Numbered from the stretch's first letter, positions 1-64,000 are shown. The stretch is 64,000 nt of DNA from Nannocystis sp. (GCF_016714285.1 NZ_JADJNN010000008.1:68669-132668), one strand, 5' to 3'. Notes: a model not told the origin generated them from the letters alone. Numbers and translations: made by a program.

Positions 1-26
1 TCGGCGAGCCGCGGACGGCGGAGGCC

Positions 27-1127
27 TTGCTGCGCCTGGCCCGGATCAACGAGCGGGTGCAGAACGTCGAGGACGCGCGCGACTACTACATCCGCTTCGT
101 GGCGCTGGCGCCGGGCGACGCGCGGGCGAACGAGGCGAGGCGGCGATCGATCGCGCTGGCGCTGGTGACCGGGACGGTCGACGCGGAGCAGGTGGCGGCG
201 CTGACCCGCGATCGTCGCAGCGGTGATCGGCGGCTGGCGGCGGCGATCCGGTTTCGTACGGAGGTGCGCCCCGGGAGCCCGCTCGAGCGGGTGGCGGCGT
301 ACCTGCAACAGTTCGGGCGCGACGGCGGGGAGGAGCGGCTGGCGATCGCCCACCTGCGGGCGGCGGAGGCGTTGATGCGCAGCTCGTGCCCGGTCGGGGC
401 GCTCGAGGGTCTGTGCGTCGAGGTGACGCGCGACCGGACGCTCGGGCGGGTGCTGCCGCGGGACCGCGGTCAGGTGACGCAGGCGCGGGCGCACCTGCAG
501 GCGGCCGCGGGTTTCCTCAACGCGAGGCCGGGGCCGGACGGGCTCGAGGCGCCGCTGGCGGTGGCGCCGGCCGAGCTGGCGGCGGCGCGGCGGGTGCTGA
601 GCCTGCTGCTCGGGGACCTCGGGGCCGAGGCGGCGCTGCTGACCCGGCCGCCCGACAGCCACGAGCCGACGCGATCGCGGCAGTGGTTCGAGCGGCGGGT
701 GAGCGAGGTGCAGCGGATGCAGGTGGTGTACGAGGGGGTCAACCCGGGGGCGGGGCGCGACGTGGCGCTGGCGAGGACGGCGGCGGAGACCAGCGCGAGC
801 GACCGCTTCGCGGCGGTGATCGAGGCCCGCAAGGCGCAGGTGTTCGAGGCGGACATCGGCCTGCTCGAGGAGGTGTCGCGGGCGATCGCGGGGCAGAGCG
901 CGGCGGGCTCGGACGGGGCCGCGCTGGCGGCGACGATGCAGCGCCTGGCCGACTTGCGGCGCGGCGAGGTGTTCGACGCGTATCACCGCTGCATCGAGCT
1001 GGTGGCGCTGTGGGGCGACGACCCGGACGGGCGCGCCGAGAGCTGCCGCGCGGGGCTCGGGCGGCTGGTGCAGCGGCACGAGGCGCGGCTCGAGTATGTG
1101 CCGGACCTGCGCGGGCGGGTGCGCTGA
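27..1127 (+). CDS. hypothetical protein (ORF open to window start; probably 5'-partial)
   Basis: Long ORF in frame from base 3 and a stop at 1125-1127. The codon usage is GC3-rich. The protein looks helical and repeat-like, and no family was recognised. Confidence 0.45.
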   Translation: MLRLARINERVQNVEDARDYYIRFVALAPGDARANEARRRSIALALVTGTVDAEQVAALTRDRRSGDRRLAAAIRFRTEVRPGSPLERVAAYLQQFGRDGGEERLAIAHLRAAEALMRSSCPVGALEGLCVEVTRDRTLGRVLPRDRGQVTQARAHLQAAAGFLNARPGPDGLEAPLAVAPAELAAARRVLSLLLGDLGAEAALLTRPPDSHEPTRSRQWFERRVSEVQRMQVVYEGVNPGAGRDVALARTAAETSASDRFAAVIEARKAQVFEADIGLLEEVSRAIAGQSAAGSDGAALAATMQRLADLRRGEVFDAYHRCIELVALWGDDPDGRAESCRAGLGRLVQRHEARLEYVPDLRGRVR

Positions 1128-1273
1128 GGGGTTGGGCAATACGGCGACGACGATCGGGTCAGGGCAATACGTCGACGATGATCGGGGGGTGGCCGACGGT
1201 CATGCTGACGATCGTGAGGTCGCGGGGCAGGGGGAGGACGAGCCGGCGCGAGGATATCGCGGATTGGGGGGCG

Positions 1274-1891
1274 TCAGTCGGTCACCCGGCAGTAGCAGTA
1301 CACGAACTCCTGGGCGCTGCCCCATGGCGTCACGTGGCGCTCCGTGGCGCTCCCAACCTTGACGAAGGCGGGGCCAAACTCGGCGTGCAGGGTGTCGTCG
1401 CTGTAGCGAACAACGTCGAGGCCGCTGCACTTCTCCGGGCCCTCGGGCCCGAACGTGGCGACGATGACGTGGCCGCCGGGCAGGACCGATCGCCGGACCT
1501 GCGCGACATAGCGCGCGCGCTGCTCGGGGTCCGTGAGGAAGTGGAAGACGGCGCGGTCGTGCCAGACGGCGTAGGTCGCGTCGGGCAGGTCGGCGCGGGT
1601 CACGTCGGCGACGCGCCAGTCGACCCTCGCGGCCCGGTCCCCGAGGCGCTCGCGGGCGACGTCGATGGCGTGCTGCGACAGGTCGAGCACGGTGACGCGG
1701 CGATGGCCACGGTCGAGGAGATCGTCGACCAGAGTCGACGCGCCGCCGCCGACGTCGATGATGGCGTCGTCGGGGCCGACCCCCGTGGCCTCGATCAGGG
1801 CGAGCGAGCGAGCGAGGTGCGGGGCGTACCAGCTCACCCCGTCCGGCGCTTTCGTGGCGTAGACCTTCTCCCAGTGATCGCGGCTGCTCAT
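1274..1891 (-). CDS. class I SAM-dependent methyltransferase
   Basis: The translation MSSRDHWEKVY...IIDVGGGAS...VTVLDLSQHAIDVARERL contains the DVGGG glycine-rich SAM-binding motif I and an acidic motif II. The internal ATG at 1891 was chosen; the upstream N-terminal extension of the ORF is Arg/Ala-rich junk. Confidence 0.8.
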   Translation of the reverse strand: MSSRDHWEKVYATKAPDGVSWYAPHLARSLALIEATGVGPDDAIIDVGGGASTLVDDLLDRGHRRVTVLDLSQHAIDVARERLGDRAARVDWRVADVTRADLPDATYAVWHDRAVFHFLTDPEQRARYVAQVRRSVLPGGHVIVATFGPEGPEKCSGLDVVRYSDDTLHAEFGPAFVKVGSATERHVTPWGSAQEFVYCYCRVTD

Positions 1892-1910
1892 GCTTGCTCC
1901 GTGCGAGCGC

Positions 1911-2738
1911 TCAGGCGCGGCGGCGGCGGGTGCGGAGGCCGAGCAGGCCGAGCATCGCCGCGAGCGGGGCGAGGCGGTTCGTGTTGTTGGTGCTGGCGCA
2001 GCCGCAGCCCTTGCTGTCGTCGCTCGCGCCGTCCGAGCTGCTCCCATCGCTGCCAGCGGCCGTGCCCTCATTGCCCCCGCCGGACGTCGGCTGCTCACCC
2101 GTGACGGAGGCGGCGCCCGAGCTGCTCTCGGCCTGCGAGCTCGTGCTGCCATCGCTGCTCGTCGACGTCTCGACCGCACCGCCCTCCACCGATACCGCCG
2201 CGCAGTGGTGATAGAAGCAGCCGCCGGGGTTGTTGAGGCCGTGGGCGGACATGAATTGGATGACCTGCAGGGTGCAGTTCGTGCAGCTGATGCCGTCGGG
2301 CACGGTGACGTCGATCGACTGCGGTCCGCCGAAGGGCGCGTCGTGCAGGAAGACGCCGTCGGCGAGCACCGGGAAGACCGGGGGATCCTGGATCAGCGTG
2401 GTGCCGCAGGCTTGCGCGCCCGCGGTGACCGGCGGCTCGGCGGGGATGTCGGCGAGGTCGCTGACGAGGGCGATGCGGTAGTGGCCGGGGTGAAAGATCG
2501 TCTCGTTGATCGTGACCGTGATGGTGTCGCCAGCCTGGTAGGCGGTGACCATGCCGGTGGCGACCTCGTTGCCGTCGGCGCCGCAGGGCGGGGCCTTCTG
2601 CGGGTCACCGAGCGGGCCCTGATCGTAGACGGCGGGCGGCGACTGCAGGACGAAGTGGGCCTGCGCGAGGGCCGGGGCGAGGCCTGCAGTGAGGGCGGCG
2701 ATGGCGAGGATGCGACGAGACGAGCTTGGGGGGAGCAC
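1911..2738 (-). CDS. secreted protein with His immediately after the predicted signal-peptidase site (possible histidine-brace, LPMO-like) and a C-terminal MYXO-CTERM sorting tail
   Basis: The signal peptide ...RRILAIAALTAGLAPALAQA is followed by HFVLQSP. The C-terminus GCGCASTNNTNRLAPLAAMLGLLGLRTRRRRA has a Cys motif, a hydrophobic helix and an Arg tail, which is the MYXO-CTERM architecture. A GTG start at 2738 is proposed; the ORF extends to 2834. Confidence 0.55.
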   Translation of the reverse strand: MLPPSSSRRILAIAALTAGLAPALAQAHFVLQSPPAVYDQGPLGDPQKAPPCGADGNEVATGMVTAYQAGDTITVTINETIFHPGHYRIALVSDLADIPAEPPVTAGAQACGTTLIQDPPVFPVLADGVFLHDAPFGGPQSIDVTVPDGISCTNCTLQVIQFMSAHGLNNPGGCFYHHCAAVSVEGGAVETSTSSDGSTSSQAESSSGAASVTGEQPTSGGGNEGTAAGSDGSSSDGASDDSKGCGCASTNNTNRLAPLAAMLGLLGLRTRRRRA

Positions 2739-2874
2739 GCGGGCGACGATACACGAAGGGCCGCAGGCGGCGACAGGAACACGCCGGCGCAGCGGCACCG
2801 GACCGTGCGGGTGGCGAATGTGTTGTGCCGTCACTCTGCGAGCTCGAGCAGGCGCTGGTTGCTGCGTTGCGCTC

Positions 2875-4071
2875 TCAGTCCGCGAGCTCGAGCAGCAGCT
2901 GACGGCAGCGGAGGCGGCGGAGCTCGTCGGCCTCGGGGCGCTCGACGTACGCCGTGAGCAGCGCGCGGGCCTCGGCGTGGCGGGCCTTGTCGCCGGGGCC
3001 GGCGAGGGCGCTGCCGAGGTTGAACTGCAGCTCGGGCGGGAGGCGCTCGGGCGGGTCGCCGCGGTGCCAGTCGCGGGCGGCGGCGGCGAGGCGGTAGGCC
3101 TGCTCGGCGCCGGCGGGGTCGTGCAGGCGGGTGCGGGCGACGCCGAGGCCGAGGCCGGCGAGGTAGCGGTCGACGGCGGCGGGGGCCTCGAGGGCGGGGG
3201 CGTAGAGCTCGGCGGCCTTGCGGTCGTTGCCGGCGGCCAGCTCGGCGGCGGCCCAGCTGAGGCGCGGGGCGGGCTCGTCGGGGTCGAGGGTGAGGGCGAG
3301 GGCGAAGCGGCGGCGGGCCTCGCCGGGCTCGTGGGCGGCGAGCGAGACGCGGGCGCAGCTGGCGACGAACAGGGCGGCGCCGCGGGGGTCGCCGCCGTCG
3401 GCCGCGGGGTTGTCGTCGACGATGCGTTCGCGGCAGATCTGGGCGGCGAGGGCGAGGCGTTCGGGCTCGCGGTCGGCGAGGGCGAGGTCGTGGCGCAGGG
3501 CGACGGCGAGGGCGTAGGGGTCGTCGGGGGCGAGGGCGAGGGCGGCCTGGAATTCGCTGCGCGCGGCGTCGCGGTCGGCGGGCTCGGCCCGGGCCTCGAA
3601 GGCGGCGACGTGGAGGAGGGCGAGGCCGACGCGGGCGCTCGGGCCCTGGAGGAGCTCGCGGGCCTCGGGGACCAGACCCTCGGCGAGGGCCAGGGCGGCG
3701 AGCTCGTGGGCCCAGCGCGGGCGCGGGTCGCGTTGCAGCAGCTCGGCGTAGATCGCCAGGACGGCCCGCGCGGCGCCGCAGCGGCGCAGGACGGCGGCGC
3801 GGGCGAGGGCCTCGTCGGTGGTGGGCGGGATCGAGGTGTCGGCGCAGGGGTCGGGGGCGGGCGCGGGGACGACGGTGTCGGGGTGCGCGGGGCGGACCGC
3901 GGCGCCGGGGGCCTCGCGCTTGCAGGCGAGCAGGAGGCAGAGCGCGACTGTCCCGAGGGACAGGTTGCGAGCGGCTGGCTGGGCTGTCCGGAGGGACATG
4001 GTGGAAGAGACAGCTGCGGCTGGCCGGAGGAACATGGCGGAAAGGGCAGCTTGGGCTGGCCGGAGGGACAT
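2875..4071 (-). CDS. TPR-like repeat lipoprotein
   Basis: The signal peptide plus lipobox is LGTVALCLLLAC, followed by a helical Ala/Leu/Arg-rich TPR-like body. Three in-frame ATGs (3999, 4035, 4071) lie in a 36-bp x3 tandem repeat. The long N-terminal ORF extension to 5106 is an artefact overlapping cobA. Confidence 0.6.
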   Translation of the reverse strand: MSLRPAQAALSAMFLRPAAAVSSTMSLRTAQPAARNLSLGTVALCLLLACKREAPGAAVRPAHPDTVVPAPAPDPCADTSIPPTTDEALARAAVLRRCGAARAVLAIYAELLQRDPRPRWAHELAALALAEGLVPEARELLQGPSARVGLALLHVAAFEARAEPADRDAARSEFQAALALAPDDPYALAVALRHDLALADREPERLALAAQICRERIVDDNPAADGGDPRGAALFVASCARVSLAAHEPGEARRRFALALTLDPDEPAPRLSWAAAELAAGNDRKAAELYAPALEAPAAVDRYLAGLGLGVARTRLHDPAGAEQAYRLAAAARDWHRGDPPERLPPELQFNLGSALAGPGDKARHAEARALLTAYVERPEADELRRLRCRQLLLELAD

Positions 4072-4090
4072 GGCGGGAGGGCCAGGTTGG
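3980..4090. repeat. 36-bp tandem repeat x3, each copy carrying an in-frame ATG (encodes MSLRPAQAALSA / MFLRPAAAVSST / MSLRTAQPAARN)
   Basis: Direct inspection shows ATG codons (cat on the plus strand) at 3997, 4033 and 4069, spaced 36 bp apart. Each unit contains GGAGGGACATGG. Confidence 0.8.
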
Positions 4091-4091
4091 T

Positions 4092-5660
4092 TCAGCGCTG
4101 GAGCGCGGCGAGCACGGTCGCGAGCATGGCGCGGTCGTCGGTGGACTCGGCGACGTGGTCGACGCGGACGCCGAGGGCGGTGATCGCCGCGGCGGTGACG
4201 GGGCCGAGGGCGAGGACCTGGGCCCTCGCCAGCAGCTCGCGCGCGGCGGCTTCGCCGTGGGCCTCGGCGACGGTGGCGAGGAAGTGGCGGGCGGTCTTGC
4301 CGCTGGCGAAGCAGATGGCGTCGCAGCCCTCGCCGCCGTGCTCGGGCGGGAGCAGCGAGCGGGTCAGCATGGCCGGGACGGGCGGGCGGACGACGCGGTA
4401 GCCGATGACGAGGTGGTAGCGGCCGCCGGCGGCGGTGATGGCCGCGGCGAGCAGGTCGCGGCCCTCGTCGGCGCGCACGTGCAGCCAGCGGCGGGCGAGC
4501 ATGTCGCGGGCGCGGAGCTCGTCGACCAGGCCCTCGGCGCGGGCCTGGTGGGGGACGATGTCGGGCTGGATGCCGCGCTCGATGCAGGCGGTGGCGGTGC
4601 CGGTGCCGATCGCGGCGACGCACTTGCCGTGGAGGATGCGGACGTCGACGCCGGTGCTGGCGAGGGCGTCGAACCAGGCGCGCACGCCGTTGGGGCTGGA
4701 GAGGATCACGCCGTCGACCTCGCCCAGGTCGCGGACGGCGCGGGTGAGGGCGTCGAGGTCGGCGGGCGGGGCGAGGTCGAGGCAGGGGAAGGCGACCGCG
4801 TCGGCGCCGTGGGCCGCGAGCATGTGCAGCAGCTCGCCGGCCTGCTGGGTGGCGCGGGTGACGACGACGCGGCGGCCGAACAGCGGGCGGCGCTCGAACC
4901 ACTCGATCTGGGCCCGGAGGTCGACGACGCTGCCGACGATCATCACGGCGGGCGGGCGGATGCCCTCGGCGTCGACGCGGTCGGCGAGCTGAGCGAGCGG
5001 GGCGACGACGGTGCGCTGGATCCCCCGCGTGCCCCAGCGGATCAGCGCGGCGGGGGTGGCGGGGTCGCGGCCGGCGGCGATCAGGCGCTCGGCGTTGTCG
5101 CGGCAATTCTTGACCGACATCATCAGCACGAGGGTGCCGGTGCCGCGGGCGAGGTGCTCCCAGTCGACGCCGCGGCCGCCCTTCTCGTAGGCCTCGTAGC
5201 CGGAGGCGATGGTGACGCTCGGGCTGTGGTCGCGGTGGGTGACCGGGATGCCTGCGGCCTCGGCGGCGGCGATCGAGGCGCTGACGCCGGGGACGAACTC
5301 GTAGTCGATGCCGGCGGCGCGCAGGACCTGGGCCTCCTCGGCGCCGCGGCCGAAGACCATGGGGTCGCCGCCCTTGAGGCGGACGACGTGGAGGCCGGCG
5401 CCGGCCTTGGCGAGCAGGAGGCGGTGGATCTCGTCCTGGTCGACGACGGGCTGGCCGTGGGCCTCGCTGGCGAAGGGGCCGTGCGGGCTCTGGGTGCGCT
5501 GGTAGAGCTGCACGTCGCGGCGGCAGTGCATGAAGAGCGCGGGGTTGACGAGGTAGTCGGCGACCACCACGTCGGCGCGGGCGAGGCGGTCGCGCCCGGC
5601 GAGGGTCAACAGCTCGGGGTCCCAGGGACCCGCTCCGACGATCGACACGAGGCCGGGCAC
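4092..5660 (-). CDS. cobA/hemD: uroporphyrinogen-III C-methyltransferase / uroporphyrinogen-III synthase fusion (CobA-HemD)
   Basis: The N-terminus MPGLVSIVGAGPWDPELLTLAGRDRLARADVVVADYLV is the SUMT signature. The C-terminal half shows the HemD fold (GVILSSPNGVRAW..., ...ICFASGKTARHF). Confidence 0.85.
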   Translation of the reverse strand: MPGLVSIVGAGPWDPELLTLAGRDRLARADVVVADYLVNPALFMHCRRDVQLYQRTQSPHGPFASEAHGQPVVDQDEIHRLLLAKAGAGLHVVRLKGGDPMVFGRGAEEAQVLRAAGIDYEFVPGVSASIAAAEAAGIPVTHRDHSPSVTIASGYEAYEKGGRGVDWEHLARGTGTLVLMMSVKNCRDNAERLIAAGRDPATPAALIRWGTRGIQRTVVAPLAQLADRVDAEGIRPPAVMIVGSVVDLRAQIEWFERRPLFGRRVVVTRATQQAGELLHMLAAHGADAVAFPCLDLAPPADLDALTRAVRDLGEVDGVILSSPNGVRAWFDALASTGVDVRILHGKCVAAIGTGTATACIERGIQPDIVPHQARAEGLVDELRARDMLARRWLHVRADEGRDLLAAAITAAGGRYHLVIGYRVVRPPVPAMLTRSLLPPEHGGEGCDAICFASGKTARHFLATVAEAHGEAAARELLARAQVLALGPVTAAAITALGVRVDHVAESTDDRAMLATVLAALQR

Positions 5661-5734
5661 GTCGGCGAGTGTATTACAAAGCCGGGGCCGCGCGGCGGCC
5701 CGCTGGGGCTCCCGCGCGGGGCCTGGGCGGTGTT

Positions 5735-7531
5735 ATGGTCCGCGGCGTCATGCGCGGTGCGGGGTCGGTCGTGGTCGTGGTGGGGGCGGGGCACGCGGGG
5801 CTCGAGGCCGCGTTCGCGGCGGCCCGCGTCGGCGTGCAGGTGGTCGTGGTGACGGGGAGCCTCGAGACGATCGGGCAGACGCCGTGTAACCCGAGCGTGG
5901 GCGGGGTGGCGAAGGGACACCTGGTCAAGGAGATCGAGTCGCTCGGGGGTTTCATGGGCCGGGCCGCCGACGCGTGTGCGATCCACGGGCGGATCTTGAA
6001 CCGCAGCAAGGGGCCGGCGGTGCGGGCGACCCGGGTGCAGGTCGACAAGCGGCGCTACGGGGAATTCGCGCGGGCGGCCCTGCTGGCGCAGCCGGCCCTG
6101 TTGGCGGGGCCGGGGATCACGGTGGTGGCGGGGCTGGTGGCGGGGGTGATCCTGGCCGAAGGGACAGGTCGTGTCGGCGGGGTGCGGCTGCAGGACGGCT
6201 CGCAGATCGCGGGCGACGCGGTGGTGCTGACGACCGGGACCTTCCTCGGCGGGGTGCTGCACACGGGGGCCGAGCGGACGCCGGGCGGGCGGGTCGGCGA
6301 GGCGCCGGCGCTGGCGCTGGCGGAGCACCTGCGCGGGCTGGGCTTCGCGCTCAAGCGGCTCAAGACGGGGACGCCGGCGCGGCTCGACGGGCGGACGATC
6401 GATCGCGGCGATCCGGCGATCGAGCTGCAGCCGCCCGAAGATCCGGCGCCGCGCTTCGTGGCGCCGGACGACGACCCGCCGCCGCTGCTGCGCCAGGTCG
6501 ACTGTCACCTGACCCACACCTGCGCCGCGACCCACGATCTGGTGCGGGCCCACCTGCACGCGTCGGCGATGTACTCGGGGGCGATCACGGGCCGGGGGCC
6601 GCGCTACTGCCCGTCGATCGAGGACAAGGTGGTGCGCTTCGCGGAGCGCGAGCGGCATCAGGTGTTCCTCGAGCCGGAGGGGCTGGACACCGACAGCGTG
6701 TACCCGAACGGGGTGTCGACGAGCCTGCCGGCGGCGGTGCAGGAGGCGTTCCTGCGCACGATCGCGGGGCTGTCGCGGGTGGTGCTGCTGCGGCCGGGCT
6801 ACGCGGTCGAGTACGACGCGGTCGACGCCCGGGCGCTGACCCACACGCTGGCGAGCAAGGACCTGCCGGGGCTGTACTTCGCGGGCCAGATCAACGGGAC
6901 CTCGGGCTACGAGGAGGCGGCGGCGCAGGGGCTGATCGCGGGGGCCAACGCGGCGCTGTGGCTGCGCGAGCGGCCGGCGCTGCAGGTCGGGCGCGACCAG
7001 GGCTACATCGGCGTGCTGGTCGACGACCTGGTGACGCAGGGCTGCGACGAGCCGTACCGGATGTTCACGGCGCGGGCCGAGTACCGCCTGCTGCTGCGCG
7101 AGGACAACGCCGACGCGCGCCTGTGCGACCTGGCCTTTGCGGCAGGTCTGATCGGACAGGCGCGGCACGAGCGGGCGCGGGCGCGGGCGGAGCAGGTGAA
7201 CGCGATGGCGGCGGCGATCGAGCGGCGCCGCGACCCGGGGCCGGGGCCGGCGTGGCTGCGCGAGCGGGCCGAGGCCCAGGCCTGCTACGCGGGTTATCTC
7301 GTGCGGCAGCAGCGGGAGGTCGATCGCCTGCGCGGCGACGCGGCCGACCTGCCGCTCGACCCGAACACCGACTACGGGCGGCTGGCGGGGCTGACGAGCG
7401 AGGCGGCGGAGCGCCTGGCTCGCGTGCGGCCGACCAGCACCGGGCAGGTCGGGCGGATCCCCGGCATCACGCCGGCGGCGCTGATGTGCGTGTGGGCCCA
7501 CGCGCGCGCGGCCCTGAGTAATCTGTCCTGA
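5735..7531 (+). CDS. mnmG: tRNA uridine 5-carboxymethylaminomethyl modification enzyme MnmG (GidA)
   Basis: Contains the FAD-binding motif VVVVGAGHAGLEAAFAAAR, then TPCNPSVGG, YCPSIEDK and GQINGTSGYEEAAAQG. It is divergent from cobA. The ATG at 5735 was chosen; the ORF starts at 5669. Confidence 0.9.
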   Translation: MVRGVMRGAGSVVVVVGAGHAGLEAAFAAARVGVQVVVVTGSLETIGQTPCNPSVGGVAKGHLVKEIESLGGFMGRAADACAIHGRILNRSKGPAVRATRVQVDKRRYGEFARAALLAQPALLAGPGITVVAGLVAGVILAEGTGRVGGVRLQDGSQIAGDAVVLTTGTFLGGVLHTGAERTPGGRVGEAPALALAEHLRGLGFALKRLKTGTPARLDGRTIDRGDPAIELQPPEDPAPRFVAPDDDPPPLLRQVDCHLTHTCAATHDLVRAHLHASAMYSGAITGRGPRYCPSIEDKVVRFAERERHQVFLEPEGLDTDSVYPNGVSTSLPAAVQEAFLRTIAGLSRVVLLRPGYAVEYDAVDARALTHTLASKDLPGLYFAGQINGTSGYEEAAAQGLIAGANAALWLRERPALQVGRDQGYIGVLVDDLVTQGCDEPYRMFTARAEYRLLLREDNADARLCDLAFAAGLIGQARHERARARAEQVNAMAAAIERRRDPGPGPAWLRERAEAQACYAGYLVRQQREVDRLRGDAADLPLDPNTDYGRLAGLTSEAAERLARVRPTSTGQVGRIPGITPAALMCVWAHARAALSNLS

Positions 7532-7561
7532 GAGCCATGTCATCAACCGGAGCTGGAACCG

Positions 7562-8422
7562 ATGAGCCACCCCGCTGACCTCGCCGCCGACACCGCCGTG
7601 GAGCCGCGCGGCGGGGGGCACTACGCGTGCACGCTGCCGCGGCACTGGGACTACCTGTTGCCGTCGGGCGGGGTCCTGGTGACGCTGGCGTTGCGGGCGA
7701 TCGCGGCCGAGCTGGGGCTGCGGCCGGGGCTGTTGGGCGAGGACACCGGGGTGCGGCCGCTGTCGGCGACGGCGGTGTTCTGCTCGCCGGTGCCGGCGGG
7801 GCCGGTGGTGATCGCGGTGACGGTGCTGCGGCGCGGGGCGCTGGCCAGCCAGGTTCGGGCGCAGCTGTCGGCGTTCGGCGGCGAGGTCGGGCTCGAGCTG
7901 ATCGCGACCTTCGGGCTCGAGCGGCCGGTGGTCGACGCGACGATGTGCGCGGCGCCGGTGGTGGCGGAGCCGGGGGAGCTGCCGGCGATCGACCCGGCCG
8001 ACCAGACCTTCATCCCGGCCTTCATCCGCAACTTCGATCACCGGCGGGCGATCGGGTCGGCGTGGTGGCGGGCCGACGAGTGGGTCCAGGGCGACCGCAG
8101 CGGCTACTGGTACCGCTACCTGCACGCGCAGCGGCTGCCCGACGGGCGCCTCGATCCGCTGGCCCTGCCGCCGCTGATCGACACGATGCCGCCGGCGATG
8201 TGCTCGCTTATCGGGCCGCCGGCGCGGGCCTTCACGGCGCCGAGCCTCGACCTGACGGTGCACTTCGTGCAGGACACGACGAGCGAGTGGCTGTTGACCC
8301 ACGCCCGCTGTCGTGCGGTGCGCGGCGGCTACGCGACGGCCGACATCGAGATCTGGGACGAGGCGCGGCAGTTGATCGCGTACGGGACGCAGGTGATGAT
8401 CCTGCGCCGACGCGCTAGTTGA
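7562..8422 (+). CDS. acyl-CoA thioesterase-like protein (double hot-dog, TesB-like)
   Basis: 286 aa. Residues such as ...HFVQDTTSEWLLTHARCRAVRGGYATADIEIWDE... match the thioesterase II-like C-terminal domain. The reading frame is clean and follows mnmG on the same strand. Confidence 0.55.
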   Translation: MSHPADLAADTAVEPRGGGHYACTLPRHWDYLLPSGGVLVTLALRAIAAELGLRPGLLGEDTGVRPLSATAVFCSPVPAGPVVIAVTVLRRGALASQVRAQLSAFGGEVGLELIATFGLERPVVDATMCAAPVVAEPGELPAIDPADQTFIPAFIRNFDHRRAIGSAWWRADEWVQGDRSGYWYRYLHAQRLPDGRLDPLALPPLIDTMPPAMCSLIGPPARAFTAPSLDLTVHFVQDTTSEWLLTHARCRAVRGGYATADIEIWDEARQLIAYGTQVMILRRRAS

Positions 8423-8527
8423 GCCAGTCGCGGGCTGAGCTCCAGCGCGGCGCCGGCGAGTTCGCCGATGGGCCGGGCAGGCTGACGCGGCGGGCGAGCT
8501 CGCGCCAGGAGGTGCCGCTGCGGCCTG

Positions 8528-10094
<1,567 letters not shown>

Positions 10095-10159
10095 TCGCGC
10101 GAGGGCCAAACGCGGGATGGCCAGCGCGAGGGCCAGACGCGGGATGGCCAGACGCGCGA

Positions 10160-10195
10160 GGGCCCGGTCCGACGCGCGTCGTGACCGGGCCCGGG
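10160..10195. terminator. GC-rich stem-loop (gcccggtc ... gaccgggc around the palindromic loop cgacgcgcgtcg) between convergent genes; candidate bidirectional terminator
   Basis: The inverted repeat was read directly. It lies between the stop of the transglutaminase-like gene (10094) and the stop of the minus-strand lipoprotein (10224). There is no clear U-tract. Confidence 0.3.
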
Positions 10196-10223
10196 GTTCC
10201 CATGAGGGGGTGGAGGGTGTGGT

Positions 10224-11981
10224 TCAGAGCTTCGGGTCGAACTTCACCTTGGTGACGGTGAGGCCGATGTAGTCGAGGGTGCCGAAGTCCTTGAGGTTGC
10301 TGTCGCCCACGCAGACCTTCCAGGCGCCGGCCGGCGCCTCGCCGAGGAAGTCGTTGAAGTCGACGCCCGGGCCCTTGAGGTGGGTCGGGTTGTACTCGCA
10401 GAGCGAGTCGTCCTTGCACACGATCTTGTCCGCGGCGATGGTGGTGCCCATCTTCGACCCGTTGGTGACGCCGCCGTTCTTGAAGGTGACGGGGAAGTCC
10501 TTGCTGAGGTCGGAGCTGTCGTTGCAGCAGCCGGTGCCGTCGTCCGGGAGGGCGCTGTTGCCGGGGCGCTGGAGGACGGTGAGGACGGTGCCTGCGGGGC
10601 TCTGCAGCTTGATCGTGACGTCGCCGATCCACGGGTGGTCGAGCCCGACGGTGAGCTGGACGTTACCGACGAAGGCGAGGTCGACGTTCTCGGCGATGGC
10701 GATGTCGGTGCAGAGCATCGTGTCGAGGTTGCCGTTGTACTTGTCGTCGAGGAGGGCGAGGGCGAGGTCGGGGGCCTCGGCCAGCTCGTCCTCGCTGTTG
10801 CCCATGCACTTGTTCTTCTCGGCGGCGCCGACGACGATCTGGTCGCAGAGCGGCCCGAGGGCGTCGAGGATCGCGGTCTGGTCGCCGGCGGCGACGCCGG
10901 CGGTGCCCATCGCGGTGACCAGGTCGCCGACGAGGGCGCCGAAGTCGTCGATGGTGATCGTCGTCATGTCGGCGTCCATGAGCATCTCGTGCGAGCTGGT
11001 CATGTCGCGGCACTCGTTGCCGACGCCGACGCCCTCGTCGATGCCGGCGCCGGGGGAGTCGACCTCCTGGCCGTACTTGGTCGGGCCGTCGATGCCGCCG
11101 ACCTGGCGGGTGAGGCAGGTGTTGAGGCGGGCGAAGTCGCTGGCGGCGAAGAAGGTGTTGATCGCGTCGTTGACCGCGACCACGCCGACGAAGGAGTCCG
11201 TGAGGTCCGGGGTGCCGATCAGGCCCTTGATCGCGGGCTTGCGACCGACGCGCTGGTAGACGGTGGCGTCGCTGGTGAGGTCCTCGACGATGTCGCCCTT
11301 GAGGCTGCCGAGGGTGTCGAGGATCGCGGTCTTGTCGGCGTCCGTGAGCTCCGGGTGCATGCCCTGGTGGGCGTCGAGGGCGGTGACGAAGTCGGCCGCG
11401 AAGTCGTTGAAGTCCTGGTCGGAGATGCCGAGGCCGGCGTGGGCTTCGAGCATGCTCAGGCCGCCGTAGGTGACCCCGGGGCACTCGGCGACCTCACCGA
11501 GCTGGTCGGTGACGAGGCCGATCAGGGCCCCGCCGTCGACGTCGTTGTTGAGGAAGTAGCCGTTGATCTTGTCGTCGAGGAGGACGCCGCCGACGAAGGC
11601 GGTGACGAGGTCCTTGATGCCGCCGTCACCGGCACCGCCGAGGCGCGTGCACAGGTTGTCCTGGGTGCCGGTGGTGGTGTCGGTGGTGGTGTCGGTGGTC
11701 GGATCGCCGGAGGTGCTCGGGTCCGTCGACGGGCCGCTGGTGCTGTTGTCCGTGGTCGCCGTGTCCGTGGTCGGCGTGTCCGTGTCGGTCGTCGGCGGCG
11801 TCGTGTTGGTCGTGGTCGGGTTGCTGGGGTCGTCCGTCGTCGTGCCGGCCTCGGTCTCCGTGCCCTCCGTGGTGGTGAGGGAGGGGTTGGCCGGACAGGC
11901 CGACAGGACCGGCGCGAGGCCGGCGAACAGAAGGCCGAGGCCGAGCTTCGACGAAAGGGGGTTCAGAGTTTTCTTGTGCAT
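10224..11981 (-). CDS. lipoprotein with two truncated-hemoglobin-like (trHb/2-on-2 globin) domains and a C-terminal proprotein-convertase P-domain
   Basis: The lipobox is LAPVLSAC, followed by a Thr-rich linker. There are two repeats containing trHb-like motifs (...CPGVTYGGLSMLEAHAGLGISDQDFNDFAADFVTALDAH and its duplicate). The C-terminus LTVGLDHPWIGDVTIKLQSPAGTVLTVLQRPG is P-domain-like. Confidence 0.6.
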   Translation of the reverse strand: MHKKTLNPLSSKLGLGLLFAGLAPVLSACPANPSLTTTEGTETEAGTTTDDPSNPTTTNTTPPTTDTDTPTTDTATTDNSTSGPSTDPSTSGDPTTDTTTDTTTGTQDNLCTRLGGAGDGGIKDLVTAFVGGVLLDDKINGYFLNNDVDGGALIGLVTDQLGEVAECPGVTYGGLSMLEAHAGLGISDQDFNDFAADFVTALDAHQGMHPELTDADKTAILDTLGSLKGDIVEDLTSDATVYQRVGRKPAIKGLIGTPDLTDSFVGVVAVNDAINTFFAASDFARLNTCLTRQVGGIDGPTKYGQEVDSPGAGIDEGVGVGNECRDMTSSHEMLMDADMTTITIDDFGALVGDLVTAMGTAGVAAGDQTAILDALGPLCDQIVVGAAEKNKCMGNSEDELAEAPDLALALLDDKYNGNLDTMLCTDIAIAENVDLAFVGNVQLTVGLDHPWIGDVTIKLQSPAGTVLTVLQRPGNSALPDDGTGCCNDSSDLSKDFPVTFKNGGVTNGSKMGTTIAADKIVCKDDSLCEYNPTHLKGPGVDFNDFLGEAPAGAWKVCVGDSNLKDFGTLDYIGLTVTKVKFDPKL

Positions 11982-12147
11982 ACAGCCAAAATCCTTGCCA
12001 GGGGCGAAAGGCGGCGATGATACAGAGTCGCGCCTGCGAGCGCGAGGGGGCCGTCGACCCCAAAACGTGGGGGATGGCGCCGCGATCGATCACACGACTG
12101 GACCGGCGGCGCTGGGTTGCCGTTCGGCCCGTGCGGCCGCGCAGCGA

Positions 12148-13002
12148 TCACACGTGGCGGGCCGGCGCGGCGAACAGGTGCAGCATCGGCTCGACGAACA
12201 GGGGCGAGGGCAGCACGATGCTGGCCAGCGTCCACGCGTGGGCGGCGACCGCAGGCCAACGGGCGACGCGCAGCGGCAGCTCGAGCGCCAGCAGGGCGCC
12301 CTGGATCACGAAGTAGAGGCCCATCGAGGCGGCCATCGCGGGGCCGAGGGCGACGCCGATGAACCACGCGTGGATCGTCGCGCTGGCGAGGAAGCTGAGC
12401 AGGAGGCCGCGACCAGGGCGGCGGCGGCGGGCCCAGGGCAGGAAGAAGTGCTCGCGCAGCCAGCGGTTGACGACCAGGTTCCAGCGCTCGCCCCAGAACT
12501 CGCGCAGCGAGCTCGCGGCGATCGGGGTGCGCTGGATCGGCGGGCCGTGGGCGCCGAGCAGCGCCAGCACGCCGCGGAACAGGGCCTCGCCGGTCTCGCC
12601 GAGGGCGTACATCGCGAGCATGCCGCAGCCCCAGCGCAGCGGGCCGGGGTCGTGGAGCAGGGCGGTGCACAGGGCCAGGAGCCCGAGCGGGACCCACAGC
12701 GCGACGCGGAGGAAGGCGCCGAGATCGACGCGGGCGGGGCCCCACTGCAGGCGGCGGGTGTCGATCAGGGCGACGACGAAGACCATGCGCGCGAGCGGGG
12801 TCATCGGTCGGCGGGCGACGGCGAGGTCGTAGCTGCGGGCGACGCCCCAGAGGGCCAGCAAGGCGACCACGGCGCGCAGCAGCGGGTCGCCCGGGAGGAC
12901 CAGGCTCCACGGCAAGAGCAGGGCCGCGAGGCCGAGGCCGAGGCCGCGTCGCCACGGGGCACCAGCGGTGACGAGGGCGGCGAGCAGGAGGAGTGCGAGC
13001 AC
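12148..13002 (-). CDS. MBOAT-family (AlgI/DltB-like) membrane O-acyltransferase-like protein, short form
   Basis: Polytopic membrane protein carrying SLREFWGERWNLVVNRWLREHFFLP, which resembles the MBOAT His/Asn motif region. It lies 12 bp downstream of the M23 peptidase gene on the same strand. Confidence 0.5.
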   Translation of the reverse strand: MLALLLLAALVTAGAPWRRGLGLGLAALLLPWSLVLPGDPLLRAVVALLALWGVARSYDLAVARRPMTPLARMVFVVALIDTRRLQWGPARVDLGAFLRVALWVPLGLLALCTALLHDPGPLRWGCGMLAMYALGETGEALFRGVLALLGAHGPPIQRTPIAASSLREFWGERWNLVVNRWLREHFFLPWARRRRPGRGLLLSFLASATIHAWFIGVALGPAMAASMGLYFVIQGALLALELPLRVARWPAVAAHAWTLASIVLPSPLFVEPMLHLFAAPARHV

Positions 13003-13014
13003 GAGGCCGGGGCT

Positions 13015-14430
13015 CTAAGGGCAGTAGCGGGAGGACGGGTTGACGGAGTCGCAGGTGTTGAGGACCGCGTTCTTGCCCTTGGCCACGGAGGCGGTCTCGA
13101 TGTGGATGTGCGGGCCGGAGGAGCAGCCGGAGTTGCCGCTGTGGGCGATGAGCTGGCCCTGATCGAGGTGGGTGCCGTTGCCGACGCCGGGCGCGAGGTC
13201 GTTGATGTGGAGGTAGTAGATGAAAAGGTCGTTGGCGCCGTTGTCGGGGTCGCCGCAGTCGGCCTTGAGCTTCACGAAGTTGAAGGCGTTCCAGCAGGCC
13301 TGGGTGCAGCCGTTGTTGTAACAGTTGGGGAATCCCAGGGCGGAGCTGACGACGGTGCCGGCCATGCCGGCGTAGATCGGTGTGCCGACGGCGGTGCCGT
13401 AGTCGATGCCGTAGTGGCTGCCGCCGCCGCCGCAGGCGCTGTAATTTTGGGTGACGACGCCGGGCGGGGTGTCGAGGCAGCAGTCGCCGCCGTTCTGGAC
13501 CTGCTTGCACTCGTCGGCGACGCCGGGCGGGTTCTGCTGGCAGCCCTCGGCGCAGGTCTCGCTGCTCTCGGTGGCCTTGCCGACGCACTGGTAGAGGACG
13601 TTGGGGTCGCCGCCGGGGAGGCCGCCGCCGCAGTAGGGGCCGTCGCCCGAGGCGGCGCCCTGGCAGGGATCGCCCTCGGGGTTGCACGCGTCGGCGATGC
13701 CGGGGGGGTTGACCTTGCAGCCGCTCTTGCAGGTCTGCTTGTTGGCGGTGCCGCCGTTTTGACAGTTGTAGAGCGCGCCGGGATCGCCGCCCATCAGGGT
13801 GCCGCCACAGTACTTGCCGTTGCCGCTCTGGGCCGAGGCGCAGGGGTCCTGGGCGATCTGCTTGCAGGCGTTGTTCTCACAGCCGGCCGGGCAGGGGGTG
13901 GCGCTGACGGTGTTGCCGCCGATGCACTGGTAGACGCTGTTGTGATCGGCGAGGCCGCCGAGCGCGGCGCCGCAGTACTCGCCGTCGCCGGCGCCCATGC
14001 ACGGGTCGCCGGGCTGCCCGGTGTCGTTGGTGTCGTTGGTCGTGCCGTTGTCCGTGGCGGTGCCGGGCTGGGTCGGGTCGCCCGTGCTGTCCGGCGAGGT
14101 GGTGGGATCCTGGGTGGTCGCGTCGGGGCAGAGGGTGAGCTCGGCGCAGGGCGGGCTGGTGTTCGCGGTGTCGCCGGTGGTCGGCGGGCCGGTGGTGCTG
14201 CCGACGTCGCTGTCGCCGCTGCTGGCGGTCGCGCCGGAGCTGCCGGTGGATTGACTGGCCCCGGTGATCCCGGTCGGGTTGCTGGACGAGAAGCCGTTGT
14301 TGCCAGCGTCGCCGCAGGCGGCGAGCAGCAGCGTCAGGCCGAGGTGTCGGGTCCAGACCGAGGTGGTTGTCGAGGTCGGGGGCGGCGTGCGGGCTGGCCT
14401 GCGCGGCACGAGGGCGGTGAGGGCCGACAT
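13015..14430 (-). CDS. M23 (LytM-like) metallopeptidase lipoprotein with three Cys-rich repeat modules
   Basis: The lipobox is LLLAAC. There are three repeats of roughly 55 aa with six Cys each. The C-terminal M23 core has HYGIDYG...D and QGQLIAHSGNSGCSSGPHIHIE (HxxxD and HxH motifs). Confidence 0.75.
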   Translation of the reverse strand: MSALTALVPRRPARTPPPTSTTTSVWTRHLGLTLLLAACGDAGNNGFSSSNPTGITGASQSTGSSGATASSGDSDVGSTTGPPTTGDTANTSPPCAELTLCPDATTQDPTTSPDSTGDPTQPGTATDNGTTNDTNDTGQPGDPCMGAGDGEYCGAALGGLADHNSVYQCIGGNTVSATPCPAGCENNACKQIAQDPCASAQSGNGKYCGGTLMGGDPGALYNCQNGGTANKQTCKSGCKVNPPGIADACNPEGDPCQGAASGDGPYCGGGLPGGDPNVLYQCVGKATESSETCAEGCQQNPPGVADECKQVQNGGDCCLDTPPGVVTQNYSACGGGGSHYGIDYGTAVGTPIYAGMAGTVVSSALGFPNCYNNGCTQACWNAFNFVKLKADCGDPDNGANDLFIYYLHINDLAPGVGNGTHLDQGQLIAHSGNSGCSSGPHIHIETASVAKGKNAVLNTCDSVNPSSRYCP

Positions 14431-14526
14431 GCTCGCAGGCTAACGCGATCGCCGCGTCCCCGGCAATGTCACGGCCGGTCAAACGCGCCCGCCAGCGACA
14501 CGTGCAGGCCGGCGCACGGCTCGGGT

Positions 14527-15876
14527 ATGGTAGCGGGCATGCGATCCTTATCCTCGGTGCAGTGGGCGGCGGCGTGGCTGGCGGTGGCGACCGCCTGCGG
14601 GTCTGGCACGGACGACACGGAGGTGAGCTTCGGTCCCGGGGTCGGCACGATGGAGGGCACGACGCAGGCGGTGATGTCGACCTCGACGAGCCCGACGACG
14701 CCGACGACCACCGAGACGCCGACGGGGAGCAGCGACGCGAGCGCGACGGGCAGCAGCGGCGAGGTTGGCAGCACCACATCGGGGACGACGGCCGGCAGCA
14801 CGGGCGCGGTGGACAGCAGCACGACGGACATCACCGGCGACATGACGACGGGGGAGGTCTGCGAGGCGCCGGGGATCTTGCTGGTGTGCGACGACCAGGA
14901 CGACGACCCCTTCCACGCGCTCGGGCTCGGCTGCGAGGGGGCGCTGGAGAACACGATCCCGATCCAAAAGATGCAGTTCAAGTCGAACAAGTACGGGTTC
15001 AAGGTGGCCCGCGGCTTCGGTGAGGCGGAGGACCCGGACATGCCGGGAAAGCTGCTGTTTCGTCCGCAAGAGGGCGAGAAGTTCCTCGTGATCAGCACCG
15101 GGCGGATCGCCGACCTGCAGCCCGACGGGGTGCTGATCGAGACCAAGCCGCAGTTCGACAACGACAACAACTTCAACCCGGACGATCCGAACGCCTTGCC
15201 GGCGCCGATGAGCCCGGTGGTCGGCAGCAACTCGGGCAAGGGCGGCACGCCGTCCCAGGACTGCGACGGCGTCCACGACTGCTCGGACAGCATCGACCCC
15301 AACTGGAAGCTCGGCAACGAGGACCCCAACGACCTGCTGTGGGCCAGCCTCGAGGTGGCGGTGCCGGCGGGCACCCACGGCTTCGGCTTCGATGTGGCCT
15401 ACTTCTCGTCGGAGTACCCGGAGTTCGTCGGCGAGAAGTTCAACGACATGTTCATCGGCTGGGCGACCAGCGAGGTGTACACGGGGAACGTCACCTTCAT
15501 CAACAAGCAGCCGTTCACTGTGACGGCGCTGGCGCCCGAGATGGAGTCGGCGGGCTTCATCGGCGACGCGCCGGAGCTGGCGGGGACCGGCTTCGAGGGC
15601 CACGGCTCGACCGGCTGGGCGACGATCAACGCCCAGGCGAGCCCGGGCGAGACCCTGGTGTTCGCGTTCGCGATCATGGACATGGGCGACAGCAGCAAGG
15701 CGACGCTGGCGCTGCTCGACAACTGGCGCTGGAGCTGCGTCGGCTGCGTGCCGATGGAACAGGACCCCAGCTGCGGCAAGCCGCAGCACCCGAAGTGCTG
15801 CGGTCTGTGCGTCGAGAAGCCCGATGACCCGAAGTGCGGCACGATGGGCCACCCGCCGTGCTGCGAGGGTAAGTGA
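14527..15876 (+). CDS. Ser/Thr-rich lipoprotein with a Cys-rich C-terminus; function unknown
   Basis: The signal plus lipobox is WLAVATAC, followed by an S/T-rich linker, a globular region and the tail CGKPQHPKCCGLCVEKPDDPKCGTMGHPPCCEGK. Only the 3' part of the 1437-aa artefact ORF is real. ATGs at 14527 and 14539 are both possible. Confidence 0.6.
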   Translation: MVAGMRSLSSVQWAAAWLAVATACGSGTDDTEVSFGPGVGTMEGTTQAVMSTSTSPTTPTTTETPTGSSDASATGSSGEVGSTTSGTTAGSTGAVDSSTTDITGDMTTGEVCEAPGILLVCDDQDDDPFHALGLGCEGALENTIPIQKMQFKSNKYGFKVARGFGEAEDPDMPGKLLFRPQEGEKFLVISTGRIADLQPDGVLIETKPQFDNDNNFNPDDPNALPAPMSPVVGSNSGKGGTPSQDCDGVHDCSDSIDPNWKLGNEDPNDLLWASLEVAVPAGTHGFGFDVAYFSSEYPEFVGEKFNDMFIGWATSEVYTGNVTFINKQPFTVTALAPEMESAGFIGDAPELAGTGFEGHGSTGWATINAQASPGETLVFAFAIMDMGDSSKATLALLDNWRWSCVGCVPMEQDPSCGKPQHPKCCGLCVEKPDDPKCGTMGHPPCCEGK

Positions 15877-15981
15877 GGGCGCGAGCTCGTCCGCGGGCCT
15901 GAGGTCTCCCCCTCCGCGCAGACAGACCGCTAACGCCGCGGCGCGAGATGCGATACCGTCGCGCCAGGAGTGGTTTGGACT

Positions 15982-17418
15982 ATGCGCAAGATCGTGATCG
16001 CGAATGTCGCCCTTTCTGTGGTCCTCGGTGGTGCGGTCGGCTGTTCGTCGGCGGACGTCGGCCTCACCGAGACCGTCACCATCACGGCCTCCGGGGACAC
16101 CGGCCAGCAGGGCACCACCAGCGGTGACCCGGGGACCGGCGCCGCGGCGACGACGGACGGCCCGACGACCGCGCCGCCGACCACGAGCGCGTCCGGGACC
16201 GGCGAGACCACAGACATCCTCACGGGGGGGATCAGCGCGACCGACAGCGCGACCGACACCGCGACCACGACCATGAATGACCCGAATCAGACGAGCACGG
16301 GCGGGGAGACCAGCGGCACCACGGGGGTGGAGGCCGCCGATGGCGACGGCGACAAGATCCCGGACGACCAGGACAACTGCGTCGAGGTCGCGAACGAGGA
16401 TCAGCTGGACACTGACGGCGACGGTGTCGGCGACGCCTGCGACGACGACGACGACGACGACACGATCCCCGACCCGGACGACAACTGCCCGCTGGTGCCG
16501 AACGACAAGCAAGAGGACCTCGACAAGGACAAAATCGGCGACTTCTGCGACGACGACAAGGACGGGGACGGGATCCTCAACGGCGTCGACAACTGCCCGA
16601 TCACCCCCAACGCCGACCAGAAGGACCTCGACAAGGATCTCATCGGCGATGTCTGCGACGACGACAAGGACGGCGACGCCATCCCCAACGACGCCGACGT
16701 GTTCCCCGACGACGGCGGTCAGCCTGGCATCGTCATCCCCAAGAAGATCTACGCCCACTCGTCGAGCGCGCTGTCGACGGTCGACGTGGTCGACTACAGC
16801 GTGGTCGCCATCGGGCCGTTCCAGTGGCCGCTCGGCAACGACTCGATGACCGACATCGCGATCGACCGCTACGGCGTGCTGTACGGGGTCAGCTTCGGCC
16901 GCGCGTACGTGTGCAACCCGACCACCGCCAAGTGCTTCGACCTCGGCACGCTCAACAACAGCTACAACGGCCTGACCTGGATCCCGGCGGGGATCATCGA
17001 TCCCGACAACGACTCGCTGATCGGCATCGGCAACGACGGCAGCTGGAACCACCTGACCTTCGTGAACAAGGTCGTGACGGCCAAGAAGCTCGGCAGCTAC
17101 GGGCCGGGCTACACCTCGGCGGGCGACGCCTTCTCGATCGAGAACGTCGGCACCTACGCGGCGGTCAACAAGAACGGCGCCGCGGGCACGGTGATCGTGA
17201 CGGTCGACGCGCTGACCGGGAAGGCGACGAACGAGCTGGCGGTCACCCAGGGCTTCTTCGGAATCTACGGGCTCGCCGGCTGGGAGGGGCTGATCCTCGC
17301 GTTCGACTCGTCGGGCACGGTGATCAAGATCGATCCGATGACGAAGGTGGTCACCAACCTCGGCAAGAAGGCCCAGAGCTGGTGGGGCGCCGGGGTCGGC
17401 ACGATCCTGCCGCAGTAA
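15982..17418 (+). CDS. lipoprotein with thrombospondin type-3 (Ca-binding) repeats
   Basis: The lipobox is GGAVGCSS. There are five or more DxDxDGxxDxxDNC TSP3 repeats ([26 protein letters not shown]...) and a C-terminal beta-rich domain. Confidence 0.65.
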
Positions 17419-17429
17419 TCGCGGGCGGC

Positions 17430-17688
17430 TCAGCTGGCGCTGCGGCGACGCAGCGCCAGGCGGCGTGGCGAGCGCCAGGCCGCCGAGCACGGCGACGGCC
17501 AATGCCCAGCCGCCGCCGAGCTGATCGCCGCGGCAGCCGCAGGCGTGGTACTCGGGCGGCATCGTCTCGGTGCCGGTGCTGGCGTCGGTGGCGGCGCCGG
17601 TGCTTGCGTCGGTCGTGGGCGGGCCAGCGTCGGCACGCGCGAGCGCTGGGAGCAGACAGAGCGCGGCGAACAGCAGGCGGGTGAGCAT
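17430..17688 (-). CDS. small secreted MYXO-CTERM-only protein (signal peptide + ST-rich + ACGC + hydrophobic helix); needs a 1-bp frame correction near 17470-17480 to reach an RRRSAS-stop tail
   Basis: Frame A reads MLTRLLFAALCLLPALARA...YHACGCRGDQLGGGWALAVAVLGGLALATP. Frame B (+1) reads ...RLALRRRSAS* and stops at 17430. Deleting one C in ccgcc yields a canonical MYXO-CTERM tail. Confidence 0.3.
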
Positions 17689-17789
17689 CGCGCGAGGATA
17701 CGAGGGCGTACCGGGGGGTGTCCACGTGGTAGCCGGCTGGCCCAGGCTCGCGCGCTCTACATCCTCGCGTGGTTCGCGGGCGGCTCGGG

Positions 17790-18608
17790 CTAGCCGGCGG
17801 CGGTGGGCGGTGGTGCTGGTGGTTGGCCGGGGATCTTGCTCAGGCGCGGTGAGCCGGCGGGGATCTCGGGTGCGTCGACGAGGTGCTCGAGGATCTCGCG
17901 GATGCCCTCGTCGCTGCAGGCGCCGGTCTGCCAGGTGAACTGGCGAACCACCGACCAGCCGGGGAGGAAGGCCCAGTGGAGGTCGTCCTGCTCGCTCCAG
18001 TAGGCGCCGGCGAGGCCGGGGATCGGCACGGAGCGGAAGTTTGGGTCGCTGGCGAGCCGGCGGGTGAAGAGGTCGTGCGCCTCGGCGGCCTCACGCGCGT
18101 CGGCGCCGCGGACGAGCGAGAGGCGAAACCAGGTCGGGGGGGCGCCCGAGGCCTCGGCGTCGGGCAGGAAGTAGTAGCCGCAGGTCGCGTGGAACGACTC
18201 GCCGAGGTAGAGCTTGAGGCCGCAGGCCCGCTTCACGACCTCGACGTCGAGGCCGAGCTGGCGCGTGCAACACTCGGGCTCGGACAGCTCCGGCGCGAAC
18301 AGGCGACAGTTGCCGTTGCTCTCGTCGGGCCGACCGGTGTTGGGGGTCGGGGGTTCTTTGGGCGGGTTCGGCACGCCGTTCTCGGCGACGTAATAGTCAG
18401 CAGTGTCGGCGACGATGCGCTTGTCGTTGGGGTTCGGCGGGGCGTCGTCGCGACGTGACTCCGGGGCGGGCTCGCTGGCCTGCGGACAGGCGGCGAGGCC
18501 CCCCACAAGGCCAGCCAGGAGGCCAATTCGGAGGCTGTCTGGGAGGCCAATGCGGAGGCTGTCTGGGAGGCCAATTCGGAGGCCACGAGCGAGGGTCCGG
18601 CGAGGCAT
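17790..18608 (-). CDS. lipoprotein, unknown function, with an N-terminal 8-aa tandem repeat (GLPDSLRI)
   Basis: The lipobox is LVGGLAAC. The body has a CxxC/CC-containing region. A 24-bp tandem repeat lies in the signal-peptide region. It is the last gene of a minus-strand run (speE, paralog B, paralog A, lipoprotein). Confidence 0.5.
   Translation of the reverse strand: MPRRTLARGLRIGLPDSLRIGLPDSLRIGLLAGLVGGLAACPQASEPAPESRRDDAPPNPNDKRIVADTADYYVAENGVPNPPKEPPTPNTGRPDESNGNCRLFAPELSEPECCTRQLGLDVEVVKRACGLKLYLGESFHATCGYYFLPDAEASGAPPTWFRLSLVRGADAREAAEAHDLFTRRLASDPNFRSVPIPGLAGAYWSEQDDLHWAFLPGWSVVRQFTWQTGACSDEGIREILEHLVDAPEIPAGSPRLSKIPGQPPAPPPTAAG
18511..18590. repeat. 24-bp tandem repeat x2.7 (aggccaat[tg]cggaggctgtctggg)
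   Basis: Read directly from the sequence. It is in frame and encodes GLRIGLPDSLRIGLPDSLRIGL. Confidence 0.75.
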
Positions 18609-18620
18609 GACGGGCCACTC

Positions 18621-19850
18621 TTAGCGCGGTCGGCGACGCCGCGCCAGCCAGGCGAGGGGCAACAGGACGGCCAGGCCGCGCCCGCGGGACGGGAGGTCCG
18701 ACGGCGTTCTGGCGACCCGGCAGCCGCCCGCGTTGGTGTCGTCGGCGGCGGTGTCGGTCTCGGAGTCGCCGGCGCCGCTGTCCGTGTCGGGATCTTCGCT
18801 GCCCTCGGGGAGGATCGTGAAGTGCACGGCGGCCTGACCGGCGTTGCCTCCGTCGTCGACGACGCGGACCTTGAGCTCGTACTCACCGGCGGGCGGGTTC
18901 TGCAGCGCGAGCGCCAGCTTGTAGCCCTCACCCTCGTAGAGGGTCTTGCCGGCGCTGGTGATGGTGATGTCGTAGTACTGCGGCGCGAGGTCGTCGCTCA
19001 TCTCGCCGAGCAGCGGGATCGTGACCGGCAGGACGTGGGTCGAGTGGTCGGGTGGGCTCGTGATCGTGAGCGTCGGGGGCGAGGTGTCGGGCACCGCGGG
19101 GCCAAACAGGTAGAGCAGCTCGCGGTAGCTGTTCTGGTAGCCGGCCTCGCAGAATTTCTCGTGCACGAGGTTGCACTGGCCGCCGACCTCGACGAGGTCG
19201 GTGTTGGCGACGATCTTGTTGCACTGGTCCTGGAACGACGGGGTGGCCTGGGCGACGAAGGGGTGGAGGTTGTCGAAGGGGGCGTTGACGTGCTCGAGGC
19301 CCCAGGTGTGTGCGGCCTCCTGCAGGATGATCGTCGAGCCGATGTTCGAGCCCTGGAAGGCGCCCGCGAAGCAGGTGTCGTTGTCCCACAGGTTGCCGCA
19401 GTCGATGTAGGGGGCGACGCCGGCGAAGGTCTGGGTGCCGAGGTCGCCGTAGAGGACCATCGTGTAGCCCTGCTCGGCGGGCGGGCGGGTGATGACGGTG
19501 CGGACGCCGAAGTCGGCGAGGTCCTTGCGCACGGCCTGGACGATCGAGACGCGGCGGTGCTCGGTGCCGACGAAGGGACCGACGTAGCCGTGGAAGAGGT
19601 CGGCGAGGCTGCTGCAGTCGTGGCGCGAGTCGTTGCCGCAGCCGCGACGCAGGACGGCGCCGTCGAAGTTGACGTAGAGGAGGTGCGGGCGGCCTGCGGA
19701 CTGCGGGAGCTGGTCGGGGCCAGCCAGCGGCAGCGGTGCGGTGGCGAGGTGGCGGCCCGGGACCTCGGCGAGCTCGGCCGGGACGCGAACGCCGGCGCGG
19801 GCGGTCGCGGGGACGGTGAGCGCGAGGAGGGCGAGCAGCGCAGGGCGCAT
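18621..19850 (-). CDS. secreted metzincin-like protein with the variant motif QEAAHTWGLEH (QExxHxxGxxH) and a MYXO-CTERM tail; paralog A
   Basis: The signal peptide is MRPALLALLALTVPATARA. The C-terminus is GGCRVARTPSDLPSRGRGLAVLLPLAWLARRRRPR. The ATG at 19850 is 11 bp from the upstream paralog stop. Confidence 0.65.
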   Translation of the reverse strand: MRPALLALLALTVPATARAGVRVPAELAEVPGRHLATAPLPLAGPDQLPQSAGRPHLLYVNFDGAVLRRGCGNDSRHDCSSLADLFHGYVGPFVGTEHRRVSIVQAVRKDLADFGVRTVITRPPAEQGYTMVLYGDLGTQTFAGVAPYIDCGNLWDNDTCFAGAFQGSNIGSTIILQEAAHTWGLEHVNAPFDNLHPFVAQATPSFQDQCNKIVANTDLVEVGGQCNLVHEKFCEAGYQNSYRELLYLFGPAVPDTSPPTLTITSPPDHSTHVLPVTIPLLGEMSDDLAPQYYDITITSAGKTLYEGEGYKLALALQNPPAGEYELKVRVVDDGGNAGQAAVHFTILPEGSEDPDTDSGAGDSETDTAADDTNAGGCRVARTPSDLPSRGRGLAVLLPLAWLARRRRPR

Positions 19851-19861
19851 GGCAGGCCAGG

Positions 19862-21313
19862 CTACCGCCCTTCGCGGCGCGGCGCACCCGGCAGCGTGCG
19901 TGTCATGCTCGCGACCGACGGCGCCGCAGGCCGAAGGTCCACGGCTGACCTTCGCCCGCCGCGAGTTCGGCGGCGACGCAGGCCGAGGGCGAGGGGCAGG
20001 AGGAGGGCGAGCGCGGACGGGCTGGCGTGGCGGCAGCTGCAGCCGTCGTCGCCGCTCTCCACCATCGGGTCGCCGCCGACTTCGCTGTCGACGGGGGTGG
20101 TGGTGACCGGCGGAGCTCCGGTGTCGTCGCTGGCGCTGGTGGTGGTGGGGACGCTGGTGTCGTCGTCGCCGCCGTCGCTCGAGCTGGTGTCGGCGGGGCC
20201 GGTGTCGTCGCCGGCGGTGGTGGGTGCGGGCGGGCCGACGACGGTGAAGGCGACCTGGGTCTGGCTCTGGTTGCCGACCTCGTCCTCGGCCGTGACGGTG
20301 ACCTTGTAGGCGCCCGCGGCGAGGCCCTTGAGCGGGAACTTGAGGTCGCTCGGGCTCGGGTAGTGGGCGGGGTCGAGGTTGAAGGCGCTCGGGCCCTCGC
20401 CGACGATGCCGAGGGCGAGCAGCTGCGGAGATTGTTCGTCGGCGGCCTGGATCCGGAGGTTGAAGGGGCCCTCGAGCTCGGCGTCCGCGGCGGGCTCGAC
20501 GATCTGCACGGTGGGTGGGGTGAGATCGGGGACGGAGGGGCCGAAGGTCTGGAGCAGCTCGCGGTAGCTGTTCTGCAGGTTGCCGGAGTTGCAGAACTGC
20601 AGGTGCTGCTGCTTGCACTGACCGGTGTCGGGCACGACCTGGTTGACCTGGTTGAGCTGGACGATCTGGAAGCACTCGTCCTGGTAGGTCGGGTCGGCGA
20701 CGCCTGCGGTGGTCGGGTAGAGGAGGTCGCCCGTGGAGTCGACGTGCTCGAGGCCCCAGGTGTGGGCGACCTCCTGCAGGATCGCCTTGGCGATGCTCCC
20801 GGCGCTCGGGCTGTAGTCGAGGGTGAAGCTGACCTCGCCGCCGTCGGCGTTGAAGCAGTCGATGCTGGGGGCGACGCCCGCGAAGCCACCGTCCGGCGCG
20901 GGGTCCCAGTCGCCGACCATCTCCATGTCGTAGTCGACGTTGTCGCCGGGGCGGATGTCCGTGACGCGGATGTTGAAGTCGCTGAAGTCCTTGCGGATGT
21001 ACTGGACGACCGCGGCGCGCATGGCGGCGTCGCCGGAGAAGGGCAGCACGGTGCCGTGGAAGATGACCGAGCAGTTGTTCTTGGGGTCGTTGTTACCCCA
21101 GCCGCAGCCGTTCATCTTGCCGCCGTCGTAGTTGACGTAGAGAAGGCCGGGCTGGGCTGCGAGAGGGGGCGGAGCGTCCGCGTTCAGGACCTGGGGGCGG
21201 TACCACGGCGCGGAGGTGGGGATCGCGGTGGTGAGCTCATCTGGCGCACCGAGGGCTGGGTTCGCTGCCAGACAGGTGAGGAGGAACGGCAGGACTGTGA
21301 GGCGCGGCAGCAT
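19862..21313 (-). CDS. secreted metzincin-like protein (QEVAHTWGLEH) with MYXO-CTERM; paralog B
   Basis: The signal peptide is MLPRLTVLPFLLTCLAANPALGA. It shares long blocks with paralog A (LLYVNYDG, AHTWGLEHV, NSYRELL). The C-terminus is GCSCRHASPSALALLLPLALGLRRRR. Confidence 0.65.
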   Translation of the reverse strand: MLPRLTVLPFLLTCLAANPALGAPDELTTAIPTSAPWYRPQVLNADAPPPLAAQPGLLYVNYDGGKMNGCGWGNNDPKNNCSVIFHGTVLPFSGDAAMRAAVVQYIRKDFSDFNIRVTDIRPGDNVDYDMEMVGDWDPAPDGGFAGVAPSIDCFNADGGEVSFTLDYSPSAGSIAKAILQEVAHTWGLEHVDSTGDLLYPTTAGVADPTYQDECFQIVQLNQVNQVVPDTGQCKQQHLQFCNSGNLQNSYRELLQTFGPSVPDLTPPTVQIVEPAADAELEGPFNLRIQAADEQSPQLLALGIVGEGPSAFNLDPAHYPSPSDLKFPLKGLAAGAYKVTVTAEDEVGNQSQTQVAFTVVGPPAPTTAGDDTGPADTSSSDGGDDDTSVPTTTSASDDTGAPPVTTTPVDSEVGGDPMVESGDDGCSCRHASPSALALLLPLALGLRRRRTRGGRRSAVDLRPAAPSVASMTRTLPGAPRREGR

Positions 21314-21382
21314 CGGGAGGCACCGTATCACGGCTGGCCGCCGGTTTCGCAACGTGCGCGATGTGACCTGGCCCGCGCCCGA

Positions 21383-22213
21383 TCAGGCGGGGTCGACGAG
21401 ACGGCGGGTGAACTCGGGGAGGGCAAAGGCGGCGCGGGCGATCGCAGGGTTGAAGTAGTTGCAGCGCAGGGCCTGGGCGCGGCGCTCGTCGAGGGTCGCG
21501 GGGCTGCGATCGTCGCTGGCGAGGGCGAAGGTCCAGCAACCACCGGGATAGGTGGGGATGTTGCCGATGTAGCCGTGGACCTCGCGGAACACGCCGCGCA
21601 GCTCGTTGAAGACGGCGCGGACGGTGGCAGCCGCGTAGAAGGGCGACTCGGTCTGGGCGCTGATCACCCCGCCAGGACGCAGGGCCTGGCGCAGGTCGGC
21701 GAAGAAGCTGCCCGCGAACAGGCCCGCGGCGAGACCGATCGGCTCCGAGGAGTCGACCAGGGCGGCGTCGAAGGTGCCGGCGTGGCTGCGGACGTAGTCG
21801 ACGGCGTCGCTGAAGACGAGCTCGACCCGCGGGTCGTCGAGGTGGCCGGCGACCGAGGGGATCCATCGCTGGCAGACGCGGGTGACTCGCTCGTCGATCT
21901 CGCAGAGGACCACGCGCTCGACCCCGGGGTGCTTGAGGACCTCGCGCACAGTGCCACCGTCGCCGCCGCCGACCACGAGCACCTGGCGTGGAGCCGCATG
22001 CACGCACAGCGGGATGTGCGTAATGAGGTCGTGGTACACGAACTCGTCGAGCTCGGTGAGCATGACCATGTCGTCGAGCAGGAGCAGACGACCGTGGCCG
22101 ACGGTGTCGTAGACCTTGATGTCCTGGAAGGCGCTCTGCTCGTGGTGCCGCAGCTCGGTGATGTGGATGCCGATCGCGGAGATGTCGTGGTAGGGCTCGT
22201 AGAACCAGGGCAT
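21383..22213 (-). CDS. speE: polyamine aminopropyltransferase (spermidine synthase)
   Basis: Matches the SpeE family: MPWFYE...VLVVGGGDGGTVREVLKH...VLCEIDERV...DSSEPIG. Confidence 0.85.
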   Translation of the reverse strand: MPWFYEPYHDISAIGIHITELRHHEQSAFQDIKVYDTVGHGRLLLLDDMVMLTELDEFVYHDLITHIPLCVHAAPRQVLVVGGGDGGTVREVLKHPGVERVVLCEIDERVTRVCQRWIPSVAGHLDDPRVELVFSDAVDYVRSHAGTFDAALVDSSEPIGLAAGLFAGSFFADLRQALRPGGVISAQTESPFYAAATVRAVFNELRGVFREVHGYIGNIPTYPGGCWTFALASDDRSPATLDERRAQALRCNYFNPAIARAAFALPEFTRRLVDPA

Positions 22214-22337
22214 GGGCGTTAACGGGGCCGGGCAGGCGGCGGGGTCTTACCCTGCCCCTGCCCGGGACTCAAGCGCGGCCGGCCGGAGGCCGGATCGACC
22301 GCCTCGGTCGACCCAGGCCCCGGACGGGGCCGTGAGG

Positions 22338-24689
22338 CTAATGCAGCCAGCGGCCGCGGCGATCGTTGGCCTCGCTGTCGTCCTCGCTGGTGGGCTCCTC
22401 GACCTCGGCAGCGGCGGCGGCCTGGGCCCGGTCACGCTCGCGGAGGAGGGCGGTCAGGATGAGGCCGAAGCCGGAGCCCCACACGAGGATCATCAGGGCG
22501 ACCCAGTAGGGGGAGGCATTCATGCCGTAGAGGAAGGGCAGGCCGGGGCTGTGGGTGATGGCGACGTGGTCGACCTCGAGGCGGTAGACCAGGACGGCGA
22601 AGGCGATCTGGACGACCAGCAGGGCGCCGGTGGCCATGCTGATGCCGAGCTTGCCGTCGCGGCGACGCGAGCTGAGGAGCAGGCCGGCGACGGCCGTCTC
22701 GGCGACCAGGATGACCTGGGCCAGCGTGGCCCACATGACCTCGGACTGCTCACCGTTGAGGCCCGAGCTGGCCATGACGTTGGTGTAGGCCATGCCGACG
22801 ACCAGCATGGTCAGGGCCAGTACGCCCTGGAAGCGGAGGAAGGCGCTGCGGGCCTCGATGTGGCTTGGTACGGCGTGAGCGCGGGCCGGGCGGCGCAGGC
22901 TGGCGACCAGCAGCCAGCCGAGCAACGGCAGGAGGAAGGCGCTGGCGAGGAAGGTGACGAGGTTCAGGCTGTCGAAGCTCTGGGTGTTGATGCGGGCCGA
23001 GAGGTCGACCATGGCGAGGGCGGAGCAGCCGATGCTGGCGATCGCGAGGGCGATGCCCTCGGCCGGACGGAACAACGGGGCCCAGGCCTGCTCGACGCGC
23101 CGGCGCCAGCTCATCAGGCAGATGCCGGCGATCATCAGCTGGGTGAGGAGCGCGTAGCCCAGCATGGTCGGGCCGAGCTCGGGGTCGGAGGCGATGGCGA
23201 GGTTCTCGCTGCCGGGCAGGCCGGACAGGCCGACGACGGCGCCGAGCGAGGCGGGCAGCGGCCCGAGCAGGAGGCCAGCGCTGGCCATGTTGGCGCCGAC
23301 CAGAGTGCCGCCGACGATGCCGGTGCCGGCGATGCCGAGCGCCATGAGGGCGCCGACCAGGAGGGCGTTGACGCGGTGGCCGAGGGCGTCACCGATGCCG
23401 ATCGCGGTGAGGTGGGTGGCCGCCGCGAGCACGCTGATGAGGGCGAGCGGCATGAGCAGCGCGGTCGGTCCGGCGGTGAGGCCGAGGATGACGGTGCTGA
23501 TGAGCAGGAGGATGCCGCCGCCGAGCATGGCGAAGACGTTGGGCCCGAGGGTCATGGCCAGAGCCAGGTCGCCAGCGGAGAGGCCGGTCATGCGCAGGAC
23601 CGGCAGGGTGCCGGCCTCACGCTCGCGGGCGGTGTGCGTGGCGGTGATGACCGGGCCGACGAGCAGGAGCATCAACGAGGCGAAGCCGAGGAGGACCGAG
23701 CCGAGCAGCTGCCAGCGCTGGCTGTCGTCGACCGGGGAACGGTAGCGGACGCTGGGCTTCTGGATGCTGGTGAATTCGGCGATCGGGTCGACCAGGCCGT
23801 TCTGCCAGATCTTGTCGTCCTTGCGGAAGACGGCCTCTGCGAGGGTCTTGGCGTTTGTTTGGGCGAGGCCGGCGAGGCTCTGCGAGACCGTGGGCAGGCC
23901 GCCGGAGCTGAGCACCCAGCTGGCCAACTCGCCACCGGCGCCATAAGGATCGCCGTTGAAGAGGTCGGCCCAGAGGGCCTGCCGGTCGGTGCCGCTGGTG
24001 TCGATGGCGAAGCCGGCGTCGCGGCGGGCGAGGCGGTCGAGGCGATCGGCGTGGCCAAGGAGCTGACGGCGCTGGGCCTCGATCTCGCGGAGCAGGACGA
24101 TGTTGGCGCCGTCGATCTTGCCGTCGTGCACCTCGAAGGTGGAGGCGGCGACTTGCAGCGCCGAGCTGCGCTGGAGGTCCTCGTCGCGGGTGGTCAGCGG
24201 GCGGAGGTCGATGGTGGTGAGGAGGAGGTCCGAGAGGTCCTTACGGCCGCCCAGGAGGTCGCCCTCGAGGTCGACGGTCTGGGTCTTGAGGATCGACTCG
24301 GCGGCGCTGAGGTTGGCGAGGCCCTGGTCGACGCGGGCGCGGAGCTCGTGGAGGATCGCCACGCGGACGCGCTGCTGGGCCTGGAACTCGCGGTCGACGT
24401 TGGTTTGATCGCGGTCGTCGTACGAGCAGATTGGCTGTCCAGGGCCATCGCAGACCGCGAAGCGGTGCTCCATGCCGAGGGCTACGCGCACGTCCTGGGC
24501 GGCGGGGCTGTCCATCCGCGTCAGGGCGGAGGTGCCGAGCCAGGTCAGCCCGCTGAGCAGGGTGGCGGCGACCACAGCCGAGAGGACGCGAGGTTTGAGG
24601 TCACGGCGCAGAAACGGCCGCAGACGCTGGAGGAGGGGGCGCGGCCCGTGTGCGGCGCGCGAAGGAGTAGTTTGATGATCGTCGTGCAC
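22338..24689 (-). CDS. large polytopic membrane protein (N-terminal TM, ~300-aa extracytoplasmic domain, then >=8 TM); ABC-2/YhgE-Pip-like topology, function unknown
   Basis: Read from its hydrophobicity pattern. No ATPase partner is adjacent. The start is uncertain: GTG at 24689 is proposed, because the ATG at 24878 would overlap the divergent phosphohexomutase gene. Confidence 0.45.
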   Translation of the reverse strand: MHDDHQTTPSRAAHGPRPLLQRLRPFLRRDLKPRVLSAVVAATLLSGLTWLGTSALTRMDSPAAQDVRVALGMEHRFAVCDGPGQPICSYDDRDQTNVDREFQAQQRVRVAILHELRARVDQGLANLSAAESILKTQTVDLEGDLLGGRKDLSDLLLTTIDLRPLTTRDEDLQRSSALQVAASTFEVHDGKIDGANIVLLREIEAQRRQLLGHADRLDRLARRDAGFAIDTSGTDRQALWADLFNGDPYGAGGELASWVLSSGGLPTVSQSLAGLAQTNAKTLAEAVFRKDDKIWQNGLVDPIAEFTSIQKPSVRYRSPVDDSQRWQLLGSVLLGFASLMLLLVGPVITATHTAREREAGTLPVLRMTGLSAGDLALAMTLGPNVFAMLGGGILLLISTVILGLTAGPTALLMPLALISVLAAATHLTAIGIGDALGHRVNALLVGALMALGIAGTGIVGGTLVGANMASAGLLLGPLPASLGAVVGLSGLPGSENLAIASDPELGPTMLGYALLTQLMIAGICLMSWRRRVEQAWAPLFRPAEGIALAIASIGCSALAMVDLSARINTQSFDSLNLVTFLASAFLLPLLGWLLVASLRRPARAHAVPSHIEARSAFLRFQGVLALTMLVVGMAYTNVMASSGLNGEQSEVMWATLAQVILVAETAVAGLLLSSRRRDGKLGISMATGALLVVQIAFAVLVYRLEVDHVAITHSPGLPFLYGMNASPYWVALMILVWGSGFGLILTALLRERDRAQAAAAAEVEEPTSEDDSEANDRRGRWLH

Positions 24690-24819
24690 GATGGACCCGC
24701 CTTGCTCAACTGGTCGACCAGACAACCGGAAGCACTTGAGTGTTCCATGGAACGACGCGCGCGAGGAGATGATTTCACCGCGCAGCAAGTTCTGTGCAGT
24801 TTGAGGTAGGATTTCGCCC

Positions 24820-26638
24820 GTGACCGACGCATCACACAGCCACCTCGACTCCCTCAACCTGGGGCTGCCCGCCGACACCGAGCGGGCGGTCCGCCGGTGG
24901 ATCGATGATCCTCATTATGCGAGCGAGCGACCGGCGCTCGATGCCCTGCTCGCGGAGGTCGCGGGGGGCTCGGACGCGGCTCGGGCCGAGCTCCTGGATG
25001 CGTTCTCGCAGGTGCTCCCGATCGGGACCGGGGGCCGGCGCGGTCGGGTCGGGCCAGGGCCCAATCGGATGAACTCGGTGGTGGTGCGCGAGACGGCCCA
25101 GGGGGTGGTCGACGCGTTGCGTGCGGCCGGGGACACACCCCAGGTGGCGATCGTCTACGACACGCGGATGCACTCGCGCCAGTTCGCCTATGCGGTTGCC
25201 GAGGAGTGTGCGGCCGGCGGGCTGACGGTGATCCTCCTGGATGCGCCGCGACCGACGCCCGAGCTGTCGTTCCTCGTGCGACGCATGGGATGTGGCGCGG
25301 GCGTCGTGGTGAGCGCCAGTCACAACCCGCCGGAGGACAACGGGATCAAGATCTACGGACCGGACGGGGCGCAAGTGCTTGGGGCGCGCGACACGGCGCT
25401 GATGCGGGCGATCCTCGCGGCGGGGGATGGGACATCGGGGCGGGTCGGCGTGGCGCGGGGGCTCATCCATGTGATCGCGCCAGAACAGGTGCTGGAGTGA
25501 GGCGGACCGGCCGTACCACGACTATGTGCTGGCGCAGGGCGTGGTCCCGGGGTCGCTCGAGGCGCGGGGCTTCTCGCTGGTGTTCACGCCGCTGCATGGG
25601 GTCGGGCACACCAGCGCGGGCGAGGTGCTCAAGGCCCGTGGTCTGACCGTGCACCTGGTCGCGGTCCAGTGTGATCCGGACGGCGGACGGTTCTCGACCG
25701 TGGCGTCGGCCAACCCGGAGCTGCCGGTGTCGATGGCGATGGGGGTGGCGCTGGCGGAGTCGGTGGGGGCGCAGCTGGTGCTGGCCACTGATCCGGACGC
25801 GGACCGGCTCGGGGCGACCGTTCGTGGCCGGGATGGCGGGATGGTGGCCATCGACGGCAATCGCCTCGGGGTGCTGATGCTCGACCATGTGCTCGACAAC
25901 ATGGCCGGGCGGCTGCCGCCGAACGGTTGGGTGCTGACGACGCTGGTGACCACGCCCCTGCTCGCGGCGATGGCACGGGCACACGGGGTCGAGGTGGTCG
26001 ACGATCTCCTGGTGGGGTTCAAGCATCACGCCGGGATGATGGCTGAACGTCCAGAGAAGACTCTGATTTTTGGCTGCGAAGAGAGTCACGGCTATGTCCG
26101 GGGGGACGACATCCGCGACAAGGATGGGGCGATCGCAGCGTTGTTGCTGGCGGAGTGCGCTGCGGTGGCCCATGCCGAGGGACGCACGCTGTTCGATAAC
26201 CTCGAGAGGATCTGGTGCCGTTACGGGTATCACCTCGAAAAGACAGCTAATTTGGTGGCGCCTGGCCTCGCTGGTCGGCGCGCCATTTCGCATGTGATGG
26301 AGACCTGGCGAGCGGCGCCTCCGGCAGGCTTCGCCGGGCTGGCGGTCGTTCGGGTCGATGACCGCTCGCAGCCGCGGAGCACCGGTTCGGTCACCCGCGA
26401 CCTGCCCGGCGACGTGCTCAGCTTTGAGCTCGAGGGGGACGGTCGTGGCTGTCGGGTGGTGCTGCGGCCGAGTGGGACGGAGCCCAAGTTGAAGGTCTAT
26501 GCGCTGGCCCGCAGCGCCGCCAACTTGCCGCTGGACCAGCTCGCGGCGGTGAGGTTGGACATCGACGGGCTGATTGAACGGGTGCTGCGCGAGGCAGAGG
26601 CGGCCGCGCGAGCGATCATGCAGCCGCTGTTGGCCTGA
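24820..26638 (+). CDS. alpha-D-phosphohexomutase (phosphomannomutase/phosphoglucomutase), interrupted: frame 1 (24820-25500) ends at a TGA, and the remainder is in frame 2 from 25526
   Basis: The N-terminal part has the active-site Ser loop VVVSASHNPPEDNGIK. The C-terminal part has FTPLHGVG, the metal-binding DPDADR, GCEESHGY and the phosphate loop RPSGTEPK. Removing the single t in ctggagTgaggcg gives ...IAPEQVLEEADRPYHDYVLAQ..., a smooth join. Confidence 0.75.
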
Positions 26639-26651
26639 GCTAGGGGGAGAT

Positions 26652-27962
26652 GTGAGGCGGTGGATCGCAGGGCTCTCGCTGGTGCTGGCGGCGCTGCTTC
26701 TGTGGTTGTGGTGGAGTGATGTGCCGGTGGGCAAGGCCGGTTCCGGCAAGCGCACCGGCCGGCGGTCGGCCGTGGCCGGCGGGTCGGCGAGCGGGTCGAT
26801 GGGGATCGGGAGCCGTGGTGAGGCGGATCGCAGCGGCGTTGGCCAGGTGCGGGGGCGGATCGTCGACAGCGACGGGATGCCGGTGACCGACGGGCGGGTG
26901 ATCCTTCATTGTCTGCCGAGGGGGGGGTCGCACAGCTTCCCGATCGACGCCGGGGTGGTCGAGGTCGGCGAGGAGGGGCAGTTCGTCGGGCCCGGTTGCC
27001 GGGGCCTGGTCTGCGCTGAATTCCGCCATACGCACCTGTTGCCGCGCGAGCCGTGGGTGTTCGAGCCGAATCAGAGCGAGCAGATGGTGACGGCGCGGCC
27101 GCTGGAGCGGATCGTCGGGACTGTGGTCGACGTGGAGGGACAGCCGGTGGCCGGGGCCCGCCTGATGGTCCGGCGCGGGAGCGACGACGACCCGACCGCG
27201 CTGCCGCCGTTTACGACCAGCACCACGACGAGCGACGCGGAGGGGGGCTTTGGCTTCGCCCGCGTCGAGCGGCCGCCCTGTGATCCCTGCGGGGAGGCCA
27301 GCGGGCGCTGTGAAGTCGGCGATGCGGCGGAGGTGCCGGCCTACAACGCGCTGGTGCTCGTGGCTCGCGCCCCCGGGTTTCGTAGCGTCGAGCGAGCCGT
27401 CGAGCTCGGGCAGGAGGACTGGCAGGTGACCCTGTTGCCGCCGTTGCCGGCGCTGCGGGGTACGGTACGGGATGCGGAGGGTCGGGCGTACCCGCGGGCG
27501 CGCGTGCTGGCGCGCTCGCATGTGCGCGGATACGAGGTGCACCAGGCGGTGGTGAAGGACGGGAGCTTCGCGCTGGCCGAGCTGGGGGAGGGGGGCTACG
27601 ACCTGCGGGTGCTCCAGGACGGGGTCACTCTGGCGACGGCGAACGAGGTGGACGCGGGGACCGAGGTGACGCTGGTCGGCGATCGTCCGGCAGAGGGACC
27701 GACCCTGGTAATTGAGGTTGTGCGGCGCGACGGCGGGGATGGGGTGGCCGGGGCGCTGGTCGATGGTGGGCCGTTTGCGGGCGCCCGCACGGACGCAGAC
27801 GGACGGGTGCAGGCGGAGGATGTGGCGCCGGGTCGCTATGCGCTGGTCATCCGGGCTCCTGGCTCGGGGACGCAGCGGCGCGAGATCGAGGTAGCGGCGG
27901 GAGCCGGCGAGGCGGGCGGAGCGATCGTCCACCGAGTCGACATCGTGTACGACGCGCCCTAG
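26652..27962 (+). CDS. membrane-anchored protein with carboxypeptidase-regulatory-like (CarbopepD_reg/Cna-B-like) beta-sandwich repeats
   Basis: A GTG start lies 14 nt after the phosphohexomutase stop. The protein has an N-terminal TM (IAGLSLVLAALLLWLWW) and repeats of the type GRIVDSDGMPVTDGRV, GTVVDVEGQPVAGARL, GTVRDAEGRAYPRARV and DADGRVQAEDVAPGRYALVI. Confidence 0.55.
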   Translation: MRRWIAGLSLVLAALLLWLWWSDVPVGKAGSGKRTGRRSAVAGGSASGSMGIGSRGEADRSGVGQVRGRIVDSDGMPVTDGRVILHCLPRGGSHSFPIDAGVVEVGEEGQFVGPGCRGLVCAEFRHTHLLPREPWVFEPNQSEQMVTARPLERIVGTVVDVEGQPVAGARLMVRRGSDDDPTALPPFTTSTTTSDAEGGFGFARVERPPCDPCGEASGRCEVGDAAEVPAYNALVLVARAPGFRSVERAVELGQEDWQVTLLPPLPALRGTVRDAEGRAYPRARVLARSHVRGYEVHQAVVKDGSFALAELGEGGYDLRVLQDGVTLATANEVDAGTEVTLVGDRPAEGPTLVIEVVRRDGGDGVAGALVDGGPFAGARTDADGRVQAEDVAPGRYALVIRAPGSGTQRREIEVAAGAGEAGGAIVHRVDIVYDAP

Positions 27963-28090
27963 GCGTGCGCGACGAGGACGATCGTCCGGGTCGACATCGT
28001 GTACGACGCGCCCTAGGCGTGCGCGACGAGGACGATCGTCCGGGTCGACATCGTGTACAACGCGCCCTAGGCGTGCGCGACGAGGCAGCG
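27936..28090. repeat. 54-bp tandem repeat x~2.8 spanning the stop of the CarbopepD-like gene and the start of the kinase gene; each copy contains ...GTGTACGACGCGCCCTAGGCGTGCGC (stop TAG, then 2 nt, then GTG)
   Basis: gtcgacatcgtgtac recurs with a 54-bp period (about 27936, 27990, 28044). The third copy diverges after cgacgagg. Confidence 0.8.
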
Positions 28091-31000
28091 ACCCATCATG
28101 ACGAGTTCCCGCGGGGCTTCGGGAAGTTCGTACTGCTCCGCGAGATGGCCCGCGGGGGGATGGGCGCGCTGTACCTCGCGGCGGCTGGCGAGCATGGCGG
28201 GCTCGAGAAGCTGTGCGTGGTCAAGACCTTGCTCGCCGACGCCGATGCTGATGAGGACGGCGCGCTCGGTCGCCGCTTCTTCGATGAGGCTCGTGTGGTC
28301 GTGCGCCTGAATCACGCCAACCTCGTACAGGTGTTCGATGTCGGGGCCGTGGAGGGTCAGCTCTACCTGGCGATGGAGCTGGTGGACGGGAAGGACCTGC
28401 GGGCGGTGTGGAACCGCTGCGCACAGCTGCAGCGGCGGATCCCGGTCGACATCGCGGTGTTCGTGGTCCGCGAGCTGCTCCGCGGGCTGGCGTATGTGCA
28501 CGACGCGATGGGGCTCGGCTTGGTCCATCGTGACATCTCACCGCCGAACATCCTGGTCGGCTACCGCGGCGAGGTGAAGCTGACGGACTTCGGTCTGGCG
28601 AAGAGCGTGCTGCGCTCGGAGATCACGAGCCCGGGGCGGGTGCTCGGCCGCTTCAACTACCTCTCGCCGGAGCAGGCCCGGGGTCAGGCGGTCGACCGGC
28701 GCACCGACATTTATGCGGCGGGGATCGTGCTCTGGGAATTACTCACGGGGCGGCAGTTGTTCTCCGCGAGCGTGGCGAGCCACGGCGCGACGCTCGCGGC
28801 CGCCCGTGACCCGTTCGTGCGGGCGCCCTCGGAGCTGGTCCCTGAGATACCGGATGGCCTCGACTCGATCGTGTTGCGGGCCCTCGGGACCGAGCGAGAG
28901 CAGCGCTATCAGACGGCGGACCGCTTCCGTGCGAGCCTTTCGGAGATCCTCGCGCGAAATTATCCGAGCTGTGATACGGACCGGATTGGCGGGTTTATGC
29001 GCGACATCTTCGCGCGAGACCACAAATTTGAGACTCACGACTACGCGAGCTACGTTCGCGAAGATTTCTCCAGGGTCCGGGAGCAAGGTCGGGGGCAGGA
29101 TGCCGTCAGCCTTTCGGACTCCATGGACATCCCACGCCGGGGCCGACGGGCAGCAAGCGAGAGCAGGATGGCGGATATCGAGGAAATGGGCCTTCTCAGC
29201 GGCCACACAGCGAAGCCCACGGCGTCGACCCGGGAGGAGGCAGAACAGCGCTGGGGTACCGTCGTCGCCGGTCGTTACCGGGTCGAGGACCTGCAGGTCT
29301 TCGACGGCATGGGCGCGCTGTATCGGGCCCGCGACACCGAGCGTGGGGTTCCGTGTGCGCTGCGCGTGCTGCCGGAGATCTATGCCCGCGAACCGGAGGT
29401 GATGGCCCGCTTCATGGCCGACGCCCAGGCGGCGCAGGAGCTCAAGCACCCGAACATCGCGCAGGTGTTCGACATCGGCAAGCTCGACGACGGGGCCGTG
29501 TACGCGGTGACCGAGCTGCTCGATGGCCAGAGCCTGGCGACGATCATCCAGGAGGAAGGTCGCATCTCGCCAGGGCGGGCCGTCCACGTGGCCAGCCAGG
29601 TGTGCCGCGCGCTGGGCACGGCGCACGAGTCGGGGATCATCCACCGCGACTTCAAGCCCAGCAACATCGTGCTGGTGGCGCAGGAGGGCGACCTCGACTT
29701 CGTGAAGGTCGTCGACTTCGGCATCTGCTCGCACGTCGACAGCGAGCCGTCGACGACCACCTCACAGCAGGAGTTGATCATCGGCTCGCCCGATTACATG
29801 GCCCCCGAGCAGGCCGCTGGCGCCGAGGCCAACCCGGCGTGTGACATCTACGCGCTCGGGGCGGTGCTGTTCGAGACGCTGAGCGGGCGTCTGCCGTACA
29901 AGGGGCGCAACGCGATCGACGTGCTGATCCAGAAGGGTGCACGCGACGCGCCCCGGGTCACGGATGTGGCGCCGGACGTGCCCGAGGGGCTCGCCGACGT
30001 GATCGCGGCCTGCCTGTCGCGGCGACCCGAGGAGCGGCCGTCGTCGATGCGGGTGCTCGAGGTTGAGCTGCTGCGGGCGCTCGACAGCAAGGCGCCGCGA
30101 CCGGTGAAGAGCGCCGTCGCGGCGGCGCTGGCTGGCGCCGGGGTGCCCCGTTTGGACACGTCGGAGCGATCGGCGAACCTGCCGTTACCGCCTCCGCCGG
30201 AGAGCGCGTCGAGCTCGTCGATGCGGGCGCCGGTCAGCAACGAGGCGTCGGCCTCGGGGCCACGCACGGGCCCGGCGAGCGGCCCCAGCGGGCTGACGCC
30301 GGTGACGGCGATGCGAGAGGAGCGTCGGGAGCCATCGTCAGTGCAGCGGCCGCCTGAGCCGCTGGTCGAGCGACCGACCCAGCAGGACGTCGTCGAGCCG
30401 GTGCAGCAGAGCTCGAACGGTTGGTTGTGGCTGGTGGCCGGCGGCACGCTGATCATCGCGGCGGTGCTGCTGTACCCGCAGCTGTTCGGCGGCGGTCCGG
30501 TGCCGCCAAAGCCCGACGCCAAGGGTGGCGAGGTCGTGGTGAAGACCAGCGCCGATGTGGCCGAGCCCGATGAGCCCGACACGGTCGAGCCGGAGCCGCC
30601 GGTCCCACCACCGGCACCGACGCACGACCCGATGGTGATCGTGACCCGCGCCGAGCTCGCGCTGGGGGAGGGCCGGCTGACTGCGCCGGCGGGCAACAAC
30701 CTCTCGGAGTACCTGCAGCAGCTGGCCACGCTCGACGCGGGCAACGAGGCGATCGCTCGCCTTCGCGGCAAGGCGGTCGAGGGCCTGCTGGCGAAGGGCA
30801 GCAAGGAGCTGGCCGACAAGCACGCGCACGAGGCCGCGGCCTTCCTGCGCGAGCTGTTCGTGCTGGCCCCGGACAACAAGGACGCGATCGCACCGTTCAC
30901 GGAGGCCGTGCTCACCGAGAGCAGGATCTTGCGCCACATGAAGGCGTGGGACGAGATCCTGCCGCTGATCGAGGAGGTCACGAAGGTTAACCCCAAGAGC

Positions 31001-31156
31001 TTCGACGCGCAGATGCTCCGCGGGCAGACGCTCGCGGGCCTCGGTCGCTGGACCGACGCCGTCGAGGCCTACAAGGCCGCGACCGCGCTGCGCAAGAAGG
31101 ACAAGCCCGCCAAGGCGGCGCTCGCCGAGGCGAAGAAGAAGGCGGCGGGAAAGTAG
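27965..31156 (+). CDS. membrane Ser/Thr protein kinase with two tandem kinase domains, one TM and a C-terminal extracytoplasmic TPR-like domain
   Basis: Domain 1 has GMGALYLA, VVKTL, HRDISPPN, DFGLAK and SPEQ. Domain 2 has GMGALYRA, ALRVL (Arg in place of the beta3 Lys), HRDFKPSN, DFGIC and APEQ. The TM is WLWLVAGGTLIIAAVLLY. The start could be the GTG in any of the three repeat copies (27965, 28019, 28073). Confidence 0.75.
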   Translation: MRDEDDRPGRHRVRRALGVRDEDDRPGRHRVQRALGVRDEAATHHDEFPRGFGKFVLLREMARGGMGALYLAAAGEHGGLEKLCVVKTLLADADADEDGALGRRFFDEARVVVRLNHANLVQVFDVGAVEGQLYLAMELVDGKDLRAVWNRCAQLQRRIPVDIAVFVVRELLRGLAYVHDAMGLGLVHRDISPPNILVGYRGEVKLTDFGLAKSVLRSEITSPGRVLGRFNYLSPEQARGQAVDRRTDIYAAGIVLWELLTGRQLFSASVASHGATLAAARDPFVRAPSELVPEIPDGLDSIVLRALGTEREQRYQTADRFRASLSEILARNYPSCDTDRIGGFMRDIFARDHKFETHDYASYVREDFSRVREQGRGQDAVSLSDSMDIPRRGRRAASESRMADIEEMGLLSGHTAKPTASTREEAEQRWGTVVAGRYRVEDLQVFDGMGALYRARDTERGVPCALRVLPEIYAREPEVMARFMADAQAAQELKHPNIAQVFDIGKLDDGAVYAVTELLDGQSLATIIQEEGRISPGRAVHVASQVCRALGTAHESGIIHRDFKPSNIVLVAQEGDLDFVKVVDFGICSHVDSEPSTTTSQQELIIGSPDYMAPEQAAGAEANPACDIYALGAVLFETLSGRLPYKGRNAIDVLIQKGARDAPRVTDVAPDVPEGLADVIAACLSRRPEERPSSMRVLEVELLRALDSKAPRPVKSAVAAALAGAGVPRLDTSERSANLPLPPPPESASSSSMRAPVSNEASASGPRTGPASGPSGLTPVTAMREERREPSSVQRPPEPLVERPTQQDVVEPVQQSSNGWLWLVAGGTLIIAAVLLYPQLFGGGPVPPKPDAKGGEVVVKTSADVAEPDEPDTVEPEPPVPPPAPTHDPMVIVTRAELALGEGRLTAPAGNNLSEYLQQLATLDAGNEAIARLRGKAVEGLLAKGSKELADKHAHEAAAFLRELFVLAPDNKDAIAPFTEAVLTESRILRHMKAWDEILPLIEEVTKVNPKSFDAQMLRGQTLAGLGRWTDAVEAYKAATALRKKDKPAKAALAEAKKKAAGK

Positions 31157-31167
31157 CCTGCAGCGCC

Positions 31168-31190
31168 GCGCGACGAGATGCTCGTCGCGG
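31168..31190. terminator. perfect 9-10-bp stem-loop (gcgcgacgag-atg-ctcgtcgcg) 12 nt after the kinase stop; more hairpins follow in the convergent intergenic region
   Basis: The inverted repeat was read directly. A second stem, gctgagc-tgcgctg-gctcagc, lies about 40 nt further on. Then comes the palindrome ctgtccc-gag-ggacag at about 31271-31293. Confidence 0.35.
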
Positions 31191-31294
31191 CGGCGTGGCT
31201 GCGCCGGAGCGAGCTCGGGTTGAGCTGGCTGAGCTGCGCTGGCTCAGCGGGCTCTTGCTGGCTGAGCTGGCTCGGGCTGTCCCGAGGGACAGGT

Positions 31295-31510
31295 CTACTC
31301 GTCGCGCTCCATCTTCTTGCGGAGGCTGAGCGGGCGCATGTCGGTCCAGACCTCCTTGATGTAATCGAGGCACTCGGCCTTCGGGCCCTGCTTGCCGGCC
31401 TCCTTCCAGCCGAGCGGCAGCTCGCGCTCGGAGGGCCAGATCGAGTACTGCTCCTCGTGGTTCACGACGACCTTGTAGATCGTGTCGTCTTCGCGGTCTT
31501 CGCTGGACAT
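31295..31510 (-). CDS. MbtH-like protein
   Basis: [53 protein letters not shown] matches the MbtH family hallmark (VLVNxExQxSLWP...P.GW...G...ECL.YI...WTD.RP.SL). It lies 16 nt downstream of the last antiporter-like gene. Confidence 0.8.
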
Positions 31511-31526
31511 GCTGCGCTCCGATCGT

Positions 31527-33320
31527 TCAGGGCACGAAGCCGAGGACGAGGTAGACGAAGAGGATGCCGGTGATGGTGATCATCGCGCCGCCGAGGCCCC
31601 ACTCGCGGAACCACGACTCCTCGGCGGGCGGGGAGTAGACGAGGCGCTTGAGGTCGTCGGGGAGGCCGCCGATGAAGCCGTCGCGGACCTCACCGAAGGC
31701 GCGCATCAGCGGCGAGAGCAGGTGCTTCCAGCTGGCGGGCGCGAGGGTGCGATAGAACCAGTCGCTGTCGAGGGTGATCGTCAGGGTGCGCTTGAGGACC
31801 GGGAGCAGCACGAAGAAGGCGAGGCCCGAGAACAGCAGGAGCTGCAGCTGGGAGAGGACGTGGGCGCCGGTGTAGGGGACGTAGAGCTCGACGTCGGCCG
31901 GGGCCGGGAAGGGGAGGATCGCGTAGAGCGGCTGGTACACGCCGGGGACGCCGAGCAGCACGCAGAGGGCGGCGAAGAAGATCATCGCGGCGCGCATGTT
32001 CCACGGCGGGTCGGGCGGGCGCAGGCCGGAGTCCTTCTGGAAGAAGACGAACCACGGGAACTTGATGCCGGCGTGCAGGAACACGCCGGCCGAGGCGGCG
32101 GTGAGCACGAACCAGGCCAGCGCGAGGTGCTGGTCGGCCGCGGCCTGGTTGATCATCGACTTGGTGACGAAGCCGGAGGTCAGCGGGAAGGAGGAGATGG
32201 CGAGGGCGCCGACGATGCCGCAGACCATGGTGATCGGCATCGAGTGGTAAAGGCCGCCGAGGTCGGTGCACTTGCGCTTGCCGGTCATGTACAGCACGCT
32301 GCCGGCCGACATCAGGAGGAGCGCCTTGTAGATGATGTGGGCGAAGGCGTGGGCGGCGGCGCCGTTCAGGGCCATGGCGGTGCCGATGCCGATGCCGCAG
32401 ACCATGAAGCCGACCTGGTTGACGATCGAGTAGGCGAGGATCCGCCGCATGTCGTTTTCCAGGATCGCGTACACGATGCCGTAGACGGCCATAGCGAGGC
32501 CGACGTAGATGAGCAGCTCGGTGCCGGCGAACAGCAGCATCAAGACGTAGACGGCGGTCTTGGTGGTGAAGGCGGACAGGAAGACGGTGCCGCTCTCGGA
32601 GGCCTCAGGGTAGGCGTCGGCCAGCCAGGCGCCGAGCGGCGGGGCGGCGGCGTTGACGAGGACGCCGAGCAGGATGAGCCAGGCGGCGACGTCACCTGGC
32701 CCACAGGACAGGGCGTCAAAGCCGGCGGGGCCGAAGGCGAAGTGGGAGAGGGCGAGCGGGTCGGGTACGCCCTGCGACTGGAGGGCGAAGACGTGGGCGA
32801 GGATGCCGGCCATCAGGACGACGCCGCCGACGAGGTGGACCAGGGCGTAGCGCATGCCGGCGCGGGCGGAGCCCTCGGTGCCGGCGCTCCAGACGACGGC
32901 GGTGGAGCCGACGGCCATCAGCTCCCAGAACATGAAGAGGGTGAGGATGTCGCCGGCGAAGGTGACGCAGATGGCGCTGCCGGCGTAGACGAAGGCGGCG
33001 GGCAGCTCGACGCGCCAGCGCTTGCCGCGTTCGCTGGCGAGGCCGGTGATCGGGTGGGCGAAGAGGGCCCCGCCGAAGGCCATCAGCGCGAAGATGGTGG
33101 CGAAGACGCGGGTCGCGGGCTGCCAGGAGAGGACCGTCAGCTGCTGGTCCATGAAGGGCAGGGTGACGCTGAGGTCGCCCGGGAGGGCCCAGATGTAGCC
33201 GAGGGTGAGCAGCGGCAGCAGCAGGGCGACGGCCGGCGCGGCGCGGCGAAGCAGCGGGAGCAGCAGGCCGCCGAGGATGAGGATGACGCCCGGGGGCGGG
33301 AGGCCGACGGATTCAGTCAT
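31527..33320 (-). CDS. proton-pumping antiporter-like subunit (NuoL/MrpA-MrpD family, PF00361), 597 aa
   Basis: About 16 TM, with the conserved core [27 protein letters not shown]...[10 protein letters not shown]. Confidence 0.8.
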
Positions 33321-33516
33321 CGTAGTAGGTGTCCCTTCGCTTGAGCAGGAGGCCGACGACGAACTTGGAGACGAGGACCATGCCGGCGCACACGGCGAAG
33401 CCGTACCAGGCGTGGAACGCGAAGCCGCCGTCGACGCCGAAGTGCGGGTGGTGCTCGACGGCCGCGTCGGCGGCGACGAGCACGGCGAGCACCACGAGCG
33501 ACACGACCCACAGCAT
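33313..33516 (-). CDS. small two-TM membrane protein (67 aa) inside the antiporter cluster
   Basis: [67 protein letters not shown]. It overlaps the downstream start by 8 nt. Confidence 0.4.
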   Translation of the reverse strand: MLWVVSLVVLAVLVAADAAVEHHPHFGVDGGFAFHAWYGFAVCAGMVLVSKFVVGLLLKRRDTYYDD

Positions 33517-33542
33517 GCGGATGGTGGCAGGATCTTCGAGCT

Positions 33543-35126
33543 TCACGGCAGCAGGCCTTTCCGGAGCTGAGTGGCGAGGTCGATGGCGAGGTCGGAGTAG
33601 AAGAAGAAGGCGATGGTCGCGGCGGCGGTGCAGCACAGCGCGAGGACCATCGGCCAGGGCGCCTCGCCGTGCTCACCGTGGTGGCCGTGGGCGTGGCTGT
33701 GGTCGTCCTCGTCGCCGAACAGGCCGTCGGTCGAGCTGGCGTGGCGGCCCGGGTTGGCGGCGCGGGGCGAGGGGCGGAAGAAGGCGCGGTAGATGATCGG
33801 GAGGAAGTAGCCGGCGTTGAGCAGGGTGCTGAGGATGATGACGCCGACGACGAAGGCGTACTCGGTCTCCCAGGCGGCGGTCAGCAGGTACCACTTGCTG
33901 ATGAAGCCGGCGGTCGGCGGGAGGCCGATCATCGACAGGGCGCCGATCGTGAAGGCGCCCATGGTGAAGGGCATGCGCCGGCCGATGCCGTCGAGCTGGC
34001 TGACCTCGGTCTTGTGGGCGGCGGTGTAGATCGAGCCGGCGGCGAAGAACAGGGTGATCTTGCCGAAGGCGTGGGCGGCGATGTGGAGGGCGGCCGCCAT
34101 GATCGAGATCGGCGACAGCAGGGCCGCGGCGATGATGACGTAGGACAGCTGGCTGACCGTCGAGTAGGCGAGGCGGCGCTTGAGGTTGTCCTGGAACAGG
34201 GCGATGAAGGAGGCGATCAGGATGGTCGCGCCGGCGACGTAGATGAGCCAGCTGCCCTGGTGGTACTTGATGAGCGTGAGCGGGCCGAAGGTGTAGACGA
34301 TCACCTTGACGACGGTGAAGACGCCGGCCTTGACGACGGCGACCGCGTGGAGCAGGGCGCTGACCGGCGTCGGCGCGACCATGGCGGCGGGCAGCCAGCG
34401 GTGCATCGGCATCAGCGCGGCCTTGCCGATGCCGTACATGTAGAGGAGGAACAGGGTGCCGAGGACGGGCGCCGAGAGCTCGCCGGAGGCCAGGGCCTTG
34501 GTGAACACGCCGCCTGGCTTGAAGGACAGGTCGTGGGTGTAGGCGTAGGTGGCGATGATGCCGGCGAGGAGGAAGCAGACGGAGGTGACGACGAGGATGC
34601 CGAGGTAGGTCCGGGCCGAGCGCAGCGCCTCCGCGGTGCCCTTGTGGGCGACCAGCGGGTAGGTAGTGAGGGTCAGCATCTCGTAGAAGACGAACAGGGT
34701 GAACAGGTTGCCGGCGAAGGCGAGGCCCATCACGCTGCTGATGGCGAGGGCGAAGCAGACGTAGAAGCGGGTCTGGTGCCGCTCCTGGTTGCCGCGCATG
34801 TAGCCGATCGAGTAGAGCGAGTTGAGGATCCACAGGGCGCTGGCGATGAGCGCGAAGATCATGCCGAGGGGCTCGACCTTGAGCTCGAGGAAGACGTTGG
34901 GGACGACCTCGATGAGGCGCAGCGGCGGGGCCTTGGCGTAGCCGGCCCAGAAGTCGGGGGCGAGCACGCGGGGGACGATGCCGATGACCGTGTAGAACAG
35001 GGCCGCGGCGGTGCCGAGGGTGATGCCCTCGCGGAGGTTCGCCCAGCGGCCGGCGAGGGCGATGAGGAGGGCGCCGATCAGCGGGATGTAGATGGCCAGC
35101 AGCGGCGGGGAGAGGTCGAAGGTCAC
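33543..35126 (-). CDS. antiporter-like subunit (PF00361; NuoL/MrpA-like) with a His-rich C-terminal segment
   Basis: The GTG start overlaps the upstream stop (GTGA). Conserved regions include WLPAAMVAPTPVSALLHAVAVVKAG and AYSTVSQLSYV. The C-terminal part is ...DEDDHSHAHGHHGEHGE.... Confidence 0.75.
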   Translation of the reverse strand: MTFDLSPPLLAIYIPLIGALLIALAGRWANLREGITLGTAAALFYTVIGIVPRVLAPDFWAGYAKAPPLRLIEVVPNVFLELKVEPLGMIFALIASALWILNSLYSIGYMRGNQERHQTRFYVCFALAISSVMGLAFAGNLFTLFVFYEMLTLTTYPLVAHKGTAEALRSARTYLGILVVTSVCFLLAGIIATYAYTHDLSFKPGGVFTKALASGELSAPVLGTLFLLYMYGIGKAALMPMHRWLPAAMVAPTPVSALLHAVAVVKAGVFTVVKVIVYTFGPLTLIKYHQGSWLIYVAGATILIASFIALFQDNLKRRLAYSTVSQLSYVIIAAALLSPISIMAAALHIAAHAFGKITLFFAAGSIYTAAHKTEVSQLDGIGRRMPFTMGAFTIGALSMIGLPPTAGFISKWYLLTAAWETEYAFVVGVIILSTLLNAGYFLPIIYRAFFRPSPRAANPGRHASSTDGLFGDEDDHSHAHGHHGEHGEAPWPMVLALCCTAAATIAFFFYSDLAIDLATQLRKGLLP

Positions 35127-35245
35127 GGGGCACCTCCGAGCAGCGAGCGGGCGGCGGTCAGGGGGATGTAGATCGCCAGCAGCGGCGGGGAGAGGTCGAA
35201 GGTCACGGGGCACCTCCGAGCAGCGAGCGGGCGGCGGTCAGGGCG
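35081..35245. repeat. 80-bp tandem duplication x2 spanning the mrpD-like stop and the downstream GTG start (each copy encodes ...LTAARSLLGGAP* overlapping VTFDLSPPLLAIYI)
   Basis: Near-identical 80-bp units at 35081-35160 and 35161-35240, with 3-4 mismatches. Confidence 0.8.
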
Positions 35246-36714
35246 ATGTGGCCGGTGAAGGTGGCGTTGATGCCGAAGTAGATGCTGGCGCCGATCAGGG
35301 TCCACATCGGGATGAGCATCATCAGCGGGGCCTCCTCGACCGGCGGGGTGCCGGGGTCGGGCTCCTGGAAGTAGGCGGCCTCGACGACGCGCCAGGTGTA
35401 GACGACGGCGAGCAGCGAGCCGATGAGGACGACGGCGGCGAGCGGCCAGCCGCCGGGGCGCTCGAGGCAGCCCTGGACCAGGTACCACTTGCTGATGAAG
35501 CCGGCGGTGAGCGGGAAGCCGATCAGGCCGAGGCCGCCGACGGTGAAGGCGGCGAGGGTCAGCGGCATCTGTTTGCCGAGGCCGCGCACGCTGCGGATGT
35601 CGCAGCGGCCGGTGCGGTAGACGACGGCGCCGAGGGCCATAAACATGCCGCCCTTCATGACGGCGTGGTTGAAGATGTGGGCGACCGAGCCGGCGATGCC
35701 GTGGAGGTTGGCGAGGGCGAAGCCGAGGACGATGTAGCCGAGCTGGCCGACGCTCGAGTAGGCCAGCATGCGCTTGAGGTTGGTCTGGCGGATCGCGGTG
35801 ACGCCGGTGACGAGGATGCCGGCCGAGGCGCACAGCAGCAGGACCAGGCCGCTCGGCATCATGCCGAAGCTGAAGCCGACGCCGAAGATGGTGAAGAGGA
35901 AGCGGAAGGCCATGTACACGCCGACCTTGGTGGCGGTGGCGGCGAGCAGCGCGGACACGGCCGAGGGGGCGTAGGTGTAGGCCCGCGGCAGCCACATGTG
36001 CAGCGGGAACATGGCCATCTTCATGCCGAGGCCGGCGAGCAGGAAGGCGAAGGCGACCAGGACGGTGCGGCTCTCGAGGATGCCCGGCACGCTCATGAGG
36101 CGGTCGTGCATGTCCTGCATGTTGAGCGTGCCGGTGATCATCATCAGGTAGCCGATGCCCAGCAGGATGAAGCTGGCGCCGACGCTGCCGAGGATGAGGT
36201 ACCGGAGGCTGGCCGTGAGCGCGCCGCGGTGCATGTCCTTGCCCATGGCGATCAGGGCGTAGACGGTGAGCGACGAGATCTCGAGGAGGACGTAGACGTT
36301 GAAGGCGTCGCCGGTGACGGTGATGCCGAGCAGGCCGGTGATGGCGAGGACCCAGACGGCGTAGAAGAAGTTGACGCGGTCGGCCGGTATCTCCTTCTCC
36401 ACGCTGAGCTTGGCGTAGATGGTGGTGATGAAGCCGACGCCGCCGACGATGAGGAGGATGAAGGCGTTGAGGGCGTCGACGCGGTACTCGATGCCCCACT
36501 GGCGCGGCCAGTTGCCGAGCTCGTAGCTGACCATGCCGGTCTTGCTGGCGAGCACCTGCATCATCAGGCGGATGGTGAAGTAGAAGACGGTGCCGGTGAG
36601 GAAGGTGGCCCAGGCCCAGGGCTTCCAGCCGCGGCCGGTGGCGATCGTCAGGATGCCGCCGATGAGCGGGACGGTGACGATGAGGACGGGGAGGTGGGCT
36701 TGCACGTCAACCAT
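35203..36714 (-). CDS. mrpD: MrpD/NuoN-like antiporter subunit (PF00361), 503 aa
   Basis: Contains WLPRAYTYAPSAVSALLAATATKVGVY and AYSSVGQLGYIV. It overlaps mrpC by 8 nt. Confidence 0.8.
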   Translation of the reverse strand: MVDVQAHLPVLIVTVPLIGGILTIATGRGWKPWAWATFLTGTVFYFTIRLMMQVLASKTGMVSYELGNWPRQWGIEYRVDALNAFILLIVGGVGFITTIYAKLSVEKEIPADRVNFFYAVWVLAITGLLGITVTGDAFNVYVLLEISSLTVYALIAMGKDMHRGALTASLRYLILGSVGASFILLGIGYLMMITGTLNMQDMHDRLMSVPGILESRTVLVAFAFLLAGLGMKMAMFPLHMWLPRAYTYAPSAVSALLAATATKVGVYMAFRFLFTIFGVGFSFGMMPSGLVLLLCASAGILVTGVTAIRQTNLKRMLAYSSVGQLGYIVLGFALANLHGIAGSVAHIFNHAVMKGGMFMALGAVVYRTGRCDIRSVRGLGKQMPLTLAAFTVGGLGLIGFPLTAGFISKWYLVQGCLERPGGWPLAAVVLIGSLLAVVYTWRVVEAAYFQEPDPGTPPVEEAPLMMLIPMWTLIGASIYFGINATFTGHIALTAARSLLGGAP

Positions 36715-37186
36715 GGTGGTGGCCCCCGTGAGCGTGTTCGAGGCCGTGGCCTTCGGCGGCGGCCTCGTCGACGGCGTCGGCGGCGGCGCCGGCGTGGAAC
36801 TCGGCGAGGCGGTCGGCGATGTCCATCGCCTCGATCTCGTCGGCCTCGATGGTGCCGTAGCGGCGCTTGATGTTGATGATGAGGGCGAGGGCGACGGCCA
36901 GCACCGACACCGAGACGACGATGGCCGTCAGGATGAGGACGTGCGGGAGCGGGTTGTCGTAGGGGCCCTGGAACTTCTGGGCGCCGTCCTGCACGGTGGT
37001 CCACACCGGGGCGGTGCCGCCGTCGATGACGGCCATCGAGATGTAGTAGAGGAAGATGCCGGTCTGGAACAGGCCGAGGGCGATGGCCTGCTTGATGAGG
37101 TTCGGCTTGGCGATGACGCCGTAGAGCCCGATCATCATCAAGATGACGTAGATCCAGTAGTTGTAGATGCCGAGGACGCCGGTCAT
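36707..37186 (-). CDS. mrpC: MrpC/NuoK-like small antiporter subunit with a His-rich C-terminal tail
   Basis: MTGVLGIYNYWIYVILMMIGLYGVIAKPNLIKQAIALGLFQTGIFLY has three TM. The tail is AEGHGLEHAHGGHHHG. The start ATG overlaps the mrpB stop (ATGA). Confidence 0.7.
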   Translation of the reverse strand: MTGVLGIYNYWIYVILMMIGLYGVIAKPNLIKQAIALGLFQTGIFLYYISMAVIDGGTAPVWTTVQDGAQKFQGPYDNPLPHVLILTAIVVSVSVLAVALALIINIKRRYGTIEADEIEAMDIADRLAEFHAGAAADAVDEAAAEGHGLEHAHGGHHHG

Positions 37187-38388
37187 CGTGACTCTTCCTC
37201 CGCGAGCTGGTTGAAGATGTTGAGCATGACCATGCTGACGGTGATGCCGACGCCGTACTCGACGAGGGTCATGCCGAGCGCCTCGCCCTCGCCGGGGCTG
37301 ACGGTGTCGAGCATCGAGTAGTCGAGGAACTTGCCGCCGAGCAGGAGGCAGGCGGCGCCGGTGCCGGAGTAGACGAGGACGCCGAGGCCGGTGAGCATGT
37401 CGATGACGGGCGGCGGGAGCACGCGGTAGAGGGCGGGGCGGCCGAAGATCAGGGCGTAGAGGATGAAGGCGCAGGCGATGACGACGCCGCCCTGGAAGCC
37501 GCCGCCGGGGCCGAGCTCGCCGTGGGTGATGACGTAGAGGCCGAACAGGAGGATGAAGGGGATCGACATCTTGCTGACGACGCGGAGGATCGTCTGGTCG
37601 AGCAGGGGGGCGGACTTCTGGGCCTGACCCTCGCGCCGCGGGCGACGCAGCAGCATGATCAGGGAGACGCCGGCGGTGAAGATGACGGTCGTCTCGAACA
37701 TGGTGTCGTAGCCGCGGTAGGCCGCGAGCAGCGAGGTGACCGAGTTGGGGACGTGGCCGTTGAAGTCGTCGGGCGGGTGGAGGTGGTGGCCGGCCTCGGC
37801 GTGCTGAGGATGGCTTCCGAGGACCTCGGGGACGATGATGCCGTGCTGGGCGAGGACGGAGGTCTCGCGCCAGGCGGTGTCCTTGGGGTCGTCGGGGACG
37901 CTGGTGACCGCGCCGTTGAAGCTGCGGTAGGCCCGGGCATCGAAGCCCTCGGGCGGGGCCTGCTTGCCCTTGGTGCCGTTCACGAAGCCGACGGTCTGGG
38001 CCATCATCTCGGGGACGCGGAAGTGGTGGATCGGGGCCTTGGGGTCGCCGAAGCGCGGCATGTCGAAGGTGCCGTAGATGAGGGCGGCGCCGGTGAGGGC
38101 GGTGACGACAGCGGCCTTCCAGTGGACGCGGACCTTGAGCGGCTTCTCCTCGCGGGCGGTGTGGACGAGGGTGCCGATCAGGAGGATCGTGGAGATGCCG
38201 CCGCCGACGGCCGCCTCGGTGAAGGCGACGTCCATCGAGTGCATGTTGACCCACACGAGGGCCATCAGCAGCGAGTAGACGGAGGTCAACATCGCCGAGG
38301 TGTAGAGGTTGCGGACCTCGATGATGGCGATCGCGGTGACGGTGACGAGGAGGAGGAGGACGGTGTCGATGAGGACGACGCTGGTCAC
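37183..38388 (-). CDS. mrpB: MrpB-like subunit: DUF4040 (MrpA C-terminal-like) N-domain fused to an MnhB domain
   Basis: The MnhB signature is FILLFGLYVITHGELGPGGGFQGGVVIA. The N-terminal TM bundle resembles the MrpA C-terminal module. Confidence 0.7.
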   Translation of the reverse strand: MTSVVLIDTVLLLLVTVTAIAIIEVRNLYTSAMLTSVYSLLMALVWVNMHSMDVAFTEAAVGGGISTILLIGTLVHTAREEKPLKVRVHWKAAVVTALTGAALIYGTFDMPRFGDPKAPIHHFRVPEMMAQTVGFVNGTKGKQAPPEGFDARAYRSFNGAVTSVPDDPKDTAWRETSVLAQHGIIVPEVLGSHPQHAEAGHHLHPPDDFNGHVPNSVTSLLAAYRGYDTMFETTVIFTAGVSLIMLLRRPRREGQAQKSAPLLDQTILRVVSKMSIPFILLFGLYVITHGELGPGGGFQGGVVIACAFILYALIFGRPALYRVLPPPVIDMLTGLGVLVYSGTGAACLLLGGKFLDYSMLDTVSPGEGEALGMTLVEYGVGITVSMVMLNIFNQLAEEESR

Positions 38389-38705
38389 GGCTCACCTCCC
38401 GGGTCGCTCCGGGTCCAGGGGCGCAGGTCGTGGAGGTGCGCGGCCTTGGTGATCGCGTGGGTGGCGGTCGGGGCGGCGATCATGAGGATCATGCCGACCG
38501 AGACGACCTTGATGCAGGTCAGGACGTCCGGGGTGACGAAGGCCAGGCCGATGAGGATCAGGAACTGACCGAGCGAGTCGGTTTTGCCGGAGGTGTGCAG
38601 CCGGGTGTAGAAGTCCGGCATGCGGAGGAGGCCCAGCGAGCCGGTCAGCGAGACCACGCAGCCGAGCGCGAGGAGGACGGTGGTGACGATCTCGTTCCAG
38701 TGCAT
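38385..38705 (-). CDS. mrpG: MrpG (MnhG)-like subunit
   Basis: LGLLRMPDFYTRLHTSGKTDSLGQFLILIGL matches the MnhG LRLPD.Y.R.HA..K motif. Confidence 0.7.
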   Translation of the reverse strand: MHWNEIVTTVLLALGCVVSLTGSLGLLRMPDFYTRLHTSGKTDSLGQFLILIGLAFVTPDVLTCIKVVSVGMILMIAAPTATHAITKAAHLHDLRPWTRSDPGGEP

Positions 38706-38708
38706 GGG

Positions 38709-38972
38709 CTAGTCCAGGCGGCCCTTTTCGGCGAATTTGAGGATCGCGACCGTGGTGATGAAGGTGATCAACGCGTAGATGATCGCCATGTCGATGAACT
38801 CGGGTCGGCCGCTGATGTAGCCGAGCAGGGTGACGAACACGATCGTCTTGGTGCCGATCGCGTTGGTGGCGAGGATGACGTCGTAGACGGTGGGACCGAC
38901 GACGGCGCGGATCAGGATGATGAAGAGGCCGATCAGCAGGGCGATGGCCGTGAAGAGGTAGACCCACTGCAC
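38709..38972 (-). CDS. mrpF: MrpF (MnhF)-like subunit
   Basis: VQWVYLFTAIALLIGLFIILIRAVVGPTVYDVILATNAIGTKTIVFV.... The GTG start is 4 nt after the mrpE stop; the ATG at 39029 would overlap mrpE by about 50 nt. Confidence 0.6.
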   Translation of the reverse strand: MQWVYLFTAIALLIGLFIILIRAVVGPTVYDVILATNAIGTKTIVFVTLLGYISGRPEFIDMAIIYALITFITTVAILKFAEKGRLD

Positions 38973-38976
38973 GCGG

Positions 38977-39456
38977 TTAGTCCTCCAGCGTCTTGACGTG
39001 ACGCTCCATGTCACCCTCTTTGAGGCCACTCTCGGCGTCGGGCGTGAGGCAGTGGATGAGCATGCGGCGCTCCTCCACGATCACGGTCACGGTGCCGGGG
39101 GTGAGGGTGATCGAATTGGCGTAGGTGGTGGTGACGAAGGGGTGGCGGGTGCTGTAGTCGACCCAGGCCATGCGCGGGTCGATCGGCAGCGAGGGCGACC
39201 AGATCCGCTTGAACACGTCCCAGTTGGAAAGGATCACCTGCCAGGTCAGGTAGGGCAGGTAGAGGAGGGTGCGCGGGTAGAAGCGCGCGGGCACGCCCTC
39301 GTCGTCGAGCACGCCCATGCGGCGGCTGATCCACACGATGAAGGTGATGCAAAGCACGCCTGCGACGATCAGGAAGTTGTTGTGAAACTGCCCTGAGAGC
39401 AGCGCCCAAAACACGCCCAGAAGCAGGAACAAGGACAAGGCGGGCATCATCGGCAA
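38977..39456 (-). CDS. mrpE: MrpE (MnhE)-like subunit
   Basis: ANSITLTPGTVTVIVE matches the MnhE ITLTPGT motif, and there are two N-terminal TM. Confidence 0.75.
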   Translation of the reverse strand: MPMMPALSLFLLLGVFWALLSGQFHNNFLIVAGVLCITFIVWISRRMGVLDDEGVPARFYPRTLLYLPYLTWQVILSNWDVFKRIWSPSLPIDPRMAWVDYSTRHPFVTTTYANSITLTPGTVTVIVEERRMLIHCLTPDAESGLKEGDMERHVKTLED

Positions 39457-39586
39457 GATGACGCTATCCGTTTGCGCCAGACGTGCCTATGGGAAAGATC
39501 GCGCTCGGCGGGTCGGTCGGGGCGCTTGATCGGCGGGCCGCGGACCTGGTCGGCACCCGGGGCATTGGTGGCATCATCCCCGGCCC

Positions 39587-42166
39587 ATGAGTCCCGACAT
39601 GCACGGATCGCTGCTGCACCTCGGCTGGCCGCTGCTGTGCGTGCGCCTCGCGGAGGGGCTGCGCTCGCCGATGGCGCTGGCCCGGCTCGAGGCGGAGCTC
39701 GAGGGCGCGAACGGGGGGCTGCTGTCCGCGGCTGAGTATGCGGGCAGTGTGGCGGGCCGCAGCGCCGACGCGGACGCTGTTTCGCTGCGGCTGCGGGAGC
39801 AGGACGGGCTCGCGGCGATGCTCGCCGTGCAGGCGACGGATGGGGGATCCCCGGGGCTCGGCGAGGCGTTGGCGCAGACGAGCGATCTCCTCGAGGTCGC
39901 GCCGAGGGCGACGCGTGGGCTGATGCTCGAGGTGAGCGAGCTGTACGCGGTGTTGCAGCAGCTGCGGGCGGCGGCGGTGTGCGTCGACCTTCACGCGGCG
40001 GCGCGTGAGGAGCGGGGCTACGCGAGCGAGCCGGGGGTCGCGGCGATCGGGCTGCGGGTCGCGGCGCTGCGGGTGCATCGCGAGTTGATGGCGACGCTCG
40101 GGCGATCGCTGGGGCCCGAGGGGCCGGACGGGGCGCCGGCGGTGGTCGACGGGGCCAGCCCGACGCTGGCGCGTGCGCGCGGGCGGGTGCGGGAGCTGCG
40201 GGTGCAGATCGCCAAGGTGGCGCAGCGGCTGATGAAGCAGCCGGGCATCGCGGAGGCGCTGCAGGACAGCTTCTACACCGAACGCGAGGGGCGGCTGGTG
40301 CTGCCGGTGCGGGCCGACGCGTTCTCGCGGCGCGGCGCGGTGGCGGGGATCATTCATGACTCGAGCGCGTCGGGGCAGACCTTGTATGTCGAACCGGCGG
40401 CGCTGATGGAGGAGAACAACGCGCTGCGCGAGGCCCAGCTGGCGGCGGCGGCCGAGGAGCGCAAGGTGCTGGAGCAGCTGAGCCGGCTGGTGCACGCGGC
40501 GGCGGGGTCGTTGCGGGACAATCAGGAGCAGCTGATCGCGATCGACGCGGTGCAGGCGCGGCTGCGGCTGGCGGAGCGCTACGCCGGGGTGGCGCCGCGG
40601 GTGGGCGAGGATGTCCCGGAGGACAGGCGAGGGGTGTTCTGGTTGCCGCAGGCGCGGCACCCCCTGATGTTGCTTGCGGGCGTGGAGGTGGTGGCCAACG
40701 AGCTGCTGCTCACGGTGGGGGCGGCGCTGGTGATCAGCGGGCCGAACGCGGGCGGGAAGACGGTGGCGCTGAAGACGTTGGGGATCTGTTGTCTGATGGC
40801 GCAGGCGGGCCTGCGGCTGCCGACGAAGGGGGCGGCCTGCGTGCCGCTGGTGCGGCGGATCGTGACGGATGTCGGGGATGACCAGTCGATCGCGGCGAAC
40901 CTGAGCACCTTCTCGGCGCACATGCGGCACGTGTGCGAGGCGCTGGACTCGGCGGCGAGCGACGGGGCGGGGACGCTGGTGCTGCTCGATGAGGTGGCGG
41001 TCGGGACGGAGCCGGAGCAGGGGGCGGCGCTGGCGGAGTCGATCTTGCTCGACCTGACGCAGCACGGGGCGACGGTGGTGACGACGACGCACTACGAGCG
41101 GCTGAAGCTGCTGGCGGTGGCGCACCCGGGGCGCTTCGTGAACGCGTCGGTGGGCTTCGACCTGGCGGCGATGCGGCCGACCTTTCGCCTGCTGCTCGGG
41201 GTGCCGGGGCCGTCGAGCGCGCTGACGGTGGCGCGCCGGCTGGGGCTGCCGGAGCGGGTGCTGGTGCACGCGGCGTCGCTGCTGGACGACGAGCGCCTGC
41301 AGGTGGACGCGCTGCTGCAACAGGTGGTGAGCGAGCGCGACGCGTTGATCACGGCGCGGGCGGACGTGGAGAAGGAGCGCAGGTCGCTGGCGGATCGCGG
41401 GCGCGAGGTGGCGCGCAGGGAGGCGGCGCTGCTCGAGCAGAGCAAGAGCCGCAAGCAAAAGGCGTACGAGCAGGCCGCGGGCGAGCTGCGGGCGCTGCAC
41501 GGGGAATTGACGGAGCAGCGCAAGGCGCTGCGCAAGGCGCAGAAGGGCGGCGAGCTGCCCGCGGTGGCGGCGACGGCGGAGCAGTTGACGGCGCGGGTGA
41601 GCGAGGCGCGGGCCCAGCTGGCGGAGCAGCGGGAGCCGGTGGCGCCGGTGCCGGGGCGACCGCCGAGGCAGCTGCAACCCGGCGACAGGGTGCGGCTGGC
41701 GACGCTGGGCAGCGAGGGCGAGGTGGTGTCGGTGAAGGGGGAGAAGGTGGTGGTGCAGCTCGGGACGGTGCGCACGACGGTGGCGCTGGCCGACCTGCGG
41801 GCGACGAAGGAGCCAGCGCGGGTGAAGGTGAAGTCGCAGGCGGCGGCGCCGATGAAGCAGTGGGACAGCTCGGAGGCGGCGAAGCACTTCGGGGCGGAGG
41901 CGCTGGCGGTGGTGCCGGGGATCGACAACAGCGTGGATGTCCGTGGAGAGCGGGCCGAGGACGCGCTGCGGATGATGGAGCTGATGCTCGACGAGGCGAT
42001 GCGTCGCGATCGTGAGGTCGTGGTGATCATCCACGGGCACGGATCGGGGGCGCTGAAGAAGGCGGTGCGCGAGCAGCTCGCGGCGCTGGCCTTCGTCCGC
42101 AAGTCGCGGCCAGGGCTGCCGGTGGAGGGCGGCGAGGGGGTGACGGTGGCGTGGCTCGGGCTGTGA
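39587..42166 (+). CDS. mutS2: endonuclease MutS2 (MutS2/Smr)
   Basis: The ATPase Walker A is ISGPNAGGKTVALKT, with ...LVLLDEVAVGTEPEQG.... The C-terminal Smr domain is VDVRGERAEDAL...VVIIHGHGSGALKKAVREQL. Confidence 0.9.
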   Translation: MSPDMHGSLLHLGWPLLCVRLAEGLRSPMALARLEAELEGANGGLLSAAEYAGSVAGRSADADAVSLRLREQDGLAAMLAVQATDGGSPGLGEALAQTSDLLEVAPRATRGLMLEVSELYAVLQQLRAAAVCVDLHAAAREERGYASEPGVAAIGLRVAALRVHRELMATLGRSLGPEGPDGAPAVVDGASPTLARARGRVRELRVQIAKVAQRLMKQPGIAEALQDSFYTEREGRLVLPVRADAFSRRGAVAGIIHDSSASGQTLYVEPAALMEENNALREAQLAAAAEERKVLEQLSRLVHAAAGSLRDNQEQLIAIDAVQARLRLAERYAGVAPRVGEDVPEDRRGVFWLPQARHPLMLLAGVEVVANELLLTVGAALVISGPNAGGKTVALKTLGICCLMAQAGLRLPTKGAACVPLVRRIVTDVGDDQSIAANLSTFSAHMRHVCEALDSAASDGAGTLVLLDEVAVGTEPEQGAALAESILLDLTQHGATVVTTTHYERLKLLAVAHPGRFVNASVGFDLAAMRPTFRLLLGVPGPSSALTVARRLGLPERVLVHAASLLDDERLQVDALLQQVVSERDALITARADVEKERRSLADRGREVARREAALLEQSKSRKQKAYEQAAGELRALHGELTEQRKALRKAQKGGELPAVAATAEQLTARVSEARAQLAEQREPVAPVPGRPPRQLQPGDRVRLATLGSEGEVVSVKGEKVVVQLGTVRTTVALADLRATKEPARVKVKSQAAAPMKQWDSSEAAKHFGAEALAVVPGIDNSVDVRGERAEDALRMMELMLDEAMRRDREVVVIIHGHGSGALKKAVREQLAALAFVRKSRPGLPVEGGEGVTVAWLGL

Positions 42167-42196
42167 CGGGGTGACGGTGGCGCGCGGGCGGAGGTA

Positions 42197-42210
42197 GGAT
42201 GGGACATGTC
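42197..42210. promoter_or_regulatory. perfect 12-bp palindrome GGGACATGTCCC containing the sppA1 start codon; member of a recurrent GGGACA/TGTCCC motif family
   Basis: Read directly; see the finding on the GGGACA motif. Confidence 0.3.
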
Positions 42211-44884
42211 CCGAGGTTCAGGATGGGCGGCGCTGGTGGTGCTGACGCTGGCGAGCCCGGTGGTGGCTGCTCCGCCGCTGCTGCCAGGGGACGCGACCGG
42301 GGAGGGTCGCTCGCTGCTGCGGGACGTCGATCGCACGCGCACCAACGTGGCCGGGGAGGCGGACGCGGCGGCGGTGGTGGCCAATCCCGCGAACATGGGC
42401 TTCTTGAAGGCGATCGGCGGGGTGATCGAGGGGTCGTGGACGCGGGCGACGGCGCAGCGGCGCGGCAGCGGGGTCGGGGCCTTCGTGGCGCTGCCGCTGT
42501 CGCTCAAGCTGTTCGGGCGCAGCGTGGCGGAGAGTTTCTTGGCGCTCGGGATCGGGTACCAGCACCTGCGGCCGACCAGCGTGTGGTTCCCGCAGGGGCA
42601 GGTCGCGGCCTACGAGCTCGGCGGGCGGACTGCGGCGGATCTGCCGTATCACAAGGTGTCGCTGTCGGCGGCGCTGCCGTTGATGCGCTGGGCGCCGGGG
42701 CTGGCGCTCGGGCTGTCGTACAGTCGCTTGTGGTCGGCGCGTAACCTGGCGGCGGACGACCTGAACCAGGTCGATCTGGCGATCGGGTATCGGCCGCATC
42801 GGGTGGTCGCGGTGGGGCTGGTGGCGCGGGCGATCAACATGCCGCGGGCGCACGGGGACGCGACGATCGTGCCGTCGCTGCCGGCGGTGGTCCAGCCCTT
42901 CGAGCTCGACCCGGAGCTGGCGCTGCGACCGATCCGCGGGACGCGGGCGCTCGAGCTGGCGGTGGGGGCGAGGATCGTGCCAGTGCAGCCGGTGCTGGAC
43001 CCGCGTTACGCGTTGCCGGTGCTCTCGCCGCGGGTGCGCGTGGAGGCGGGCGGGCGCGGGGTCCGGGTGTTCGCGGAGGGCGAGCGCTACGCGAGCGCGA
43101 CGGCGTCGGGGTCCGCCGCGGGGCTGCGCTTCATGACGGGGGTGGAGTTCGACCTGGCGAATGTCGGGCTGGCGGTGGCGCCTTCGTTCGGCAGCGGTGG
43201 TGGCGGGGCGGCGGGGGTGCAGGGCTTCGCGGGCAAGCTGCGGGTGTCGGCGGAGCGCTATGCGAGCCTGGCCGATCGGACAGGTGAGGCGCTGCGGGTG
43301 GACGTCGGCGCGTACGCGGGGGACCGCGGGATGTTCCGCCTGGTCGAGCTCATCGATCGCCTGGGCGAGCAGCACGGGGCGCTGCTGCTGCTCGAGGTCG
43401 AGACGCTGCGCCTGGGCTACGCGCAGATCGAGGAGGTGCGCGAGGCGCTGCTGCGGCTGCGGGCGCGCGGCGGGCGGGTCGCGGTGTATCTGCGCGGCGG
43501 GGGGATCCGCGAGTACTTCCTGGCGAGCGCGGCGGAGCGGATCTTCAGCCACCCGAACTCGCGGCTGTCGATCGTCGGGCTGCGGGTGGAGGTGTTCTTC
43601 TTCGCCGATCTGCTGGCGAAGCTGGGGGCGCGGGCGGAGTTCGTGCGGGTGGCGGAGTACAAGTCGCGGCCGGAGCAGTTCGAGCTGCGCAGCAGCAGCG
43701 AGCCGTCGGCGACGCAGCGGCAGCTGCTGGTGACGGACACGTGGAATCACCTCGTACGCCTGATCGGGCGCGGACGCGGGAAGACGGAGAAGCAGGTGGC
43801 GGACTGGGTCGACGCGGCGCCGCACGCCCCGGAGGGGGCGCTCGGGGTGGGGCTGGTCGACGAGCTGGCGTACGTCGACGAGCTCGAGGCGAGGCTCGGG
43901 AGCTGGCTCGGGCGGCGGGTGAAGCTGAAGGCGCCGGGCAAGCGACCGGCGCACGCGGAGGCGTACGGGCCGGGGCCGCAGGTGGCGGTGCTGCACATCG
44001 AGGGGACGATGAGCGACGGGGTGAGCCTCGAGATCCCGATCGTCGGCAGCAAGCTCGCGGGGAGCGAGACGCTGGTGAAGCAGATCGACGCGCTGCGGGA
44101 GGATCGCCGGGTGAAGGCGGTGGTCGTGCGCATCGACAGCCCGGGCGGGTCAGTGGCGGCGGCCGACGCGATGACGCGGGCGCTCGAGCGGACCGCGAAG
44201 GTGAAGCCGGTCGTGATCTCGATGGGCAACGTGGCGGCGTCGGGCGGCTACTACGTGGCGACGGCGGGGCAGTACATCTTCAGCGACGCGCTGACGCGGA
44301 CGGGGAGCATCGGGATCTTTCGGCCGAAGGTCGACCTGTCGGGCACGCTGAAGCTGTTCGGCGTCGGTGTCGATGAGATCAGCGTGGGGGCGAAGGCGGG
44401 GCTGTACTCGTGGTGGAAGCCGTACACGCCGGAGGAGCGCGCGGCGGCCCAGAGCGGCATCGAGGCGCAGTACCAGATCTTCGTGCAGCGGGTCGCGCGG
44501 GCGCGGGCGATGGCGCCGGCGGAGGTCGACCGTGTGGCGCGCGGGCGGATCTGGAGCGGGGTGCGGGCGCAGGAGATCGGCCTCGTCGACGCGTACGGCG
44601 GCCTGCGCGAGGCGGTTTTGCACGCGCGGGCGCTGGCCAAGCTGGGGCCGACGGACGGCGAGCTGCGGCACTATCCGCGGCCGCCGAATCTGGTGGAGCA
44701 GATCGACGCGCTGTTCGGGCTGCGCCTGCCGTCGCCCCTGGGGCTGCGTGGCGGGTCCGTGGCTGGGGCGGAGCTCGTCGACGGCGCGCTGCTCTGGGTG
44801 CTGCGGCGTTTACCCGCGACCGTGTGGTGGATGTCGGGACCGGAGCCGCTGGCGATGGCGGAGGAGGTCGTCACCCTGGAGTAA
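42206..44884 (+). CDS. sppA: signal peptide peptidase A-like serine protease (SppA 67K type, two S49 domains) with a ~350-aa N-terminal beta-rich domain of unknown function
   Basis: The signal peptide is ALVVLTLASPVVAAP. The S49 domains carry the catalytic Ser in GNVAASGGYY. It is paralogous to 51800-54442. Confidence 0.8.
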   Translation: MSRGSGWAALVVLTLASPVVAAPPLLPGDATGEGRSLLRDVDRTRTNVAGEADAAAVVANPANMGFLKAIGGVIEGSWTRATAQRRGSGVGAFVALPLSLKLFGRSVAESFLALGIGYQHLRPTSVWFPQGQVAAYELGGRTAADLPYHKVSLSAALPLMRWAPGLALGLSYSRLWSARNLAADDLNQVDLAIGYRPHRVVAVGLVARAINMPRAHGDATIVPSLPAVVQPFELDPELALRPIRGTRALELAVGARIVPVQPVLDPRYALPVLSPRVRVEAGGRGVRVFAEGERYASATASGSAAGLRFMTGVEFDLANVGLAVAPSFGSGGGGAAGVQGFAGKLRVSAERYASLADRTGEALRVDVGAYAGDRGMFRLVELIDRLGEQHGALLLLEVETLRLGYAQIEEVREALLRLRARGGRVAVYLRGGGIREYFLASAAERIFSHPNSRLSIVGLRVEVFFFADLLAKLGARAEFVRVAEYKSRPEQFELRSSSEPSATQRQLLVTDTWNHLVRLIGRGRGKTEKQVADWVDAAPHAPEGALGVGLVDELAYVDELEARLGSWLGRRVKLKAPGKRPAHAEAYGPGPQVAVLHIEGTMSDGVSLEIPIVGSKLAGSETLVKQIDALREDRRVKAVVVRIDSPGGSVAAADAMTRALERTAKVKPVVISMGNVAASGGYYVATAGQYIFSDALTRTGSIGIFRPKVDLSGTLKLFGVGVDEISVGAKAGLYSWWKPYTPEERAAAQSGIEAQYQIFVQRVARARAMAPAEVDRVARGRIWSGVRAQEIGLVDAYGGLREAVLHARALAKLGPTDGELRHYPRPPNLVEQIDALFGLRLPSPLGLRGGSVAGAELVDGALLWVLRRLPATVWWMSGPEPLAMAEEVVTLE

Positions 44885-44935
44885 GCGACCCCCGCGCCTC
44901 GTTTTTCGGTACCCTCCAGCCACGCGGAGGTTTTC

Positions 44936-45670
44936 ATGGCGCTCACGCCCGAACAGGAGTGGACCTTGGTGGGATGCGGGCTCGTGGCCCATGCCGATGA
45001 GATCCTCGATATCGGCGAGTGGGACGAGGTGCTCCGCTACGTCGGGTCGACCCTGAGCGAGGCGGACCAGCAGGTGTGGATGGAGATTCTCTCCGACCAG
45101 GATCAGCTGGAGCAGCGCTTCGGTGAGCTCAGGCCGCTGCCGGAGGGGAGCGGCGAGGAGTTGCTGCGGCGCTGCTGGCAGATGGCGCTGGCGGACGGGG
45201 TCGGGACGGACATCGAGGCGAGCGTGCACGACCGCATCGCCCGGCGAGTCGGCGTGGACCTCGATGTGGTGGCGCGCTGGCGTGAGACCTGGACCCGGCA
45301 GGCGCACGCGCGCGCGGAGCTCACCGTGAGCCTGGCGGCGATGTTCGTGAACCTCGACGGGCACCTCGATTTTCACGAGGCGATTCACTTCGACAACCTG
45401 CTCGAGCGGCTGCCGATCCCGGTCGGGCGGCGGGTCGAGCTGTCGGAGCTGCTGCACTCGCCGCCGACCTTCGAGGCGCTGGTCGAGCGGCTGATGACGC
45501 TCGACACGGCCGAGCGCGTGCGCGCGCTGCACTCGCTGGTGCCGCTGCTGCGGGCGAGCCGGCGCGGCGGCCGGGAGCGTGAGCTGTTCTTCTCGCTGTC
45601 GCGCAAGGTGCTGGGGAGCCAGCCCGGGGAGGTCGAGCGGCTGCTCGACCCCGACGCGGGCAACCAGTGA
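44936..45670 (+). CDS. hypothetical protein, possibly TerB-like (tellurite-resistance TerB fold), two helical domains
   Basis: LVGCGLVAHADEILDIGEWDEVLRYVG...LAAMFVNLDGHLDFHEAIHFDNLLE weakly resembles TerB. Confidence 0.4.
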   Translation: MALTPEQEWTLVGCGLVAHADEILDIGEWDEVLRYVGSTLSEADQQVWMEILSDQDQLEQRFGELRPLPEGSGEELLRRCWQMALADGVGTDIEASVHDRIARRVGVDLDVVARWRETWTRQAHARAELTVSLAAMFVNLDGHLDFHEAIHFDNLLERLPIPVGRRVELSELLHSPPTFEALVERLMTLDTAERVRALHSLVPLLRASRRGGRERELFFSLSRKVLGSQPGEVERLLDPDAGNQ

Positions 45671-45679
45671 TGTCGGCGA

Positions 45680-45734
<55 letters not shown>

Positions 45735-45735
<1 letters not shown>

Positions 45736-47015
45736 CAGGGACAGTCGGTGTCGACGTCGCGCTTGAAGGAGCGGCCGGTGGCGAACACCATGAGGCGCTG
45801 GTAGGCGGCGTAGGGGCCGTAGGCGTAGAGGTTGCCGCCGTTGATGAGGGTGGCGCCTGCTGGCTGCGGGCAGCCGTTGAGGCAGGTCCAGTTGCCGTTC
45901 TCGAAGATGGTGGGCCCGCCGATCGGGGGGTCGGCGGCCCAGAAGACCTGGTCGTGGACGACGATGCCGGTGCTCTCGGGGTTGATGCCGGGCTCGATGT
46001 CGAGGGTGCTGATGAAGCGGTCGCGGACGATGACCTTGGCGAACTGCTCGCCCATCGGGACGGCGGTCAGCTCGGCCTCGCCGCTCCACTTGCCGGCGAT
46101 GTAGATGCCCTGGCTCTGCTCCTGCAGCTGGGCGCGGCCGGTGTACAGATCGGTGGTGAGGTGGTCGGGGCCGGCGAGGCCGAGGTTGGGGCCGAGCAGG
46201 GCGTAGGTCATGCGCAGGCGGAAGGGCGCGGGGAACTCCTCGCCGAGCACGCCGAGGGTGTCCCACGGGAGCTGGCGCTCCCAGGTGTCGACGTGCATGA
46301 CGAGCTGGCCGGGCTCGACCCAGAGGAAGCCCGTGGCGAGGGTGTCGACGCTGCAGTCGGCGGAGGTCTCGCGCCAGGTGAAATTGCCGTTGTCGTCGAT
46401 GGTGAGGATCGAGTCGCCGGTGGTGTTGTCGGGGGCCCACTGGAGGCTCCAGGTGCCGATGAGGTCGACCTCCTGTACGCCGAAGATCTCGTCGCCAAAG
46501 GCGCCTGCCGGGGGGAAGGCGTCGACGTCGCCGGTGGTGCCGGTGCCGGTGTCGGTGTCGGTGCCCGTGCCCGTGTCCGTGCCCGTGCCGGTGTCGGTGC
46601 CGGTGCCGGTGCCGGTGCCGGTGCCGGTGTCGGTGTCGGTGCCCGTGGTGCTGGTGCTCAGCGTGGTGTCGGTGTCGATCGACGTGCTGCTGCTCGTGCT
46701 GGTGGTCGTGTCGGTGTAGCCGGTGGTCGGGTAGTAGCCCTCGTCGTAGCCGGTGTCATAGCCGGTGTCGGGGAAGGGGCCCTCGTCGGTGTAGCCGGTG
46801 GTCGGGTAGTAGCCCTCGTCCGTGTAGCAGTCGTAGTCGCTGCAATAGGGGCCCTCTTCGCTGTAGGGGCCGGTGTCGCTGTAGGTGTCCGTGCCGCAGA
46901 ACTCGGCGCAGCCGTCGTCGTCGGCGATCTCGCCGTCGATGCAGCCGCTGGTGGTGAAGCTGAGGCCGACGAAGCCGGCGGCGATGCTGCGGGCGCGAGT
47001 GATGCGATAAGCCAT
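45735..47015 (-). CDS. lipoprotein with a Tyr/Gly/Asp-rich region and a (Thr-Gly/Thr-Asp)n low-complexity linker; function unknown
   Basis: The lipobox is LSFTTSGC. A long TGTDTGTGTG... linker is encoded by a GTGCCG/GTGTCG hexamer tract at about 46530-46660. Confidence 0.55.
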
Positions 47016-47082
47016 GACGAGACCTCCAGACCAACACGGCGATACGCCGTCGGTCGATGATGTTCGCGGGCGGGCGGCCGCG

Positions 47083-50000
47083 TCAAGGTCCGGCGTCGCG
47101 CGCGGGGGTTGCGGTCTGCGGGGCCGCGTAGGGGAAGATGTCCGAAGCGCGCAGCTCGACCAGCTCGGCCTGCAGCAGCTGGCGCAGCGCGGCGAGGTCG
47201 ATGCGCCGACGATCGGCGAGCACGCTGACGATCGCGGGGGCGGTGAAGTGGTGCTGCAAAGCTTGCAGCTGCGGTGCGGCGAGCGACTGCAGGGTTGCGA
47301 GCTCCCAGGCACGCGGGTCGCCGGTCTCGCCGCGCTCGGCCCATACTTGGACCCAGTCGGGCACGCGTCGCGGGGGGATGCGGGTGGCGACCATCTCGCG
47401 GGTGAGGGCGACGCGGGCCGCGGCGATGCGATCGTCGCCGGGATCGGGGGCACGCAGGATCTCGAGCAGGAGCGTGAGGGCCTCGCGGCTCTTGTCGGCC
47501 TGGGTGCCGAGGCGGCCGAGCAGGGCGGCGCCGTCGATGTCGCGGGCGCCGGCGATGAGCAGGCCGGAGGCGCTGTAGGCGAGGCCGCGGGCCTCGCGGA
47601 TCTGCTGGAACACGAGGCCGCTCATGTCGCCGCCCAAGATCTGGTTGAGCAGGCGCGCCGCGGGGCGATCGCTGCGGGGCAGCGGCGGGCTGGCCAGGGC
47701 GACCTCGATCTGGGCCTGGGCCATGTCGCGGTGGAGGAAGAAAATTGTCGGGGTCGCGAGTGGACGCAGGGCTCGGGGCGGTCGCGGGGCGACGGGCTTG
47801 CCGGCGCTCGCGGGCAGGGCGGTCACCAACGCGTCGGCGATGCGGGGGCCGAAGTAGAGGTGATGACGCGAGCTGTCCGCGAGGACAGCCAGCTCGCGGG
47901 CGAGCTCGGGGCCGCGGGCCTGGCGGAGCTGGCGGTCGCCCGGGCGGGTGAGGATGTCGCTGGCGGGGCCGCGGCGGGCGTACTCGGCGAGGGCCTCGGC
48001 GAGCGCCTCGGGGTCGTCCTGCTCGTCGCGGCGGAGGCTGAGGGTGTTGGCGAGGAGGTCGCGGACGGTGTCGTCGTCGAAGCCGGGGCGGCGCAGCCAG
48101 GTGTCGAGGAGGGCGAGGCTCTGCTCGAGGTGCTCGTCGACGCCGGTGACGAAGATGCGGGTCTGGTCGGCGCCGCAGTCGGTGTCGATGGTGGTGCCGA
48201 GCTGGAACAGGCGGCGCTGGAGCGCCTCGGCGTCGAGGTCACCGGCGCCGGAGAGGGCGAGGAGGTCGAGGGCGTGGCCGAGGAGCGGGCGCTGGCGGGT
48301 GCCGAGCTCGAAGCGGAGGGTGAGGGAAAACAGGTCGCTGCGGCGGTTCTGGGCAGCGATCAGGGGGCCGGCGGGGGTGCTGCGGCGGGTGTAGTCGCGG
48401 CCTTCTTGCAGCCACACGGGGTCGGGGTCGGGGGCGGCCTCGGCGAGCAGCTCGGCGGCGAAGCGGCTGATGCGGGCGGGGTCGATCGGCACCGGGGTGA
48501 TGACCGGCTTGGGCATCTTCGGCGGGTCGTGGCGGCCGCGCTTGCGCACGATCGCTACGTGGTCGGCGCCGAGGTAGGTGGCGGCGACGCGGAGGATGTC
48601 GCCGTGGGTGACGCGGGCCATGGCGGCGACGAAGCGGACGTGCTCGGGCCAGCTGCGGCGCTCGAGGTAGGCGTCGGCGATCCAGCTGACGCGGCCGTTG
48701 TTGGACTCGCGGGCCATCTGCTCGCGGATCTGCTCGTGGAGGACGATCGCGTCGATGTCGGCCTGGGTGAAGGCGCCGGCCTTGAGGTCGGTGATGACGG
48801 AGCGCAGGAGGCGTTCGACCTCGGCGTGGCTCTGGTCGTCGCGGGCGACGCCGGTGAGCGCGAAGTAGCCGCCGTCGACCAGCTGCTCGCCGTGGCCGTC
48901 GGCGTCGGGCAGCTCGCCCGAGAGCAGGAGGCGGACGTTGAGCAGGCCGCTGACGTCGTTGTCGACGAGCTCGGCGAGCACGGCGAGCGCGGGCTCGTCG
49001 GGGTGGCCGGCGGGGACGGTGCGCCAGGCGAGGGTGACCGACTGCTCGCCCTCGGCGGTGATGATGCGCTCGATGCGACCGACGGGGCCGTCGAGGGCGC
49101 CGGGCGGGGGTGGTGGGAGCTGTCCCGGAGACCATGTCGCAAAGGCCAGCTCGAGGGCGGCGAGGGCGGCGGTGGGGTCGAGGTCGCCGGCGAGGATCAG
49201 GGCGGCGTTGTTGGGGAGGTACCAGCGTCGGTGGTAGGCGACCATCTCGGCGAGGGCGGGGTTACGCAGGTGCTCGGCGTCGCCGAGGATCGTCTGGGTG
49301 CCATAGGGGTGGCGCGGGAACAGGGCCAGGCGCAGGGCCTCGTCCATGCGGTCCTCGGGGGTGTCGAGGCTGATGTTCTTCTCCTCGTAGACGGCCTCGA
49401 GCTCGGGGAGGAACAGGCGGAAGGTGGGCGCGGCGAGGCGCTCGGCCTCGACGCGGGCCCACGCGGCGAGGCGCGCGGCCGGGAGGTCGGCCATGTAGAC
49501 GGTGGTGTCGTCGGTCGTGAAGGCGTTGACGTCGAGGATGCCGAGGCCGGCGTAGAGGCGGTCGAGCTCGTTGGGGATCGCGGTGACGGCCGCGGACTGC
49601 GTGGCGGCGTCGATGTCGGCGAGGATCGCGGCGCGCTCGCCGGGCGTGGAGCGCGGGAGCCGATCGTAGAGGGCGGCGGTGCGGGCGAGGTGCGGCCGCT
49701 CGGCGTCGGCGTCGAGGGTGCCGAGCCTGGCGGTGCCCTTGAACATCATGTGCTCGAGGTAGTGGGCGAGGCCGGTCGAGTGGGCGGGGTCGTGGCGGCT
49801 GCCGGCTCGAATCGCGATCCAGGCGGAGATCCGGGGCTGCTCGCGGTCGACGCTGAGGTAGACGGTGAGGCCGTTGGACAGGCGGTGGATCGTGACGGCG
49901 AGAGGGTCGTCGGGGAGCGGGGTGGGGAGGGGGCGGGGCGTCGGGGGCGTAGGCGATCGCGGTGGGGCCGCCGGTGCGGGGGCGACGGGGGGGCGAGGAG

Positions 50001-50090
50001 GGAGGTGGCGGTGCTTTCGGTCATGTCGCTGGGACGAGGGGCGCAGGCCAGGAGGGCCGCGAGGCAGAGCAGGAGGCGGGTGCGGCTCAC
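47083..50090 (-). CDS. M16-family (pitrilysin-like) zinc peptidase, two M16 units; apparent frame disruption between the signal-peptide/lipobox ORF (GTG 50090) and the catalytic ORF
   Basis: The inverted zinc motif is HYLEHMMFKG (HxxEH). The main ORF extends only with an Arg/Pro-rich, signal-less N-terminus. A separate frame starting at 50090 reads MSRTRLLLCLAALLACAP and merges with the main frame in a Pro-rich linker. Confidence 0.7.
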
Positions 50091-50525
50091 GCCGGCGGGG
50101 TTCCTGGGTCGGGGAGGTATTCGTAGGTGCGCTCGATTGCGCGGAGGAGGGCGTCGCAGGCGAGGAGCGTGTTGACGGCGGCTGCGAGCGACGTGTTTGC
50201 GGCGACGACATCAGCTGTCGGATAGCCCTCGAGGAGGGTGTCGTTGTGACGCTTGCCGAGGCAGAGAGCTGATCGGAGGGTGGGCCTCGTCGTCGAGCAG
50301 CGAACGGTCCGCACGCCAGGCTGCGAGCAGCTCGGGGCACCGACAGTCTGCAGTATGTCGGCATAACTGCAGAGCCCGGTCGGTGTTCTGGTAGAGCCAT
50401 GCCTCGAGTTCCCAGTAGGGGACAAGCGTGAAATAGCGGGTCATGAGGCCATCGATCTCCGCGTCAGGTACGCCCTTCAGGGCGAGGCGAACGCGGACGT
50501 GGTCGAGGATCTCGTCACTCACCAC
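50087..50525 (-). CDS. small (~146 aa) helical protein with a C-x-H-x4-C-x-C motif, partner of the upstream ATPase; apparent 1-bp frame disruption near 50270-50290
   Basis: The first frame reads MVSDEILDHVRVRLALKGVPDAEIDGLMTRYFTLVPYWELEAWLYQNTDRALQLCRHTADCRCPELLAAWRADRSLLDDEAHP. The second frame reads ...LGKRHNDTLLEGYPTADVVAANTSLAAAVNTLLACDALLRAIERTYEYLPDPGTPPA*. The GTG start overlaps the ATPase stop, and the stop overlaps the M16 GTG start (GTGA). Confidence 0.4.
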
Positions 50526-51796
50526 AGACCTCGGTTGATCAGGATGTCGCCGATGCTCTCGATGTCGGCCTCATAGCCGCGGTAGAACCTCTCGGCGTCG
50601 TCGCGGGGCATGTTCTGCCAGACGAGCTGCTCGGCGCCGTCGACGAGCTCGGACTTGCAGTTGATGAAGCAGGACTGGACCTGCTCGATCGAGTCGAACT
50701 CGACGTACTCGAAGAGGAGAGGATTCTGGCTGGTGAGGAAGGCTTGGCGGTCGCCGATCGCTTCCATGCAGGCGGCGATCCAGCGGTGGTGGAGGCCGTT
50801 GACGAGCTCGTCGGCGATGACGAAATGTTCGGCCGTGGCAAGATAGTAATAGAAGGCCAGGAGACGTTTTTGGCCGTAGCTGAGGAGATCCTGATCGATC
50901 GTATCGCCGTTGTGGCGCGTGAAGGTGAATGCGGAGCCTTGAACCTCGTAGCTCCGTGATCCCCCTGATGGCGGGACCTTGCTCTGCCGTATCAGGGGTG
51001 CCCAGGTCGCGCTTCGGAATCCGATAAGAGCTGCCACGTCGCCGAGAAACTTCAGACCAGGGCGGTTGACCGATGCATCTGGTTCGGGCGTGACCCAGAG
51101 TTCACCCGCGGGGCTCTTGTGTGCGAGTGGCACCAGCGGGGCGGTATCCAGGGGAAAGAACGTGCTCCGGCGAGGGGTGATGTGCTCACCCGTTTGCACG
51201 ATATCCACCTTGGCGATCGCCGGTGCGCCCGCATTCTGGGACACGGGAGCACGCCCGGTCATGGCCAGATAGGCGTCCAGCGATTCGTCAAAGCGCGACA
51301 GATCGGGGAGGAGCAGGCGCGGGGGAGCTGCGTGAAAGGGGGAGGCCCGGTCAACAAAATTGGGGAACAGAAAGCCGACGCGAAAAGGTGATGCCGACGG
51401 TAGCAAGTGAGACTTGCTGCCATCGAACACCGTCGTCTCGGATGGTGTGCCTGTAATCGTGCACTTGGCAGTCACGTCGTGGCGCGCGAGCCTAACGTCA
51501 TACTTGAACGCAGGTTCTTGGGGCCCGCGAGAGTCATCGCCGGCGGCTAAGTTGCTGATGCGGAAGGTCGCCAGGAACGGATCGGCGTCGAGCGTGTATT
51601 CAATGTCGAATACTTCGCTCTTGAGGGGTGAAAGGTCGTTGCTGGCGACGCAGCTGATCAGGCCAAGCAGCGTCGTCTTCCCCGACCCGTTCTGGCCGAG
51701 CACCAAATTAATCCCGTCGTCGAAGCGCAGCTCCGTGCCGGGGCGGACGTTCCTGTACTGGTGGATCTTGAGGTGTTTGAGCTTCACGCCGGGCAT
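50519..51796 (-). CDS. soluble ABC-type ATPase of the AAA_21/AAA_15-like class (defence/abortive-infection-type ATPase)
   Basis: Walker A is LVLGQNGSGKTTLLGLI. A ~250-aa insert precedes the signature-like LSYGQKRLLAFYYYLA, Walker B HFVIADELVNGL and an H-loop HH. There is no TMD. The lower-GC segment runs from about 50100 to 51800. The start ATG is 3 nt after the sppA2 stop. Confidence 0.7.
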   Translation of the reverse strand: MPGVKLKHLKIHQYRNVRPGTELRFDDGINLVLGQNGSGKTTLLGLISCVASNDLSPLKSEVFDIEYTLDADPFLATFRISNLAAGDDSRGPQEPAFKYDVRLARHDVTAKCTITGTPSETTVFDGSKSHLLPSASPFRVGFLFPNFVDRASPFHAAPPRLLLPDLSRFDESLDAYLAMTGRAPVSQNAGAPAIAKVDIVQTGEHITPRRSTFFPLDTAPLVPLAHKSPAGELWVTPEPDASVNRPGLKFLGDVAALIGFRSATWAPLIRQSKVPPSGGSRSYEVQGSAFTFTRHNGDTIDQDLLSYGQKRLLAFYYYLATAEHFVIADELVNGLHHRWIAACMEAIGDRQAFLTSQNPLLFEYVEFDSIEQVQSCFINCKSELVDGAEQLVWQNMPRDDAERFYRGYEADIESIGDILINRGLW

Positions 51797-51799
51797 GGG

Positions 51800-54438
51800 C
51801 TACTCCACCTCGACGAGGCCGGGGAGCAGGGCGAGGGCCTCGTCTTGCGGGAGGAACAGGAGGGCGAGCGGCAGGCGGGCGAGGGCGGCGGAGAGGGCGA
51901 GGGGGAGCTGTTGTTTGGCGTCGCGGCGCGACTGGAGGCGGGTGCGCAGGCCATCGTCGCCGGGCTGGGGGATGACTTGCTCGAGCAGGATGTCGACGAG
52001 GCGGCGCTGGCGGGGGAAGACGCGGAGGTCGAGCTCAATGCGGGCGGGGACGCCGGCCTTGCTGCGGACGGCGGCGACGGCCTCGCGCAGGCCGCCGAAT
52101 TCGTCGACCAGCTTGAGGTCCTTGGCGTCGGTGCCGGAGTAGACGTGGCCGCGGCCGAGCTCGTCGACGCGCTCGATCGTCAGCTTGCGGCCCTCGGCGA
52201 CGCGGCGGCGAAACAGGTCGTAGACGCGGCGGATGGAGGCGTCCATGCGGGCGCGCTGGTCCTCGCTGAAGGGCTTGTAGAGGCTGGCGATGTCGGCGTT
52301 CTTGCCGCGGCTGAAGGTGCTGGTGGAGATGCCGAGCTTGGCGAGCATGCCGGAGAGGTCGAAGTGCAGGCTGACGACGCCGATCGATCCGGTGATCGTG
52401 GTGGGCTGGGCGAAGATCTGGCGCGCGCCCATGGCGACGTAGTAGCCGCCGCTGGCGGCGACGTCGCCCATGGACACTACGATCGGAGGGCTCTTGCGCG
52501 GGGTCTTCTCGTGAGCCTCCTGTGTGCGCGAGACCTCGCGCCAGATCAGATCGGAGGCGAGGGCGGAGCCGCCGGGGCTGTTGACGCGCAGGACGATGCC
52601 CTTGCACATCGGGTCGGCGCGGAGGTTGCGGAGCTGCTGGACGAGGGTGTCGGCGCCGGCGAACTGGATGTTGAGGAAGGGGATCGTTCGACTCTCGCCG
52701 TCGATGATGGTGCCCTCGACGAGCACGACGGCGGTGTAGGGGGCGTTGGCCCAGGTGGGGAGCTCGGGGTCGGTCTCGCCGAAGCTGGCGAACTTGACGC
52801 GGGCGCCGACGGCGGTGGAGATCGACTCGATGACCTCGTCGCGGTGGACGACCTTGTCGACCAGCTTGTGGGCGAGCGCCTGCTCGGGGCCGTGGGGGGC
52901 CTCGTCGATGAGGCCGCGGACCTGGTTCTGGGCGAGGCCGCGGGCCTGGGCGATGTCCTTCAGGATCTGGGCGTAGGTGTCGTCGAGGATCGCCTCGCGC
53001 TGCTGGCGGTCGGGCTCGGAGGGGCCGCTGCGAGTGAAGCGCTCGTGGGCGCTCTTGTACTCGTTGATGTAGAGGCCCTCGACGTTGACGCCGAGCTTCT
53101 CGAGGGCGCCCTTGAAGTAGAGCGTGGTGGAGGAGAGGCCGAAGGTGGCGAGCTCGCCGGCGGGGTGGATGTAGACCTGCTCGGCGGCGCTGGCGAGGTA
53201 GTAGTCCTTGAGGTCGCCGCCCTCGAGGTAGGCGAAGACGTGGCCGCCGGCGTTGCGGACGCGGATGAGCGCGGCGCGGAGCTCCTGCAGGCTGGCCCAG
53301 CCGAGCTTGGCGGCGCGGGCGTCGAGCAGGAGGATCGATCGCGGGCCGGCTTGCTCGGCGCGCGCGAGGCGTTCGAGCAGGCGGATGAGGGCGCGCTCGC
53401 CTTTCACTGCGGAGAGGTCGATGCGTTCGGCGTCGACCAGGCGCGGCCAGAAGACGCGGCCCTGGCGGGCGCTGCTGAAGCGGGCGGCGAGGCCGAAGCC
53501 GTCGACGCCGCCGGACAGGCCGGCGTGCATGCCGGCGCGGACGGTCATGAGGTCCCACGAGACGGCGAGGGCGACCGAGCCGCGCACGGCCTTGGCGTCG
53601 GCGACGACGGCGTAGGTGTTGCGGTCGAGGATGTGGGCCCGGACCTGCTCGACCTCGCCGGCGAGCTCGATGCCCTGGTAGCGGAAGGCGACGCGGCCGC
53701 GCGGGAGGACGCCGAGGTACTCGCCGAACTGCGGGGTGACGATGTCCGGGTTGCCGCGCCAGCGCGTGCGCACGCCGCCGGCGAGCTCGAGCATGCGGGT
53801 GCCGAGCGGGCGCAGGGCGAGCTCGCCGGTGACGGCGAACTCCTGCGGGAGGCTGCCCTCGGGTTGGAGGTCGGCGGGGCCGAGGCGGGCGACGGCGCCG
53901 ACGGAGGCGTAGTTGCGGATGCGGACGAGGAGGCCGAGGTCGAGGTCGGGGCGGCGCAGGCTCTGGCCGCGGTCGAGCATCCAGTGCAGGCCGAGGCCGA
54001 GGGCGGCGACCTTGCCGTCGCCGGCGCTGAGGCCCCACGAGACCTTGGTGAAGTCGGGGTTCTGGGCGGCGCGGCTGTCGGTGTAGTTGCCGCCGAAGCT
54101 GGGGAGCACGCGCTGGACGCCGAGGCCGGTGGCGAAGCCGAGGCCGAGGTTGAGGCCGAGGAAGCCGCCGACGCCCGAGCCGCGGGTGAACGCGGAGGTC
54201 GATCGGTAGCCCATGATCACGGCGTCGAGGCCCTTCACGGCCGAGAGCAGGGCGGGGTTTAGCTCGAGGCTGCTGGCGTCGCCTTCGCCCGAGTAGTCGT
54301 GGATCGGGCGGTCGATGCCGTCGCTGGCGCCGCGGTCGACGGCGACCGGCTGCTGCGCGGCGGCGGGGGTGGTCAGCGTGGCGACGAGGGCGACGACGAC
54401 GAGCGGGCCCCGTGGACCTGGCTTTGGGGACAGGGTGC

Positions 54439-54442
<4 letters not shown>
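51800..54442 (-). CDS. SppA-like S49 serine protease paralog (two S49 domains) with the same N-terminal beta-rich domain as 42206-44884
   Basis: The signal peptide is LVVVALVATLTTPAAAQQ. It shares RGSGVGGF and S49 blocks with the other paralog, including the catalytic GDVAASGGYYVA. Its start ATG overlaps the GroES-like stop (ATGA). Confidence 0.8.
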
Positions 54443-54891
<449 letters not shown>

Positions 54892-55053
54892 CGGCCGCGA
54901 CTGTACCGCAAGTCGGGCGATCCGCGGGGGCCGGTGCGGCGGCGCAGCAGGGCAAGTCGGGCGATCCGCGGAGGCCGACGCGGCGCAGCATGGCAAGTCG
55001 GGCGCTCTGCGGAGGCCGACGCGGCGCAGCAGGGCCTCGCGCAAGTCAGGCGA

Positions 55054-57462
55054 TCAGCGGAGGCCGGCGCGGCGGCGCAGCAGGGCCTCGCCGCCGAGGC
55101 CGATCAGCGCGAGCAGGAGGGCCCAGGGGCCGTCCCACAGCGGCACGCTGCGGCGGCTGTCGATGCGCAGGCCGGGGCCCTCGTCGCCGAGCTCGGCGAG
55201 CGGCAAGGAGCTCGGCAGGGCGTCGCCGTCGCGGGCGCGGAGGAAGCGGCCGCCGGTGGCCTCGGCGAGGGCCTGGAGGCGCTGTTCGCCGGGGTCGGCG
55301 TCGACGCGGGCGAGCTCGTGGCCGGGCTCGTCGACCAGGAAGACGCGGCGGGCGCGGGCCGGCGGCGGGCCGTCGACCTGTCCCGAAGGACCTGTCCTCC
55401 AGGCCATGGCCTCGTAGGCGCCGACGGGGAGGCGGCCGGGCAAGGTGTCGCTGGCGCGGCCGAGGGCGTCGGTGGTCCATGTCCCTTCGGACAGGAGGAA
55501 GGTGGGCGGGCCGGGGCTGTTGTTGTTCGCCGGTGCGGGTTCGACGGCGCCGAGCGGGCGGACCTCCCAGGCGAGCGGGACGGCGGGCTCGGGGGCGTAG
55601 CTGGGGGTGAGGGCGGTGGCTCGCAGGGTGACTGGTTGGCCGCGGAGGTAGCTCGGGCGGTCGGTCTCGAGGCTGAGGCGCTCGGCGGCCGCGTCGCGCA
55701 GCAGCCAGCGGACGGCGCCGAGCCACAGGAGGTCGTAGGGGCGGGCGCCGTCGACGAGCGGGAGGTCGGCGGCGAAGCCGAGGCGCCAGGTGGCGCCGGT
55801 GGCGAGGACGAGGCTGCGGCCCTTGCCGGGCTCGGCGATCGCGAGCAGGGGGGCGCCGCCCTGGGCGGTGAGCAGCACGGCGCTGGCGATGCTGGCGGCG
55901 TGGGGCGCGAGCTGGACGGGGTTGTAGCTGTCGAAGGCGGGGAGGGTCGACCAGTCGGGCGGGAGGGCGGCGAGCCAGGCGGTGATCGGGTGGCGTCGGC
56001 CGGCGTCGCTGAGGGCGGGGCGGTAGCTGTCGGTGAGGGTGCCGGTGGGGCGGCGGGTGTCGACGGGGAGGGTCGTGGCGAGCACGCCGGGGTAGTCGCC
56101 GGTGGCGAGGCCCATGTCGCCGCCGATGACGACGAGGGCGCCGCCCTCCTGCACGTAGCTGGCGATGTCGCCGAGGTAGACGCCGACCTGATGGTTGATC
56201 GCGTCGAAGTTGTGGAGGATGACGAGGTCGAAGGAGCCGAGCTGCTCCTTGAAGAGCTCGTCGGTGGGGAAGGCGATCAGGCTGAGCTCGGCGGAGGGGT
56301 CGTCGCGGTCGGCGTCCTCGACGCTGCGCAGGATGTAGTAGCTGAGCAGCTCGACGTTGGGGTCGCGGCCGAGCAGGGTCCGGAGCGCGCGCACGTCCCA
56401 GTCGGGGCGGCCGGCGACGTGGAGCACGCGGACCTTGTCGCGCAGGACCTTGACGACGAAGGCGCGGCGGTTGTTGGCGAGGGTGGCCTCGCCGGGGAGC
56501 GGGCGGACGGCGATCTCGTGGACGAACTGGCCGACGCGGTCGGGGGCGACCTCGAAGCGCACGGGGACCGGGACGCCGTCGGCGGCGAGGGTGACGCGGG
56601 TGCTCGCGACGAGGGCGCCGTCGCGGCGCAGGTCGACGTCGACGGGCGTGTCGGCGAGGCCGTGGGCGATCAGGTCGGCGCTGAACTCGGTGACGTTCTC
56701 GACGAAGGCGAACTCGCCGGCGTGGAGCTCGGCGACGGCGACGTCGCGGATCGCGGGGGCGCCGGCGCTGACGGTGGTGATCGGGACGCCGAGGGCGCGG
56801 GCGGCCAGGAGCAGCGGGTCCTGGGCGGGCTGGCCGTAGGTACCTGTCCCTTCGAACAGGCCGTCGGAGAGCACGAGGACGGCGGCGAGCGGGCGGGGGT
56901 CGTCGGTGGCGAGGCCGGGCTCGCCGGCGTCCGGGGCCTGGGCGAGCTCGGCGAGGGCGCGGGCGAGGTCGGAGGCGGGGCCGTCGACGGGGACCTTGAG
57001 CTCGTCGGCGTCGGTCTCGGCGATCGGGCGGCTGCGATCGGCGAAGCTGCGCAGGCCGGGGGACAGGCCCTGCTCGCGCCAGGCGGCGCGGGCCGGGGCG
57101 CCGGCGGACCAGAAGCTGCGCAGGCGATCGATGCGCGGGGTGGTCTTGGCGCCGGGGCGCTCGGCGTCGGCGAGGGCCATGCTGGCGCTGGCGTCGACGA
57201 GCACGGCGACGCGCGGACCGACCGGACGCACGGTCTCCCGGGCGAGGGTGAGCTCGAGGCCGACGGTGAGCAGGGCCAGCAGGCCGAGCATGCGCAGGGT
57301 GAACAGGCCGAGGCGGGTGCGGCGGGGCAGCGCGGGCCGGCCGGGGCCGGCGCCGCGGAGCGCGAGCGCGGCCTCGACGACGGCAATGGCGAGGCACACG
57401 ACCAGGAGGGTCAGGGCCAGCGGGTCCGGCACGTGGCCCGCGACGAGGCGCCAGCGCTCCAT
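55054..57462 (-). CDS. BatA-like membrane protein: N-terminal double-TM anchor, vWA-like domain (DxSxS) and a large C-terminal region
   Basis: The TM pair is LALTLLVVCLAIAVV... / ...LGLLALLTVGL. The MIDAS-like motif is VAVLVDASASM. Such proteins are typically encoded with DUF4159 and MoxR-type genes, and a DUF4159 gene is indeed upstream. Confidence 0.6.
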   Translation of the reverse strand: MERWRLVAGHVPDPLALTLLVVCLAIAVVEAALALRGAGPGRPALPRRTRLGLFTLRMLGLLALLTVGLELTLARETVRPVGPRVAVLVDASASMALADAERPGAKTTPRIDRLRSFWSAGAPARAAWREQGLSPGLRSFADRSRPIAETDADELKVPVDGPASDLARALAELAQAPDAGEPGLATDDPRPLAAVLVLSDGLFEGTGTYGQPAQDPLLLAARALGVPITTVSAGAPAIRDVAVAELHAGEFAFVENVTEFSADLIAHGLADTPVDVDLRRDGALVASTRVTLAADGVPVPVRFEVAPDRVGQFVHEIAVRPLPGEATLANNRRAFVVKVLRDKVRVLHVAGRPDWDVRALRTLLGRDPNVELLSYYILRSVEDADRDDPSAELSLIAFPTDELFKEQLGSFDLVILHNFDAINHQVGVYLGDIASYVQEGGALVVIGGDMGLATGDYPGVLATTLPVDTRRPTGTLTDSYRPALSDAGRRHPITAWLAALPPDWSTLPAFDSYNPVQLAPHAASIASAVLLTAQGGAPLLAIAEPGKGRSLVLATGATWRLGFAADLPLVDGARPYDLLWLGAVRWLLRDAAAERLSLETDRPSYLRGQPVTLRATALTPSYAPEPAVPLAWEVRPLGAVEPAPANNNSPGPPTFLLSEGTWTTDALGRASDTLPGRLPVGAYEAMAWRTGPSGQVDGPPPARARRVFLVDEPGHELARVDADPGEQRLQALAEATGGRFLRARDGDALPSSLPLAELGDEGPGLRIDSRRSVPLWDGPWALLLALIGLGGEALLRRRAGLR

Positions 57463-57482
57463 GCTAGCGGCGCAGCTCCGGG

Positions 57483-57640
57483 GTGGGGCGGGGCAGGACC
57501 TGGCTCTCGAGGCAGGTTCGGCTGGCCTCTGGGACAGGGCGCGTGGGACAGGTGGGGCGGGGCAGGACCTGGCTCTCGAGGCAGGTTCGGCTGGCCTCTG
57601 GGACAGGGCGTGTGGGACAGGTGGGGCGGGGCATGGTCAG
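57483..57640. repeat. 69-bp tandem repeat x2.1 in an intergenic region, rich in GGGACAGG motifs
   Basis: ggggcggggcaggacctggctctcgaggcaggttcggctggcctctgggacagggcg[ct]gtgggacaggt occurs twice, followed by a partial third copy. Confidence 0.8.
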
Positions 57641-58472
57641 CGCCAGCGGCGGGTGCGGAGGAGGGTCTCGACGTGGGCGCGGTCGGCCTTGTAGTCGGTG
57701 CAGGTGGCGTAGAGCAGGATGTTGACGGCGAAGCGGGTGGCCCACTCGCGCTGCTGCGGGCCGCCGGGGGTGCAGGGGAAGCTGTGGAGGCCGTCGGGGC
57801 CGCGGGCGAGGGCGCCGCCGAGGTCGTTGCGGACCAGCAGGACCTTGAGGCGGCCCTCCTCCTGGACGCCGAGGGCGTGGTTGAAGGCGCGGGTGCGGCC
57901 GACTGGTTCGTCGAGGACGTAGAAGGAGCGGTAGAGGACGTGGTCGCGGGCGACGGGGGTGAGGGGCGAGCCGGGGAGGATGCGGGCGAGCAGGGCCTGC
58001 ACGTCGCGCTCGAAGCCCGGGTCGGCGCCGCCGTCGGCGGCGTCGAAGACGATCATGCCGCCTTGGTCGATGAAGCGGCCGAGCTGGGCCTCGCCGGCGT
58101 CGCCCAGCGGGGGGAGCTGCTGCTCGCCGGCGACGTAGAGGAACGGGGTGGCGAACAGCGCGGGCGAGCCGGCGGCGACGGTGCTGGGCTCGCGCAGGGG
58201 CTCGAGGCGGGTGCGCAGGCGCAGCTCGCTGGCGAGCTCGCGCATGGCACCGGGGCGCGGGTTCCAGCGGCCGGGGTATTGCAGCTGCGGGAGGTCGACG
58301 TGGAGGAGGGTCTCGGGCTCGCGCCAGTCGCTGCCCTGGGTGAAGGCGGCGAAGGGGTCGTCGTCGTCGACTTGCGGAGGCGCGGCGGCGCGGGCCGTGG
58401 CGCCGCCGGGACCAGGACTGCGCCGCCGAGAGCCCCGAGTGCGCCGCCGAGCCAGTGCCTGCGGGTGAACAT
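57637..58472 (-). CDS. DUF4159-like secreted protein with a Tat-type signal peptide; apparent 1-bp frame disruption near 58385-58400
   Basis: The N-terminal frame reads MFTRRHWLGGALGALGGAVLVPAAPRPA (twin-Arg). The body frame reads ...QVDDDDPFAAFTQGSDWREPETLLHVDLP...PFLYVAGEQQLPPLGDAGEAQLGRFIDQGGMIVFDAADGG.... Confidence 0.45.
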
Positions 58473-58566
58473 CGCGGCGGCAGGATAACGCAGTCGCGGG
58501 GCGGCGCGGGACAGCGCCAGGGGCGCGGATGCATCGGCTTGTGGGGGATCGCGGGCTGTCGCTATC

Positions 58567-59058
58567 GTGATCGGCGTGGTGGTGGGGTTGGGCAGGTGGC
58601 TCGTGGGGGCGGCGTGGGCTGTGGCGCTGGCGATCGGCGTGGTCGGGCCCTTGCTGGTGCGGGCGGCGTGGGAGGGCCGGGCCGAGCTGGTGGCGGCGGA
58701 CGAGGCGGCGGCGGCGGGGCGCGTCGACCTCGAGATCGTGCACCTCGGTCGGGCGGCGCGCTGGCGGGTGCCGATCGCGGGGCACGACGAGGCGGCGATC
58801 GCGAGGTTGCTGGCGATCGGGGCCGCGACGGAGGGCAGCGAGGCGGGCTCGCAGACGGCGCTGGCGGCCTACCGCGAGGCCCGGGCGGCGCTGCTGGTGA
58901 CGCGCGTGGGGGCGGTCGGCGACCGCGAGGCGCTCGGGCTGGCGAACCGGCGGATCGCGGCGTTGATGGCCGCGCAGGAGATGGCGTTCGGGACGGACCT
59001 GTCGGGGCGCGGGGCGGCGGAGGCGTATCACCTGGCGCTGCTCGAGCGGGCCGGGTGA
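58567..59058 (+). CDS. hypothetical membrane-anchored protein
   Basis: 163-aa ORF with an N-terminal TM and a helical Ala-rich body. No family was recognised. Confidence 0.35.
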   Translation: MIGVVVGLGRWLVGAAWAVALAIGVVGPLLVRAAWEGRAELVAADEAAAAGRVDLEIVHLGRAARWRVPIAGHDEAAIARLLAIGAATEGSEAGSQTALAAYREARAALLVTRVGAVGDREALGLANRRIAALMAAQEMAFGTDLSGRGAAEAYHLALLERAG

Positions 59059-59070
59059 TGCGGTACGGGC

Positions 59071-59187
59071 TTGAGGACAGGTGCTTCGGGACAGGTTACG
59101 GGGCTGTCCTGGAGGACAGGTGCTTCGGGACAGATTGCGAGGCTGGCCTGGAGGACAGGTGCTTCGGGACAGAGGCCCGCGCCCTCG
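59071..59187. repeat. 39-bp tandem repeat x3 (ctggaggacaggtgcttcgggacag...) in a convergent intergenic region
   Basis: gaggacaggtgcttcgggacag occurs at about 59073, 59112 and 59151. Confidence 0.8.
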
Positions 59188-59379
59188 GCCACGATTGTGA
59201 CACCAGGGCAACTTCCGCCGCGCGCCGCCCCTGACGGTGGTGTCGCTGGTGGCAGGATCGCTGCTGGTGCTGGTGGCAGATGCGCCGTGGTACTGTCACT
59301 TTCGCCGCTGCGGGGGGGGGCGGGGGGGGGCGGCGCGCTGGTTGGCGAAGGCGCGCCGGAGGCGACCGGATCGACGGCT

Positions 59380-60003
59380 TCACGGCGCGGTGAAGATCGC
59401 GGCCCAGTAGTAGCCGTGGACCGGCGCGAGCGCGTCCTTCGCGGTGAAGTCGCCGGCGAAGGCGCCGATGCCGATCTCCTCGAGCTCGCGGGCGCGGAGC
59501 TTCCAGCAGCTGCCGGGGTTGTCGGCCCAGCTCGCGGCGATGTCGGCGGCGGCGGCCAGGTCGCTGCGCTCGGGCTCGCCGTCGTCGAGGACGGTAAAGC
59601 CGTCGTTCTCGCCGTAGGTGCTGGCGGGGTGCTCGACGGCGTCGAGGCGGGTGCCGGTGCTGACGCCGTCGGGGTCGACCTGGCCGACGAACTGGCGGGT
59701 CTGCATGTCCTGGCTGTGGAGGCGGGCGGCGCAGCGCAGGGCCGGGGCGAAGCGGAGCGGCGCGGCGGGCAGGTAGGCCAGGTCGCCGCAGCGGCCGCCC
59801 TGGGCGCGCAGGGCGTTGATCTCGGCGAGGAGGGCGAGCTCGGCGGGGGCGGCCTCCCAGGTCGCCACGGGATCGCAGCGCTCGCTGCTGGGGACCGCGG
59901 GCGGCTCGTCGGCGGGCATGTCCGTCGGCGGGTCGCAGGCCGGGAGCAGCAGGAGGAGCGCGAGGCAGGGGCGCAGCACCGGGTGAGGGTACCAGGACCC
60001 CAC
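59380..60003 (-). CDS. CAP/SCP/PR-1-like domain lipoprotein
   Basis: The lipobox is LLLLPAC. The protein matches CAP-domain motifs (...NALRAQGG...HSQDM..., ...HGYYWAAIFT). Confidence 0.65.
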   Translation of the reverse strand: MGSWYPHPVLRPCLALLLLLPACDPPTDMPADEPPAVPSSERCDPVATWEAAPAELALLAEINALRAQGGRCGDLAYLPAAPLRFAPALRCAARLHSQDMQTRQFVGQVDPDGVSTGTRLDAVEHPASTYGENDGFTVLDDGEPERSDLAAAADIAASWADNPGSCWKLRARELEEIGIGAFAGDFTAKDALAPVHGYYWAAIFTAP

Positions 60004-60508
60004 GTTCCTGGGGCGCGTCGATCACACGCGAGGCGCTGGCTCGACACGTGGCGAGCCAGGACCTCGGGGTCGCGTCGATCACACGCGCGAGGCAGGGGCG
60101 CAGTACGAGGTGAGGCAGGACCTGGGGCGTCGATCACACGCGCGAGGCAGGACCCCGCGCGGGGCTTAAAAACATGTCGGGCCTGGGGGGGTCCCAGGCC
60201 CGACGGGGCAGCGGCAGTGTCTCAGGAGGCGTAAGGGTTAGGTCAAGGTAAGCGAGTGAGAAGCCAAGGTGTAAGCGGAGTAAGCCAAGTCGGGAGCGCG
60301 GGCAAATAAGCCAAGGAAAGTTGTGGAGGCGGGGTTCGTCGCATCCACGTCGACCGAGGTTGCACGCTGTGGTCCACGGGGCATAGCTTCGAGATCATGA
60401 GGGATTTTTCGCGGGTGCTCGGGACCGCGAGGGGGCGGCCGGACATCGCTGCCAGGGAGCATCGGGCGGCGGTCTGACGTCGCTGTCAGGGCCGCGATCG
60501 GCGAAGCT

Positions 60509-61087
60509 GTGGTGGTGGCTGGCGACCTGGTCCGCATCAGCAAGTTCCTCAGCAAGCACTTGCGCCACGACCCGGCGGGGCTGGGGCTGACGCTCGAGGC
60601 GGGGGGCTGGGTGCCGGTCGACGGGCTGCTGGCGGCGTGTGCCCGGCGGGGTGTGGTGATCTCGCGCGAGCTGCTGGCGGAGGTCGTGGCTGGCAGCGAC
60701 AAGCAGCGCTTCGCCTTCGATGCGGAGGGGCGGCGGATCCGGGCCAACCAGGGGCACAGCGTCGCGGTCGACCTGCAGCTGCGCCCGCAGACGCCGCCGG
60801 CGCGGCTGTTTCATGGCACGACGGCGGCGAGCCTGCCGGCGATCGAGCGCGAGGGGCTGCGCAAGATGCAGCGGCATCACGTGCACCTGTCGGCGGACGA
60901 GGCGACGGCGCGGCGGGTCGGCGGACGGCGCGGGCGGGCTGTGCTGCTGGTGATCGACGCGGCGGCGATGCACGCGGCGGGGAGCTTGTTTTATTGCAGC
61001 GACAACGGCGTGTGGCTGGTCGAGGCGGTGGCGCCGGCGTATCTGCGCGTGCACGCGGCGACGGGCGCGGCTACTCGCCCTCGATGA
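60509..61087 (+). CDS. kptA: RNA 2'-phosphotransferase (Tpt1/KptA family)
   Basis: SKFLSKHLRHDPAGLGLTLEAGGWVPVDGLL...RFAFDAEGRRIRANQGHS...LFHGT. It is preceded by a lower-GC leader. Confidence 0.8.
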   Translation: MVVAGDLVRISKFLSKHLRHDPAGLGLTLEAGGWVPVDGLLAACARRGVVISRELLAEVVAGSDKQRFAFDAEGRRIRANQGHSVAVDLQLRPQTPPARLFHGTTAASLPAIEREGLRKMQRHHVHLSADEATARRVGGRRGRAVLLVIDAAAMHAAGSLFYCSDNGVWLVEAVAPAYLRVHAATGAATRPR

Positions 61088-61559
61088 TCACCGGGCTGGC
61101 GAAGCGGGACTTCAGCGGGGTGCCGTCGGGATAGTAGAAGTAGAACTCGACGCGGCGGTTGAGCTTGCGGCCGTCCTCGTTCTCGTTGCTGGCGGTGGGC
61201 TCGGCCTGGCCGCGCGACCCGATGTGCACGCGGGTGTGGTCGACCTTGCCGGCGGCCTTGTTGAGCAGGGCCTGGCGGAACTCGTGGGCGCGCTGGAGGC
61301 CGAGCTGCATGTTGCCGTTGGCGTTGCCGGTGGAGTCGGTGCGGCCGATGAGGAGGACGTGCAGCTCGGGGTTGCGCTCGAGCTCGGCGGCCGCCTGGGC
61401 GACGGCTGGACGGTCGGCGAAGTCCAGCTTCTTCGAGCCGGACTCGTAGTAGACGGCGGCGAGCTCGGGGGGCGGCGGCTGGCTGCCGGTGCCGCCGGCC
61501 TTGTTTTGGCCGGCGCAGGCGGCGAGGAGCAGGAGGGCGAGGGCGGTGCGGCGGACCAT
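61071..61559 (-). CDS. OmpA-family (OmpA/MotB C-terminal domain) peptidoglycan-associated lipoprotein
   Basis: The lipobox is LLLLAAC. The OmpA_C core is LLIGRTDSTGNANGNMQLGLQRAHEFRQAL...NRRVEF. Confidence 0.75.
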   Translation of the reverse strand: MVRRTALALLLLAACAGQNKAGGTGSQPPPPELAAVYYESGSKKLDFADRPAVAQAAAELERNPELHVLLIGRTDSTGNANGNMQLGLQRAHEFRQALLNKAAGKVDHTRVHIGSRGQAEPTASNENEDGRKLNRRVEFYFYYPDGTPLKSRFASPVIIEGE

Positions 61560-61635
61560 GGCCGCACTTTATACCGGGGACCGCGGGGCGTGAACCGAGG
61601 GCGTGCGGCTGCCAGTCCGCGGACTCGTGGGCGGG

Positions 61636-62667
61636 CTACCAGTCGATGATGGCGGAGCCCCAGGTGAAGCCGGAGCCGAACGCGGCCAGCGCCACCTTCA
61701 TGCCGGGCTTCAGCTTGCCGTTGCGCTCGGACTCCGCCAGCAGGATCGGGATCGTGGCCGCGGTCGTGTTGCCGTAGCGCTGGATGTTGTGCGGGATCTT
61801 CTCGTCCGGCACGTGCAGCTGGTGGGCGATGAACTGGTTGATCCGCATGTTCGCCTGATGGAACAGGAACAGGTCGATGTCCTCGATGCCGATGTTGTTG
61901 TTGCCGCAGGCGCGCATGAGGGCGCCGAGCATGGTGCCGACGGCGTGCTTGAACACCAGCTTGCCGTCCATACTGGCCCACAGCATCTCGGGGGCGACGG
62001 TGCCGGAGCGGTCGGGGTTCTTGGGGATGAAGGGGCGCTTGCGGATGTCCCAGATCTTCTGGCAGAGGACCTCGGCGAAGCGGCCGTCGGCGCCGAGGTA
62101 GACGCCCCGCACGCCGCGGTCGGCGTCGGTGGCGGAGACGATGACGGCGCCGGCGCCGTCGCCGAACAGGGAGGAGACGGTGCGGCCGTCGGTGGAGAGG
62201 TCGAGGGCGGCGGAGTGGGTCTCGGCGCCGCACACGAGCACGTGCTTGGCCATGCCGGCGCGCACGTGGGCGACGGCGGTGGACAGCGCGTAGAGGAAGC
62301 CCGAGCACTGGTTGCGGACGTCGAGGGCCGGGACGAACTTGGCGTTGTCGCCGTCGCACAGGCCGAGCTTCTGTTGCAGGAAGACGCCGCTGCCGGGGAA
62401 GGCATGCTCGGGGGAGAGGGTGGCGACGATGATGAGGTCGAGGTCGTGGGGCTGGAGCGTGGCGGCGGCGAGGGCGTCGCGGGCGGCGAGGACGGCCATG
62501 TCGGAGGTGCCGACGCCCTCGTCGGCGAAGCGCCGGGCCTCGATGCCGGTGCGCTGGACGATCCACTCGCTCGTGGTGTCGACGCCGTAGTTGCGGATGA
62601 GGTCGTCGTTGGTGACGACCCGCGGGGGGACGTAGAAGCCGGTCCCCGAGATGTAGGCTTGAACCAC
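61636..62667 (-). CDS. fabH: 3-oxoacyl-[acyl-carrier-protein] synthase III
   Basis: SGTGFYVPPRVVTNDDL...NQCSGFLYAL (active-site Cys), ...FHQANMRIN..., GNTTAATIP. Confidence 0.9.
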   Translation of the reverse strand: MVQAYISGTGFYVPPRVVTNDDLIRNYGVDTTSEWIVQRTGIEARRFADEGVGTSDMAVLAARDALAAATLQPHDLDLIIVATLSPEHAFPGSGVFLQQKLGLCDGDNAKFVPALDVRNQCSGFLYALSTAVAHVRAGMAKHVLVCGAETHSAALDLSTDGRTVSSLFGDGAGAVIVSATDADRGVRGVYLGADGRFAEVLCQKIWDIRKRPFIPKNPDRSGTVAPEMLWASMDGKLVFKHAVGTMLGALMRACGNNNIGIEDIDLFLFHQANMRINQFIAHQLHVPDEKIPHNIQRYGNTTAATIPILLAESERNGKLKPGMKVALAAFGSGFTWGSAIIDW

Positions 62668-62787
62668 GGCGTTGCTCCGGCGAAAGTGCGGCGGAGTCTA
62701 ACACGCGGGCGCGGGCGCCACAGTGGTCCGTGGGTCGGCCGGGCGTGAGACCTCGATGCCCGCGAGCGTCACGAGCTCGCCGACGCG

Positions 62788-64000
62788 TCAGTGGGTCCGC
62801 GGGGGTCCGCCGAGCGTGAGGCCGGGGGCCTTGGGGCCTGGCGGGTCGAACTTGTGAGGGTCGACGATCTTGGTGCCGAACAGCTTGATCTTGAGGGCGT
62901 CGCAATTGCTGCAGGCGGCCTTGGTCAGGAAGTCCTCGAGGACCTGCTTGCGGTGGGGCAGGAAGATCTGGTCGAGCTGCTCGGAGAGCGGGAAGCGGAG
63001 GCCGAACTCGCCGTCTTCGGTGAACTCCTCGGTGGTCTGGACGAAGCCGAGGGTGGGGGCCCACTGCAGGCCGCCGCCGAGGTCGCCGTTCTCCGGGGTG
63101 TTGGCGTGCTCGTGGCAGCCGGCGCAGGACAGCGTGAGGGTGCGGTTCAGGATCTGGTCGGTGGTGACGCCGGGCTTGGTGATCGCGGCCTGGATCGCGT
63201 CGCGGAAGGGGGTGCCGTCGCCGGACTGCAGGCGGTAGATGTCGAACACACCCTCGGAGCTGCTCTGGCCGGCGTTGAAGGTGCCGACGTCGGTGAGGAA
63301 GAAGCGGTTGACGTCGGTGACCTCGAGGTTCGGGACCTGCTTGAGGAACCACTTCTTGAAGGCCTCGCCGCCCTTGCCGGGGGAGGGGTCGGCGAACAGC
63401 TGGGGGAAGGGGTTGCTCTTGACGAGGGTGGGCTTGATGCAGGGGCCGAAGCCGCATTCGTGGGAGAACACGAACTCGCGGAGCTGCCACAGGTTCGGGT
63501 CCGGCATGAAGCTGTTGGTGCGGATCTGGCCGCCCTTCGGCCCGTAGTTGTCGGCGTGGACGACCGGGCCAGCGCCGGCGCCGTCGCCGAAGTAGAAGTC
63601 CTCGAGGGCCTTGGCGCGCAGGGCCTCGGAGTCGATGTCGCTGAGCTTGGCCCAGGCCTGGGCGATCGGGCGGCAGCCCTCGACGCCGCAGGCGGGGAAG
63701 GGGTTCGGGAGGCTGGCCTCGAAGATGATGAGGTTGCGGTTCTGGGAGTCGAAGGTGCCGGAGCGCTTGGCGAAGACGATGCGGTACTCGCCGCAGTTGC
63801 TGCCGTCGGTGCGGGCGAGGTCGAAGCGGTTAAACAGGCCGATCGGGATGTAGCTGTCGGGGTTGTTGTCCGGGTCGCTGAAGGGGTCCGTGAAGGCGAG
63901 CGCGCCCTCGGGGCGCGGGCACTGGATCGGGAAGGCGCCGAGCGAGTTCTTGCCCTTGATGACGGTGTCGTCGCAGTGGAGGGCCTCGGGGAAGGCGGCG
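62788..64000 (-). CDS. secreted protein with a c-type heme-binding CxxCH motif (3' end within the window; 5' end beyond 64000)
   Basis: A continuous minus-strand ORF runs from the window edge (...EALHCDDTVIKGKNSLGAFPIQCPRPEG...) through LTLSCAGCHEHANTPENGD to the stop at 62788. Confidence 0.5.
   Translation of the reverse strand, partial: AAFPEALHCDDTVIKGKNSLGAFPIQCPRPEGALAFTDPFSDPDNNPDSYIPIGLFNRFDLARTDGSNCGEYRIVFAKRSGTFDSQNRNLIIFEASLPNPFPACGVEGCRPIAQAWAKLSDIDSEALRAKALEDFYFGDGAGAGPVVHADNYGPKGGQIRTNSFMPDPNLWQLREFVFSHECGFGPCIKPTLVKSNPFPQLFADPSPGKGGEAFKKWFLKQVPNLEVTDVNRFFLTDVGTFNAGQSSSEGVFDIYRLQSGDGTPFRDAIQAAITKPGVTTDQILNRTLTLSCAGCHEHANTPENGDLGGGLQWAPTLGFVQTTEEFTEDGEFGLRFPLSEQLDQIFLPHRKQVLEDFLTKAACSNCDALKIKLFGTKIVDPHKFDPPGPKAPGLTLGGPPRTH

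Follow-up and report, generated by a model that had tools for sequence, protein, structure and literature searches.

The low-GC, two-gene core that lies between two protease genes in a 64,000-nucleotide stretch of Nannocystis sp. DNA (here called the window) is probably what decay has left of an OLD/PARIS-like ATPase-Toprim module, unannotated so far, that occurs widely in Myxococcota. Its ATPase gene is intact, and its partner gene, as read from the assembled sequence, is an N-terminally deleted, frameshifted remnant. The original prediction had suggested that the pair might be an undescribed variant of a defence system; since the window partner is truncated, frameshifted and devoid of its catalytic Glu and DxD, the locus is not a working variant of this kind, and, as a broken gene pair, it offers little on its own. 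The partner family has no name in Pfam, NCBIfam, PADLOC or PHROGs, and throughout Myxococcota its genes are strictly paired with those of an AAA_21 ATPase. With it, the OLD/PARIS-type systems of ABC ATPase and Toprim nuclease would gain a myxobacterial branch. To our knowledge, phage defence in myxobacteria has been little studied.

The features of the locus, in window positions, are these:

51800-54520, (-) strand: upstream gene, S49 signal peptide peptidase SppA, 67K type (TIGR00705, Pfam Peptidase_S49, synteny)
50519-51796, (-) strand: AAA_21-type ABC ATPase gene, intact, 425 aa (ORF and Pfam)
50472-51700, (-) strand: tract diverged from the relative L001, with the ATPase allele and the partner start replaced (sliding identity, protein identity)
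50897-51646, (-) strand: hypervariable, beta-rich ATPase insert, aa 51-300, between Walker A and signature (conservation and secondary structure)
50087-50525, (-) strand: remnant (pseudogene) of the Toprim-like partner gene (three-frame translation, tblastn, DNA alignments to L001 and L070)
50514-50517, (-) strand: point at which 345 nt of L070 sequence, codons 3-117, are missing in frame (window/L070 alignment)
50264-50279, (-) strand: two frame-breaking indels in the remnant (alignment to L001)
47083-50090, (-) strand: downstream gene, M16 (insulinase-type) peptidase (Pfam Peptidase_M16 and M16_C, translation frames)

The Site and Its Flanking Genes

The predicted low-GC core was recovered: sliding GC is 0.60-0.64 over 50200-51800 and 0.70-0.76 on both sides, with 61% in the ATPase gene (0.613; GC3 0.775) against 71-74% around it; the GC3 of sppA and of the M16 gene is about 0.95. 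SppA scored 320 bits against TIGR00705 (cut-off 311), and a spacer of 3 nt separates its stop codon, TAG (51800-51802), from the ATPase ATG at 51796. At the other end, the lipoprotein-like signal of the M16 gene starts at GTG 50090, out of frame with the catalytic domain. The translational coupling to both proteases that had been claimed stands only in part, with the short spacer on the SppA side and, on the M16 side, a GTGA stop/start overlap with the partner (50087-50090) that exists only in a frame that the remnant no longer reaches.

The order sppA-pair-M16 is found at all Nannocystis-type loci with a readable flank (8/8), and these neighbours are missing at about 57 other myxobacterial loci. 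SppA and M16 are conserved flanks in Nannocystis-type loci only and are outside the module, and the sppA-M16 position is best read as an insertion slot peculiar to the lineage and does not tie the pair to the proteases in function. When an empty sppA-M16 site was sought, a single further site emerged and it carried the pair; a promoter/terminator scan revealed nothing inside the array. Within the Nannocystis lineage, the pair has a stable place in this operon-like array, which is unusual for fast-turnover defence genes and counts against a defence role. The GC of the pair is below that of its flanks in 55/55 myxobacterial loci (mean, -8.6 points). The GC drop from which horizontal acquisition was originally read is real, but the same slot in Nannocystis-type loci and the general low GC speak against a recent arrival, and the low GC of the pair is not a sign of recent acquisition at the window site.

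The ATPase

The 425-aa ABC ATPase without a transmembrane domain was correctly recognised in the original prediction: Pfam AAA_21 (PF13304) matches it with 62 bits (cut-off 27), profile positions 1-303 of 304 corresponding to aa 29-362, and no Pfam transmembrane domain family matches it. The Walker A GQNGSGKT (51674-51697), the signature LSYGQKR (50864-50884), the Walker B VIADE (50807-50821) and the insert of about 250 aa were all located, Walker A and signature being about 265 aa apart. The "HH loop" was misplaced, since the sequence in question, GLHHRW, comes directly after Walker B and is ruled out as an H-loop by this position; at the true H-loop position, T-S-Q-N-P is invariant across the whole ATPase family, with Gln replacing His, so that the ATPase cycle may differ from that of OLD or AriA.

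The conserved head consists of aa 1-50 and 301-425, and every family-invariant residue is kept in the window copy. In the family alignment, the mean majority fraction is 0.69-0.84 for the head and 0.28-0.47 for the insert, of which RFDESL (aa 168-173) is the only conserved motif. The insert, which may be a sensor or partner-binding domain, is predicted to be beta-rich and not coiled coil; the housekeeping ATPases RecF, RecN, Rad50 and SMC have a coiled-coil or RecF-type insert. RecF (TIGR00611, 39 bits against a cut-off of 172) and Rad50 (32 bits against 700) match over aa 4-51 only, far under these equivalog-level cut-offs, and the original placement of the ATPase away from such proteins is upheld.

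Among PADLOC models, AriA PDLC02980 matches at 6.2e-18, although its best stretch covers only aa 272-362; other AriA models match the N-terminus (4e-8 and 1e-6), mad3 matches at 1.3e-12, and AbiLi aligns weakly over aa 8-409 (9e-9). In a PDB sequence-profile search, AriA was the sole solved structure matched over both ATPase lobes (E 3.9e-5). By these profile matches, the window ATPase is, as had been predicted, of the AAA_21/OLD-like class, whose members drive PARIS, Septu and Gabija.

The Partner Family

Full-length members of the partner family have the features of a Toprim domain, namely a Glu after strand 1, a DxD after strand 3 and a three-layer alpha/beta fold; E13, D14, H90, D92, D94 and E150 are invariant (H90-x-D92-x-D94), and an AF2 model of the partner has a pLDDT of 95.7. 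The family forms 683 clusters at 50% identity; of the best 150 of the 683 representatives, nearly all have 240-280 aa and none aligns with only the C-terminal half of the profile. DUF4276 (PF14103) is the only Pfam family that members match repeatedly, weakly and collinearly in 5/43; the scores, 13-14 bits with a best of 14.2 (E 0.054), lie below the gathering threshold of 30.2, and the partner falls outside that family. DUF4276, of which Mad4 is a homologue, shares this Glu and DxD and has been placed in the Toprim superfamily (PMC12065111). Compared with the DUF4276 profile of 192 positions, the partner is longer by 60-80 aa and has an additional C-terminal helical domain.

Searches of the partner against PADLOC, Pfam, NCBIfam and PHROGs gave nothing significant, those with its profile against PDB sequences gave no match even at E 10, and a single match to HNH_3 was at chance level (E 0.051). 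Literature searches returned no paper on this family. The partner family is Toprim-like, which revises the original view that the small protein belonged to no obvious nuclease class. By analogy with known systems, the full-length partner may be a nuclease that, in the intact pair, would be controlled by the ATPase.

The Partner Remnant in the Window

The remnant corresponds to residues ~114-254 of a full-length partner and is read in three frames: frame A (50280-50525) overlaps the ATPase stop with its start, a GTG at 50525 or 50522; the codons of SDQL, four in all, follow in a second frame (50266-50277); and the stop of frame B (50087-50266), TGA, shares nucleotides with the GTG of the M16 gene. 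In agreement with this, tblastn with the full-length partner matched two frames, one with aa 104-192 (80% identity) and the other with aa 196-254 (97%). The partner of about 146 aa that had been predicted is not an open reading frame: the ORF (50211-50525) has 104 aa, and 146 are obtained only by joining the three frames over a 1-nt deletion (between 50278 and 50277, CACCC-TCC) and a 2-nt CT insertion (50264-50268, CTCTCT vs CTCT). LCRHTADCRC is present as described, at 50337-50366 inside this ORF; it was rejected as a metal-binding motif because its Cys are not conserved in distant members.

At the deletion junction, GTGAGT abuts GACGAGATCCTC, and 345 nt of L070 are missing from the window; relative to L001, 331 nt (L001 7294-7625) are absent. 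The deleted part held the Glu/Asp of the TEDG motif, the HxDxD and three of the four core beta-strands (aa 6-12, 43-47 and 85-90), so that the window copy lacks E13, D14, H90, D92 and D94, and with them the catalytic Glu and DxD of a Toprim domain; E150 is the only catalytic residue outside the deletion. The two closest ATPase relatives of the window both show a partner gene: that of L070 is full (260 aa), and that of L069 is visible for its first 76 codons before the contig end, TEDG motif included.

Comparison with a Sister Genome

L001 is a Nannocystis MAG of 98% ANI to the window genome and 98-99% identical to it in the flanks. Sliding identity passes from 0.99 to 0.46-0.86 in the diverged tract and back to 0.92-0.99, blastn found no match to L001 over 51589-50938, and the ATPases are 60% identical, against 98-100% for five neighbouring proteins. 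An ATPase so divergent amid flanks of 98-99% identity shows that the allele was swapped by recombination, and this swap is the recent event at the site; one breakpoint falls within the conserved Walker A region and the other within the partner, close to codon 128 of L001. Over the ~11.6 kb aligned at 98-99%, frame-breaking indels are found only in the partner remnant and in the M16 linker (-3, -1, -1 and -2 at 49998-49935); the remaining indels, +48 and -12, are both divisible by three.

Pairing and Distribution

The partner is encoded at 63 genome loci, almost all labelled Myxococcota. The original prediction had accepted that it would suffer if the small gene had no homologues beside similar ATPases; in 61/63 loci the ATPase ends at most ~30 nt upstream of the partner, and the pairing stands. 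Of the two other loci, one is a fragment and one lacks DNA upstream of the partner. ATPase and partner are separate, overlapping genes in all loci; in the intact module, the second gene overlaps the ATPase stop codon and its Toprim-like product has 250-280 aa. A neighbour search over the genome loci found no third conserved gene; Ser/Thr and histidine kinases were considered and rejected for this position because they are ubiquitous in myxobacteria and vary in position and strand. The pair diverges faster than its surroundings (44-50% identity vs 69-80% in the flanks). This divergence fits an accessory or conflict-type module, as do the low GC, the varied contexts outside Nannocystis and the multiple and decayed copies. 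Outside Nannocystis, its contexts are unrelated, with metabolic genes; there was no defence island among three contexts inspected, no plasmid or mobile-element association in the contexts examined and no relative of the partner on the IMG/VR viral contigs.

Comparison with Known Systems

PARIS consists of the ABC ATPase AriA and the Toprim nuclease AriB, and is the proposed class 4 of the OLD family; in OLD classes 1 and 2 (P2 Old, and GajA of Gabija), ATPase and Toprim are in one chain. The window family differs from the latter in having separate genes. It differs from PARIS in that no AriB/DUF4435 model matches its partner, the AriA match to its ATPase is localised, the ATPase has a beta-rich hypervariable insert and an H-loop Gln, the distribution is restricted to Myxococcota with none found on viral contigs and, in the window copy, the Toprim core is deleted. 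As regards Gabija, GajA models match only the N-terminal ~60 aa of the ATPase, and no UvrD-like GajB helicase adjoins the pair or recurs among its neighbours. Septu (PtuA with the HNH protein PtuB) is likewise distinct: PtuA models match only aa 4-59, and the partner has no HNH.

Pairs of a DUF4276 Toprim and an AAA_15/21 ATPase, which include Mad3/Mad4 of MADS, resemble the window family by the collinear DUF4276 matches and the mad3 match. However, the NCBIfam MAD3 model NF047739 gives the window ATPase 29 bits against a cut-off of 420, and there is no methyltransferase or other MADS gene nearby, the neighbours being SppA and M16 here and metabolic genes elsewhere. AbiL (AbiLi ATPase and the RloB-like Toprim AbiLii) also has two genes for an ATPase and a small Toprim, but its ATPase match is weak and neither AbiLii nor RloB models match the partner.

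A Possible Mechanism and Its Alternatives

On the analogy of OLD, PARIS (AriA/AriB) and Mad3/Mad4, a role of the pair in defence may be proposed. In the intact module, the ATPase would act as sensor and scaffold via its variable insert; when triggered, for instance by a phage protein or by abnormal DNA, it would release or activate a metal-dependent Toprim nuclease, which would cut DNA or tRNA and so arrest the growth of either the invader or the infected cell. As read from the assembled window, the effector is dead, codons 3-117 having gone with the in-frame 345-nt deletion and the rest of the frame having been broken by the later -1 and +2 indels; the ATPase ORF is intact, its allele having been exchanged by homologous recombination relative to the sister genome.

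A different explanation, of low though appreciable probability, is that of a selfish, toxin-antitoxin-like addiction cassette without a role against phage, in which a Toprim toxin is restrained by the ATPase and has been lost from the window. AriA is entered in the PDB as "AriA antitoxin", Pfam AAA_21 is named after a toxin-antitoxin system, and loss of the nuclease with retention of the restraining ATPase is the order of decay expected of such a pair; however, the contexts examined lack plasmids or mobile elements, and a hypervariable insert is more easily explained by the recognition of changing external triggers. This cassette and abortive-infection defence are inseparable by sequence alone. 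A housekeeping role, either with the envelope proteases SppA and M16 or in DNA repair and chromosome handling as for RecF, Rad50 and the archaeal OLD-family Cran1, is improbable given that the proteases are absent from the ~57 other myxobacterial loci, where the pair has unrelated metabolic genes as neighbours, that RecF and Rad50 HMMs cover only the N-terminal ~50 aa, and that the pair has a low GC wherever it occurs, changes far more quickly than the genes beside it, has been swapped between near-identical strains and was allowed to decay in the window.

We similarly doubt that the deletion and frameshifts are artefacts of assembly or binning in an organism that carries an intact pair. The sequence probably derives from a draft or MAG assembly (the window ATPase is on a 418-kb contig), the six indels counted as not divisible by three all cluster within 350 nt, and those of M16 sit in C-rich runs. 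Against this, the sequence runs on unbroken to both sides of the 345-nt deletion, whose junction is clean and in frame, and a chimeric join would not be expected to preserve the reading frame and the start codon; in the partner, one indel is the loss of a G and the other a change in a CT repeat, neither of them an error of homopolymer length; and the rest of the 11.6 kb shows only the +48 and -12 indels. Still less credible is a working, undescribed defence pair in which the ATPase acts with a non-nuclease partner of ~146 aa with the Cys-rich LCRHTADCRC. The ATPase is indeed intact and conserved, the frame A GTG overlapping its stop could allow translation of the 104-aa product, and binding to the ATPase might persist through the helical C-terminal half; but this reading has to contend with the two frame corrections, the lost residues and strands, the poor conservation of the Cys and the near-uniform full length of the best 150 representatives.

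If the preferred reading of a decayed ATPase-Toprim module is extended further, the intact pair might be a new-family, Myxococcota-specific immune system whose insert is swapped between strains as a recognition cassette, anchored by the Walker A region and the partner gene, and the window ATPase might have been retained because it does something that needs no nuclease, perhaps serving as a decoy or as a regulator expressed together with the SppA/M16 operon; such an extension is highly speculative and has little likelihood. The two 98-99% identical genomes offer a clean natural example of the replacement of a sensor-ATPase allele together with the loss of an effector, and their comparison bears on the turnover of such systems. 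Multiple copies of the pair are present in single genomes, and further decayed copies occur elsewhere.

A Low-GC Pair Between Two Protease Genes

Every gene in the region around the ATPase and its downstream partner lies on the minus strand of the window, and to either side of the pair, third-position GC marks one coding frame. In the 5' to 3' order of that strand, the features are:

51800-54520, minus strand: SppA, S49 signal peptide peptidase, 906 aa (TIGR00705, 320 bits, cut-off 311)
50519-51796, minus strand: ATPase ORF, 425 aa (Pfam AAA_21)
50720-50734, minus strand: T-S-Q-N-P, ATPase residues 355-359, with Gln replacing the H-loop His (25 aligned homologues)
50211-50525, minus strand: short ORF, 104 aa, carrying LCRHTADCRC
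47083-50400, minus strand: M16 peptidase, ORF frame
GTG at 50090, minus strand: M16 signal, lipoprotein-like (VSRTRLLLCLAALLAC), out of frame with the M16 domain

The lower-GC core with an ABC ATPase announced in the original prediction is real: GC is 0.60-0.64 across 50200-51800 versus 0.70-0.76 in both flanks, GC3 is 0.775 in the ATPase gene versus around 0.95 in both peptidase genes, and the 425-aa ATPase spans the whole AAA_21 profile (62 bits, cut-off 27). GQNGSGKT, LSYGQKR, and VIADE are all present in this protein, their coordinates having been checked. A Nannocystis sp. protein matches the window with 100% identity. Conservation is strong in residues 1-50 and 301-425, and residues 51-300, with the exception of an RFDESL motif, are hypervariable; for this stretch, the model predicts a beta-rich insert and no coiled coil. 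Where an ABC H-loop would be expected, T-S-Q-N-P is invariant in 25 of 25 aligned ATPase homologues, and an invariant His336 directly follows Walker B. Hydrolysis or switching in this family may thus follow an altered mechanism.

The GC drop had also been taken as a sign of horizontal acquisition. The dip exists, but the pair is below its flanks in all 55 of the myxobacterial loci measured (L001-L067; mean difference, -8.6 points), even where it is resident in a single slot throughout a lineage, and in the window and the three Nannocystis-type loci measured (those with the pair between sppA and the M16 gene), its GC3 is around 0.78 versus around 0.95. Since the dip recurs in every measured locus, it is a property of the module and no evidence of recent arrival at the window site. 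It could stem from repeated exchange, from weak selection on codons, or from low expression being selected for. Divergence is also fast: between L001, a sister genome, and the other Nannocystis-type loci, identity is 62-80% for flank proteins and just 44-50% for the ATPase and partner.

The Partner Copy in the Window

The partner was originally described as a protein of around 146 aa with LCRHTADCRC. The motif is there, but the ORF has 104 aa, and 146 aa are approached only by running through further reading frames to a TGA at 50087, which overlaps the GTG of the lipoprotein-like signal peptide of the M16 peptidase. In other Nannocystis-type contigs, the gene downstream of the ATPase encodes 254-269 aa, and these lengths explain the short ORF as a remnant. 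Its frames A (50280-50525) and B (50087-50266), when joined, are nearly identical to the last 140 residues of the L001 partner. DNA alignment revealed that 331 nt of L001 are absent from the window, as are exactly 345 nt of L070, whose ATPase allele is the nearest to that of the window. At the junction, GTGAGT (the first two partner codons) abuts GACGAGATCCTC, codons 3-117 having been removed in frame. A second lesion, further downstream, combines a 1-nt deletion (CACCC-TCC) with a 2-nt CT insertion; these shift four codons (SDQL) to a second frame and the remainder to a third. What survives in the window is the C-terminal helical half of the partner: three of its four core strands are gone, and E150 is the one catalytic residue left. 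This copy cannot be a functional Toprim.

An Allele Swap Relative to the Sister Genome

L001 belongs to the Nannocystis MAG GCA_016717175.1, and its flanks are 98-99% identical to those of the window over around 11.6 kb.

Protein identity between the window and L001
802-aa protein: 98.8%
SppA: 99.5%
ATPase: 60.4%
M16 peptidase: 97.7%
430-aa protein: 99.1%

Apart from a cluster at 49935-50278, the conserved flanks contain no indels other than a 48-nt insertion at around 55052 and a 12-nt deletion at around 46558, both divisible by three. Sliding identity drops from 0.99 to around 0.5 at around 51700, within the conserved Walker A region of the ATPase, and recovers near 50472, within the partner. 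The remnant begins with EILDHVRVRLALKGV, which is closer to L070 and L002 than to L001; this likeness implies that the imported tract brought a partner gene with it and that the deletion falls inside the tract. In the rest of the remnant, around 8% of codons differ from L001 (7 synonymous, 3 not), compared with around 2% in SppA and M16, a pattern that a mosaic of recombination tracts fits better than simple decay. L070, with an ATPase 68% identical to that of the window, has a full 260-aa partner downstream, and in L069 (66% identical), the first 76 partner codons, TEDG included, are visible up to the contig end. The closest ATPase alleles are thus followed by a partner gene, which indicates that the truncation in the window is derived.

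A Conserved ATPase–Partner Module

When a single genome from each GTDB species was scanned, the partner turned up at 63 loci, nearly all labelled Myxococcota, with hosts in Nannocystis, Cystobacter, Archangium, Hyalangium, Sorangium, Polyangium, Byssovorax, and Kofleriaceae; two copies occur in several genomes. Intact pairs include L001 6001-8051 and the pair of Cystobacter fuscus DSM 2262 in L071 (D187_000978 and the gene downstream of it). At all but two of the 63 loci, an ATPase homologue stops no more than around 30 nt before the partner, the two exceptions being one locus without upstream DNA and one partner fragment. Stop and start overlap by 4-7 nt in five of the called loci, and an 11-nt gap separates the genes in L002. 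No third gene recurs beside the pair, save kinases at varying positions. The SppA and M16 flanks are confined to the Nannocystis-type loci (L001, L002/3, L004/5, L006, L069, L074, and the window), and unrelated metabolic genes surround the pair in Cystobacter, Archangium, and Polyangium; the protease neighbours therefore mark a lineage-specific insertion slot and lie outside the system. A search for an empty sppA-M16 slot found none. Further decayed partner copies are apparently present in Sorangium sp. So ce1128 (L068:8001-8261; a fragment, aa 36-119, without an ATPase upstream) and at L059:1590-2352 and L066:798-1560, each in two tblastn pieces.

The full-length partner matched 73 proteins of 250-280 aa in a large protein collection, none of which has a Pfam domain. 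Searching 1.84 billion representatives with a profile returned 683 clusters, and since 609 of these are at E<=1e-10, the family is discrete. Invariant in a 43-member alignment are E13 and D14 (TEDG), H90/D92/D94 (HxDxD), and E150 (EAWLYQ). The AlphaFold2 model is very confident (pLDDT 95.7, pTM 0.91) and places E13 after the first strand and D92/D94 after the third; Foldseek gave no match in the PDB. DUF4276 of Pfam, which is assigned to the Toprim superfamily and of which Mad4 of the MADS defence system is a homologue (PMC12065111), matches 5 of the 43 members weakly and far below threshold, albeit collinearly. PADLOC, NCBIfam, and PHROGs hold no model for the family. It was concluded that the family is Toprim-like and unannotated and that the full-length protein is probably a metal-dependent nuclease.

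Possible Function and Alternative Explanations

The pair shows a soluble ABC head, a variable insert, a partner with the full acidic motif set, tight ATPase–partner coupling, and accessory-gene behaviour. [quoted passage not shown] By analogy with OLD, Gabija, PARIS, and MADS, the ATPase insert of an intact module would sense a trigger, the triggered ATPase would control the nuclease, and the latter would cut DNA or tRNA and so stop the invader (PMC10568477, PMC11464382, PMC12065111). A role of the intact family in defence or conflict is, on this analogy, slightly favoured. Counting against it are the lack of a defence-island context at the Cystobacter, Archangium, and Polyangium loci, the lack of viral copies in an IMG/VR viral-contig scan for the partner, the stable residence of the pair in the Nannocystis lineage, and the family-wide Gln at the H-loop His position. 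A toxin–antitoxin reading is inseparable by sequence from abortive-infection defence, and a protease-linked or repair role is contradicted by some 57 loci without protease neighbours.

As for the window itself, the locus is likely to be a decayed copy of such an ATPase–Toprim module. The loss of the catalytic core and the two frame breaks contradict the idea that the 146-aa protein and the ATPase form a working pair. Another possibility is that the lesions arose in assembly; for the clean in-frame deletion this is unlikely. In the remaining 11.6 kb compared, all indels are divisible by three. The original observation was confirmed in part, and its interpretation finds partial support; the pair is of a known ATPase–Toprim kind, dead here.

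Neighbouring Genes

The M16 peptidase gene looks frameshifted (49935-50090, minus strand): compared with L001, its Pro-rich linker has indels of -3, -1, -1, and -2 at 49998, 49983, 49968, and 49935. Either the peptidase is really inactivated or mis-targeted, or these are errors in C-rich runs. Directly upstream of sppA lies a 150-aa Cpn10-like gene (54442-54891, minus strand) with a poly-Asp run; its product is 100% identical to that of L001 and around 80% identical in the other Nannocystis-type loci, and the Cpn10 Pfam match is weak or faint in its homologues. A second S49/SppA-like gene (42206-44884, plus strand; 892 aa), 34% identical to the ATPase-adjacent SppA, is also present at the end of L001.
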